A DNA stretch of 64,000 nucleotides from Octopus sinensis. Taxonomy: Eukaryota. The stretch is from contig NW_021831989.1 in the NCBI RefSeq assembly GCF_006345805.1, positions 310,001 through 374,000 of the forward strand, written 5' to 3'. The translations under genes and the position numbers were made by a program. Below the pieces are notes generated by a model. It was not told where the DNA came from. It made no database searches and worked only from the letters and a program-made list of their open reading frames with translations. This document shows positions 1 through 64,000 of the stretch, in pieces; the first letter of the stretch is position 1; each line of letters begins with the position of its first letter.

Positions 1-1199
1 AATTTCATTTGAAAAATCGCAAATTCTTGATATTAATTAATTTTTACTTATTTTTGACTTTAATGCAGATTCTTCTAGCTTTAATAGTCCAAGTTGTTTT
101 TCGACATAATCACTAACAGCATCATTCAACATTTTATTTTTTATTTTAAATTTTTTAATAAATTAATTAAACTAGTATGAAATGGTTTTTTTGTTTTTCG
201 ATGCCTGCAATACTAGAAATCTTAATTCGAATTATTTACGACTTGGAATTCTCGATTTGTAAAAATCGTAATCCAGAATTTAATTTAAAAGCAGAACTTA
301 ATTTTACTGAAAAGGTTGCCAAATCATATTAAAAATCTCAATTATTTTTTTTTTAAATTGAATTTAACTGAAAAATATTTACTACAAAATAATACTATTT
401 ATGAGATAGCACTTTAAAATGATTGATGATACATAAGATTAGTAGTGCAGCAGTTCTGAGACACAGTATATATCTACAAAGTGTTTTAACGCATAAAGAG
501 TTTTTTGTCGTCAATACATTGAAATTTATAAATATCAGCTAATTTTTTTTTTAATTGAAATGTTTTTGCAACACGTTATCTAAATTTTTATTAAACGAAA
601 AAGTATTGCAAGATAGTGTTCAAATAAAATTTCAAAACTGGCATTTATAATCTACCCAGCGTCATCGTCAATATAGAAAAATTTTAATATTCAAAAATTG
701 GATTGAAATTTTTTACATGAACGGCCAAGAAATTCTTTCCGCACATAAATGCTTCTTTTCTTTCTTTCATAATTTAATATTTCTAATCTATAAAATTTTC
801 TTTGGGGTAAAGTCTTGTCATTGTTCCCACCCGTGAGGCGACGAGTCCATCTGGCACGGCACAGATGTAGAAAGGGGACCTCCTACCTTCCCTTGATCAC
901 ATTACCAATGAAAAAATCTCCATTATGTAAAACTCTTCCGAAAACAAGTAATGTGGAATGAGCAAGACTGACAAATGGGAACTGGGCACATCAGATATTC
1001 TCCAGCTCTCTTTGGATCCGGAAGGCTGTATTGAAGATTTGGAGGCTAATGCTGATCGGCACAGACAGTTCCTTCTTTTCTTCTTCTTTATTCGATTAGT
1101 TAGCTGTGACTGTTTGTGCTGGGGTTGCTATGCAAACTTGGGGGTTAATAAATAAATAAAATCAAATTTTCTTAATATATTTTCCTGCACAAAAAATCG

Positions 1200-1530
1200 C
1201 CCGTGTGTACTTGAAGATGACAACTAGAGTCCCCACTTCTACCATTTTTGGTGATCGCCTGGCTTTCAGTTTAAGTAAATCTTCACATTTCCATCATGTG
1301 TTCTAATTTCTCCTTTTTTGACAAAAATCTTCAAATCATCGATAAATAAAAAATGATATGTAGAAAATTGGTTAATATATTTGAATATTTTCAAGATAAA
1401 ATCCTACTTAATGGATTCACGACTGTGAGTCATTTGGAAATATACCACGTTTAATATTAACTGTTCCAACTTTTCTTTTCTCTCCAGTTAGGGATTATTT
1501 GCACCATAAATTTTGTTATCCATTCAGGAT
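1200..1530 (-). mobile_element. Degraded R4/Dong-like non-LTR reverse transcriptase remnant
   Basis: Minus-strand frames give VNIKRGIFPNDS (cf. IKRGIFQGDSLSP) and LFIDDLKIF (cf. LYMDDLKLY), with stops and frameshifts. Confidence 0.5.
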
Positions 1531-1879
1531 GTACTAAATTTTTCAAAACTTCAAAAAAAATCCACTAGTTACTAAATCCAAATTTTTTACATCGATTTAC
1601 GTACATTTTAATTTATTTTCATATACTTATTAACAACTCTACGCGTGCATATGTCCAGACAATCGTAATCAAGAAATCACTGGAGAGCATGCGTCCAAAG
1701 TACAAACTCCTGCCTACAATGGCGAAGCATGCAATTAGCGCATCTCCAAATGAGACCATAGAATCGGACTCGAGAACAACCACAAAAGTGGCCTGCCCTG
1801 TAAAACAAAATAACGTTAATAAAGTTATCTCGCTTTTGTCACCCTCTCCTGGATGCGTTTTGTTAATCGCTTCCAAGTC

Positions 1880-2375
1880 CCTCTGTTCCTCGACAGTTTC
1901 CTCAGGTGCTTAAGATAGTTTGCTGATTTCAACCCTTTTCCAATCAAAGTTAGGTCTTGATGCAGAAGGGTTGCTAATGTGGTCTTCCTTATAAGGTCGT
2001 TCCCGGATGGGGAGCGTAGTGGTGTTCCATTACGAGATTTGCAGGAGTTTTCCTGTCCATTCTTAGGATGTGACCGAATAAGCCCCATCTATTACTTCTT
2101 ATTTCTTCGTCAAATGGATGTACATTGTAATTGGAGTAGAGATGTTTGTTTGATATGCGTTTTGGCCATAGGATTCTTAGGATGTATTTCAGCTGCATTC
2201 TATGAAAGGAATTTAAATTTTCTATTTCGTGTACTGTGAGTGCCCGAGAGGAGAAGTTGTACAATAAGACTGGTTTTAAGAACATATTGTATAGTTTGGT
2301 TTTTAAAGATGCAAAAATTTGTTTACCTCTCAACCATACGTTGTTTAATCTTTTAAGCGTGAAAGTTGCTGACAT
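1880..2375 (-). mobile_element. RTE-clade LINE, 3' fragment
   Basis: ORF 1989-2375 (LYNMFLKPVLLYN...RWGLFGHILRM) is the RTE post-RT C-terminus and is homologous to the copies at 8-9.6 kb and 28.2-28.7 kb. Confidence 0.85.
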
Positions 2376-2902
2376 TATTAATATTCTGATGTATTGAAAA
2401 ATATCACAAAAATGATGAAATTTCAGATAACATGATTATTAAAAAACCAAATCAAGAAATAATCTGAATTCAATTAAATAAAGAAAGTAAAATTAAGTAA
2501 AATAAGAACAAATACAAGCTAAATTGATTAGAACAATGTTTTTATTTTTTCTAATAAATTATTTTTGTGGTGATCATTTGTGATTTTATGCAATAATTTT
2601 TATCTAACTGAGATATGATAAATGATTTTACATGGTTTTTCAACATCAGATAAAAAATTCTTTAAATTTGTGATTTTTTAAGACTTTTTTAAAAGAACAT
2701 AAATTATATTATTCCACTTGCTAAAACTAATTATAGTTCATTTAAAAATATAAGTTTTGATCAAAAGTCCCTTTGAGTATTTGTAGAGATCCAAAATCGA
2801 AAATGTTAGCTTTTGTTTTTTTTTATCTAAAAACACAATCAGACAAGATAAAGCCAAACGAGTCAGTGATATAAAAGTAAATAACCGTCATTTCTGTTTA
2901 AA

Positions 2903-5900
2903 ATGAACGACCTCGTCGGTATCTTTACTAGAAAACACTACCACAATATATCTCCCGATGAACATAATCAAAATCGTCACATTACTTTATTCAAACTAAC
3001 AGCAATGAGTATATTTACTACAAATACAAACAGGCACTGGATGTATCATCGGAGCAGGGGTGTACATGGCCTCAGGACTAATGATCAATCAACAAGCCGG
3101 GCCTGCCACGATCATATCCTTTCTACTTGCCGCCCTGATGACCATTCTAATTGGTGGTCCTCAGTTCCCTTACTTTGAAGGATTGATGTATGCGGAAGTG
3201 GGAACTCGAATGCCCCTATCTGGGTCCTTCTATGCATTCGGGTATGCCGTGTATGGCGAAATGACTGCCTTTGTCATTGGATTTTTGTTTTTTCTGTCAT
3301 ACTTGTTTGGTATCATTTGATCTCAACTGTAGGTGCGGTCATAACTGTCAAGTCACTGTCCTTTTATATTGACTCATTGTGCAATTACGTAATTTCCAAT
3401 TACTTTTCAACGTTCAGAATAACCCAGTTGGAATATTTTGAGAGTATTTTTAATCCACTACCAATCGGAGTCTCTTTTATCTTTTCGGGTTTTGTCCTTT
3501 GATCATTTCAGTCCTTTTTCTATTCAAGTCTAAGGATTCTAGCAAGGTTGCAGTCTATTTAGTGTCCGTCAATATAATTGTCCTCATCACCGTGGTCATT
3601 GGAGGCGCGAATTCGACGGAAATTCAAAATTGGAGTCTACCTCCTGTTTTTTACGGAAAACATATATTTAGACCAGTGATTCTCAGCTTTTTTGCTCAGG
3701 GGCCGCAAATTAAAAAAAAAAATTTACAGGGGCCGCAAATAATTTTTAAGAATTATTTATTAACCAAATAATCAAAATTAGGTTTAATTCTACTTGTTGA
3801 AGTACGTAACAAATCACTCAGATGAGTATCAGTCAATCTGCTGCGAACTTTGTTTTAATTCGAACGAGTTTACTAATGTCGATTCGCAGACATATGTTGA
3901 TCCAAACATTGCTAAATTTTTCTTTGCATTATTGACTAAATTCGGAAATCGGTTCTCTGGAATTCTCGAATAAAAGTCAATTATTGAAATGTTGTTGAAC
4001 AAACTTTTCAGTTCAACATCATTTTGCAAATCAATCAATTCCAGTTGGTAAATCCCGGAAACCTCCTCACTTTTCATAATTAATGGAGATGCAAATAATC
4101 TCATTGAATTTGCACCTTCTTTAAAGCTCTGTCAGCTTAAATTAAATACTAAAAACCTGAAATCTTGCATCAAATTGCAAATTTAAATCTTCAATTATTT
4201 TTAAATATTTATCAGTTGGAGAAAAAATCTGTGTTCCTTTAGTTTCTCCGTGAAGTGAATTCAATGAAAAAAATTCTTCGTATACTCGAAAGTCAGATGT
4301 TACTCCCCTTATAAACACTACTAATTGTTCGATATCTGAATATCTTTGGAACAATCAAGCGCAAAAGATAATATTGAAAATCTTTACAAATTCTAAAAAT
4401 TACAAAACAATTTGCATACTGTAAAAGTTCGTTAATCAGATTATCAGATATATCACTGACTCTTCTAGTAACAGTATCGTTACTTAGAGGTAACTTGTGT
4501 GCAATATCGAAAACAGCGGGCGAACAACATTCCGATGCAAATATTTCGATTGCCGTTTTATATAATTCGCCATCAGAATAAGGCTTCATATTTTTAGCCA
4601 ATAGGTAACTAATTTTGTATGATGCCAGGTTAATATTAGACGAAATGTGCCACTTTTGAAAGTAAATGATCGTTTTAAATAATCTTCTTTCATTTGTTTT
4701 AGTTTTTTCGTCCGAGAAACACCAGTGAATTTGTCATAAAGAATAGAGTGGAAACGGTAGTGCCGTTCGATTGTATACGTTTTTAGAGTTGCAATAATAG
4801 AATGGCATATTAGGCAAAGAGCCTTTCCATTGATCTCAATAATGAAATATTTTTCTTCCCAGATGTGTTGAAAAATCCTATTTTCCTCGGAAAGTTTTCG
4901 ACAACGTTTAGAATCAGACATCACAACAACAAATAAAAAACGTGACATTTTTGTCACCGGCCACAACTGTTACTCCGCCAGATGTGTTACACAACATCAA
5001 ATTGTCAAGTTGGAAAAAACTTAAAACATGAATCCTTTGGTATATTTCTATGAAATCAAAGAAAACTTATAAATTTTTAAAAAATATTGATGTTTTTTTA
5101 AATTACAAATACACGTAAAAATGCGTTTAGTGCAAGTAACAAAGGAAGACTTAGAATTACTTAAGGAACTTAAGAGCAATCCTGAGCTCGTATTCGTCAG
5201 CAGGACGCTTTCGCGGATGCAAAGATCAAGACTACTGAAATTAGCAAATAAATTTGATTTTTTGGATGGAGCTCCATATATCACTAAAGATGGACTTAAA
5301 TTAAGATTTTTCTGCAGCGATGAAGCTGAACTTAAAGATAAATATATTGAAGTTTGCATAATAAATGTTTATTTCAATTGGCTGAACATAATTTGAATCA
5401 TTTTGGTCGAGACCGGTTGTTTTCAAAATTGGCGCGCTTATACCACGGAATATCACGTGCAGAGATCAATCGTGTCATAAAACGATGTATTCCTTGCCAG
5501 GTTTTAAGTTTTTTTTATTAATTTTTTAGTCAAAAAAATCATTGGCTACTAAACCCCCAGTTACGCCGATCATTGCAAGGCGGAGTCGCGATCGGTATAT
5601 CGCCGATTTAGTGGACCTAAGGAGATATTCAGATATTAATGATTCTTATAACTGGGTACTTTTGGCTATATAAAGATTAGATTCTTGTAATTGTCGATTC
5701 TTTTTCGAAATTCGCGATAGTTGAGTTATCTTTTACCAAAAGAGCTCATGAAATTGCTTCGTTATTTCAGAACATTGTTGGCAGCTGATAAAATGGCTCA
5801 GAGAAGAAAATGGAAGTATGACGAGGCTACTTTTAGTGTAGGAGAGATAGTAATCTTAAGGTATTTGGGATGTATAAACATGTAATTAGGCAAGATAATG

Positions 5901-7719
5901 ACGCTAACAAACGACAATATCCACTTTATGATGGATTAGAGATGGTGAAATACACAATTGTGGCAAAAGACGATTTTGTAGTAACAATACAAAGTGAGAC
6001 AGGTGACATGTATGAGAAAATACATGTTTCACGCTTAATTAAAATTGGGAATGATCCTTCTTTTTTGTGATTCCTTGATAGAAAACGTTTTAAACTAATA
6101 AGAGGCTTTTAAAATTTTTTTTATTAAAAAAAAAGAATAATTATTTAATAAAAAAAAGATATGGATAAGCCAAAATTAAATAGATTGCTAAATAATTTAA
6201 AACTCATATTTTACACGGTATGTTGGTTTTTGGGAAAAAATTCATGTTTCAGTCCAAATTTTTTCTATTCAGAAAAGCATATTTTTGCGAACAATTAGGT
6301 TATGCTTTGTATTAATTTTTAATTTTAAAAGTTTTTATTTCTATTTATATGAATTTTTAGTGTAACATATCTGGCGGAGTAACAGTTGTGGCCTGTGACA
6401 TTTTTTTATTCATAAAATTTAAAAATATTAAATTAAAAAATAAAACATTTATAAAACCTAGGGGCCGCAAATTAAATCCTAGGGGCCGCACTTGAGAATC
6501 ACTGATTTAGACCAACAAATCTGCGGGGGAGGACTTTCACGGAAACGGAGGATTTGTCCCTTACGGCTTCTCAGGGATTTTTGTGGGGACTTTGGCAGCT
6601 TTTTTTTGTCTGTCGGGGGTTGAAATCATTGCCGGGATCGGTTAAATGTTCCCTAGTTATCCCACAGCCGGGGAAGTGAAGAACCCAACGAGGACCATTC
6701 CCCTGGCTACTGTGTTATGCATAGTGGTGGCCACAATGGCCTATGTCTCTACCACCGTGGTGATCTCTTTGATGATACCTTACTATGAAATCGACATCAA
6801 GGCACCTTTCTTGGTGGCATTTCTTCACAAGGGGAAACCAGTTCTGGGTTATGTAATCTCCGTTGGTTGCATCTGCGGCATGCTTTCAAAGTCAAAAAGT
6901 TATCTTACATTTAGTCTGTTCGGGTTGGTTTTTACGGGGTCTCGTTTAATGTACTCAATGACGTTGGATGGGTTTTTTCCGAGGATCCTTTTTCACCCCG
7001 ACGACGAAGTAATGGTTAGGAGAGCCTGTCTAGTCCTATGTGCTTTAACTGGTACAATTACTCCCTTATTTAAGGGGTTTTGTCTTTGTTTTTTACCGCT
7101 GAATCAGCTTTGAGTATTTGTGAGGTTTGCTTGCTTGTGCCCACAATCATTTTGAATGTTATTATAGTCAACGTTCGGTTCATTTTTTGCTTATTTTTAG
7201 TTATTCTAACAAACCAGGCAAAGATTTCCTCTCAGTGAAACAAATTAAAGTTGCCAGAGTTATGACTAGTATATCTAGTATTTATACATGTATATATTTT
7301 GTAGCACTATGTACGTTGTTTATTGCAATTTTGATGAAATTTCCGATTCAGAATTTGGTTATTTATTCTTCGTTGATGGGGCTGCTGGGTATAGGCTTGA
7401 TTGGGTGCCTCGTCGTTTTGCAGAGGATCCCAAAACAAGGAGAAAGAGGGGTTTATAAGGTTCCATTTTTTAATATTTGTAGACACCGTTTGTGTCTGTT
7501 CTTCCGGTTATTTCGAATTTTTTTATTTTTGTTCTTTTGGTGTACGCGGATGGGAAACAGTGGATATTATTTGGTGGAATATTTATAATTTGTATTTATT
7601 TTCTGGTTATTTTAGTTTTTGTTATTTATATTTTGTCAACTATCATTTCAATAATGAAACAAAGTTCGGAAATAAAGAAATGTAAAAATAATCAAAAAAA
7701 TCAATCCAGTGAACTTTAA
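2903..7719 (+). CDS. SLC7A1-like: Cationic amino acid transporter (SLC7A1-4/CAT family), multi-exon, with a 2.9-kb transposon-filled intron
   Basis: Spliced translation gives GTGCIIGAGVYMASG, AGPATIISF, YAEVGTRMPLSGSFYAF, GGFVPYGFSG, GEVKNPTRTIP, SRLMYSM..DG and TPFVSVLP, colinear with CAT proteins. The small introns are 22-27 nt GT-AG and I found no disabling lesion in the exons. Confidence 0.92.
3674..6504 (-). mobile_element. Buster/SPIN-type hAT DNA transposon, internally deleted and degraded
   Basis: TIRs CAGTGATTCTCA / TGAGAATCACTG. 8-bp TSD ATTTAGAC at 3666-3673 and 6505-6512 (central TA). Frameshifted GTF2IRD2-like transposase pieces at 4586-4966, 4293-4601 and 3829-4104 (MFGSTYVCE). 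Confidence 0.95.
4952..6400 (+). mobile_element. Ginger-like (integrase-type DDE) DNA transposon nested in the hAT
   Basis: About 40-bp TIRs TGTCAC(C/A)GGCCACAACTGTTACTCCGCCAGAT(G/A)TGTTACA and an apparent 4-bp TSD TTTT. The spliced gene gives HFGRDRLF...CIPCQ (HHCC), RYIADLVDL..YNWILVIVDSFSKF and a GPY/F-like C-terminus; the middle of the core is deleted. Confidence 0.85.
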
Positions 7720-8173
7720 TCATAACATTGTTTCTATTTTTCTAATGAATTATTCATGTGTAGATTTTAGACAAAAACTGACAATATTTAAATCAAAAAG
7801 AAAAAAGCTAGATGTTAGCTAGAGTAAGTGGCTGAAAGGGAAGTCGAGAGTCTAAGGGTCAGATCAATGACACTGCACTGCGTATTGAATGATAGTTTTG
7901 CGAAGTACGGCGATCGACATTCGCTGAAAGAGCCAACTCGTCCCTTCGATTGTCTATTTTCAAGGAGATTCAGGAATACCTTTCCATTTGGTATTTTTGA
8001 TAAAACTTGTATTTTATAAAGGAATTAGTACATTTTCTCCATGTTCGGTGAAATAATCGTTCATTGCCCGATTGGCCGGAGCTCTGGGGTCCATTCGCAA
8101 AATATGGCCAAATAATTTCCACCGGCCTCCAACGATTTCTTGAGACAACGGCGTAGCATCGTAATGTCTATAC

Positions 8174-8860
8174 CAGCGGTTCTCAAATGCGGCCCCCAGG
8201 ATTTTTTTTGCGGCCCCTCTAGAGTAACTAACTTTTTTAATTTTTTAATAATGTTCAAATTTAATTATTTTTCTTTCAAAAAAAAAATTATTCATTCTTA
8301 AGGTTAAACATATCCATAATTGGTGATTTCATTAATCAATTTGAAGCACGTTTTGGGGTACATTTATATAAATTTAATTTTTAGAATTTTAAAGAATTCC
8401 TTCCTTTAATGAAAATATTCGAAACTCCATTCAGCGTGGAAATTAAGGATGCGCCTGCAAAGTTTCAACTAGAACTCATTAATTTACAACATTAATTTGG
8501 GTGGTCTAATCACCAAAAAAACAGGTGATCCGCGGGAGACGTCGTGGCTCTTCCAGAGGATTTCGTGTGCAATTGTCCGCGGAAATTCACACGCTATCCT
8601 AGGGTCATACTAATTAATTCAATCGATTTTGTTATTTACAACATGATATAGAACTGGCGGCATTGTTCAAAAATGCGTCCATTATTAATTTTACGAATTA
8701 ATTCCTCAAGACAAATGCATATATGAATCTACATATTTATGCGAATCAATATTTAGTAAAATGGAAAATATAAAAATATATATAATATTTTTTGTGCGGC
8801 CCGCGAAGCTAATCTTAATTATCGATTTGGCCCTTGAGCTAAAAAGGTTGAGAACCCCTG
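8174..8860 (+). mobile_element. Non-autonomous Buster hAT inserted in the RTE
   Basis: TIRs CAGCGGTTCTCA / TGAGAACCCCTG; TSD GTCTATAC at 8166-8173 and 8861-8868; a deletion derivative of the 12283-13651 element. Confidence 0.95.
8492..8633. mobile_element. 142-bp GC-rich structured insertion with a 10-bp target duplication
   Basis: ATTTACAACA flanks both sides (8482-8491, 8634-8643). The sister hAT copy has a single ATTTACAACA near 13123. Confidence 0.75.
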
Positions 8861-9789
8861 GTCTATACAGTAATAGATTGTTAATTTTTGATGGCCAGTG
8901 TATTCCGTGTAAGAGACGTAGTTGTTTACGGTGAAAAGAGTCTATAGTCTTCAGTTCAGTGTCCGAGATCCCCCATGTTGATGAGTTGTATAGTAGAACA
9001 GGCTTTACGAATGCATTATAAAGCCTTGATCTGAGGGCCCGATTTATCGGCCAAGCTTGGAGCCATTTTTTACGTATTCTGCTCAGAGCCGCGGTAGCAA
9101 GCATCTTTCTGCGAGAAATGTCTTCACTGTCTCCAAGTAGGGAGCCGAGTTTGTTGACGTTTCTCGATGTTTCAACAAACTCGTTTTATCTCCGGCAATT
9201 CAGTTTTGGAAGTGTTAATTATCAGGAACCATTTGTTAAGCACCCGTGGGGAATTGTTTAGTAGATAAATTAGATCATCTATGTTGTCCGAGGCAAAGTC
9301 CACATCGTCGGCATATACAATTTCGGTGATAGAATCATTATAGAAAGTTCTCAAATCTCTCAAGGCGGCTTCCAGATAGATTAAAAATAGCAGGGGGGAA
9401 AGAGAGAATCTCCTTGAGACGTGCCGACATTCGATTTCGTGGAAGACCTAGATCTACTCTTTCGGCAGTTCTGGAAAGGGATCTCAGACTTCATGGCAAA
9501 AGTTTCAAAAACTGGGACGACTTAGAATCTTTGCCGGATCTCGCCCGCAACAGAGGGGCATGGACGAGGATGGTCCAGAAGATTGTTTTGCTTGTGACAC
9601 GTGTCGGATTATAACTTTGTGTTCCTACGGAATGTGTTAATTGCAGACTGACTGGAGAGTGGGGTTTTCTTTTAAAGGTCAAACAAATAATCCTTCTTAT
9701 CTTGTATTCTTTGTTTCTTCTACATGTCCATCAATTGATTTCATAGCATTGATCCCCCTGTATTCTGCACAACAGCATTTTGTAATTAT

Positions 9790-10150
9790 TCCAGTAATTT
9801 ACATTGCAAAAGTAAACATGAAGAGTGAATCCCACTCCTCTCCTTAGTCCTGGTGAGATACAATCCCTTTGCTATTTTTGATAAACTTGTAATTCCAGGG
9901 ACAGTCTGGTTTACTGAAAAATATGTCTACAGAGTAATGCTTCGATTGAATAACAATAGGGGAGCGGGTTATGACAATATTTGCTAAGCGCACCGACCAA
10001 GCCTGCAGAAAGGATAATCTTTATATTCCAGTAATTTACATCACAAAAGTAAACATGGTGAGTGAATCCAACTCCTCTCTTTAGTCCAGTAATTTACATC
10101 GCAAAAGTAAACATTATAAGTGAATCCCACTCTTCTCCTTAATCCAGGTG
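9790..10150. repeat. Three imperfect copies of a ~60-bp unit
   Basis: CCAGTAATTTACATYRCAAAAGTAAACAT...AGTGAATCC..CTC.TCT.CTTA near 9791, 10028 and 10086. Confidence 0.8.
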
Positions 10151-10604
10151 AGATGCATTTCATTTGCTATTTTGATAATTTTTGTGAAAAAGTATTCCTG
10201 AGTGCTCAAATTATATCTTACGTTTTCAATCAACATATTTTTACATAAATCGATCTTGGACCTCAGTTGGTCAAAGTCATGGCTATTTTCTGCGGAAAAC
10301 TCGTTTTGCAAACACTGAACAACATATTCTTCGTCGTCATTTTTTGACTTGAGGTTGTATATTAACTTCAAGACATTGAGGGTTGATCACACGTTTGTAA
10401 GTTGAGCTATTTTTTACACATTTTGTAATGTTCGTCATAGTTATTGGAATAACTGCTATTAACATTATTAATAATATTCTGATTAACTGCCATTAAACAT
10501 GTAAGCTGACTAATTCACTTCGGCAGGCAACAATAATTACATAGCCCTCTTAATTAATCAGACTTAAAAATGATAAAACTGAGTACAAACCGATGTTTAA
10601 TAAC

Positions 10605-12050
10605 CTCAATAGAAGAATAGAATATTGTTTATTGATCAAAGAAAAACAGAAACCGAAAGGAAACAAAGAAAGATTATTAGCAGGGAGATTAAACAAGGCA
10701 CCGAAGTGTCTCTTTCAATGCGTATCCCCAATTATTGTCGGTGTCGACAAATTTTCTCAAAGACCATTCGGATCGTGGAGACAAAAGATTCTTGCGAGCT
10801 TTCTAGCCTTGCGTCAAGTTGTACTCCATAAGCCAGTTTCAATTCGAAACGTCTTATTTTTTCCAACTGTTTGACAAGGTAGTCACTCTTCCATGGTATA
10901 TTAATAGACGTGTAGCTTTCAAATTCCACTATCATTGCTTCCTTCAGCTTAGTCTCATTAATGACCAAGATGTCAGACTTCGCTGTCGTTAGTACGATCA
11001 ATCCTTCTGTCGTCGGCGACTGACCTCTCTCTTGATTTTGGCTTCCTTCTGGTTGTTCTTGTTACGGGGCCTGTTTTTACATTGCTCATTTTCTGTGGAA
11101 CACAGATCGGATCTGTTTGTATTCCAAATTCGACAGTCATCGGCAATCCACTATTTCGAGAAACTCAGCGTCCGTCTGTACACTAACATCAGAGACATTC
11201 GGAACAGTTTGTTTCTTAACGATTTCCTTCGGAATTTCCCCCCCCCCCACACGTTCCTCATTCAAAACTTTTATCCCCAAGAGAAAAATTAATGATAGAG
11301 AGAAAAATTAATGATATGTCCTCAGAAACTTTCCCATTGAGAATTGTGCTCCAGTCATCAGATGATGACACATAGGTTCCCGAAGTAATTTTTGATTGTC
11401 GCATTACTCCGATTTTTCTCTCTAGTGACTGTTTAGCGATTGGGAAATCTCCCTATTGGCTCTGTGCGTCGACAGGCCACAATTGATACATGGAAGTTTA
11501 AAGGACAATTATCCGATTTATGCATACCCCCACATAGGAAGCAGCGCAGAGACTCCTTGCAGAAAGATGGAATGTGACCGAAATTCTGACAGCGAAAACA
11601 TCGCACTTGAGATCTTTTAAACCATTCAAATCTTAGTGGAGTTAAACCAATTTTCACTCCCAGAGTTATCAGAGACTGTGTTCGACTTTGTCGGCGACAA
11701 TGAGTTTCCCGAAAGTTAGAGGCTCCCCACTCTTATAGAATCTTTCCAATCCCTTGGAGATTACTCTCGACGAAAGCTTTTCGAGATCACAGTCTCGAAC
11801 CCAATATGGAATTTTTTGTATTATGAGTTCGGACTTGGATTAGCAACTTCGATAGCATTCAACGATGTGTTGGTTGCTTTCAACAAAACTCTAAAGTTTT
11901 CCGAGGTCACAGGTGCATTTCCATTGTTTTTACACAAATTAATTTGTTCCATTAAATGTACAAGAACCAAACAAGTGCTATGAAGGAAATTCCCCTACTC
12001 CCCAATAATTTTTGATGGTGTATTAATAATTGGTTCTGAGTGTTTGGTTT
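10605..12050 (-). mobile_element. Jockey/I-like LINE, internally deleted (gag ORF1 and endonuclease start fused to the 3' end)
   Basis: ORF1 zinc knuckles CFRCQNFGHIPSFC / CFLCGGMHKSDNC; endonuclease start SDILVINETKL joined directly to DYLVKQLEKIRR; 3' UTR shared with the 48.1-49.0 kb copy. Confidence 0.85.
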
Positions 12051-12255
12051 TTGAGGCCGGTAGCTATAAGCCAACCAGTTTTTGAGGCCGGTAGCTATAA
12101 GCAGACCCTGGGAATCGTCGTCTCAGGCCGATCATGCGAGCAGGATCGAACCTTTCAGAAGGATCTCCCTCGTTTGGATTGGCGATCACGGGATTAACTA
12201 TAATTAACTGGCTTTGCACGTGTTTGGTCTTTAATAAATAAATAAATAAATAATA
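12050..12255 (+). repeat. Short GC-rich repeat with a tandem duplication and a (TAAA)n tail
   Basis: TTTTTGAGGCCGGTAGCTATAAGC occurs twice and the segment ends in TAATAAATAAATAAATAAATAAT. Its identity (SINE, LINE end or UTR) is unresolved. Confidence 0.5.
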
Positions 12256-12282
12256 ATTCTCCCTGATGGATACATTTTAGAC

Positions 12283-13651
12283 CAGCGGTTCTCAAATGCG
12301 GCCCGCAGGATTTTTTTTGCGGCCCCTCTAGAGTAACTAACTTTTTTAATTTTTTAATAATGTTAAAATTTAATTATTTATTGATCGTTCCAAAGATATA
12401 ACCGAAAATAGTTTCGATCAATTAATATGGCATCACTGCATAATTCACCAGGAAAATCTTATCGCCAAGTCCATTAAAATGGAACATGTTTCCAAAAAAG
12501 TCGTTAATATCGTTAATTGGATACGCTCAAAAGCGCTCAATCACCGATATTTTAAATCTTTTTTGGAAGAAGTTGATGCTGAGTATGGAGATGTTATTTT
12601 TCATACTGAAGTGAGGTGGTTAAGTCGTTCGAAATGCCTTAATATTTTATTAAAGGTTCTATAAATTGCTTCCAGAAATTAAGGAGTTTACCAAAGACAA
12701 AGTAATTTTCGATGAACTTTACGATGAAAGATGGATTGCCGATTTGGCTTTTTATGTTGATTTAACCACGCATTTGTCGGATCTCAATGTTGAATTACAA
12801 GGAAAAGGCAAACTCTGTTATCAGTTATATGGATATATTTCTTCGTTTATCGAAAAATTATATTTATGGATGACTTCCCTTAAAGAGGGAGATACATCTC
12901 ATTTTTATTCACTATCTGAAAAAAACGAAGGCGCTGTTTATGAAAAATACATATCCATAATTGGTGATTTAATTAATCAATTTGAAGCACGTTTTGGGGT
13001 ACATTTATATAAATTTAATTTTTAGAATTTTAAAGAATTCCTTCCTTTAATGAAAATATTCGCAACTCCATTCAGCGTGGAAATTAAGGACGCGCCTGCA
13101 AAGTTTCAACTAGAACTCATTAATTTACAACATGATATAGAACTGCGGCATTGTTCAAAAAAGCGTCCATTATTAATTTTTACGAATTAATTCCTCAAGA
13201 CAAATTCAAAAATATAACACACAATGTATATATGAATATATCAATGTTTGGATCTACTATTTATGCGAATCAATATTTAGTAAAATGATTCGCATAAAAA
13301 ATAAATATCGTAACAAACTCACGGATAATCACTCGAGTCAGCTTTTACGAACTTCTTTGACTTTACTTATTCCGGATTTCAAAAACTTAATAAACAAATA
13401 ATACTTTCTTTTTAGTTACAACGCCTTTTTTTAGATTTTTTAGCTTGTAATTCTTTATAAAGGAAATGGAAATTAAAAAAAGAAAAAACAGAGTCCAAAA
13501 ACTCATTACGCATCAGCAGTGGCTGCACTTCAGATTGCAAGCGAGTTACCGGCTTGGAAAATATAAAAATATATAAAATATTTTTTTGCGGCCCTCGAAG
13601 CTAATCTTAATTATCGATTTGGCCCTTGAGCTAAAAGGTTGAGAACCCCTG
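12283..13651 (+). mobile_element. Buster hAT, internally deleted
   Basis: Same TIRs as 8174-8860; TSD TTTTAGAC at 12275-12282 and 13652-13659; transposase pieces NWIRSKALNHRYF...HTEVRWLSR and W..DLAFYVD.TTHL..LN..LQG. Confidence 0.95.
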
Positions 13652-13744
13652 TTTTAGACAAAAACTAACAATATTTAAAACAACTAGAGTAAGTAGCAAC
13701 ACTTTTATTCAATGCATTCGAGAAATTATTTTTTGGCTTTCAGT

Positions 13745-14035
13745 CCAGAATCTATTCTTTGAAAAATATTCATAATCATTTGGTACATGCTTCTGGTTGT
13801 CGGAGTAGTGACTTGAATTTCGTAAGTCAAGTCATCGCCGTACGACTAAGTTGACCAATAGATTTCAAAACATTGGCTTGTTGAATAGTATCCCAGAGCT
13901 CTTTGACATGGAACATTGTCAGTGGTTCAGGACAGAAGAACAAATGTTGAGAAAGATCGGATTAGAATTACACACGTGGCGGAGACGTCTTTTTGATACA
14001 ACAGTAATTCTGATTCATCAATTTCCAGGGGTAGT
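13745..14035 (+). CDS. Possible spliced exons of an unidentified gene
   Basis: Two canonical-looking mini-introns (GTAAGT...CTAAG, 29 nt; GTAATT...CCAG, 25 nt) join an open frame of about 80 aa. I recognise no homology and found no start. Confidence 0.3.
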
Positions 14036-14414
14036 TCTCAAAGTATTTTGTTTGGTGATAGTCTGTGGATCGCCCTCGTGGAGATAAAGACATCCCCAAA
14101 AATTAATTTTTAATAGTTTTATTTGTTTAAGCGGGGAAGCCATAAATTTGTTTAGCTTAAAATCAGTTCATTATGCTTAACTAATGTTCAGGACAATATT
14201 CGGGTGTGTCTTTTATCAAAAAATGCATAAATATAAAAATTAGTTATTGATAAACAACACTATTCACCTCATTAATTGAATAATTTTTTCCCCAATTTTT
14301 GTAAAAATTAATATAAAATCGCAAAAATTTATTTAAATGGCAAGAGCTACAGAAAGAAAAAAGTACAAGAACCACTGCTATAAAAGATACATCACTAAAA
14401 AGTCAAGTGACCTA

Positions 14415-16355
14415 CTACTTCTTTGAATTGAGCCGTTTTATGATTTCCTACAATGCCTAGTCAATGTGATACTTTGCATCGAGTTATGCAATCGTTTTTG
14501 GATCTCCCGACCAGACATGCCGCCACTTTCTCCCATCTGTCCTCCGTAGAAGCAGGGTACGTCTTCAACGCCTGCTCCAATATCGCCTGTTCTTCCGCCG
14601 ACCAACTCACATTTTCAGTTTTTCCAACTTCCAAATTCTTCTGACTGTTGAACTTCTTCAAAAACTCGTTGGAATCCCCCAAAGACATCAAATCCTTTGA
14701 CATCCTCATGACCTCTTTGATGGAGTAGTCATACCCCTTTGAGTTGACATTCCGTGTAATATGCTGCCATCTACAGTACTCCCAACACTCCGACCTGTCC
14801 TTATACCCCTGCGGGAACACTTTGGTGGCCTTAGTCAAACACTGCAATGCCTCGACAGTCCACTTCTCCACCTTCCCATTGGTGCCATTAACTAATGCCT
14901 GACACTCCTCGAACTATCAATAGTCACTGCTAATACACCTCAGAATATAACCCCTCTCGAAATTCGTCCTCCTTCCCTTCTGAGTAGGCCTTGTTCACTT
15001 TAGTCAGTCTAGAATACACACTCAGACTATACTTGGCTAGATTAACACGGGCACTATCCAATGTCAGTTTGTTGAAGAATTCACACAATTTGATGTTATT
15101 GGGACAATCAATATTCTCTAATAGTCATTCGGACTCACCTTTATGTTTTGGAGGAGAGTAGACCTCTCGGACTGAAATCTCTTAATATGATCTTCTGCCC
15201 TCTAGAATGAACCACAAACAGTCAACCTCAACCGAAGAAGTCGTCAGTAAAGAATATTCCTGGAAAGTACATTATTAGTCAATACAATGCGAGTAGACTG
15301 AGTTCTTTGTTGCTCTTTTTTCGACTTTTTCAGTTCTTGACGGTCTTTTCGCTGTTGCTGCTGAAAATTCTTTACTCGAATGTCACGTGCATATGCATCA
15401 TCTACACACACTAGTCAACACTGGTAGGACCAACTAGTTTCCGGATTCGGGCAGTCTCTCGCTTTTTGTTAGCAGTTCTCTCAGCTTTGTTGTCCTTGTC
15501 GATTGCACGTCGTTGATATCGGCTAAATATAGTCCACAAATCAGTACTTTTCTCCCTGTTCTTTATCTTCCTTGTCCAAATATGAAAACTCGCGCCAACT
15601 GTCAAAAGCATACCAAAAATTGTAGAAAGTTGTAATTTCCTTATAACTTGAGTTCAGATCCCCGAATTTAGGGACAGGCTGAATATTGGACCACCTAATT
15701 CAATTAACAACCAATTAATTTATATTTTAATTATATAAATTAATTAAAAATATTTAGTATATTAATAAATAATCATAATTACGTAACCTGCTATTGTTTT
15801 CAAAAGCGCGGGAATAGATCAAGTAAAAATCTTCCCGCTTAACCTCTGTAGGGACAGGAATGCCATCATCATTAAAGGGATCCACAGAATCATAAGATCT
15901 CCTCTTGGCCGGATTCCCCAGAACATCAAATGCTGCATTTAAGCCACAAAAATGTACATTTATTAAGACAAGACGTCAATTTAGACAATTTGCTCTCCTC
16001 AATGCTTCGTTTTTTGTCTGGATGGAATTGTAGGAGTCTTTGACGGTCTAAATTTAGTAAGAAAGCTCACAGCAGTTCTTTATTCGGTCAAAAGTGGCCC
16101 TCCAACGGACGTTTTTCAGTCCTAGGACTGCATAGTGGTCGATTTCCTTTAGAATTAGTGAGAGAAACAGACTTTCCAGTTGGACACATCAAAGTCGATT
16201 CCGGGAGATGGATTGAGGAGAAAGTCCACGGAATAGTCAGAATTAAAGTAGTCTTCGTCGGACAGGTTTTTATAAAAGGGCGAAAACTTGTCTATATAGC
16301 CAAAGCATGTAAGCATGATCTTTTCATTTCGAGGAATGTACTTATCCAACTCCAT
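14415..16355 (-). CDS. DNAJC2: DnaJ homolog subfamily C member 2 (MPP11/zuotin)
   Basis: DHYAVLGL...HPDKKR J domain, [27 protein letters not shown], and two C-terminal SANT/Myb domains ([17 protein letters not shown]...RWEKVA). Mostly 23-26 nt introns plus one of about 140 nt. Confidence 0.95.
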
Positions 16356-16710
16356 TTATATAAATAAAATATATATCTGTAAGTCATAGTTATAAATTAT
16401 ATACAAATATCGAAAGCACACAAAAAAAGTTAAAAATGCCGTTCTACTGAAATTATTTAAATTTGGGTTTACCAATTAAAATATATTTTATTATTATTTT
16501 AAAATAGTAATTTTATTTATAAAAATATATTTTTTGAATTTTATAGTTCTAGGATTTTTTTTATATCTTATTTCTAAAGGGATTAGAGATAACGTTGGCA
16601 AAAAAACTTGTTTCTGAAAATCCTAAATATAGTTAAAATTATTGTAACTTTAATTAAAAATTCATTTAAACTAAATTCTATTCAAATTTGAATAGTTTAA
16701 TGTGGTGATA
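16356..16710. promoter_or_regulatory. Probable bidirectional promoter (DNAJC2 / dysbindin)
   Basis: 355-bp very AT-rich spacer between head-to-head start codons; inferred from position only. Confidence 0.45.
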
Positions 16711-17363
16711 ATGGAAAATAATAAACCTACCTCCATTTTCCTACAAGAATTTAATGAAAAGTAAATTTTAATTCAAATTTCCTAGAATAAAACAAGACCA
16801 CGATCAAATACGAAGCAACAATCTTAGAACAGCAGATAAAATCAAAGTAAGACCCACAATAATGCCAAGACTTTGACTGCTCAAGCAAATCTCCTCGAAG
16901 GACAAGCCCGCCAAGTAAATAAAATGTTGACTGGTTTACTTACCTTGAACAATCAACTGTTTTCTGTAAATCGTGAAATCCAGAAAGCCAATGAAGGACT
17001 GGGCATATTTTATCGTTAAATATTTTTGTAGATGGATTAGAAGGTTTTATGGATGAAATTTGCAACGGATTGCTCAAAATAGACAACTACAAATCAATTA
17101 AAGACATTAAAATGAAGGTTCTCGACAATTCACATTTGCTTGTCCAAGAAAGAAAGAAACAACTTGAGAAATGTCGTGAAGTTGAGGATTTGAGATATCA
17201 ATTCAAACAAGAAGAATTGGAGGATGCATTTCGTAGAGATGTTGCCAGTTATTTACAGAATGGAGTACTTGAAAAAGATCCTGTTTATACTCAGACATTG
17301 GATACTCAATATGACCTTGAAGAGATGAAGAGACAACTTGAAGATTTTTTGGAAGATGATTGA
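16711..17363 (+). CDS. DTNBP1: Dysbindin (BLOC-1 subunit)
   Basis: The coiled coil ends DAFRRDVASYLQNGVL...LEDFLEDD, matching the dysbindin EAFQQDMEQYLSTGYL...LDVFL pattern. Three mini-introns (25, 23 and a probable 29-nt GC-AG). Confidence 0.75.
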
Positions 17364-18712
17364 TTTTTTATTGACTAATATTATACTTTTATGTTTACTA
17401 GTCTTCGACTTTATAGATGTATAAATGGGTAATAGAAATTGGACGGAATTTATGTCGAGTATTTTAGATTTAATAATTTGTGTTGCGAATTATTGAGTTT
17501 CGTTTATTTTTATAGAATTCGTGATTTTTCGGTTTGGAAGATACAATTCTGTTTCATACCTGAAAATATTTTCAATTTAGTCAGAGAGACGAATTGGCGA
17601 AATTTGGAAGAATAATGTTTCATTGCAGGTTATGAATAATTAACTTTTTTGATTAAAAACAAATTTGTAACTATTTTTTAATTTAAAGGTGAAGAGCGTT
17701 CAAAAGATAAATATTCGGGACTGAGTCTTCGCTATTTGAGCGATCAGCAAAAATTTTAATAGTACAATCTTCATGGCGTGGAAAGCAACATAATAAAAAT
17801 GATGTTTTAAACTGGCTAGAAAATGTAATTTTTACAACACTAGTGAAGTCAATTTATAAAATGTATAAATGCATACATAGTTTGTAGTTGATGAGTTATA
17901 AGTAGGCTTACCACTTTATTATTCCAGAAATCCAGGACATTTATTGATTTCAATAATTAAAATCCGGGACTTTCCGGGACAAAAAAAATTTTCACAGAAA
18001 AACAAGAAAATATCTTTAACTAAAATTAACTAAAAAATTCGATTATATTTTCCAACTGAATGAACTTCATCCAGAAATTTTTGATTATTTTCGATTTTTT
18101 AAAAAAATCAATGCACGGCATGTCAATGTTCAATCTACAACTCAATAATGATTTGAAGGTTTTTTTTTCATTCGACCTCTTTCTTTTGACCAATTCATAA
18201 TTGAAAATATTCTTTCTACAGGAGCAGTAGTTCCACGTAAGCAAACAACATATTTGATAATTTTGATAAAATTTGGAATTTGAATACTCATCTCATTAAA
18301 ATATTTACAAACATGCATCCAATTTAATTCGCAATTATCCTGATTAGTTTTCCATTCCTTATTTGTTGTTAACCAGAAGGATTTAACATTAACAAATTCG
18401 TCAAATAAATCGTCGACATTTATATCTTTGAATCCAATTGCTTTATTAATTTATTCTGGAAGTAAATCAACTGCATGTTGATTACAGTTGTATGCTATAT
18501 GAGCACCACATCCAATACCAATAATATTCTCAAGAATTTTTAATCGATAATAAACATTTTTTGACACTTTTCTGTTTAAACCGCCAAAATTTGTATTGTA
18601 ACTATCGTCACAAAAACTTAAAAATTTATTGTGTCGCGAGCGCCAGCGCGCGACCGAGCGCTAGACGCGACTTTGACACTAACAAGCCTATCATCAACAA
18701 ATATATTATTAA

Positions 18713-18975
18713 ATTTTTTTTTTTTTTTTTTAATCTTATAGTTTATTACAAATGAAAAGAAAATGGAACAAGAAGTCAGCTACTAGCCGCAGAGAGAATA
18801 GAGAAACTGTTCCCCCTGAGTAGGCTATTGAGACGCGCTCAAAAAGCCGATTGACCTCACGGGGGTCGTTTCTAATCCTCCCGAGGTGACGGCCTCTCTC
18901 GGTGAGAAACGTAGCGTGGCTGGGCCGAATGTGCCTGATGTTTCGACTGAAACAGCACAAAGAGGAATCTGTCGG
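18713..18975 (-). mobile_element. CRE-clade LINE 3' fragment with a poly(A) tail
   Basis: RHLGRIRNDPREVNRLFERVSIA matches the CRE C-terminus; an A-run of about 17 nt lies at 18714-18730. Confidence 0.7.
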
Positions 18976-19375
18976 CGAGCGAATTATTTAAAATTTTAAC
19001 ATGATTTAAAATTAAAATTGAAATAACTTAAGTTTTCCATTGAATCCCATAAAATAATTTATAAGTAGACCTTAATAGAAAAAGTAAAATCAATTAATAC
19101 TGAACGCTAATTTGGTTTAGGTTGTGAGGGGGTAATAATTTGACAGATCACATTGCTATTTTTTCGTTTTAATCTCTAAAATTAGGTCTTCTAATCAAAA
19201 ATGAACTGTGCAGACAGGCTTGCTCCTCAGAAGATTCTTGTTTTACATTTTAATAAACTATGAAGCATTTAGATTTTTTTTCATTATTCTAAAATATCAA
19301 TTATAAATTTAAAAATATTATTTTTTATATGAAATCGGTTTTAAAGCTCATTCTGCTTTGGCATCGATTTAATTT

Positions 19376-20931
19376 TTGTTATCGAATATATTTAATCCCA
19401 ATACAAGCCTGATATTAACCTCGACGTCTGAGAAAACTATACCTAAACTGCTAAAACAAGATGGATCCCCTGCATCTCATGAAGAAATCCCGAACATATT
19501 TGCTGATAGTCTCAAAAGAATACAAGAAGTCAATCCGGATACAAATCTATCTGATTCAGCTTTGTTTGATATGGAAAAAGAGTTGGAAGACAATCTTAGC
19601 TCATTACCAATGTGCTCGGAATCTATAACGTGCAAAGACGTGGAAAATGCAGTTAGATACTCCAAAAATAACGCTCCGGGAAAGGACAAGATAACCATGC
19701 GCATGTTCAAAGAAGCTCCCAAGCAACTTTACGAATATTTGGGATGTCTCTTCTCCCGCAGTGTGAGCTTGGGATACGTCCCTTCTTCATGGAAACTGAC
19801 GGAGGTAAGGATGATACGGAAGCCTGGAAAACCTGGTTACTTGGCGACAAGTTATAGGCCTATAAGCCTAATTCCTACCATCAGTCGAATAATGGAAAGG
19901 GTAATGTTTGAACGACTCTCTGAACACGTCGAGAGAAATGGTTATCTCAAAGACGTGCAGTGGGGCTTTCGGAGGGGTCGTTCCTGTGCTGACTGTCTTT
20001 ATACACTCAATTCGTCGATTGTAAAGGCTCTGGATTTCAAAGAGTGTCTGACAATTGTGTCTCTAGACATCTCAAAAGCCTTTGATATGGTTTGGCACCT
20101 CGGTCTCCTTAGACATCTGGCGAAGTGTCACATAGACAAAGGACTATTCCTATGGCTAAAAGACTTCCTCCGCGACAGGCGCTCTGTGATAAGCTTTCTG
20201 AACTATGACTCGGATGAACTGAAACTTAAAAGAGGCGTCCCTCAAGGATCAGTCCTCAGTCCTCTATTATTCAACATTGTGATGAGCAATCTGCCGTCTC
20301 CTGTCAACACACGGACGGAAATTTTGATATACGCCGATGATGTTGTAATCCTTGACATTTCATCGAAACCTTATCCGAACAACAAAGGATTATATCATAT
20401 ATGAATACAGTGGAGCAATGGTGCGATGAAAATATGTTCATTATTGCGCGTGAGAAGTCCGCATTACTGAGAATCACAGAAGCAGAAATTTAATAAATTT
20501 ACCGTGCCTGATCAAGAACATACCTCGACAAAACTCAATTAAATATCTTGGCTTGTTCATCGATGAAAAGGGAAACTATCTCGAAAACGCAAAATTAAGT
20601 AAAAGGAAAGCAACTAATGCTCTGTTCTGCCTGAGGAAGTTAAATTTGGAGCCTGATACTTTCCTCTACGTTTTCAATACGGTGATCCTACCGGGACTAC
20701 TATACGGAAAAGAGGGATGGTACTTCTCTAAAAGAAGGACACCATCTTAACTAAATTTGAAAAGTCTCGCAGGCTCGCTTTGAAGCTTGCTTACCACCAA
20801 AAAGTTGAAGATCCAATCCCCCTGTGGCTTGAAAGTAAATCCTCCATGGTCGGTGAAACTGTCGAAAAAGCTATAAGTGGTTATAAATCCAACTCAATTG
20901 TCACTGGGACGTACCTGCAGAGGTAGAAAAG

Positions 20932-20966
<35 letters not shown>

Positions 20967-21095
20967 ACTTGAGGGGGTCTCTTTTTTTTTTCTGGGAAGA
21001 AGTCGATAGGGTAGTCCTATTGTTTCATTATACAAACTCCCCCCTAACCTTTAACCCTTCTCTGTTTCCAATAAAACTTCCTATTCCTATTCCTT
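19376..21095 (+). mobile_element. Jockey-like LINE, 5'-truncated RT
   Basis: YRPISL, QWGFRRGRS, LDISKAFD, GVPQGSVLSPLLFN and YADD; frameshifts after 20404; internal A30; ends AATAAAACTTCCTATTCCTATTCC. Confidence 0.92.
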
Positions 21096-22121
21096 ATATT
21101 TGTCATTTTATAGATTTTTTGATTGTCGGATCTAGAAATTGAGTGGTCGCTCGCTGGCGCTCGCGACATATTGATAGATTATGTTTTTCCAATTTAGAAT
21201 ATATTCAGTCAATTATAACTTCTGAGGTTCCACAAGTAAGTGAAAAAAATCAAGTTTAATCTTCACTCCTATCTCTGGTGAAAAATATCAATTGGGATAA
21301 GTTTAACATCTTTTCTATTCGACGTGTCAATCGTAATAGATACAAAACGGACCGTCATTAATTCAGTTGCCAATTCTTATTGGGCCAAAATTGCATTACA
21401 TATTACACTTTCAGTTTTCATTCTAGCTGAAGTGTACATTGGTTCGAACAAAATAGATATTAATTTTGAAGCACAGCCCGAAACATTAAAACTAACGTTG
21501 TGGAGCGCAGTGTGATATGCAAACACTGTCTCTTTTGCAGTAAATAAATAGTTTTTACTTTTAAGGAATGTTCAATGCAAGTATTTTGGGCTGCTGTTAA
21601 AATGTATATTTTATGCTTATTTGATGATACGTGAGCCTTTATATCAGAGCAACCTCAACGATAAATTGAGAAACGCGAATAGAACAGCATGCATTCAGCG
21701 TTATGATCGTTTCCACATTTCTTAAGAAATAGATATTCCTAATATAGTTGATTCCGCCCGGTGCGATCTTGTGTGGGCTCGTGGAAAGATCACCGAGCGA
21801 AGTTGAGGTCCCTGGTCGAGTGCATCGAGATCACGTGACTTTTGTTTGACTCTTATCGTCTTGGCGGTTAAATAAATGACAATCCCACATTACTAACTAA
21901 TAATAAATATGATAATCAAGGCTCCATTATCCGGGACGGATGATAAGCCTAGTTATAAGGGTTATATATCATGCTTAAAGTGAAAATTAATCGTGGAAAA
22001 ATTGAAATACCAACAATCTTTCAGAACGTTGAGTAGCACAAATTTTCGATACTAATCGAAATACCATTTCACAAATTAAGAAAGATATTTTTATTTTCCT
22101 TAAAAGTGGAATTGTCTATTC

Positions 22122-23011
22122 CAGTGGTTCCTAAACTTTTTAACTTGTCGCCCTTTTAAACTTTTATCGCCCCAAAATTATCGTTGTGATGTATTAATGT
22201 AACAAAATTTTTTTTTTATAAAATTTCGATTAATAGTTAATTTTTTTCCAAAAGAAATGAAAATAGACAAAAAGCTACGACAATTAATTAAATTATTGTC
22301 CCCCTTGGAACTAATGTTTATTTGATTGACTTCATAATCTGTTTTTATATTTGTCAGATTGACTCAAATTTTCGCAATCACATATATTTTCCGTGTTTCT
22401 CTGCATAGTTAAAATATATTTTAATTGGATAAATTTTCTTTCAACAAAATAAGAAGAAAAACATAACATCTGAATTATTTTATTCCAAAGGCTAGAAAAA
22501 TGTTCTTTTATATTTTTATTTTGCCAAAATTTCGAAATTCAACAATTTTGCGTCTGAATTCATGTTCTTTGTCAATTTTTAGAAGAATTAATTCTTTTCG
22601 TAAGTGAATTTAACACTCAACTATATCAGCAAAAATGGATTGATTATCCATCATGGAATTTGAATATTTATTATATCATAAAAACAGGAATTTATTTACG
22701 ACTTCAACATAAATGTTTTGAGAAAATTGAACAATCTTCTTTTGCTGGAGTCTTCATTAAAAGATACAAATCCAAATTTAAGAAAGTCTTGATTGTATCG
22801 TCGAATTATATAGTTAAAACTCATTTATAACGCATAAATTTTTTGTCACGTGTATACAAATAGTTTTTACATTTAAAAACAATGTTAAATATATCTAAAA
22901 ATTAGAAAAAGTTTGATAGAATCTATTTAAAATTTTCATTCCAAATTGAACTCCTTAAATTAAAAATCCAATCGCCCTATTTTGCCGATATGCCAACGTC
23001 GAGAACCACTG
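22122..23011 (-). mobile_element. Non-autonomous Buster hAT
   Basis: TIRs CAGTGGTTC / GAACCACTG; TSD GTCTATTC at 22114-22121 and 23012-23019; degraded C-terminal transposase (WIINPF). Confidence 0.85.
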
Positions 23012-24224
23012 GTCTATTCGATGGCACATGAAGGGAAAAATAGTTTTGAAAAATTGAATATGCTTGATTTAAGAGTATTTGAAATTTTCAACAGTTCGAG
23101 CCTGAAAAGGGTTCTTTTTGCCGGAGCCAATTATTTAAAAATCCGTTGCTTCAAAGCTTTTATTCAATTAAATTCAAAGTGTCTAATGGTTGGTTTCAGG
23201 TATTTAAGTCAATACATAATTTCTTTCAGATACTACTGTTTGAATAAAAAAAAGTTATTTTTGGAAATAGGAGAAAAAAATCGTTATGTGCCAGCGGCTC
23301 TTTATTCAAAATCATTGGAAGCAAATTCTGGAAATTAATGTGAAGTAAAAAAATGCAAAAGAAATTGAAAAGTAATTAACAGCGAAAGTCCAAAAAGTTT
23401 TCGATGAAGGTTTTTTTGAAAAAGAAACAATTTTTTATAATGAACATGACATTGAAGATCAATTGAAGGCTATCAGTTAAATAAAAGAAACAATATCAAT
23501 ACTGACACCCAAATTATTGATAGATTATTACGAACTTTAAAAAAAATAATGAAAAATCTAAAAGAAAAGTACTAATTTCAAGGAAAAAATTAATCATTAG
23601 CAAAAAATTGTTTTCATAATTTTTAATATTTTTCATTTGTTAAAAATAAAACTTCGGGTTTTATAAAACCCCTGTTTATGAGCCACGAGCTGAAAACTGT
23701 ATCAACTATTTTTTAAAATCAATTTTAATTACAAACAAGAATATCGAACTGATATAAGAAGAAAATTAATATGATGTTGTAAAATTTTTCTTTAAATTCG
23801 TATGAAATTGTCTTTTCAGAAATCGATCACACTCAATGTATTTTCAACGGAATCTGTTAAGTTTTGTTATCTATGACGGAATCAAGCTTCATTAGCGACT
23901 TAGAACTTGAAAAATAAATTTTACTGATCCTACGTTCTCTAATATAAAAATTATCTAATCTACGATTTTCAGTCATTGACACTAACTTTTAACTTGGATT
24001 TAGTGCATTAAACTTTCTGAACGATAAAAGGAATTCTGTTGTAAAGATTTTGAACACATATAAGAGTTTTAACACAACAATCGAAGGCTAATCAAGTTAG
24101 AGACGTAACAATTTCATGTTGAGAACTTTAAATGGAGATTGCACCGGAAAAAAGAAATTTATTATTGATTTCTCAAAGATTTAAAATAAAAAATTATAAA
24201 AATATTTAACATGTTATACAAATA

Positions 24225-24976
24225 CACTCAACCCTTTCAAATTGGCCACAAATTTTAATTTTTTTAATAAATTTGAATTTTATTAATGAAATTTGTTCCA
24301 CGTGTCTTCTTGTAATAATTATACTCATCTGAATTTTAATCAGAAAATAGAAATTTTTTCTTATAAAGAGGAGAATCGTCATTTTCTTGTCAGCATTTGG
24401 GCGAAAGATTTTCTTTTTTGTTTAATAAAAAAATTTCTTGAAAACAATCAACAACATTCTTTTGAAAAAAGATTCTCTTTTCAAAAATAGCAAGATACAT
24501 AATCTATAGTCTAAAAAAGTATCAAATTTTAAGTTTCCCTAACTTGATACAAAATTGGTTGAATTGATGATTTGATTGAGTCAAGAGGTATTTAGGGCAG
24601 AGATAGAAAATTGAGGAAACATTGAAGATAAAAATGATGAAAATATAAATGATGAGGAAGAAATTAAAAAAAATGATATTTTGGTCAGTTTAACGACAAT
24701 TGAAAAAGATTTATTGAAAAACATTGAAAACGAGCATGATGTCTTACTAATTTCATCTATAAGACGTTACAAAGAAAATATAGTGATATCTAAAAAAACA
24801 AATGGGAATTGAATTTTACTTTCAAAAAATTAAGATTTTTCAATTTTCTTCAATTTAAAAAAATTATGCTAACTGAAGACATTAAAATAGTTTCTTTTAA
24901 AAATTATCGATTTTATTCTCTAATTGGCCAACAAAATTGAAAAACCAAAAAATGGCCAATTTGAGAATGTTGAGTG
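24225..24976. mobile_element. pogo/Tc1-superfamily non-autonomous element
   Basis: Imperfect TIRs CACTCAAC..TTCAAATTGGCCA, TA on both flanks, and an acidic transposase-tail remnant. Confidence 0.7.
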
Positions 24977-26099
24977 TATGTATTTTCGAAAATGTTTGCT
25001 AAAAAGTTTGATCTGAAAAATGGGTTTTAATTTTTAAATATTTTTATAAAATTGTCTTTGTTTTTTGATAAATATTATTAGAAGAGACAAACGGCGGTAC
25101 CTACGATTCAAAATATCAGAAGCAGCGTTACTTTAAACATTTTATTTAATTAACTAAAATTTACTCATCCTAGAAAAAATCAAAAATACCGAAAATCAAT
25201 TATAATTTTATAAAAAGTTGAATTTAAAAGACGGATTTATTTTTACTTATTCTGTATGGAAAGGGTAGCAGACAGAACAATGAAAAACTGTTTTGGTCAT
25301 TTATAGTGCATCCCAGAAAGATAAATAATAATCCTATTATTATAAAGAATGATCCTAATATTTAAATAAAATCCCAAAAAGAAAATAACGATCCCAAATT
25401 ATAAATAAAAATAACAAAGTGCGTAAAGTAAGAATAAATAACATATGAAGACAATGTTGCAACCGAAAATTGAAAGACACTCACATTTATTTATTAATCA
25501 ATTCTAAGATTAAGAAACATATTCCTGTTAAAGAAATTTCCAAAATAGTTGATATATCACCTTCTGCAATTACAAAATTTGCAGTACAAAATTTGTAATG
25601 GATACAATGAATAATTCTGATTCTCTTGCCGTTGAGGATAAGAATAAAGAACTTAAAAACAATTTTCCTATTAAAAACAGTAAAAATGTTTTAAAAACAA
25701 AATCATTTTTTAGACAGTGTAAGATTTCCCTCCTGAATTATCCGTGTATTTATGGAAATGTCCAGGAACCATATTATCTGTCGAAAGAAGTTTCTCGATG
25801 CTAAATAAACTTTTAGCGAAAGGCAGAAACTTCAAGGATACAAATATTAAACCTTATTTAATGTGTAGTTTTGATAAATTTTAATTCTTAATGATATATA
25901 AGTTTCACTAGAACTGACGTAAGGTGAATGATTTATTAACCATGTTTTTTTGGGAAGTACGTGGTTGTGGGTAAAATCCCAGCCTCTTGGAAAATTTTAT
26001 TTAAAATTTTGAATTTTTAAACTATTTTAATTTAGACAACTACAAGTCCAAAAATTTAAAAATAAGGTTAGGATCTCGTTCTTTTGTTATGACTCCAAA

Positions 26100-26900
26100 T
26101 TCAAGAGGCTCTAACTTACAATATCTGCTTCAACATTGCTTAATTTTCAATTAAAAAGAGATGAAAGAGTTAATTAATGAATACAGGTCTTCAGGCGTAC
26201 AAGATTAACTTTATAATTAACAATGCTCATGTTCACAATCAATTGGAATCAGTTGTAGAGCAATTTGAATTTCCATGAAAGTTATCTGTGAGTCGATTGA
26301 CTGTTCCACCCTGGAGAATGAATGTCATCTTTATTGATTTGTATCAAAAACCGTTTTAAACGAGTCTTCAGAGGAGGTTGGCCATTCATTGCTACTTATT
26401 TTAATTCCAAATTTAGAAAAAAGAAATCAATCTATGAATTAAAAAAACTTGCTTCTGTCTGTGAATAAAAGTGAAATTACCAAAAATAGAAATAAAATGA
26501 ATAACAATTCCCCTGATTTGGTACTATACAACAAGGTGTTTGAGGAATTATTAATTCAAATTGATGAAATAATTCTAAACCAATCGATGCGAGGTAACAG
26601 ACAAGGAAGATACCGTCTCATTATGTAAAACAAGAAGTAATCGAAATTATAAATAAATCATTGATCGAATATGAAGTCTGCTGATTGAATGTTAGCACCA
26701 TTCGCTTTTGATGCTTTCAAATGAGAATAAAAGTTTACAAATGGAATTGTTGAGATCCAATCGGATTTTATACTAAAGGCTAAATTTTTGGAGCCTGGAA
26801 TACTTGCTTCATTTAAGCATCTTCGTGAAAAGTTTAAAAACCTTAGAAATTTTGCTGCCAAAATAATTTCTATGTTTGGTTCGACATATGTGTGTGAACA
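26100..26900 (+). mobile_element. Degraded Buster hAT transposase remnant
   Basis: LQMEL.EIQSD..LKAKF...FKNLRNFAAKIISMFGSTYVCEQ; no ends found. Confidence 0.7.
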
Positions 26901-27055
26901 AGGTCTGTCAGTTTTCTTCGTACCACATTCCTCCCAATTTCAGAGGGAATTAAAATGAGAAGCAACAATATCGTGCAAAATAATATGAGACAGCTACGTG
27001 CAACATCAATTAAATTAAATTTTGGTGGTACTTAATTAGTTATATAGATAGCCAA

Positions 27056-27803
27056 ATGAACGATGAAAACAACTTTATGAACTCTAAAGATACACTAAAT
27101 GGAGAAAAAGTTTATTTATACAAATCAAATCCTTTATAGTCGGACAATGGAGTCGTAAATGATGTCGAAAATGTCTTCAATGATGACCCTACTACTACGA
27201 TCAAAGGTTAAAACACACAAAAGACACTATTTTAAGGATTCAATGACTTTTATGGATACTTCGTGCCAATGGCAACATACGGAGACGGACTTTCAAGACA
27301 AGACGAACATGATAATTTTCTCCGAGCCTATGAAAGAATGCAAGTTGAATCTTTCGCATTCAAGACATTCCAAGTCGAGTGTCTAAAATACCAAATGGTC
27401 GATATTTGGAATTCACGTATCTTTAAAAAAGTGATTCACCCCGGAACCCTAAGGTTCACTCCAGAAGACACTTCTGTAGTCGAAAGTCTATTTTATATTT
27501 TCAGATTTAGTAAAATATCAGGCATATTTACCAGGAGAGATTCAACCATACGAATCCAGGACTAAACTCTTCCGTCTTGGCATGAGTTGATTGCTTTTTG
27601 TAACTTTATTAGACGCAATGGTGTTTGGACTCGAATTGGGAATACTATCGATGTTTTACAAGGAAGTTTCCGTGTTTTTACTTCACCCAGACGTGGCATA
27701 TGGTAATTGCGGAATGTACCCACACGTCCCTCCCAACTCTTATGGTTATGTCTGTTTTGTATTTTTAGTTTTATTCCGAGTAGAAATTTTGGAGTTTTGT
27801 TAA
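27056..27803 (+). CDS. FKBP6: FKBP-type PPIase, FKBP6/shutdown-like, single FKBP domain
   Basis: Spliced translation MVDIWNSRIFKKVIHPG..PEDTSVVEIKYQAYL..GLELGILSM..EVSVFLLHPDVAYGNCGMYPHVPPNSYVLFRVEILEF; five introns of 24-30 nt. Confidence 0.72.
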
Positions 27804-27841
27804 ACTGCAGTGGATTGGCAACTCTCTTAAACTTTTTAGAT

Positions 27842-28150
27842 TTAAATAAACGTTCTTGTTTGTTTTGTTAATTTTTTTAAATTAATGTTTTTTTTCTTTT
27901 CAAGATCTTCAGTGATTTCTCTTCTTCGCTTGAAAGAAGAGGCGTACTCTTCGTTGTCAGCTTTCACAACGTTTCTGTGTTCATTGAGTATACTTCTCAA
28001 CACAACCGACTGGATGTATATCCTAGTTTCTTTTTCAATTAATGACTTATTGACATAACTCCATCCCATGTCTAGACAATTTGAATAATCTTTATTTTTG
28101 CTTTATAGAGGATCGATCGACAGATCTATTTGTGAAATTTCTCCACTTCA
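27842..28150 (-). mobile_element. R4-like RLE-type LINE, degraded 3' end
   Basis: QVEVEK..YKAKIKIIQIV.TWDGV and IYIQSVVLRSI are homologous to the 44.9-45.3 kb ORF. Confidence 0.65.
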
Positions 28151-28230
28151 ACTTGTTTTAAGCCAGTGTTTCTTAACCTTTTTTAAACGGGGACCACTTT
28201 AGTCTGTTGAATTTTTCTGGGGACCACCAG

Positions 28231-28743
28231 TATTATTATTATTATAACACATTCCGTAGGAACATAAACAAAGTTATAATCCCACACGTGTCACAAACGA
28301 AACAATCTTCTGGACCATCCTTGTCCATGCCCCTCTGTTGCGAGCGAGGTCCCGCAAAGATTCTAGGTCTTCCCAGTTTTTGAAACTTTTGCCATGAAGT
28401 TTGAGATCCTTCTCCAGAACTGCCGGAAGAGTGGATCTAGGTCTTCCACGATATTTGTCTCCATGTTCGGAGAAATAATCGTCCATTGCCCGATTGGCCG
28501 GAGCTCTGGGGTCCATTCGCAAAATATGGCCAAATAGTTTCCACCGGCCTCCAACGATTTCTTGAGACAACGGCGTAGCATCGTAATGTTTATACAGTGA
28601 TAGATTGTTAATTTTTGATGGCCAGTTTATTCCGTGTAAAAGACGTAGTTGTTTACGGTGGAAAGAGTCTATAGTCTTCAGTTCAGTGTCCGAGATCCCC
28701 CATGTTGACGAGTTGTATAGTAGAACAGGCTTTACGAATGCAT
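28231..28743 (-). mobile_element. RTE LINE, 5'-truncated, with a (TAA)n tail
   Basis: RWKLFGHILRM...RGRPRSTL...VTRVGL*, 3' UTR, and a TAATAATAATAA tail; inserted beside a hAT-like end (CAGTGTTTCTTAACC, about 28167). Confidence 0.92.
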
Positions 28744-29710
28744 CAGTAACAAAACAATTTAAATGTCAATCACTTGTTAGCTAGAGTAGGTAGCTGAGAA
28801 AGTATCATTTCAAGGAAATTCAGGTTTTTTAATTAACTTTTTTGAACATTAAAATTTAATCAAAAACAAGACTCCGTCCGTACTCTTATTAAAATATGCA
28901 ATTTTGTCGTTCATTGGAAAATAAAACATTTTAATGAATATTTAAAAAATAACGATAGCAACACTAGCACCTCTATCAATGCAACAACCTTGACCTTGAT
29001 ATATTACAATTAATGATAGAAACATTAATGGATTATTTAAAATGCATAAAACCACAAAAACTAAAGAAATTCAAATTGTGTGATTATAATCATTACACGC
29101 ATTTAAATTAACTTGGATCAAAATCTCCATCGCAATCACGATCCAGCGGTTCTCGATCGCCGTTCTCGAGGGGAACAGTTTGGCGATCAGTCAAACCGCT
29201 GGTCCTCCCATCGGCAAAAAAATTTTTATTGATTTTTAAACAGATTACAAATCCAACTTTCAGACTACTTAATATGCTATTCACATTCTTATCCAAATTA
29301 GATTAAATCGATTGAGTGGTATAATTTACTCGAAAATTGGTTTATGGTATTCTAATTTTTTAGCAATGGATATTTATTGGGACACGAGAGAGTTAATCTA
29401 GTTAATGGCTTCACAAGACGCTCGAACATCCTCGCGAATAGCAAAGCCATTTCCTCGGATTACAGCGAACAGACGTTCCAAGAACAAAGATGACTCTCTT
29501 GAGTCGTATCTTATTCTTGATATTAATTTGTAGACAAATGTTCAAAAAGTCCTTACAATGGCTAAATAGGATTCTAATTTTTTGAATAGATAAAAATAAT
29601 TTTGGTTCGCAATTTTAATGGAAAATAACCATAAAAATGAGATTATTCACATTAACGATAATTTACGATAAAAATATGACTATAAATAGCCGCAAAAATA
29701 GCTTGCTAAA

Positions 29711-30893
29711 ATGGAGAACAAAGACAACACTATTGGCTATGTGGGTGTACCAATGGTCAGAGGACAGGTTTTTTGACTTGGAAAAATTCCCCAGCCCAGA
29801 CCAGGAGTCGACTTTGGCCCCGCTGAACTCAGATCTCGGGGATTAATTAAATTCATAGAAAAACACAGTAAAAGTATATATTCATGTAGGTAATCGAACC
29901 GTCCGTGATTACGGAGACTTGGTTTTTGAACAATTCGAAAATGACGACCAAGCCTACGACATGAACAGTCCTGTGAGTGTAGGGAATGCAGGAAGGATGG
30001 TTTAAAAATAGCTAATGTGACATCAGATATCACAAATCTGTGCACGTTCGACACGAGAAAACCGCCAATCTATTTTTATTGGGGGTGACCACTCTATGGC
30101 AGCAGGAACAATCCATGGACACTTGCAGTCGAATCCTGATGCCTGTCTTCTCTGGATCGATGCTCACGCCGACTTTAACGTTCCTCAAGAATCCCCCACC
30201 AAAAATATCCACGGAATGGTAATGGGACTTTTCTGCAACGAATCTAACAAATATGTAAAGTTCCCACCCAGCTTTGACTGGCTTACTCCCTGGTACTGTC
30301 TAAGGTCACATTTGTAGCATTCCAAGCGAAAGGATCGCTTTGATAGGAATAAGAGACCTGGACGAATGTGAAGCGTATTTTTAGTGGGTTTTTATTTTTA
30401 GTTTTTTCTCTCAAACAACAAAGGCGGCAGCCTTCTCAATGCAAGAGGTTGTCAAGTTTGGTATACCGAAAGTCCTTGAAATGGCACTTGACCACATCAA
30501 TCCAAAGTACATTTATTAAACAATTCATAATTTTTTAGTCGTGATCGACCGATACACGTGAGCTGGGATATTGATTCACTGGACCCTTCGTTCATTCCAT
30601 CAACAGGGACTGCCAGTATTTGAAGTAAAACTTAAAAAATATAGTCCCCCATGGTTTAACAATGCGAGAGGCACTGTATATTGCAGAGGAGCTCAGTAAA
30701 ACGAGTATAAGAGTAGCTTAATGGGCTAGATCTCGTTACTGCACTTGATGTGGTCGAGTTTAACCCCAAAATCGGGACTCCTGAGGATGTGGAGAAAACA
30801 GCTAGGAATGTTATTGATATTGTTCGTCATCTTTTTGGAAGGAGGCGAGCAGGCACGTTTAGAGAGGGCTTCGTTCCTCGAAATGTTCTTTAA
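29711..30893 (+). CDS. ARG: Arginase
   Basis: GQ/PRPGVDFGP, GGDHSMAAGT, LWIDAHAD, NIHGM, SWDIDSLDP and DVVEFNP metal-binding motifs; eight mini-introns. Confidence 0.96.
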
Positions 30894-31087
30894 TGATTGA
30901 CGTTATTTAGTTTTGGTTTCTTTTTAATGATTTTTTTATTTGTTTAATTTGTTTAGTACTATTTATGGTCCACGTCACTAATTTGGATTGTTGTCTGAGA
31001 GAGCTAAATACAAGATCTATTGTAAATCACAGGGGTATGGAAACGCATTTTCAAAATGATGTTAACCGTGGCACAACGAAAACTTAT

Positions 31088-31198
31088 AATTTTTCATTAT
31101 AGATATCACGTGTATTCAGACGTAAATTTTCATTATTAGATATCACGTGTATTCAGACGTAATTTTTCATTATTAGATATCACGTGTATTCAGACGTA
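31088..31198. repeat. Tandem repeat, 37 bp x 3
   Basis: A(A/T)TTTTCATTATTAGATATCACGTGTATTCAGACGTA head-to-tail, with no spacers. Confidence 0.95.
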
Positions 31199-31264
31199 TT
31201 CTAAGAATGCTAATTGGTCTAGAATCTAGTCTAGAATTAATAATGGAAATTAATTTATTTAATT

Positions 31265-31790
31265 TTTTTTGTGAAACAAGTATTTAATTACAAGTTAATT
31301 AATTTAAGCAAATTAACAAAGCCATCTATCCGAAGTGGACCCCGCCAACATAATTGACGTTGCGTTGCTTCTCACGATAGCAACGGAGATCAACTGGAGA
31401 AGCCACCGGGTCTCACCTGTGTCGCGGCTTTTTAATGGGGCTAAGCGTCCAAGCTTCTTTAGGAAGCGAAGCGATTTCCCACTTATTCCTCCAGTTGTCT
31501 CGACCACAATCAGACAGAACACGAATCGATCTCGCAGCGCTTCATATTTTTTCTCCTTTTCCCTCATCGTTTTTTCCGCGGCATACAGTCTGTCCACTGC
31601 GCTCCCGGCAATGTTGGACGGGCAGAGAGTTTCCACACAGGTTGCGTCCCAGACTAGGGGTTTCCCCTCTTTAAATGGGAAAATTGTGATCCCATCAGGA
31701 CGTTTTCCATCTCCTCGGTCAAGCCCGACCGGTTCAAGAACGGCTGGGTATCCTGCAGACTCAAGGGCACGCTTGAAAATTTCGTTGATC
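31265..31790 (-). mobile_element. CRE-clade LINE 3' fragment
   Basis: RPDGITIFPFKEGKPLVWDATCV, VETTGG and LQLISVAIVRSNA; the 3' UTR TTAATTAACTTGTAATTAAATACTTGTT is shared with 57865-57895. Confidence 0.9.
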
Positions 31791-32400
31791 GCATATGGAA
31801 TGTGTAGAATTTTTCAATGGCCCCCATGTTCCAGAATTATATAGCAATTTTTGCTTCACAAACGTATCGCATAGTTTCATAAGAAGTTTCGGTGATATAT
31901 TTTTTTCTGATCCAGATGCTTTAAATTTTTTATTAGCATATAGTGTGCATTTTTCTTGAACAAATATCCTCAGCATCTCCTAGTAGTGAGCCGAGTTTTT
32001 TGTGTATTTTTAGCATTAATTATTTCTTGACTTAGTCCATTCAATTCGTGTATACTCATTTTTAGAAAATTTATTTCCAGATCCTATTTATTCAGAATAG
32101 TTTGTGTTTTTAGTAGAATCTGATCATGTATTTGCTTGTCAGTAGATACAAAGTCTACATCATTTCCATAGAGTAGTTCGAATGCATCTTCAAGATTGAT
32201 TCCTATTATGTGGAATACTTTTGAGCATTTTTTGACATATTAAAGTAAGCTTCATACGACATCGGAAAGATTTACACTAATTTTTGCTGGCATATCATAA
32301 TTTTTAACAATAAGAGCAATAAACTGTCTCACTAATCACGTTGTTTTGATGCCTTACAAAATTATCATAAAAAATACTGAGGAGTACAATATAATAAAAT
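31790..32400 (-). mobile_element. Degraded RTE remnant
   Basis: KLCDTFVKQKLLYNSGTWG and upstream RT-like fragments with many stops. Confidence 0.5.
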
Positions 32401-32499
32401 TCATCCTCGAATCACAATAACTGAATATATCAGAACTTCTCGGAACTATAATCTAAAAAAAGAAGGCTAAAAAATTTGTTTTGATTTGTAAATGATAAT

Positions 32500-32880
32500 T
32501 AACAATTTTCGTAGTTTTTACTGTTATTGACGTTTATTCGAGATATTCTATCACAATGACTCTTAGAAATAAAAGTGAAATTGAAGTCGCTCAAAAATTA
32601 AACGAAATTTTCATGGATCGTGTCCTTTGCAGATATTTACAGTCTGATAACGGGACAGATTTCAAAAATCTTCACATTTCTAATTTATGTAAAGAATACG
32701 AAATTATTCAAATTCATGGAAGGCCGAACAATTTTCAGAGTCAGGGAATAGTTGAAGGATTTATCAGACAATCACAAGGGGTTTATCCAAATTAATGGTC
32801 TCGGATGATAAAAAGAGTGGATAAAACACTTTCGAAAGGCTGTATTTTTTTACAATCAGAGAGTTCATTCATCCATTTGT
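32500..32880 (+). mobile_element. Integrase core fragment (Ginger/Gypsy-like)
   Basis: TVIDVYSRY...LQSDNGTDF...HGRP..FQSQGIVE; no ends found. Confidence 0.75.
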
Positions 32881-33829
32881 AAATTGCATTTTTTATTTTT
32901 CAGAAGAAAATGTATTTACTCGGAAATCTTTGAGCTATTCTTTTGGAAACAATTTTACTGATATCTTCATTTAAAACAGATATAATCTCCTCAATTGGAA
33001 TTCTTAAAATGTTTGACATTTTTAAGAATTGAATTAAATTTAATTGATAATTAAGAGAATTATCACGGAAATTATAAAGGCATCAACTTTTTCTTATATG
33101 GAGTTAAATATGGGACTGAATTCAATCTTCGAACACTTGCTTTATTACGTCAAGTGCTAGCATCTGTCATTTTCCGTATGTATGACTTCATTGCCGGTGT
33201 CATGCTTTGGTTAAAACTACATAGTCACCCTTTTTCACGTTTTTGCAATCTCCTGTCACCTTTTATAGCCTTTAACCGCATTGTTTATATGAAAACACTC
33301 CGGTTAGTTTAGAGAAGCGAATAAAAAATATTTTTTCGATTTCTCCAGCTCATGAAAAAACTTTTTAAAAAATTTTGGAGTAGTTTTTTTCATATATAAA
33401 TATGAAAACAGACAGTGAAAGAAATGATTGTCTGACTCAAATAAACTTGACAAAAAAGCTAATATGGGATTTTTAGAAACCTTTCTGTACATATCACGCA
33501 GAATCTAATTTTTAAAAAACCTAAAATTCGTAAAACCTCGATTTTATGGCATCTCTATAGTGAACTTGAAAATAGTGGTTATATGTAAACACTTTCAGAC
33601 CCAGTATAAATCAACTGAGATATACCTAAATTTATTGAGAATCTAAAACCTCTTATAAACAAAGTTACAGTAATGGAAGTGAATGTTTATTAACGTGAGA
33701 TATAATCAAAGTTAGATGCTAGCTAGAATAAGTGCCTGAAAGAGTAATTAAGAACTTAAGGGTCATCTCAAAAACCCAGCACTGTGTATTAAATAGAAGT
33801 TACAAATGCATACATCTCAAAATCATTTC

Positions 33830-34020
33830 AGCCTAATGAGTTGCGTGAATAAAATCTTAACCGTTTATTACCCTGTTGCTGTGATGCAACTTAGCTTATC
33901 ATCTTTGGACAAAACTATGACGACTATTATCGACGTCTATGCTCCACAGACTGGCAGAGTCTCAAAATAGATTAGTGAACAGGACGAATTTTACCAAACC
34001 ATGACGAATAAAAATACCCA
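33830..34020 (+). mobile_element. LINE endonuclease (APE) remnant
   Basis: TIIDVYAPQTG...EQDEFY resembles the RTE APE domain. Confidence 0.4.
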
Positions 34021-34219
34021 AGTTAATAAATGTACAATTACTTTCTGAAATGTCAAAGCTGGCATAAGAAGGCATAATCAAGTCGGTATGGGGAAACATG
34101 GGAGAAGATACAGAAATCTATCTGGAATATATTTTTTAATTTATTTAAATATGTTAACATAAATTAGTTTTTAAATTTAATTCTAATTTGTTGAAATACA
34201 TGAATTGTGGTTATCCAAA

Positions 34220-34972
34220 ATGTTCAGTTTATTAAATAAATTCATAAATCGGACTGTAAAAAAACCATTTAATAATTTATTCCTTGCAAATACAAATTTA
34301 ATATACAAAACAAACTTTTCTTCAAACAAAAAAGATAAATCCGACACATTTACCGAAATGTACGAAGAATTCGAAGACTACCCCACTACAATCAAAAAAC
34401 ATACAATATCCGAAGAAAGCGACATGCTCATGGACGATCTACTAGTGCAGAAAACATTTTCAATCGGAACTCAACGTAAATGGCATCCCTCACTGTCTCA
34501 GGTGGAATAAACAACGTGATCGACCTCGAAGAGTTGATAAAATTTTTAAAAAATGAAAAAATCAGAGATATTGTCTGTATAAAAGTCCCAAAGGAGCACA
34601 AATACTCAGAAAACGTGGTTATAGGCACAGCAATATCAAGACGCCACCTCATCGGGGTGAGTCAGTCTTTGAGATCTATAGTAAAGAGTGTTGGGTTTAT
34701 TGTAGTATGTCAAGAGACGGAAGGTTGGGGACTGTCAGATGACAGTTGATGGACTAAACGGGAGTAATCAATCTTGGGTTGTTCTGGATTTGGGTTTTTT
34801 GACATTTTTTTAGTATTTAGGTTATGTAGTTTTGCATATATTTTTGGACAAAACTCGTAAAATATACGATTTGGAATCTCTATGGGCTCTCGGTCCTGAT
34901 TATGACTCTCTGGGAATCCAAAAAGACTTTGATCAAAATTTTTACGAGTACGACTTTTCCCCAAAACATTAA
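34220..34972 (+). CDS. MALSU1: Mitochondrial assembly of ribosomal large subunit 1 (RsfS/Iojap family)
   Basis: Basic N-terminal presequence-like region, then VIDLEEL...DIVCIKVP..YSENVVIGTA.SRRHL, SWVVLDLG.VVLHIF and RKIYDLESLWALG; three 25-26 nt introns. Confidence 0.9.
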
Positions 34973-35466
34973 TTTTTTTATTTTTTGTAATCTCTAAGAG
35001 GCGCTATTTTGCAATGTAGATTTAATGAGTTATTTTGCAGAAAAATGGTATAAATTAGAGTAGTCTGACCTTGTTATAAAAAGATACTTTTTGATGATAT
35101 TTTAGTCTGTTGGTAAAATTAGTAATTTCTAAATTGTGCCAATATTGTATGTACTGTACATTACAGTCGTGAGTATTCTCGAATTGTCAAGACAGCCGAA
35201 TGTGGAATATGGCAATGATCAGAAACAAGCTGAACATAAAAACCAAATTAGTCTTATTTTCGTGTTATTTTTTGTATCAATGAGAGTGTACTTAAAATAT
35301 GTAATCCTATTAACGATGAAATAAGCTGACAGTGACAAATACTTTAGAACTGTGTCTAATTAGTGCCTATAAGCTAAATCTCTGACAAATCAGTGTCCCA
35401 TTTAGCAATTAAACGATATTTATGAATCCCTTAAGACCCTCAAAATAAAAATAATCAAATCCATAT

Positions 35467-37404
35467 TTAAAATTTAGCATCTTTGGCAATCCATTGAAAT
35501 CGAGGCTCGTTCCGGCAATCTTCAAAAACAACCTCTTTCCCATCCAGTGAAATGGCCAGGCACTTATCCGAGCTTGGACTGACGATAGTTTTGTCCTACT
35601 CATTAAATCCGACGACAGACAGTTCTAAGCTCCAAATTCTGGTTCCCACCACCTCCATGGCATTCCTCCATTCGGGGATTTACATAGCCGATATCAACAC
35701 ACATTTCATCTCCCCTCAGTTCCCCCAAATTAGACAAAAACCACAACAAAAAATATATTCAAACGTCAAACCTGATTTCCCTGAGAACCATGACAATAAT
35801 ACAATCTGAGAGGTCCCGCTTCGGGAGGCTTCTCAAGGCATAAATCAAACATGACATTCCTGATCTGTTCAATTATACCAATTCTAGACAACCTCCCCAT
35901 AAATGACCGATTTTTCAGGATTAAACATCGAAGGATAAACATTGTTTAAATACCACTCAAAAGAATGGCATTTTAGTCTTTTTCTAATCTCCAATCGTTC
36001 AGAAATATCTCCATAATCCAAATTCTACTTTTTGTATAAAAAACTGACCTGTTTTTGCCCCAAATTACCTAAATAGTACTTTTTGTATTCGTCCAGCCAT
36101 GTATTGGCCAGTCTAAGATTGTTGATTGTATACACGTCTCGATCAGGTCTCCATTGATAGGGACTCTGAGATCGGAAAATGTGGCCGACCATCGAACAGG
36201 GGCTTACATAAAGGGATCCATGACACATCCAGTTCTACACATATCAAATGCCCACAATACCCGAAACGAAATCTCCAAATTCTCAGCTCCCCAAATATCC
36301 ATCCCCGGGTCATATTTCCCAATTTCAATAAAACGTTCCCTCATAATGGCAAATAGCCCTCCAGCAATCGTAGGAGTCCTATCACTTCATTTTACTCAAA
36401 CACCGAATTGGATCCGCACTCGACTCCCTTCCAATCAAATCAGCCGCTTGTGGAACGTGCCAAGTAAAGACCAAATTCCAAGTAAACCCTCCAACCTGAA
36501 CTCCGTGTGGACTGGGAATAAACGACAGCGTTTGGTCGCTGATTGCGATTATATTCGGGGCCACAATGGTCGATTTGTCTTTACTGACTAAACTCAACAA
36601 CGGAAGTATCCATCCTACCAATATCTCAGTCTCCGGTACCTTCAGTGGCCTCACAGTGAGAGTCCAGGAATATCAGGACCTCCCCAGTGGCCTTATCAGC
36701 TCCAAACAACCTTGCCTTTATAAGCCCTACTCGATCCTCAGTCCTCAAAATCCGAACTTTTCCCCGAAATGCCAAATCCACATATTCCTGCAGAGATTCT
36801 TTTAAAAAATCTAAAAATAAGCAAAAAATGTAACCATAAGTGCTTCCGTCGTCGACTAGAATAATTTCATGTACCAACACCAGAGGGGACCTGTCCAAAA
36901 CAGAGTAGACTGTCCTCAACAACGTGGAAAGAGCCTCGTTGTGGAAGCAAATAATTATGCTGGCAGTTGGCAGGTCTGAAATTGGATAAACAATATCTTT
37001 GCATCTATACAGTCATAAAAGGGGGGTTACTCTTGTAATCTGTTGTCGGGGATTCTTCTTAGAAGGGAAATTCGGTCACTGGCATACTGGTTGAAGGAAT
37101 TCATTTTGAATCCCCGGTCGTATTCTTCTTGATCTTGTGGGGATAAATTATCTCGTTCAATTGGAAAAGATTCTCCATTTTCGCCTGGGGTTAAAAATTT
37201 ATTGTAACCGAATGAAAAATCTGAAACGACGTAATTTATTAATTCGTGGCCTTCAACTACTGGTGGGGGGACTTTTGTAAATATGAATTTGGCTTCTTTT
37301 GGAGAATTTTTGTTATTTGTATTGTAAATAACATTTAAATATATAATTATAAGCACTAATATAAATAACAGGACTGTGTGTCTGCGGTATCTAAGTCGGA
37401 GCAT
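35467..37404 (-). CDS. GALNT: Polypeptide N-acetylgalactosaminyltransferase
   Basis: Type II TM anchor, [28 protein letters not shown] (DXH), [19 protein letters not shown] and a C-terminal ricin-type lectin domain; about 25-nt introns. The paralog is not resolved. Confidence 0.96.
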
Positions 37405-37665
37405 CGGATTAGTAACACGTATTCTTTTTATTTAAATATTTGTTTATTCAATTTTAATAGAAATTATATTTATAGATAAATTTATAATAAAATAATTTTA
37501 TTTTTTAAATAGAAGAAAATATAGAAATCATAGACAACCGAAAAAAAATAAAACTGAAACGGTCTCCAATCAATCATTATATTTTTAATAGGAATTATTT
37601 TTTTAATATTAATGACAAATTAATATACTTTTAATATATTTAAATAATTAACAAAAAATAGATTA
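37405..37665. promoter_or_regulatory. Probable bidirectional promoter (GALNT / CCDC93)
   Basis: 261-bp AT-rich spacer between divergent ATGs; inferred from position only. Confidence 0.45.
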
Positions 37666-39564
37666 ATGGACGTGGACAATGTTAAGTCCTTCGACGAGAT
37701 GATCCAGTTGCTCGTAGCGGCTGGATATTTTCGAGCTCGTGTCTCATTCTACAGCGATTTTGACCGAGTAATACTGAAATTATTGAAATAAAGATTGTCG
37801 GTGGAATTGTCTGGTGTATTCTCAATTCCTCTGTCGCTATAAAAAACGATTTACTATTCCAACGAAACCTCATGATAAAACAAAAAATGTTTCTCTCACT
37901 TTTAAGATCATTTTAGTGCTTTGAGTGAGTCAATTGTAGCCGCTCTCCTACAATTGAAGTGTCCCCATCTCATCGAGCCTCACCAAATTCACGGAATGGA
38001 TCTCATCAAAATATTCCCAGTTGTTCAGGTTTTTGTTATAAAACACCAATTTAGTGGCTGGTAAAAACCGCCATGCAATTCCGAGATCGAACATCCCTAG
38101 CAATGAGGGACATTGCCCTGAATTATCAATCTGAGCCTTTTAAAGTACATTTTAATAACTTTTATCATAAAAAGATTCAAAAATCAACCAAAAAATGGCT
38201 TGATTTAAGAACTAATGTACAGCACTCTTTACGGCAAGTAGAAAGTTCAAGAACACTTCCACTCGATGTGCGACTCCGCCTTACTTTGAAAGAATATTCC
38301 ACGGAAAATAAAATTAATCGAGACAAATCGACCGTTGAGAGCAATATTGGTGGAGAAGATGAGAATTTTGTACAATTACCGCCTTCTGCTGTATTTTATA
38401 TCCATCAAAGTTAAGACTGCCTCTTTGTCGACTGTTTCCGAGTTTGTATTTCAACATTCGGAGGCCATAAAGGCCGTTTCTGACGAATTTGTTGGGAGGA
38501 AATCAGAAATTGAGGATTTAAGGAGCACCAGTGTCCAGAATACCAATCTCTGGACGTGGATGCCCTAAATGAGCGACGTAGCCTGCTTAGTGATCAAACA
38601 GAGGAACTGACCTTACAAATAAACGAGGTATTCCTCATTTTGAACTCAGATTTCCAAAAAACTACAAAAATGTCAATATGAATGTGAAGAATTGAAAGAA
38701 TCAAAGTACGTGGACAAGCTTGTAGTGTAGAAAAGACGTGGCAGAATTACTATCAGTCCAAAAAGACGTGGATGACCTAAACGAGTCGATTAAGCAGTTT
38801 AAAATGAAGTGCAGTGAAGAGGCCAGAATAATCTCCCAGGAGACACTCAGAATAAAGCAAGAAACAGAACACCACGCACTGGTGAGGCAACAAAATGAAG
38901 AAAACGTGGACAAATTGAGACGTCTTCTTGTATTTTATGGCATGTGAGTAGACAGGCCAAGAAGACACGTCATGTGATGCTTTTGGAGCGAAAAATAGAT
39001 CAGCAAATGTGTCAAGGAGAACTCAATCAGTACTCCATTAGATTTATGGAGTTGGAAGATGAAAGTGTCCTTGTTTTATCATTTTATTAGTGGGTTCGTC
39101 TTTTAGAGACACCACACAAATACTCCTGGTCAAGAACACAAACATTTCTTTGTTGGAAAGTATAAAAAACGAGGTTTTGTTGTTTTGATATCTTTTTGTA
39201 GACACAGGTTATCGAGTCTATAATTGCGTCTATTAAAGGGCAGTTGTCGGTGGTTATTTGTAGGGGACTTAAAAATGCGTCGGCACGTGCGTTTTTTGCA
39301 GACGAGCTAAAAAAAGTGTGCGAATTTGTGCAAAATGTGTTTAAAAAAGTTGTCATTTTTGCTAAAAATTGTAGGCTTCTGCGGGGGTTGAGTCACAGAC
39401 AGCCCTCAAGGAAGAGTCCACCAAAAGATTTTTGAGTCTTCTTGAGGATGATAAGAATTATAGAATTGTGCTCAAGAGATTTTCAGATGTATTCCTGGCT
39501 TTTTAGTCTGCAGGAATGTGTACGGAATTCTAAACTTAAGGCAAAGTTGTCTACACGTGACTAA
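37666..39564 (+). CDS. CCDC93: Coiled-coil domain-containing protein 93 (CCC/Commander complex)
   Basis: [50 protein letters not shown], then a long coiled coil. Some 3' exon boundaries are approximate. Confidence 0.93.
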
Positions 39565-40101
39565 ATTTTATTTTGATTTCTAATTTTTTTGAAATAACGA
39601 ATTTTAAAGTCACCGAACGTTGAAATATAAACTCGGAACAGTTGACACTTAATAAATTGTAATGTAATCAATGAGAATTTTGAATACAAAGTCGATGCGA
39701 CCAGATTTGTAGTTTAAAGGTTTGGAAGAAAATCTGGATCTAGTTTTTTTCGTTTTCGTGGTGTAGAAACATAAAATCTAATTAAGATGGAACTAGGTTG
39801 ATTTTATGACGCTACTATCATAAGTTTAATTAATTTTTGGTACAGTATACAAAGTTCTATGAAACTTATTTTTTATTTTATACTGATTAAAACCTCTGTA
39901 TTGCATTTGGTATTGGAACAAAGAAAAAGACTTGACCGTTATTTTTAGTTAGTCAGAAAAAATTTATGAAGAAAGCATTTAGGAATATGAAACTAACTTA
40001 TTATTTACACATAAAAACAATCGCCGAAACTTTGTGAGTTTTATGATTCATTCAAGTTTCTTTATTAATCAGTTATTTGAATAGAATTAGTAAGGAAATT
40101 G

Positions 40102-42405
40102 TTAATTGTCAAGATTTTCCTTTTCTTCATTATTGTCACTATTTTCTGCTTCCTCTTCTCGATGTTGCTCTCCGTTTATAATGTTCGTATCATTAACTTC
40201 AATGTTGTTCTCATCTTCAATTTCTGGTTGTATTTCATCTTTGTTATCATTTTCTACTTCCTGAGAAGAATTAACGTCTTCGTTTTTCACATCTTCAGCT
40301 ATAAATAGTGAACTAGCCTTACCGTCCTCTTCCGCATTATCAACTATAATTAACTTTATTTAATCTTACCACTTTCTACACCCTCTTCATCATTCTTAAT
40401 ATATTGCAAATATTCGTTAAATTCAGTTACATCTTTAGTATAAAATATTCCATTAAATCCGTCAATTTCTCCAAACAGCGCTCGTATACTTGCGAATTAT
40501 TTTTATTTAGAAAACCTATTGGGTTCACTGCGCTTTGCCTCCTCCGAATTATCTGGTCCTGCTAAAACATTCAGATTATTAATTGCATCAATTTTATTAA
40601 CAAGAATACACGTCAAACTAAAACATTATAAAATTTAAATTAAACTTTGCCATTTGTTCAATAAATTCATCAGTAATATTATTCCCGAACAGAGTTTTTA
40701 AAAGTTTTTTACTTGGATGAAATCCAAAATTTTCCTCGACATTAAAATTTTGTTCATTTAGTTTATTAGTTATTTTTTCTATATTATAAATAGAACTCTA
40801 AACCTTCGTTCGAATCTGCTTTTATTATAACTAATGAGCGTTGAATTGGGAAAAAATATTCAATTTCCTTATTTGCTTCGGCAGCTGAATTAGATCCGTG
40901 GATTAAATTTATAGGAACATTTGTAAGTTTAAATTTCGCACGTAAACTATAAATTTGTTCACTAAAATAAACCTATCTGGATCAGATATTTCTGCATCAA
41001 TTTTCGGCCCTAAAAGTTCCCTCCATTCAGAAACAGAGTTATTTTTCTCCAGAATAAGCACCAATGAGACTCCTGAAGTCATTCGGTCAATGAGTGTTGA
41101 AAAATGGTCCATATTTCGTTGTTCAGAGTAGAAATCTTCGGCCTGATTTCGTGAGAGTTGTATTTCTTTCGATGATATTATTTTAAATCCTCTTTCCTCG
41201 ATACTGTTAAGAATATTTTCAAAAAATAAATTATATTTATTAAACCTCTGAAGTTACTAACACCGTCTGGTCTAATAAGTGCAAGAGTTTGTTCATTTGT
41301 CAAACACGCGTCTAATTCTAAATTTGGAAACAAAAATTCGATTTCTCTCTTTGCCTCATCCTCATTGAAACTTGCATGAATTCCGTTTATAAGTTTACTT
41401 TTCCCATAATTAGCACGAATGCTGTCATTGGTTTATGTCGATTTTACCTGCTTGGTGCAAATTCTTTGGCTTCTTCTACGTTTTTTGGACCTATCATAGT
41501 TCTAAAATCTTCGATAAAATTAATTGAAGATTTCTTCGAAATTGCGAGAATGCAACTTTTTCCACTGCAAACATATTCCAAAATGTCGTTAAAATAATCC
41601 TAAGATGAAAGAATAAAGTAAACTTCGTTTTCTAAATGTTTGTATAATTCGCGGGCTTCTTCCTCAGTCAATTCACGGTCTTCGCGTTTCAGGATTTCAA
41701 TTCCAGAATTTTTCATCTAAAAATTGATTATTTTATCAAATTACAATTTCAATTATTTCCTCCACCTTATTTTGAGCCACGATGTCCGGCTTGATGATTG
41801 CCACAGCGGCAAGTCTATTTACAGTCTCTTAACGATTGTTTAAAAATTTTAAACTTTGAGACGGTTTAGTTTGAAAAACATCGTCTGTCTTGATATTACT
41901 ACAGTTAGGATCGACGATCTAAGTCTATTTATATTAAAATAACTTCGACACGAACGGCATCCCCTTTAAGCACTCGATGTTCTTTTTCTAATTGATCTAA
42001 TATCATTTTTGAGAGAACTGGGACATCTGCTCCTCGTTGTTGTGCTACAAGCACACCGCTCTAATTTATTTTAGTTTTTTAAAACAACAGCATAAAATAA
42101 AAAGCATGGCTGGCATCTTCCCCTATAGTTAATGAGAGAATCAATGTTATCCGATTTGGCCTAATTTGAATTATTTTATTTAACCACTGCAAAATGTAAT
42201 AGGTCGTCTCCTAGTTCGTTTTTTATTTTTTTAAAAATGCTTTCAATGGCGATACAGGGTTTGCACCAATCTTGATAGACATCAACGACTAATAAGATTT
42301 TGAGATAACACAGAAACCGCATAATCCTTCTCTTGACAACATTGAATTCCAATCGTCTTGGTTGTCAATTAAAAATCTCAACTGGACTTCTTTCTTCCTT
42401 GCCAT
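40102..42405 (-). CDS. NME8: Thioredoxin plus NDP-kinase domain protein (NME8/TXNDC3 or NME9-like; outer dynein arm component)
   Basis: MARKKEVQL..IDNQDDW, VVDVYQDWCKPC, NDK-like repeats (AIIKPD; MTSG.SLVLIL..NSVSEWRELLGP) and an acidic tail. Confidence 0.88.
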
Positions 42406-42879
42406 TTTATTTTTCCAAGGAAACAATAATTATATTGAAGTTTTATATAAAATTAATAATTCAAGTTTATATTATGTTAATTGTTCCACATTTAAGCACT
42501 CGTTAAGTCACCATTTCTTTATTAAATAAACTAGTCTATCTAATTAAATACCGAGCCCTTGGAGTGAACACAGGCTGGCACTCCGCATAAATCTTTTCTT
42601 TTTTCTAGCTCTGTAAACCTAAGAGAAAGTACATTAAAGCGCCTAAATGTCAGGAAAAAACTGCATCAGCGCTTTGAAAAGTACAGTAGTTACCCCCCGC
42701 ACTATTCTTACGCTTTCCTAAACTAAAATTTAGTTTTTGTATACAGCAATTTATCAAGAAATAAACTCTTTAATTAAAAAATATCTCAAATTTAGTAGAT
42801 GATCTAGTTAACATAAAATATTAAGAAACCAAAAAAAATGTTAAAAATAATCCAATAACCCAAATTTTAATCTAATTAT

Positions 42880-43800
42880 CATTTTTGAAATATTTCTTCA
42901 GTCCATCAAAAGTCGGCTTAAAAGTGGCCTCCCCAGGGTTCCAATTAGCAGGACATACTTCGAATGTTTACTCTAACAAAAACCTTCCCCATTCTTGTCA
43001 AAAGATTGAAATGCTTTCACCAATCTTAGCGTTTCGTCAACACTCCGACCCACTGAAAGATCATTCACAGTAATTTGGCAAACAATTCCTTCTCGATTTA
43101 TTATAAAAAGTGCTCTAATTATTATAAAATAGCCTCCCTAATACCTAGAAGAATTTCCGTCCTCCCTGAGAATTACATATGACTTACTTATGGACTGACT
43201 TCTATCAGATAACATTGGGATGCTTATTTTCCCCAATCCTCCAGAGGTAATTGGAGTTTGCAAAAATAGTGTCTCAAATGTCTTGATTTGGAAGAGGGAA
43301 GTTCTAATATTTATCTTATCATTTATGCAGATGATGTGCTCATAAAGGACATGTCTTGGAGATTGGAGAATTCACAACGTAGACTTCTTAAACTAGTTTC
43401 TAGAATCAGCACAGTTAAATATCAAAGAAAAAAAGTGAGAGACAAGCTGATAGTTTAATATCAGAATTTGTTCGGATTCAGAGTCTCCGTTATCTTGGAA
43501 TAGTTTTAACAGCAATGGGGAAAAAAATCAGCGGATCCATATTGAAAAAAGAAGACAACAAGAAGAGTTTGATTCACTTTGACTTGAACAACGATACGCT
43601 TGTTTATATCTACAATAGTGTGATCGAACCAAGACTTTTACATGAATAAGGAATATGGATGTTCTCCGATGAAAATCATCAGATTATTGACAGTTTGACA
43701 AAAAAGTATGATATGAAGTTAGCCTTCAAGCCTAGAGTGTATATTCCGCTTAGTGATTTGACTGAGACGATCGGCGCTTTGATTGAACAGGAAATAAAGA
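42880..43800 (+). mobile_element. Highly degraded Jockey-like RT remnant
   Basis: GLPQGS-like, IYADDVLI and LRYLG fragments with many stops. Confidence 0.55.
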
Positions 43801-44639
43801 TCTGCAACAATGACAGATAGTTAGAAGTTTTTTGAAACGGTCAACAATGCGAAAAGTTTCACAACAAAACCGTTGCCTAAACCACATAACTTGTTTTCGT
43901 TTTCTCGATTTTGTGTTCAATAAAAACATTCATTCATCCATAATCAAAGTAAAACATATTGATTTATTTATTAGTATACTTTTCTGTATTTTGTTCAGTT
44001 GAATTGGATCAAATTTATTTTTAATTCCGGTTTCTTTTTTAATTCCGGACTAAACTAAAAACTTTAAAATGTTAAAAAACTCAATCAGATTTTATTTTAA
44101 ATTTTATCAGATTATTCTTTTTTCTGCAATATGTTTCTGTAAATTTATCATCCAACATCAATGAGGACAACAAAAATGTTGGTTTTGAAAAATGCCACTA
44201 GGTATCCTCTTCATTCATGTAATGTAGTACACCTTGTGTGTTATTTGTTCGTCATTTAATTTATCTTGATCTTTTTTAAATACGAACGAACACAAAAGCG
44301 AATTTTGCATTATCAATGATTTTTGTCGAATGAATTGGTTTAGCTTTCAATTTTTGAATTTAAAAAATATAAATACTAAACATACAGTAATAGAAATGTG
44401 CTAGTTTATTTACAGAAATGAAAAAAGTTACATTCCAAAATATTTCTTTATTGCGTCTTTTGACTGAATCGCTGGTTAATATTTTTCAGAAGAGGAAAAA
44501 TAAAATTTTGATCAATTAAGACTGTTGAAAATTATTTTGGTTACTAAAAACAAGAATTTAAAAAAAACTTTTTTTAAAAAAAAGATCATGTGTCATATTT
44601 TTCTTTTCGAATCATGATATAAGTGTAATTTTAAAAGTC

Positions 44640-45480
44640 ACTGGCTGGCCAAAAGCAATAACTCCCCACAGTCTGAAGGCTTATTCTGTCTCGTGCAAGA
44701 TAGAAATTTATTCTTTGCGAAACATAACTCAATGTGTTTTCACTGCATGAGATGGAAGAAGACCGTCGATCACTGTGATGTGAGAAGATGTTACATGGGG
44801 ATTATGTCAGGAGGCACGATGAAGTAGTGAGATGCATCCACTTTCATTTTTGTCGAGAGTTTGGACTCAATAATGATAAAAATACTCAAAACACATTTGG
44901 TAGAATCTGTATCGTCAAATGAGAAAGTTGAAATCAGAGTGAACACATTTATAAAGACCGACATCGTCGTGGAACATAACAAGCCTGATTTGTTTGTTTT
45001 CGACAAGATAAGGAATCAAATTTTGTTGGTGGAAGTTGGGATAACATCTTTACAAAACTTACAACAAGTGGAGATCGATAAAATGAGGAAGTATGACCTT
45101 CTATCTAAAGAGCTGGAATTAATCTATCATGCGAAAGTGAAAATAGTACCCATTGTATTAACATGGGATGGGCTGGTTACTCTAAAATTTCTACAATATG
45201 CACGTTCGCTTAACATCAGTAAGAGAACGCATGCATACATTCAATTACTCACTATAAAAAACCCTTGAAAGCATAATTGTTTCTTATAGAAACAGAGTTT
45301 AACCATGGGAAAGAACACTTGAACTGGACAAGAGAATAAGCGAAATTTATCACAAATTAGTATGTTTAAACATCGTCCCTGCTTGTCAGTATTTCGAAGG
45401 GAAAGAAGAGGGCTTGCCTATTTGTATCACTTTGCGAATAGAGGATGTAGCGACTAGAAGTTTAATTAATTAATATCTTG
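44640..45480 (+). mobile_element. R4-like LINE 3' end with a restriction-like endonuclease domain
   Basis: Zinc-knuckle remnant, RRHDEVVRCIH, HNKPDLFVFD..ILLVEVGIT..KMRKYD (PD-(D/E)xK-like) and IVPIVLTWDG. Confidence 0.85.
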
Positions 45481-45742
45481 ATTTTAATTTGATAAAGTTT
45501 TTAATTCCCCGAAAAAATAATAATTTTGAAGCTTTTTGTCAATTTATTTAGATTTGATAATTGAAGTTCTTTTTAACTAGATTTTCACAAGTGTAACTTG
45601 AAAGGCAAAAATGATACATAATCCAACCTTTCATTGAAATGATTATTTTAAAGATAAAACAAAACTGATAAATTTATAACGTTAAAATAATTTAAAAGTA
45701 AATTAATTTAAGAATTAGTTTAAATTAGTTGTATTAAAGTAA

Positions 45743-46050
45743 TTAACATTTATTGCACGTTTTTTGGCAGTTTTCATCCATAAAATTGGAAAATGATAAA
45801 TTATTGCAAAAATCTCTCAGTTCAATACATTTTTTATGTTTATCTTGACAACAGATACCGCATGATTTTTTACAGAGATGACGTGTGATAACTCCTTGAG
45901 TTCCTTCGTCGTTACAATATCCCAACATTGCATTTTTTGCACAATAATCTTTTTTATCTTCGCACACTTTAAATAAAATTAACATATAAAATAACTATAT
46001 TTGTTTGTATTTTTGATTTTCAGTATGAATAGTAATGCTAAACAAATCAT
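45743..46050 (-). CDS. Small secreted protein with two ShKT domains (about 92 aa)
   Basis: Hydrophobic leader MICLALLFIL, a 29-nt intron (45967-45995), then CEDKKDYC..C..CKKSCGIC and CQDKHKKC..C..CQKTCNKC (six Cys each). Confidence 0.9.
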
Positions 46051-46924
46051 TTCTAATTCGGAGCACGCAAATCTAATTTATTATAATAATTTTTTCTGAG
46101 GTCAAATTGCTCATTAAAATGATTACCTAAAAATTATTAGCTAATTGTATTGCGTATTTTTTGAAATATCTCTAAAGACCTAATTGACTACTTTATTTAA
46201 TAAATAAACTAATTAATCAAATATTGAGTTTCAAGTAAACAGCAAGTGGCACTCCCTTCTAACAACTTTGTCTTCAAACTTCCTAAAAAGTGACGCTTTC
46301 ACCTTAGTCAATCTCAGGAGAGCACTGGATCGCGAGTATCTAACGAGATACTCTTTTGAATACTATAAAATAACATACTACATATTTGCATAAAGTCTAA
46401 TTAAAGGAAATCCAATTTGTTTATCAGGCGCTGTAATTCCAACTTAATTAATTATTTTTTGCAGTTTTTGCTAAAAAGTCTGTATACAAAGGATGACATA
46501 GTATTAAGATTGTATCTGTAATTGTTTGTTTAAAAAAGGTCATTGGTTCTTTTCTCAACTTCCACGATTTATAAGTTTTGAACAAGGACAGACATTATTA
46601 AATATTTGGATTTGCAAAGAGCAAAATAGAAAGGACTTTCAAGCGGAAAATATTAATCAAGATTTTTTCACTTTTGCAAGTAGCAATACTCATTCCGAAA
46701 CTAATGATGAAGAGCAGAATGTGACGGAAAAAAGATGTAGTTCAAAGATATTTTGTACTTTTCGCACGCTATGCTTTGTCCCCAGCGTACCCAAAGGATG
46801 AGATGACGTTCGAGGACATATCCGGGTATTTCGCAACGCAAACAAGTAACTTGATTTAGCGGAACGGAAAGCACATATATTTAGAGCAAAATAGAAATGA
46901 AAAAATAAAGTTTAAATTTATATA

Positions 46925-47981
46925 CAGTAAAACCTCTGGTGCTCGCCACCTCTGTTACTCGCCACCTCTATTGCTCGCCACATATTTTCCAAAAAATTAA
47001 AAATTTCTAATATATTTTGATAAATATTCTATTGCTCGCCATTTTCTAAATCTCGCCATTAATTTTTAAAAATATTTTTTTGGTTAAACTATTTTTTATA
47101 TAAAATATTTGGATGACTAAGCAAGTTCAAGATACGGAACAACTTAAAATTGAGAACTTTACATGGAAAATCAGGATCTACTGCATTTGATCAGAAACAA
47201 GAAATTGATGCATTTACTTCTTTGATCTCTGCAAAGATTTAACAATATAATGCTGAAAACATTTATAACGCTGATGAAACTGGGATTTTTTAAAAATCTA
47301 TCCCTTCAAAAAGTGGACATAAAATCCTTAAAGAACGGTTTAATTTTTGTTCGAAGGTAGATTACCTTAATATTTATTTTTTAGATTTTCTTTGTTGCTA
47401 TGTTCAAATATATATGACTGGGACGGACCAAAAAATTCCACTAATGATTGGAAAGTTCCAGAAACCTCGCTGCTTTAAAAATTTTAAAGTCGAAAATTTT
47501 GTCGATTACTGTCATTCACCAAAAGCATGGATGACAAGTTAAATTTTTAACGAATGGCTTTTAACATGGGATAGGCATCTAAAAAAACGAAAAATTCTTT
47601 TAGTTGTGGATCGATGCCCATCCCATAAACTTGACGCTGATTTAGAGTCAATTGAAGTTCTTTACCTACCTTCGAAGACTAAAACAATTCTACAACCAAT
47701 GGATCAAGGAATCATTAGATCCTTCAAAGGACATTTTAATAAACTTAAATTTGAGTTTATGTTAGAAAAAATTGAAAATGGAGAAAATACACTCGAAGCT
47801 CATAAAAATTAACCTTAAAAGACTTGGAAGGCTCACTTATGATCGGAAAGTATCGAAAACCGAGATGTTTTCAAAATTTCAAAGTCACAAAAATTATTGA
47901 TTATTTCCATTGCTCGCCAAATTCTATTGCTCGCCATTTTTTCTTCGGTCCCGAAAATGGCGAGCACCAGAGGTTTTACTG
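46925..47981 (+). mobile_element. Tigger/pogo DNA transposon, internally deleted
   Basis: TIRs CAGTAAAACCTCTGGTGCTCGCCA, TA TSD, repeated CTCGCCA subterminal motifs; IYNADETG, KAWMT, LLVVDRCPSH and LQPMDQGII; one probable intron near 47331-47377. Confidence 0.93.
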
Positions 47982-48069
47982 TAAATAGATAATATAAGAG
48001 AAGGGATCAACAAAAAGGATTATTACTAAAACATAGAATTGGAATTCGTTTTCCATTCAAAACTTTCTA

Positions 48070-48968
48070 ACTATATAGAATAGAATAGTGTTTATTGAGC
48101 AAAAAGAAAAACAAAAACAAAAACAAGGAAGAAATCATCGGCGGGGAGATAAAAACAAGGCACCGAAGTGTCTCTTTCCATGCGTATCCCCAATACTAGT
48201 CATGTTTGACGACAATTCTCCAAGACCATCCGGATCGTGGGCACAGAGGATTCTTGTGAGTCTTTTAACCTTCCGTCAAGTTGTACTCCGTAAGCCAATT
48301 TCATAGCGAAACGTCTTGTCTTTTCCAACTGTTCGATCAGGTAGTCACTCTCCTCCGTACCGTACCAGCCCTCGTAGACATATGTGAGGACTGGCTGCAC
48401 ACACATTTTGTATACGTAGATGTACGTTTCCGGATCCAGATGGAACCTGGTTAAGCTTTTGAGGATCCTCACACTCCTCTTTCTCTGATTTGCTATATGC
48501 TCTACGTACGAGCCACGACAGTTGATGGTTGCTCCCAGGTAAGAAAGATTTTTGCTTTTCGGGAGATCCATCACATAGCTACTCATCGCATATGCACACG
48601 ACTCCGCATAGCGACTCCCTCTCCGCAACCATGAAATGGTGCTCTTCTCCGGTGCTAGGGTCAAACCCTTCTCTATAGTCCACATCTTTAGCGTTGCAAT
48701 GTATGATTTCAGTCGTCTCCAAGACTGCGATATTTTTTTCGAGGTATCCATGACCAGGATATTGTCAGCATAGATAACGAGCTTGCCAGTACGTGTCGAC
48801 GGCAGAGGAATGTCCGCCAAGAAGAGGTTGAACAGAAGTGGACTCAAGATAGATCCCTGCGGGACTCCCCTTCTAAGTTCCACACACCCCGATAGGCGGT
48901 TTCCACAGCGGACAAATGATTGTCTTCCTGACAAGAAGCTCTCCAGCCATCGATAGGTCTTTATCCCT
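48070..48968 (-). mobile_element. Jockey-like LINE, 5'-truncated
   Basis: GVPQGSILSPLLFN, IYADN and YLGA; 3' UTR ending AATAAACACTATTCTATTCTA; same family as 10.6 kb and 62-63 kb. Confidence 0.92.
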
Positions 48969-49056
48969 TTCTAACTATTTTAATAAATAAAAAAATAATA
49001 ATTTATCAATTGTTAACTTTATTTTAATAAGAAAATACTAATCTTACAAACAAAAA

Positions 49057-49129
49057 CGACCACGATGGGATTCGAACCCACAATCTTCTGGTTCGAAGCC
49101 AGACGCCTTATCCGTTAGGCCACGCGGCC
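49057..49129 (-). tRNA. tRNA-Arg (anticodon TCG)
   Basis: GGCCGCGTGGCCTAACGGATAAGGCG-TCTGG-CTTCGAA-CCAGA-...GGTTCGAATCC; cloverleaf with A and B boxes, followed by a T5 terminator. Confidence 0.97.
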
Positions 49130-49363
49130 TTTGATTTCCAATCTATATCTTGAAAATATATACAAATATGACTATACAGTTGAATATTATATAATTGAAG
49201 ATGGCAAACTAAACAAATATTAACAGATTATAGAAAGAAGAGAATGGGAGTTAAATTGTTTGTGGTTTCTGAACATTATATTTTATCTGTGAAAAAAATA
49301 AGTAACTTTCATATTTTAAATACTACAAAGTTAGTTTTTTTAATTTAATAATTAAATTATTTT

Positions 49364-49934
49364 TTACTTGAATTCAATTTCTGATTCATTCTCTTCACAT
49401 CCTATAATTATATTTAACAATGTGTATATTTACCGTCTACTTGGCATACAAAATTTAATTCTTTTCCACAATTAAACGCATTCCATTTCCCAGAAAACCA
49501 CATATTGATACAATGTTCACCATCCACGTGATTGGGTTCACCAATATCAAAATTTGTATATCCCTACAAAAATGCGAATTCTTTTAAAAGAAACTTGTCT
49601 TTCATGTTTGAGATTGTAGCTAAGCAAATGATATGTTTTTACTCCAATGTAGAACCATTTCTTAAAATTCAAATAAAATGTGCCTCGATAACTTTAAATA
49701 TATATATAACTATATAAAAAATTATTTGTAAGGCAGTCGTTTATTGGTACAAGTTCTCCCCCGATATCAATACATGATTTTTCTGCTTCTTTATAATCCA
49801 TTTTTTGAGTAAAATATACATAGCAATGATCCTTGTAACATTCTACTAAACCTAAAAAATTTTAATTAAAAACAAATTTTCATTCTACCTGAATTTACAT
49901 TTGAGACAAAGAGCATGAAAATAAGAACTATCAT
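49364..49934 (-). CDS. Secreted C-type lectin with an EPN motif (absent from the ORF track)
   Basis: Signal peptide MIVLIFMLFVSNVNS, then CYKDHCYVYF..AEKSCIDIGGELV, WFYIGV, GEPNHVDGEHC and GKWNAFNC..LNFVCQ; four introns of 27-37 nt. Confidence 0.85.
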
Positions 49935-50804
49935 TTTTTATTATACTACGCTACGTAATTTATACTTTTAAAACTAAATTGGCAGATGTTTCTACAGATG
50001 TGAAACTAATTAATTTTTATTTTAATAAAGGCGCCAGACACGTTGGTTTTATAAGATTTTTTAATACTTAGATGTGACCCTTTCTGATCTTATTTATTAA
50101 TAAAATCAACAATAAAAACCATTAATTTTTTCTTAAAATTAAATTGAGCCACAGTAAATGAATTTTTAGTGTTATAAAAATTTCGGAAAATATTTTTTCT
50201 ATCATATATTATAAGTCCTAACCTTAAAAGTGTATTTTAAAAGCCTGGTTTAGAATTTCAATATTTTATATACTGGCAGAGTTTATTCAAAGATCGTATT
50301 GATGCTGGTTATGAACTCATCCTGCACTTTAATGAGGGTTTTGAGTGTTGATTCATTTATATAAAAGTAACCAATTTTGGTGTTCCGGGGTCTTTAGATT
50401 CTCAGATGTTTATATGAAAATAGGAAACAATTTATTTAGTGGCATAGCTAAATATGCTATCTACAAAAGTAAATGCACGCAAATTGCTAACTAACACTTA
50501 ATTACTTAAAGGCTAACTAACAACATGTCGTTATCACAAAATTCTATTTGCACTGCATTTAAAATATACAATCGTGCATGTCAGGCTATCTCAGGAAGAA
50601 TAAAAACGTTGCAATTGGCATTCGAGCATCTACCAATCCATAAGTTCTCGATAAATTTTACTTAAATCTCATAAGAAATCTCAAAAAACATGTCTATCAA
50701 GCCTGGTTCAATTTTGTATTTCCCTAAATCTATTACTATGTAATCAACATTTTATAACGACTTTGATTAAACAAAAAATACTCATACGTAAATGTGTCTA
50801 AATA

Positions 50805-53011
50805 CAGTGAATCCTCGCAATTGGCCATTTTTGGTACATAGAGATTTTATGGCCAATTGAGAAAATGGCCAATTTGAAAAAAATCAATATTAAAAAATAA
50901 AATAAACATTTTAATTTTATTAAAATAAAATCAATCCTAATTCCTTTTTATTTGCTCTTTTTACATTTTCTTTGTATTTTCTTATTGCAGTAATCAGCGA
51001 AACATCATCTCATTTCTGCATTACAGTAAAGTTTTCTGCATTACAGTAAGATATTAAGGAATCATTCAAAAAACCACCTAAAAATTGGTTTCCAATTAAT
51101 ACCTTTAGACTCTACAGTACCGCTCAAATGTTTCGGACCACCCTATTTTTCTCAATTTCCAAGTCAATCCTAAATATTTTTATACGGTTCTTTAGAGAAA
51201 CTTATTAGATAAGCTTAAACACATTTATTCTATTTTAAAAACTTGGACAGATATTCATGTTTGGCGCAATTTTAAAATTATCGATTTTATACTCGATCAT
51301 ATTTCCGGACCAGTTTAAAAAAAACCGAAAATTTATTAAACTTATAAAAAGTTAATAATTAATATTTCCTCCGTTGTTCGTTATAACAGCATTTATTCGC
51401 TCTGGAAGTGAATTGTATAATTTTTCAATGTACGAATTATCAATCTCGTACCAAATTTTTTGGTCAAATTCCAGAGCTCTGGAAGATCTTTTGGTTCCAG
51501 ATCATAAAGTTTTTGTTTTAGTACCGACCACATATTTTCAATAATATTCAGTTCGGGTGACTGGCTCGGCCAAGTTTCTAAGATTTTTATTTGTTTCCTT
51601 TGAAAAAAATTCATTGTCGACATGGACCGATGGGAAGGAGCGCCGTCTTGCTGGAGATACATGGTCTCATCATAAAAATTTTCGAGTCCAACATTTATAA
51701 TTCTCTGATACTCTGCGGAATCAACATTTTTAATGCATAAGACAATGTTTCTCCATCCATTTGCAGCAATAGCTCCCCAGACCATAATGCTAGGAGAAAA
51801 TTTTCGTGTTTTTAAACAATATTTTGAGTCAAATCTAGAGTTTGGTGGCCTTCTAACATAATTTTTTGTGTTTGAATGCAAATTTATTTTGCATTCATCA
51901 CTAAAAATAATTTTACCCCAATCATTTTGGCTCCAAGTTAATTTCTCAATGCACCAATTTTTTCTAGCCTTTTTATGGCATATGGAAAGACTTGGTTTTG
52001 GGCATTGCTTTCGCCCATTCAAATTATTTCTTTGTAGGCATCTTTTAATTGTATTTGTGCTTACAATAGAATTTAATTTCATATCAAATTTAATTTGATT
52101 TGCCGTTTTTGTGGGGTCTGCTTTCGAAATTCTCACTAATTTGCGTTCAGATCTTGGGGATAACAATCTCGGTCGACCAGATTTGGGTCTGTCGGAATAT
52201 AGTCCAACGGATGAATATCTGGAAATTGTTCTTTGAACAGCAGTTTTGGATATTTTTAATTTTTCGGCAATTTCTCTTTGTGAAGCTCCATCTTTAAAAA
52301 AAGTGATGATAGCGACCCGATCAACCAGTGAAACACGCGGCATTTGTTATTTATTAGTCTTTTGTTTTTAATTGAATCAAAAATTATTTAAATTTAAAGA
52401 GATTTAACTGGTTCGAAACATATGATTGCAACTGGTCCGGAACATATGATCGAGTCAAAAATCAATTATATTCAATTGGCGCCAAACAAAATATATTTAA
52501 AGAAAATTTTAGAATAGAATAAATGTATTTAAGCTTATCTAATAAGTTTCTCTAAAAACCGTATAAAAATAATTTAGGATTGACTTGGAAATTGAAAAAT
52601 AGGGTGGTCCGAAACATTTGAGCGGTACTGTATTGTATCCATCCATTCGATCAATTTTTCTTCAAGCGTAGGAAATTTTGGTTTGTGAGCAGCTTTATAC
52701 GAAATTTTTGATAGATTTCGAATCCCGTAAAATAGAGTCTTTATTAAGCATTAATTATTGATCGTCTTTCTCGAGATCGTCTTGTGGAATAAATGTGAGA
52801 ATCTGTCAGCCAGAAGCTGACACGAAACACTGTCATTTTTTCCTTTGTAGTTTATAATTTGTGGTGTTTTTTCAAAAAAGTGAGCCGAGTATACGTCCAC
52901 GAGAAATTTTATAAGACATGTGATTAAAAAAATAGTTTATTTTCTAATTAAAAAAAATAATAATTTAAAAATTGGCCAATTTGCGAGGTGGCCAATTTGC
53001 GAGGATTCACA
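50805..53011. mobile_element. pogo-like non-autonomous element hosting the Tc1 insertion
   Basis: Left TIR TA|CAGTGAATCCTCGCAATTGGCCA; right end TGGCCAATTTGCGAGGATTCAC (slightly degenerate). Confidence 0.8.
51115..52630 (-). mobile_element. Full-length Tc1 element with long IR/DR-type TIRs and a near-intact DD35E transposase (52343 to 51352)
   Basis: About 200-bp TIRs starting CAGTACCGCTCAAATGTTTCGGACCACCC, TA TSD; paired-like HTH, GRPR, FSDE, QQDGA and IENMW. Restoring one A in the run at 51456-51461 gives the canonical tail IWYEI...LPERINAVITNNGGNINY*. Confidence 0.97.
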
Positions 53012-53655
53012 TAGAAAACATGAATGTAAACGCAGCCGTAAGGATCTCCTAGTAGACTCGCGACCATAAAGAGGATTAGAAACTAGCGGAAGCCACAGAT
53101 TGTAGACTTCGGACTGAATAAAATTTTCTGTAAACTGAAAAACTCGATTATGTGAGAAAAGTGAGATATATCGGGAATCTTCACAAAATAAGCAAAAATA
53201 CATAGCCAAATTGGACATATCGACCAAACCTATTATGCATAAAAGTCACATACTCAATAAAAAATAACTTCTCACGTGATTGGAGCTAAAGCCCTAAAAA
53301 TTGTGGAACTACGAGATTTGCGTTTTGTCTAAAAAACCAAAGTTGTTGAGACTAAAAGTATAAGTATAAAAGTTTAGCAATCCAGTGTCGTAAGATTAGA
53401 AACACGGACAAAAATAGGAAAAAAACTTCAAAAATTAAAAAAATATTAGCAGAATTTGAAAAATGAAAATTATAGCAATGATATAATTGACTCAAACTCA
53501 TAATGAGAAAATACACACAATAACAATCTGTGGCAGCATTGCTCAAATGATTATTGACCAATGAATCAAGCGAATTAAAGAATCTAGACAAAAATTCGTA
53601 AAATAAGTAGTTAAAAAAAATTGAGTATTATTTAAAAATAAAATGATATTAGTAT

Positions 53656-56130
53656 TTAGTCTTTAAAAAAAACATTTAAAAATATAATTTGTAAATCATC
53701 ATATGAGTATTTGAAATATTTTTGCATGCTTTTAGAGAAACAAAGTGCTTCGAAATGTGAGACAATATCCGAATGCTTATCACTAACCTGAATGAGAGTT
53801 TTTTTAAAAATATCTTCACGAAATTTCTGATTTGTAATTGAAAATTCAGAATATTTATTAACAGTTTTTTGAAATTCTTTATTGAACTTCTACAAAAATT
53901 CAATAATTAAATAAAACTTTAAACATGTTTTTGATTATTTTTTTATGCCAGAATTTTGGCTAATTTAAATTAAAAATAAATTACAGGATATTTAAAACTG
54001 TAATTTGACGAAAACTTTCTAAAAGGTTCCATCCACCTCAAAAACATAAAATACAATTCTTTACAATTTAAGATAATTTGTCATAGAACGTTCGATTTGA
54101 AATTTAATCGAATCTGTTATTTTTGCCAGTACACAAAGTTCTTCATCACTAGATATAAATATAGCTCTTTTTACATAAGATCATTACACATTTCAATTTT
54201 TCGGAGAGTTTCGAGAATATGAAGATAGTTATTAATAAAATAAATATTTTTGACTCCCTGATCGTTATATCTTACAGCATTTGCATTTATATTCCATTTC
54301 AGACTTGGGATAAATATTCTCGCTAACTCAAGATATTAGTTTGATTAGCAAAAACCGATAAAAAAATAAAAATTCGAAATATAAGGAATATCTACAAGTG
54401 GTTCGTCGTTTACTTGATCGATATAAGTTCTATAATTTGAATATGTTTATTGGAAATACTGCATTTCACTATTCAATTCGACATTTTGGAATGCTTGTTG
54501 AACTATATTTTTGTATTTGAAAAGTGTATTTAACAAAATCGTAGACTATAAAATTTTAACCATAATTAAAACAGTTCCTGTAACATTGCTGACTGTTCCA
54601 TCTGATGGAATACATTTAGCTTTGTGTTCACATTTCTACAAGATAATATCTAAAAATTTACTATTATGTATGCTACAAAATTTGATAAATTTTGAACCAA
54701 CTAAGAATTTTTTTAGAAATTAGTTACAGAAATTTCCATATTCTTGTATAGTTGTGTGAATAGAACCTTTGTTTTGTCGCAAACAAACTTGTTTTATTAA
54801 AACATTAAAATACTTGTAATAATTCGTCATATGATGGCAAAACTTCGTCAAGATAATCCATAACATACAGAAGTTTTTTTAGTGGGGCTATGTATAAAAT
54901 ATTGTTGTTGTCAAGAGCAGCATCTATTAACAACTTTAAAAATGTTATTGTTGACAAATACTTGTCCATTGTCACAAATTTGTCCAATAAAAAAGAAACT
55001 TAATTCATTTTGACAAATATGAGCATAATCCGATGGAAAAATTATTTTTATAGCATCGAACTCGGTTGTCAGAACCAGCTTTGAATTATAAATAAAAAAA
55101 ATTAGTTCGTCAGATTCGATAAAATATTTATTGTATTTTGATTTTTCTATTTTAAATATAGAAATATATTTACTTCTTTTAATTGATTTATCTCTGATAG
55201 ATTGAACACTAAAATTTATGGAAAATGTCTTTCTTGAAATACTTTTAATATTCGCATTCTATAATTATTAGACTAATTGTACATCAATAGATCCACTCTT
55301 GTTGACCCTAAAAGAAAAATAAAAGCATTACTTTTGAATCGGAATTAGACAGTTAAAAACAATTTTTCGATTGTTATTATATAAATCGCACAAATCTTTG
55401 AGTTTATCTTGAAATTCATTTGGGATAATATTGACAATATTTTGTAAAAAACAAATTACATCTGGCATCATGTGGTATTTTACTGGAATTTTTTTCTTTT
55501 CTTCTATTACAATACAAGTGACCACAATTGTAAGCTAACCAACATCTTCCATTGAATTAATAAGAGCTGATTTAGGAAGACAGTCTTGTTTTGATAAAGT
55601 ACTATGAAACTTAATTTCTAATTTGTTCAGCATTTTGTCTAAAACTAATTTCTGTTAAAAACATTCAATTTAAATATAAACCATTGTTGCTAAATCTTTA
55701 GAATTTGGACGATTTATTTTCAAAAAATTGACAGTATCTACTATTTTAGGAAGGAATAAAGCAGTCTCTTTAAACGAATTAATCCTAAAATTATTTTTTG
55801 ACATTTTATCACTTTTTAGATTCGTTCAAAATTTTATAATGAAATAAAATTTCGTCAATTTGTTCAATTGATTGATTAAACTCTTTAAATATAATTTAAA
55901 AATGTGAACTATTTTTAGCTTCTTTAATTGAGTTCAAAGTTTCATAAAAAGGTGCTAATTTTGTGAAAATTGTATCAAAATTATATTTTAATGAACTAGA
56001 AATCTCTTCATATCTATCAAAGGTTTCGTCAGATTGTTTTATCGTTGTTTTCAAAATTGCTAAATTTTCTTTATTCTGGAATTTAATTAAGTTAGTGAAA
56101 CTTTACCATCATGTAATTAGAAAAAGCCAT
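53656..56130 (-). CDS. EXOC7: Exocyst complex component 7 (Exo70)
   Basis: IPSDGTVSNVT (cf. PKDGTVHELT), AVRYNDQGVKNIYFINNYLHIL (cf. KVYEDPALSAIFLHNNYNYIL), KFNKEF and FSKSMQKYFKY; many mini-introns. The start codon is tentative. Confidence 0.8.
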
Positions 56131-56419
56131 CTGCAAAATAATTTGATGATTTTGAATTTGGAGATTTTTATTATTTTTAAGAAAAAATAATATTTTTTAA
56201 AATAAAGAAAAAAAGATTATATATTTTTTAATAAAAAATTCTTAAATTTCCAAGTATTTTCACAAAAATAAGTTTTGAAAACATATTGACACAAATATTA
56301 AAATTTTTAAAATTTACTGGATAGTTCTTTCCATGACGACTTAAGTTTCTTATTAATAAAAGGTTAAAAAAGTCAGTTTAATAATTATATTGAGTATTCT
56401 TACAAAAAATTAGTTAGCA

Positions 56420-57010
56420 ACTCCGAACTTTTTTAAATGCAGAAAGCCAGCGGCTATTCAGCAGCGCACAGCTTGGGCAGGTTGCTGCCAGAGATCTCAA
56501 AGCTTTGCAGGTTGTGATAGTCTCCGGATGCTCTTGTGAAAATAAAATCATGTATTAATGCTGATCATTTTTGTCCTCCGTTTTTAAAGTAGATTTTCAA
56601 TAAAATTCTTTCCAGATCAGCACAGGTAGCACTTATTTTCATTTTGTTGGCGGATTTACAATTGCAAATATTATTGCGTATGAGAGTAGTAACATATACT
56701 TGGTGAATAGCGCGTCACTTAAATGAAGATTAAAGGGAGCTGACGGTAGTACTAAGACTTGCGGAACTCCATTTAACATGTATCGAGAGCTGTACTTGTT
56801 TCGATACCTAATTTGAAACAGCACAAAATTTTGAGCAGAAGGAAAAAGGAATGTATATGTTTACCAGGGTGTACGGAAGCACATCTATATACACTCTGAT
56901 AAATGTAGATTCACAATGAATGTATTGGTTTGTAGAGAACGAAAAGTAGCTGTTGAGTCCAGAACGGAACTGAATTTTTAAAGAGAGTGAAGACGCTTCC
57001 GCCAACATTG
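56420..57010 (-). mobile_element. Degraded LINE remnant (APE and RT pieces)
   Basis: VNIYIP (APE-like), NGVPQVLVL..FN and a degenerate YADD region. Confidence 0.55.
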
Positions 57011-57134
57011 CCATTAGGTTGATTAGCTTTAAAAGCTAATTATTTTCTGAATTTAAAAAAATCAATGAGGGGAGTTAACTTCGATTCGAAATCGAAGATC
57101 GAAAATCAAAATCGAAGTGTAAAAAAATAAAAGA

Positions 57135-57206
57135 GCCCTTGTAGCTCAGTGGTAGAGCACTGGTCTCGTAAACCAGGGGTCGAGGGTTCGACTCCCTCCG
57201 GGGGCT
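57135..57206 (+). tRNA. tRNA-Thr (anticodon CGT)
   Basis: GCCCTTGTAGCTCAGTGGTAGAGCA-CTGGT-CTCGTAA-ACCAG-...GGTTCGACTCC; cloverleaf. Confidence 0.96.
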
Positions 57207-57264
57207 TACTTTCTTTGATATAAATAACTTTTAAGATATATTTAGTTCTTTTTTGTTCTGCTTA

Positions 57265-58430
57265 TTTTTTTATTTTTCGAAAAAAATGAAAGATAAAAAC
57301 ACAGACAGAAATATTGAACTGAATTGAACTGCCTTTGCATAAGATGGCCTTGCTGTTTCCCCGGACGATCGCCAACGAGACTCTTTGGAGAAGATTTAGT
57401 TCTTTCTTTTCAACATGAGCCCTGGAAGTCGCCGGAATCTCCTCCCTGCTTGAACCCTCTGGGATCGATCGGGGGGGGGGCGGAAAAAGGCCTGACGGGA
57501 TAACCGTGTTTTCTTTCAACAGGGGGAAGCCTCTCACCTGGGATGCCACGTGTGTGGACGCTTTCTCGCCTCAGAACCTGCTGATGTCCGCCTCCGCTCC
57601 TGGATCCATTGTCACAACCGCGGAATGCAAAAAGATGCGGAAGTACTCCTCACTTACGGAGAAGTTCCAATTCCTTCCATTCGCGGTTGAGACTTCTGGT
57701 TCCTTGGGCAGTAAGGCAATTAGCTTCGTTCAAGAGATCGGGTCCCGCATGTCTGCTATCACAGGCGACGCCCGCGAATCGAGATGGTTTTTCGAGCGGA
57801 TATCCCTTGCGATAGTACGCTCTAATTCTTTCTCGATCGCGTCGGCTTCCCGCCCATGAAGCTTTTAATTAATTAACTTGTAATTAAATACTTGTTCCCT
57901 TCAACATAATGAACTGGTGTTTTTAATATATCGCTAAAATATGGAACAAACAACCGTAGGGAGACGAGTTGACTCTTTCAGCAAATCTCGGACGCTGTGC
58001 TCCGCGGAAACTCCCATTCAATACGCAGTGCGGCGTCGTTGAGCTCATCCTCAGGCTCTCGACTATTCTTAAGTTATTTACTTTTTCTATTTTCTTCAAA
58101 GATACAAATGAAAAAGGGAAAATCCATTATCATTTCAATAATTAATTCAGACATACCGGTGAACTGATTGACATAAAATTTCTCCCAAGGATTTCGTAAG
58201 ATATTTTTTCGAATAGCCAGTTCGTCTCATAACGTTAAATGTCTTATAGAAGATTTTTCCACCGATCTCCGAAAGAAGCCCACGTGCACGCTTACCAATG
58301 ATACTACCTGTCTCAAAGCGAAGGGAGGCAAAACTGACCGACTCCAAGAGAGAAGCATATTTTTATCTTAAAATCCTTTAGCATTTCAAATCCTTTAGCT
58401 CTCGGAGCAGCTCGATCGTGTCCCATACAA
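57265..58430. mobile_element. Cluster of four diverged CRE-clade 3' fragments (orientations -, +, +, -)
   Basis: LLQRVSLAIVRGNS (57265-57412, minus); RPDG..GKPLTWDATC..FFERISLAIVRSNS (57413-57895, plus); LFQQISDAVLRGNS (57950-58090, plus); FETGSIIG..WLFEKIS (58140-58430, minus). Confidence 0.85.
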
Positions 58431-59281
58431 GCGACTTCTCAGAATATAAATAAAAATAATTATTTAGTCACAAAGTTTCCCTCGGAGTATTCTAAAATAA
58501 TTGTGATTATAATAGTCTTCTCTATTGCATGAAATAGATAACTCAATTTTTAAAGACAGACCAAAAGAGTATCACTTTCCACACTCAATATTCAAATAAC
58601 CTGCATCATAATTCAATATCCAAAAACGGTTAAAGTTCATATTCTTTTTATCGTATCTTTATTGTCTATTTTTGATCTTTATCATTAAATCTTAGTGCAT
58701 TTAGTTCTTTGTAAAATATCAATTTTAGAAATTGTTAATTTATACAAGTTATTGTACTTTATGTGATGACGAGTTTCGCTGTCAGAACATTTTATATTTC
58801 AAAATCTGCTACAAACATAACAAGAAACGACTATTTTTAAATTGCGCAAGTTACAAATTTGGATTTATTTCAAAAAAACCAATGAAAAATGTAAAGCTTT
58901 TCACACTCTTTGATTAATTCTTGGAAATCCTAGTCATTATGAGGATAATCTTTGAGTAATATTGGTCGATTTAAATTAGAAAAATCAAATATAGCGTGTA
59001 ATTTAAACTTTAATATGGTTCATTGGTCAATAATTAATAACAATGGAATGACGAAAACACCCTGTTCGCATGACAACAAAAATAATATAATTTTTATATC
59101 TTCAAAATATTGATAATTAATATTATAGCAAAACTATATTTAAGAAATTCTGTATCATTTATTATTTCGTGATAAATTAAAATTTTTAATCTTGGAATAA
59201 AATAATGACGTCACGGCGTTATAAAAGCATGATTATAAATGAAATTATGCGGTTTGAACTGCGCTTTGAACCTTTCCATCA

Positions 59282-59976
59282 ATGTCTATTCAGTCATTGT
59301 ATATTCCACCACGTACACGGGCATTTCCAGATTTTTGTCACAAAGAACAATATGTGGCCAAAAAAGGCGTTTTAATGAATTCAATGACCGATGCCTTGAA
59401 AAAATATTCAAAAATAAAAAACGAAAATAAACTAGATTGGCTCTATCCACCGATCGACTGGTGCTACAGATCCGACAAGTTTATTCCCCCAAATCGTCTT
59501 GCGTTCACTGCAAATCGTGGAAGAGAAACAGAATATTTAAACACATGGAATCAAGAGCGAGCTAAATTGATGAAACGGCGAGAATTCAACCGTTTGACTT
59601 CTGCAACAAAAAAACCGATTTATGGCACAAAAAGCGAAAAAGAAGCCTACAGAAAGAACATTCGTGAAATTCTGATTTACCAGATGAAGGACAAAGATGC
59701 TGACAGAAAAATATTCCGCAAAAACCTGGCAAACGAATTTACCGAGATAATGGCAAAGGATATCATTTCCAGAGAAAATGAATCAAAATTGGTTCAAGAA
59801 AAGACGATTTATCTCAAAAAGTTCAGAGATGCAAATAAAAAAGTAGTTTTTTGTATGAAATTTAGATGATGGAAGAAAAGTGGGCACAGGCGAAAGAGAC
59901 GAGGTGGAGGGATATTTTGTTGGAGAGAGATATGCTCAAACTTGACCCCATCAATTGGAGTCATACTCTTACTTAA
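59282..59976 (+). CDS. Uncharacterised protein, about 220 aa
   Basis: 195-codon open exon, a 23-nt intron (GTAGTT...TTTAG), and a last exon MMEEKW...LERDMLKLDPINWSHTLT*; helical, charged composition. Confidence 0.8.
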
Positions 59977-60087
59977 TTTATATTATGATAACTAATTAGT
60001 AACAATAATTCATAAGAATGATTATTATTTAAATATTTTATATTTGAAATTAATTATTATATTAATAGTGGTCTTGTGGGTATTAGA

Positions 60088-60568
60088 ATGGATTCTTTTG
60101 ACCAAGATGTTCTCCCCGATTTATCATCGGAATCCGAAAAAGAAAATAATTTGAATCCAGAGGAAGAAAAAACACCAATTCCTAAATCCACAGAATCCAA
60201 GGATAAGAAAATTAGTAAGCCAAGAGCCAGACCTTCTAAATTAGATACAAACAGGTGAATTAATCATTAGCACTTATATTATAGACTACTAAGTCCAAAG
60301 GGAATCCCAAGTTTACTCAAAATAATGAACAACTTTAAATTTAGTCAAAATGAGTCAAACATTGAGTCTGAATTATCTCGATTTATGAACAAAATTGAAA
60401 TGTGGGCACATTTTATGTGTCCTTCGATGACATTGGACGAAATTATACTCCGGTGTGAGAATCTTGGACATAAACGGGAAATTCAAGTTGCTGGAAATTA
60501 ATTTTTGTTAGTCTTTTATGGAAAGACTCAGAAATGGATTTGATGTTGATGATTTATTAAAAGAATGA
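60088..60568 (+). CDS. TIPIN: TIMELESS-interacting protein (Swi3/Csm3 family)
   Basis: KLDTNRLLSPKGIPSL...EMWAHFMCP....I.RCENLGHKREIQ matches the Swi3 domain; 30- and 25-nt introns. Confidence 0.88.
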
Positions 60569-61399
60569 TTTATGTATGTTATAAAAAGCCTACTTTTTTG
60601 TGTTGAATTAAATTAATGAAATTTTTTAATTAATTTATAAAGGTACTATGCGGATTTAAATAATTTAATTATCAAAATAATTTAATAAATATTTCAAATG
60701 TTGCAACCTAGTGAGTGATTTCGGTTTTTAAATGCTTGAATTTGCATTCAATTTATCTGTTATTTTAGTCCACATATGTTATTAGTGTATAATTTAGCGA
60801 GAAAAAAAATAATCAAAAAAATTATTTAATTATTGTGTGTAAAGTTTTTTTGGAGGAAAAAAAGCCACTAGAAAAAGCGAAGTTTGTGTTCAACTCGCTT
60901 ACTTGTCTTCTCCAGAGAAATTCTAAAAAAATTGTTTTAATTGTTTCTACCAGCAGAGTATGATCCCATAAAGTGGCGCGTGTATATACAGAATTAGACA
61001 ACAAAAACGCGTGCACGTTTTTTATGAGCTTGATTTGATCATATAACGATTGATATTTTTGTGATTCTAAATTCGTAGAATATCTAAATCATTAAATACA
61101 ACATTTGAACTTAAGCGTCTAATCAAAACCCATAAATTTATTTCAAAAATTACTAAATGGCAAACAACCAAAACAAATCCCGAAACCCAAAATAAAAGCG
61201 ATACAGTAGAGGGAAAGACGACTTTCCACAAAGTTTGAGGTAGCTCGGAATGTAATGAATAATTAATATTAATTGCTTGATTAGTTGTAATTATTAAGGT
61301 TAATTAATTATAACCCTTAGTTCATATGTTTCGTTTGAATAATAATTTTTCAAAAGTAACATTTTCCCAATAAATTTACGTATCTTCTCTCTGTGTTTC

Positions 61400-61800
61400 C
61401 GACTCATCTTCTCATTGGACAAGAATCCATGGTTCTGGGATTTTGCCAGCATGGAACACAGAACCCGTCGTTCTTACAAGCGTTTCGAAAGCAGTTTGCT
61501 TTATAAGCCCTTCAGTGAAACTAGAGATAGACTTTGCAGCTTTTCGCTGTAGGTTCGAGATCTTTTTCAGATTTGTTGGGGCAAGATATGATCCCCAGGC
61601 ACCACAAGCATAACCAATTGGAGGCTCCACATATTTTTTATATATAGTGTTTAACCAGAGTTGTATTTTTATGCATGAACTAAGAAAAACCTTTAAAAAG
61701 TTTAATCCCCTGGATAGTTCAGTTGTGAGACTGTCAATATGCTTAGAGAATGAGAATTAAGTGTCAAAAGTCACACCAAGTATTTCCTACGTTTTTGTCT
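61400..61800 (-). mobile_element. LINE RT C-terminal remnant
   Basis: GVTFD, YKKYVEPPIGYACGAW and LQRKAAK. Confidence 0.65.
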
Positions 61801-62109
61801 GCTGAATTTTTGTTCCGTTCAAAACAGCATTGATTTCAGAGTTGGATATTTTTTGATAATCGTGAATAGAGTGGTCATTTAAGGGCTTAGAATCAGCTAT
61901 TTTCAATTAAGAAAAAAACCATTGAAGCACTTTCTATTAAAAAGAACTTTAGACCAAAAATTTTTTCGAAAAATTTGAACGAAAAATTTTTATTTTAAAA
62001 GAGGCTGTTAGTAGAGGATAGATTTCGCCATTCCTGTTTTTTCAGTCCCGTACACACGCTCACCTCTCAACCGCAAACTAAGACTTACCGCCTTACCTGC
62101 CACCCAGAC

Positions 62110-63200
62110 ATTATCTTCTTTAGGACCTCGGGATGTCAGCGAGAAAAAGATTGAATAACAGCGGGCTCAGTATAGAACCCTGAGGGACACATCTTTTGAG
62201 ATCCACACTGTCCGATAGTCGGTTTCCGCACAGTACATAAGATTTCCTCTCGTTGAGATAACTCTTTAGCCATTTGAATGTTTTTTCACCTGCACCAGTC
62301 TCCAAAACTTTTTCCAGGAGTCCAAGGTGCCAGACGCAGTCAAAAGCCTTAGATAAATCCAAGCACACAGCGGTTATGCAAGATTTATTGAGTATTGCCC
62401 AAGAAAGTTCCCTTTTTAGTTCATTCAGGCAGTTTCCTGTGGATTTGCCAGGACGAAAACCCCATTGGACAACGGAAAACAGATTATTTTTTAACATGTA
62501 ATGAGAGTCTTTCAAAAATTATTTTTTCCATAATCTTCGAAAAAGTGCAGATCAGGCTTATAGGTCTGTAGTTTTCTGCTAGGAGACTTGTTTTCCAGGG
62601 TTTCGGAATCATACGAACGACTGTGCACTTCCAGGTTGGCGGAAGATAACCAAGGGTAAAACTAACGTCGAAAAGCATAGTTAGAGCCCGTAGGAGGATT
62701 TTCGGAGCCTTCTTAAGAAGGTACACAGATATGTAGTCGAATCCAGGGGGCTTGTTTTTCAGCTCTGCAATCGCTTCTTGTGTCTCTTTTTCGGTAATAG
62801 TCTCGCATAGAGGTCCATTCACAAGATTTAGAGATTCTAGCCTTGAAGTGACTTTCTCAAAGGTCTTTTGTGGAATAATTGATTCAGGTTCGACTTTTTG
62901 GGTTTTTCCCAGCTGCCTTCTTAGTTCATCAGGAACAAGATCGGAGGGAATATACTTTTCATCTTGCCTCTTTAATACAATATTGTCGCCTTTTCCTTCC
63001 GTGGTGTTCAGGTGCTGATACGCCTTCCAAAACTTTGGATTTCTCTTATCCAGCATTCGGCATTCCTTCCTCCTTATGTTTCTATTTTCTTCTTGCCATT
63101 TCTACTATCATCATCTTGAGATTGTTGATTTCAATTTTTAGCTGGTTTCTGACCCCCACGTTGGAGCATCTCCTTTTGTGATTTTGAAGGGCTGGATGGC
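62110..63200 (-). mobile_element. Jockey-like LINE RT, truncated and frameshifted
   Basis: PPGFD, YRPISL, QWGFRPGKS, LDLSKAFD and VPQGSILSPLLFN; same family as 48.2-48.9 kb. Confidence 0.92.
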
Positions 63201-64000
63201 ACAATGAAAAATACTTCAAATTTTTTTAGAAAACGAAACGAATAGTAAAGTTAGAGTCGGAAATACATTTAAGTTTGGGAATAAGAATAGGGCTAAGGAC
63301 AGTCTTTGGGATAGGGATAGGAATTAGCGTTAAGTAGAAATTTGATATGGTTAGGGATTAGTTTAGGAAGATTTTTGGTATAGTGTTCGGGATTTATTGG
63401 CCTATGAAATCATTGGTGTTAGGGTTAAGAATAGGATTTGTTTAGGTACCTAGTTTATCTAATTACCGAATAGTTAGACATGTTTTTATTCTTTTTAAAT
63501 ACGAAAAATTATATCATCTTTTTTAATCTTTGAGAGTGTATCTTTATATGAAATCCATCACTGTTAAATATCATGACAAAATGTTTCAATGATTTTCACA
63601 AATGAAGAATATGGGCTTTCAAATTTCTCTAGTATAAGAGATGGATTTGTCCCATAATCAAGCATTGTCATCTGTTCAGTATCATCCATCGAAATGACTA
63701 GTTTCTTGATGTTTGCATCCTTTAGATATATGTGCCCCTGAATAAGCACAAAAGATTCAGCTTTCTAAATTAGCCTTCGTTTGCGTAATCTGTCGTTTAT
63801 CTGTGGAATCTCCCCTTTGAGGATTTTCTTTAATTCGTTATATTCAATCTGATCTTGAACGAAGCATCTTTGGTTTGATTGTGGCATGGTTTCAACAAAT
63901 CGAAAGTAAGTGTGAAACGGGATTAAAAATGTTATGATTCTGGTACGCTGCTTAAATTATATTAAATAGATTTTATATATTATAGATATTGGAATATTAT

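What the first reader, a model, noticed from the sequence alone, without database searches (positions are those of the whole stretch)
3646..6512. A hAT target-site duplication copied the 3' splice acceptor and seems to have turned a 26-nt intron into a 2.9-kb intron
Seen: the CAT gene has a phase-0 donor at 3646 (after NWSLPP). The Buster TSD ATTTAGAC is the acceptor itself (TTTAG|AC), so one copy lies at 3666-3673 and another at 6505-6512. Removing the element restores a normal 26-nt intron. Splicing 3646 to the distal AG (6510) gives an in-frame TNKSAGEDFHGNGGFVPYGFSG, whereas the proximal AG hits a stop after 13 codons. The hAT and the Ginger nested in it are both decayed, yet all downstream CAT exons are intact. 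Inference: the gene has stayed under selection, so a spliceosome that normally handles ~25-nt introns must skip an intact AG 26 nt from the donor and use one 2,865 nt away. This resembles introner-type splice-site co-option and could give a productive versus NMD isoform switch.
Basis: partly seen in the sequence, partly recalled or inferred. Interest (0 to 1): 0.82.

Follow-up and report, generated by a model that had tools for sequence, protein, structure and literature searches.

The report
Young transposon insertion on splice acceptor
A very recently inserted cut-and-paste (hAT) transposon sits exactly on the 3' end of a 26-base intron of an amino-acid transporter gene in a tiny-intron animal (probably a dicyemid parasite of octopus) and duplicates the splice acceptor; it is most likely an ordinary, probably gene-disabling insertion allele and gives no evidence for unusual long-range splicing.

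Summary
The sequence observation holds in every detail. The donor GT is at 3646. A 2,831-bp hAT lies at 3674-6504 with 12-bp TIRs, flanked by the 8-bp duplication ATTTAGAC (3666-3673 and 6505-6512), which contains the acceptor AG. Removing the element restores a 26-nt intron. Only the junction 3645|6511 keeps the 577-aa CAT/SLC7 frame; the proximal AG gives a stop after 13 codons.

The inference [quoted passage not shown] fails. Another copy of the same hAT, on a tiny-intron contig deposited within the Octopus sinensis assembly, differs from this one by 0 substitutions in 1,377 aligned bases. That copy lacks the nested Ginger-like element and lacks the 678-bp internal deletion. It encodes an apparently complete Buster-type transposase. 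The "decay" here is therefore a deletion derivative, one nested insertion and seven one-base indels that look like assembly errors.

The insertion is younger than typical allelic divergence, so intact downstream exons say nothing about selection. The acceptor sits in the duplication because the family targets nTnTAnAn. The old 26-nt intron is untouched through exon position +4, so proximal splicing and a premature stop are the expected outcome. No RNA or population data could be reached.

The parts
2903..7721 (+). CAT/SLC7-type amino-acid permease gene. It has 11 exons and encodes 577 aa. Nine introns are 23-27 nt; the tenth is the 2,865-nt interval 3646-6510.
   Evidence: Gene model built (intron 9 corrected to 7178-7200). 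Pfam AA_permease E 6e-38. 32% identity to Anneissia CAT2 over 426 aa, continuous across the junction. Only one copy in the window.
3512..3645 (+). Exon 5, ending ...NWSLPP (codon 215, phase 0).
3646..3671 (+). The original 26-nt intron (GTTTTTTACGGAAAACATATATTTAG). It is fully intact, including the candidate branch A's and the proximal AG at 3670-3671.
   Evidence: Its context is identical to the pre-insertion site through exon position +4 (D19).
3666..3673 (.). Left copy of the 8-bp target-site duplication ATTTAGAC.
3674..6504 (-). Non-autonomous Buster-type hAT element, 2,831 bp, with transposase remnants on the minus strand (3829-4966). It carries a 678-bp internal deletion at about 4215 relative to the L003 copy.
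   Evidence: TIRs. zf-C2H2_12 E 1e-6 and a weak hAT dimerisation hit. Homologs are GTF2IRD2-like / FAM200-ZBED5 proteins. 0 substitutions in 1,377 nt against L003.
3674..3685 (+). Left TIR CAGTGATTCTCA. The family consensus is CAGTGATTCTCAAG; this copy lacks one A.
3711..3713 (+). TAA stop, reached 13 codons after the proximal AG if that acceptor is used. The predicted product is 215 + 13 aa.
4952..6400 (+). Nested Ginger-like deletion derivative, 1,449 bp. It has 41-nt TIRs beginning TGTCA and a 4-bp duplication TTTT (4948-4951 and 6401-6404). Integrase remnants are on the plus strand.
   Evidence: I1. Integrase_H2C2 E 7e-6. Absent from the otherwise identical L003 hAT copy. Translation.
6493..6504 (-). 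Right TIR, the reverse complement of CAGTGATTCTCA.
6505..6512 (.). Right copy of the duplication ATTTAGAC. The distal AG is at 6509-6510. TAG at 6508-6510 is in frame with exon 6, so a phase-0 acceptor further upstream would read straight into that stop.
6511..6640 (+). Exon 6 (TNKSAGEDFHGNGGFVPYGFSG...), the first of six intact downstream exons.
8174..8860 (.). Related hAT deletion derivative e2 (duplication GTCTATAC), shown for comparison. Its unoccupied paralogous site is at about 28585-28600.
12283..13651 (.). Related hAT deletion derivative e3 (duplication TTTTAGAC). It is 96-98% identical to e2 but has a different internal deletion.

Best explanation
This is a very young insertion of a non-autonomous Buster-type hAT transposon into the last 6 bases of tiny intron 5, plus the first 2 bases of exon 6, of a CAT/SLC7 transporter gene. 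The hAT is a deletion derivative that also carries a nested Ginger-like fragment. The host is a tiny-intron animal, most likely a dicyemid. The family targets nTnTAnAn, so the staggered cut at ATTTAG|AC duplicated the acceptor (shown). The old 26-nt intron keeps its donor, its branch region, its AG and the first 4 exon bases. The expected main outcome is therefore normal removal of the 26-nt intron, read-through into the transposon, a stop after 13 codons, and a truncated 228-aa product or nonsense-mediated decay (inferred). That would make this a null or strongly weakened allele. The downstream exons are intact simply because too little time has passed for them to decay. The allele is probably still segregating, or heterozygous in a largely clonal parasite population (inferred).
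For: Anatomy:
- Perfect TIRs and an 8-bp duplication.
- Six insertions of this hAT group all have T at position 2 and TA at positions 4-5 of the duplication: ATTTAGAC, GTTTAAAT, GTTTAGAA, GTCTATAC, TTTTAGAC, GTCTATTC.

Age:
- The window hAT against the L003 copy shows 0 substitutions in 1,377 nt. The differences are seven 1-nt indels, one 678-bp deletion with TTG microhomology, and the nested element.
- The L003 copy aligns end to end with a 599-aa Buster-like transposase and needs only three tiny introns removed. The family therefore looks active.
- e2 and e3 are 96-98% identical but carry different internal deletions, and e2 has an unoccupied paralogous site. Deleted derivatives are evidently mobile in this genome.
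- Allelic divergence in this kind of genome is about 1.2-1.6%: heterozygosity 1.24% in D. japonicum (PMC6736024), and L001 against L002 is 98.4% identical. That exceeds the copy divergence, which has a 95% upper bound near 0.2% (my estimate).

Splicing logic:
- The proximal site equals the original site through position +4 (D19).
- No other donor/acceptor combination I tried restores the frame; the in-frame TAG at 6508-6510 blocks phase-0 acceptors further upstream (own enumeration).
- The other two host genes in the window are compact, with a largest intron of 93 nt.
- In tiny introns the conserved A's keep a fixed distance from the 5' end (PMC13644364). The first suitable AG after them is therefore the proximal one.
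Against: - No RNA or population data could be reached, so neither the splice outcome nor the allele frequency was observed.
- The assembler kept this allele.
- About one third of dicyemid introns exceed 30 nt (PMC6543705), so longer introns are spliced in these animals.
- The distal junction is exactly in frame.
- TIR and duplication copies could pair in the pre-mRNA (-27 kcal/mol) and bring the two AGs together.
- Gene conversion among transposon copies could make an older insertion look young.
- The L003 copy comes from a different deposited assembly, and I infer but have not shown that it is the same species.
Confidence: 0.65

Rival explanations
1. Tolerated insertion with long-range splicing. 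The donor at 3646 pairs at a useful rate with the distal AG at 6510. The gene stays functional, and the proximal AG yields a by-product that is degraded.
For: - The distal junction is in frame and homology runs across it.
- A branch-like CTGAT/GAGAAT sequence lies 5-15 nt upstream of the distal AG.
- Pairing of the TIRs and duplication copies (-27 kcal/mol) could loop out the element, and the nested 41-nt TIRs could fold away another 1.4 kb.
- Introns longer than 30 nt exist in dicyemids (PMC6543705), and there is a 93-nt intron nearby.
Against: - The proximal 26-nt intron is untouched and is transcribed about 2.8 kb earlier than the distal AG.
- No selection signal exists, because the insertion has 0 substitutions against its source family.
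- The same RNA pairing would bury both AGs in the helix.
- From established work on intron definition in small-intron systems (my knowledge, not tested here), enlarging a small intron usually abolishes or redirects its splicing.
Confidence: 0.2
2. Rescue at the DNA level. The element is removed from somatic DNA before the gene is needed, either by excision using the active family's transposase or through the chromatin diminution reported for dicyemids.
For: An apparently autonomous copy of the same family exists. The element keeps perfect 12-bp TIRs. Chromatin diminution and extrachromosomal circles in dicyemids are cited in PMC6543705.
Against: hAT excision usually leaves both duplication copies plus a footprint. 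That would give a roughly 34-nt intron with two AGs, or an 8-nt frameshift, and not a clean restoration. PMC6543705 itself doubts diminution of the circles. There is no evidence at this locus.
Confidence: 0.05
3. Fixed loss of a dispensable or redundant transporter gene, i.e. a newborn pseudogene and not a segregating allele.
For: The structural evidence is the same as for the main explanation. SLC7 genes are usually multi-copy in animals (general knowledge).
Against: No paralog occurs in the 64-kb window. An insertion this young is a priori unlikely to be fixed already.
Confidence: 0.08

Closest known systems
hAT (Ac/Ds-type) insertion alleles in or next to introns, where the 8-bp duplication and element ends change splice-site choice. 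This is the classical maize Ds work; I cite it from memory and did not test it here.
   Same: The superfamily is the same, and the 8-bp duplication flanks short TIRs. The element is a non-autonomous deletion derivative mobilised by an autonomous relative. The outcome for the gene depends on which splice sites around the element are used.
   Different: Here the element supplies no splice site at all. Both candidate acceptors are copies of the host's own acceptor. The host is an animal with 23-27-nt introns, so the proximal mini-intron stays complete.
Introner elements (Micromonas, Aureococcus, dinoflagellates and others; PMC9860276, PMC11282704)
   Same: It is a DNA transposon with TIRs, and a splice-site dinucleotide lies in the duplication.
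   Different: Introners create a new intron inside an exon. They bring one splice site and take the other from the duplication. They are short and occur as many near-identical introns. This element landed in an existing intron and brings no splice site. It is 2.8 kb long, and its five other copies seen here are not introns.
Buster/Charlie-clade hAT transposons and their domesticated relatives (GTF2IRD2, ZBED5, FAM200)
   Same: The protein homologs carry these names and the Pfam families FAM200-ZBED5_RNase-like and hAT dimerisation. The duplication has central TA, matching the nnnTAnnn pattern of the clade (pattern recalled from memory; 6 of 6 here).
   Different: The transposase gene of the full copy (L003) carries three host-style mini-introns of 21-30 nt.
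Tandem or duplicated 3' acceptors and first-AG choice after the branch point (general splicing knowledge)
   Same: Two identical acceptor contexts compete for one donor.
   Different: The two acceptors are 2,839 nt apart, not a few bases apart, so each would need its own branch point.

Membership tests
hAT superfamily, Buster clade | 8-bp target-site duplication flanking short terminal inverted repeats | tested here: met
   ATTTAGAC occurs twice, next to the 12-bp perfect TIR CAGTGATTCTCA. The 8-bp duplication was verified for relative e2 against an unoccupied paralogous site.
hAT superfamily, Buster clade | Target pattern nnnTAnnn (central TA) | tested here: met
   6 of 6 duplications in this group have TA at positions 4-5. 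The clade rule itself is recalled from memory.
hAT superfamily, Buster clade | Transposase with an RNase-H-like catalytic core and a C-terminal hAT dimerisation domain, related to GTF2IRD2/ZBED5-type proteins | tested here: met
   For the family: the L003 copy aligns over residues 6-589 of the 599-aa P0121, and homologs carry PF27073, PF27046 and PF05699. The window copy itself keeps only the zinc finger (E 1e-6) and a weak dimerisation hit (E 0.08), and it lacks the core.
Ginger DNA transposons | TIRs of about 40 bp or more, beginning TGTNR | tested here: met
   41-nt TIRs, 95% complementary, starting TGTCA. Criteria from PMC2836005.
Ginger DNA transposons | 4-bp target-site duplication | tested here: met
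   There are four extra T's relative to the uninterrupted L003 hAT copy. The AT-rich target fits Ginger2 better than Ginger1, which targets CCGG.
Ginger DNA transposons | Gypsy-like integrase with an H2C2 zinc finger and a DDE core | tested here: inconclusive
   H2C2 is found (E 7e-6). By eye I see only the start of the core and a C-terminal piece. No significant rve hit; the core appears deleted.
Introner elements | Insertion creates a new intron, with one splice site carried by the element and the other taken from the duplication or exon | tested here: not met
   The donor at 3646 and both AGs are host sequence. The intron existed before the insertion, because removing the element restores a 26-nt GT-AG intron.
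Introner elements | Many similar copies, each forming an intron in a different gene | tested here: not met
   The five other copies seen are: e2, inside a LINE remnant; e3; L003, flanked by sequence that looks non-coding (not searched); and L001/L002, upstream of a squalene monooxygenase gene. None is an intron. The sample is small.
Introner elements | The element is spliced out of mRNA | not testable with these tools
   No transcript data for this organism could be reached.
SLC7 cationic amino-acid transporter (CAT) subfamily | AA_permease fold, with closest similarity to animal CAT proteins over the full length | tested here: met
   Pfam AA_permease E 6e-38. Top hits are animal CAT1/2/4-like proteins at 32-37% identity. 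Substrate not tested.

The most novel reading that the evidence does not exclude
In an animal whose spliceosome is tuned to 23-27-nt introns, the donor at 3646 regularly bypasses a complete, correctly spaced AG 26 nt away and joins to an identical AG 2,865 nt downstream. Pairing of the transposon's TIRs and the two quasi-palindromic duplication copies might help. The locus would then be a natural test of how 3' splice sites are chosen in ultra-short-intron animals, and of how a mini-intron can become a long one in a single step.
Probability: 0.12. Interest if true: 0.6.

Novelty: new member of a known kind. Interest (0 to 1): 0.25.

Why it matters
As it stands, this is an ordinary young transposon insertion allele, and the argument for exceptional splicing collapses.

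It still has modest value. It marks an apparently active Buster-type hAT family in a tiny-intron animal. The family's target pattern (nTnTAnAn, here TTTAG|AC) overlaps the usual TTTAG end of that host's mini-introns, so such insertions can duplicate acceptors.

If RNA from insertion-homozygous animals ever became available, this locus would be a clean natural experiment on near versus far acceptor choice, and on whether mini-introns can be enlarged by a transposon.

It also carries a methodological warning. Broken transposon reading frames do not date an insertion, and productive junction reads cannot be interpreted without knowing whether an empty allele is present.

Tried and rejected
1. Transcript or ortholog evidence. 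A protein search with the spliced CAT found nothing above 37% identity. An exact look-up of the exon ORF 6646-7113 found no contig. A search with the neighbouring DNAJC2-like ORF, meant to reach a second haplotype, found nothing.
2. An exact scan of JGI metagenome contigs for the 27-nt empty-site sequence gave 0 hits, as expected.
3. A PDB sequence search with the hAT remnants gave no hit.
4. Ciliate germline / eliminated-sequence reading. Rejected: the best homologs are animal CATs, and glutamine is encoded by CAA with no in-frame TAA or TAG.
5. Rescue by a second splice inside the element. I enumerated the GT at 3676 and the AGs at 6496, 6482, 6461 and 6531. Each combination is out of frame or hits the TAG at 6508-6510. 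The exception is donor 3646 to AG 6531, which merely deletes 7 codons (own reading).
6. A tandem CAT paralog in the window: none.
7. Other long, transposon-bearing introns in neighbouring host genes: none. The GALNT-like and DNAJC2-like genes are compact.
8. Local RNA structure hiding the proximal AG. The predictions are similar for filled and empty alleles, so this is not informative.
9. The supplement of PMC13644364, for maximum intron lengths, is not held.
Full report
**What is there**

The plus strand from 2903 to 7721 carries a complete CAT/SLC7-type amino-acid permease gene. I built a model with 11 exons and 577 codons. Nine of its introns are GT-AG and 23-27 nt long: 3009-3033, 3154-3180, 3310-3332, 3489-3511, 6641-6667, 6891-6914, 7052-7074, 7178-7200 and 7460-7482. 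The product hits Pfam AA_permease at E 6e-38. Its best relatives are animal CAT1/2/4-like proteins at 32-37% identity.

Exon 5 ends at 3645 in phase 0 (...NWSLPP), followed by GT at 3646. The next 26 nt, GTTTTTTACGGAAAACATATATTTAG, form a normal mini-intron ending at 3671.

From 3674 to 6504 lies a 2,831-bp element:
- It has perfect 12-bp TIRs: CAGTGATTCTCA at 3674-3685 and its reverse complement at 6493-6504.
- It is flanked by the 8-bp direct repeat ATTTAGAC at 3666-3673 and 6505-6512.
- Joining 3645 to 6511 gives NWSLPP|TNKSAGEDFHGNGGFVPYGFSG, and the alignment to a crinoid CAT2 runs across this point with only a 3-residue gap.
- Using the proximal AG gives 13 codons and then TAA at 3711-3713.
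- TAG at 6508-6510 is in frame with exon 6, so a phase-0 acceptor further upstream would read straight into a stop.

**The element**

Minus-strand ORFs between 3829 and 4966 carry a Spin-doc/GTF2IRD2-type zinc finger (E 1e-6) and a weak hAT dimerisation signal. A database search returns Buster-clade proteins: GTF2IRD2-like, with the Pfam families FAM200-ZBED5 RNase-like and hAT dimerisation.

Inside it, 4952-6400 is a second element. It has 41-nt TIRs that begin TGTCA, a 4-bp TTTT duplication, and integrase H2C2 remnants. These features fit the published definition of Ginger elements (PMC2836005). Its catalytic core is missing.

**Which organism**

Introns of 23-27 nt are known among animals only in dicyemids and myxobolid myxozoans (PMC13644364). 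The hAT search unexpectedly hit proteins annotated on small contigs of the Octopus sinensis assembly GCA_006345805.1. I fetched three of those contigs (L001-L003). They are 33-36% GC, carry the same repeats as the window at 96-99% identity, and hold a compact squalene monooxygenase gene of about 1.5 kb. They are not octopus-like.

The simplest reading is dicyemid DNA, a kidney parasite of octopus, deposited with the host assembly. The window would then come from the same or a very close dicyemid. This is inference. The window's own genes are not in the searchable protein collections.

**Age of the insertion: the decisive result**

L003 12835-14895 holds another copy of the same hAT, flanked by its own duplication GTTTAAAT. 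I removed the nested element from the window copy and aligned the two globally. The result was 1,377 matched positions and no substitution at all. The differences are:
- seven single-base indels, six of them in AA/AAA runs, which look like long-read assembly errors;
- one 678-bp deletion in the window copy with TTG microhomology at the breakpoints;
- the nested element with its TTTT duplication.

The L003 copy aligns from residue 6 to 589 of a 599-aa Buster-like transposase in one frame. The frame is interrupted only by three short inserts that have GT-AG ends and lengths of 27, 27 and 21-30 nt, i.e. host-style mini-introns. It appears autonomous.

So the copy in CAT is a fresh deletion derivative of an apparently active family. 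It has not aged in place.

A related subfamily supports this. Elements e2 (8174-8860) and e3 (12283-13651) are 96-98% identical but carry different internal deletions. An unoccupied paralogous site for e2 survives at about 28585-28600 with a single GTTTATAC. Deleted hATs clearly move in this genome.

**Consequence for the selection argument**

Zero differences in 1,377 bp puts the copy divergence below about 0.2% (my 95% bound). Over the 1,091 nt of downstream coding sequence, that predicts about 2 neutral substitutions and well under one disabling change (my estimate). Intact exons are what neutrality predicts.

The copy divergence is also well below allelic divergence in this kind of genome. 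Heterozygosity is 1.24% in D. japonicum (PMC6736024), and the two haplotype-like contigs L001 and L002 are 98.4% identical. The insertion is therefore likely to sit on only one haplotype lineage.

**Why the acceptor is in the duplication**

The six duplications of this hAT group are ATTTAGAC, GTTTAAAT, GTTTAGAA, GTCTATAC, TTTTAGAC and GTCTATTC. All have T at position 2 and TA at positions 4-5, and five have A at position 7. This is the central-TA pattern known for Buster/Charlie hATs (the clade rule is recalled from memory).

TTTAG|AC, a typical end of an AT-rich mini-intron plus two exon bases, is a good match. Hitting an acceptor and copying it needs no special explanation.

**How it most likely works**

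The insertion leaves the 26-nt intron complete. The donor, the A-rich stretch, the AG and exon bases +1 to +4 are all identical to the original site (D19). In ultra-short introns the conserved A's keep a fixed distance from the 5' end (PMC13644364). The first suitable AG after them is therefore the proximal one, and it is also transcribed about 2.8 kb earlier than the distal AG.

I therefore expect splicing at 3645|3672, read-through into the hAT, and a stop after 13 codons. If the missing TIR base is an assembly error, the stop comes after 23 codons. Either way the allele would be null or strongly weakened.

I found no second splice that would restore the frame. The only in-frame alternatives are donor 3646 to AG 6510, or to AG 6531.

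Some features could help the distal site:
- a CTGAT/GAGAAT branch-like stretch 5-15 nt upstream of it;
- a possible 13+6-bp helix between the TIRs and the quasi-palindromic duplication copies (-27 kcal/mol).

That helix would also bury both AGs. The other host genes in the window are compact, with a largest intron of 93 nt, although a third of dicyemid introns exceed 30 nt (PMC6543705).

**Comparison with known systems**

This is a standard hAT insertion allele. It is not an introner. It created no intron and brings no splice site, and none of its five other copies seen here is an intron (PMC11282704).

**Limits**

I could reach no RNA, no reads and no second allele, so the splice outcome and the allele frequency remain predictions.

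One practical point matters for any follow-up. An empty allele yields exactly the same 3645|6511 mRNA as long-range splicing would. Junction counts therefore mean nothing unless the genotype is known.

**Verdict**

The finding is a new member of a known kind, and its interest is low to modest.

Noticed in passing
L003:12835-14895 (contig VCDQ01011782.1 of GCA_006345805.1): An apparently intact, autonomous copy of the same hAT. Its transposase reading frame is interrupted only by three GT-AG mini-introns (27, 27 and 21-30 nt) of the host's own style. In other words, this is a DNA transposon gene with ultra-short introns.
   Followed up: partly
L001, L002, L003 (VCDQ01005811.1, VCDQ01009840.1, VCDQ01011782.1): Small contigs deposited as Octopus sinensis look like DNA of a tiny-intron parasite (dicyemid-like). 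They are 33-36% GC, hold a compact squalene monooxygenase gene, and share repeats with the window at 96-99%. NCBI gene models there fuse hAT transposase pieces to squalene monooxygenase and name them as octopus proteins.
   Followed up: partly
window 3684, 3845, 3874, 4171, 4338, 4367, 4644: Seven one-base indels and no substitution separate the window hAT from the L003 copy. Six are in A runs. This pattern suggests unpolished long-read errors in repeats of the window's assembly. Some 'frameshifts' in transposons of this window may therefore not be real.
   Followed up: partly
window 8174-8860, with its empty site at about 28585-28600: hAT deletion derivative e2 sits inside a LINE ORF2 remnant. 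A paralogous LINE copy keeps the unoccupied site with a single GTTTATAC. e2 itself carries a further insertion of about 150 bp at about 8493-8640.
   Followed up: partly
window 7766-7796 and 13652-13690: The right flank of hAT e3, including TTTTAGAC, is 92% identical over 36 nt to sequence just downstream of the CAT stop codon. It is probably the end of another repeat family.
   Followed up: no
window 51393-52343 (-): An uninterrupted 316-aa ORF that looks like a Tc1/mariner transposase by eye (not searched against any database). If so, another possibly active DNA transposon.
   Followed up: no
window 15695-15787 (-): A 93-nt GT-AG intron in the neighbouring DNAJC2/zuotin-like gene, between ...AFENNSR and [16 protein letters not shown].... 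It is the longest ordinary intron I saw in the window's host genes.
   Followed up: yes
window 49057-49129 (-) and 57134-57207 (+): tRNA-Arg(TCG) and tRNA-Thr(CGT) genes lie among reverse-transcriptase-like ORFs. Several such ORF fragments occur at 1989-2375, 19376-20404, 48200-48934 and 62120-63056; I identified them by eye and did not search them.
   Followed up: no
window 3666-3673 / 6505-6512: The duplication UUUAGA is quasi self-complementary when G-U pairs are allowed. The two copies can therefore extend the TIR helix in RNA (-27 kcal/mol for TIR plus duplication), and both AGs would lie inside that helix.
   Followed up: partly
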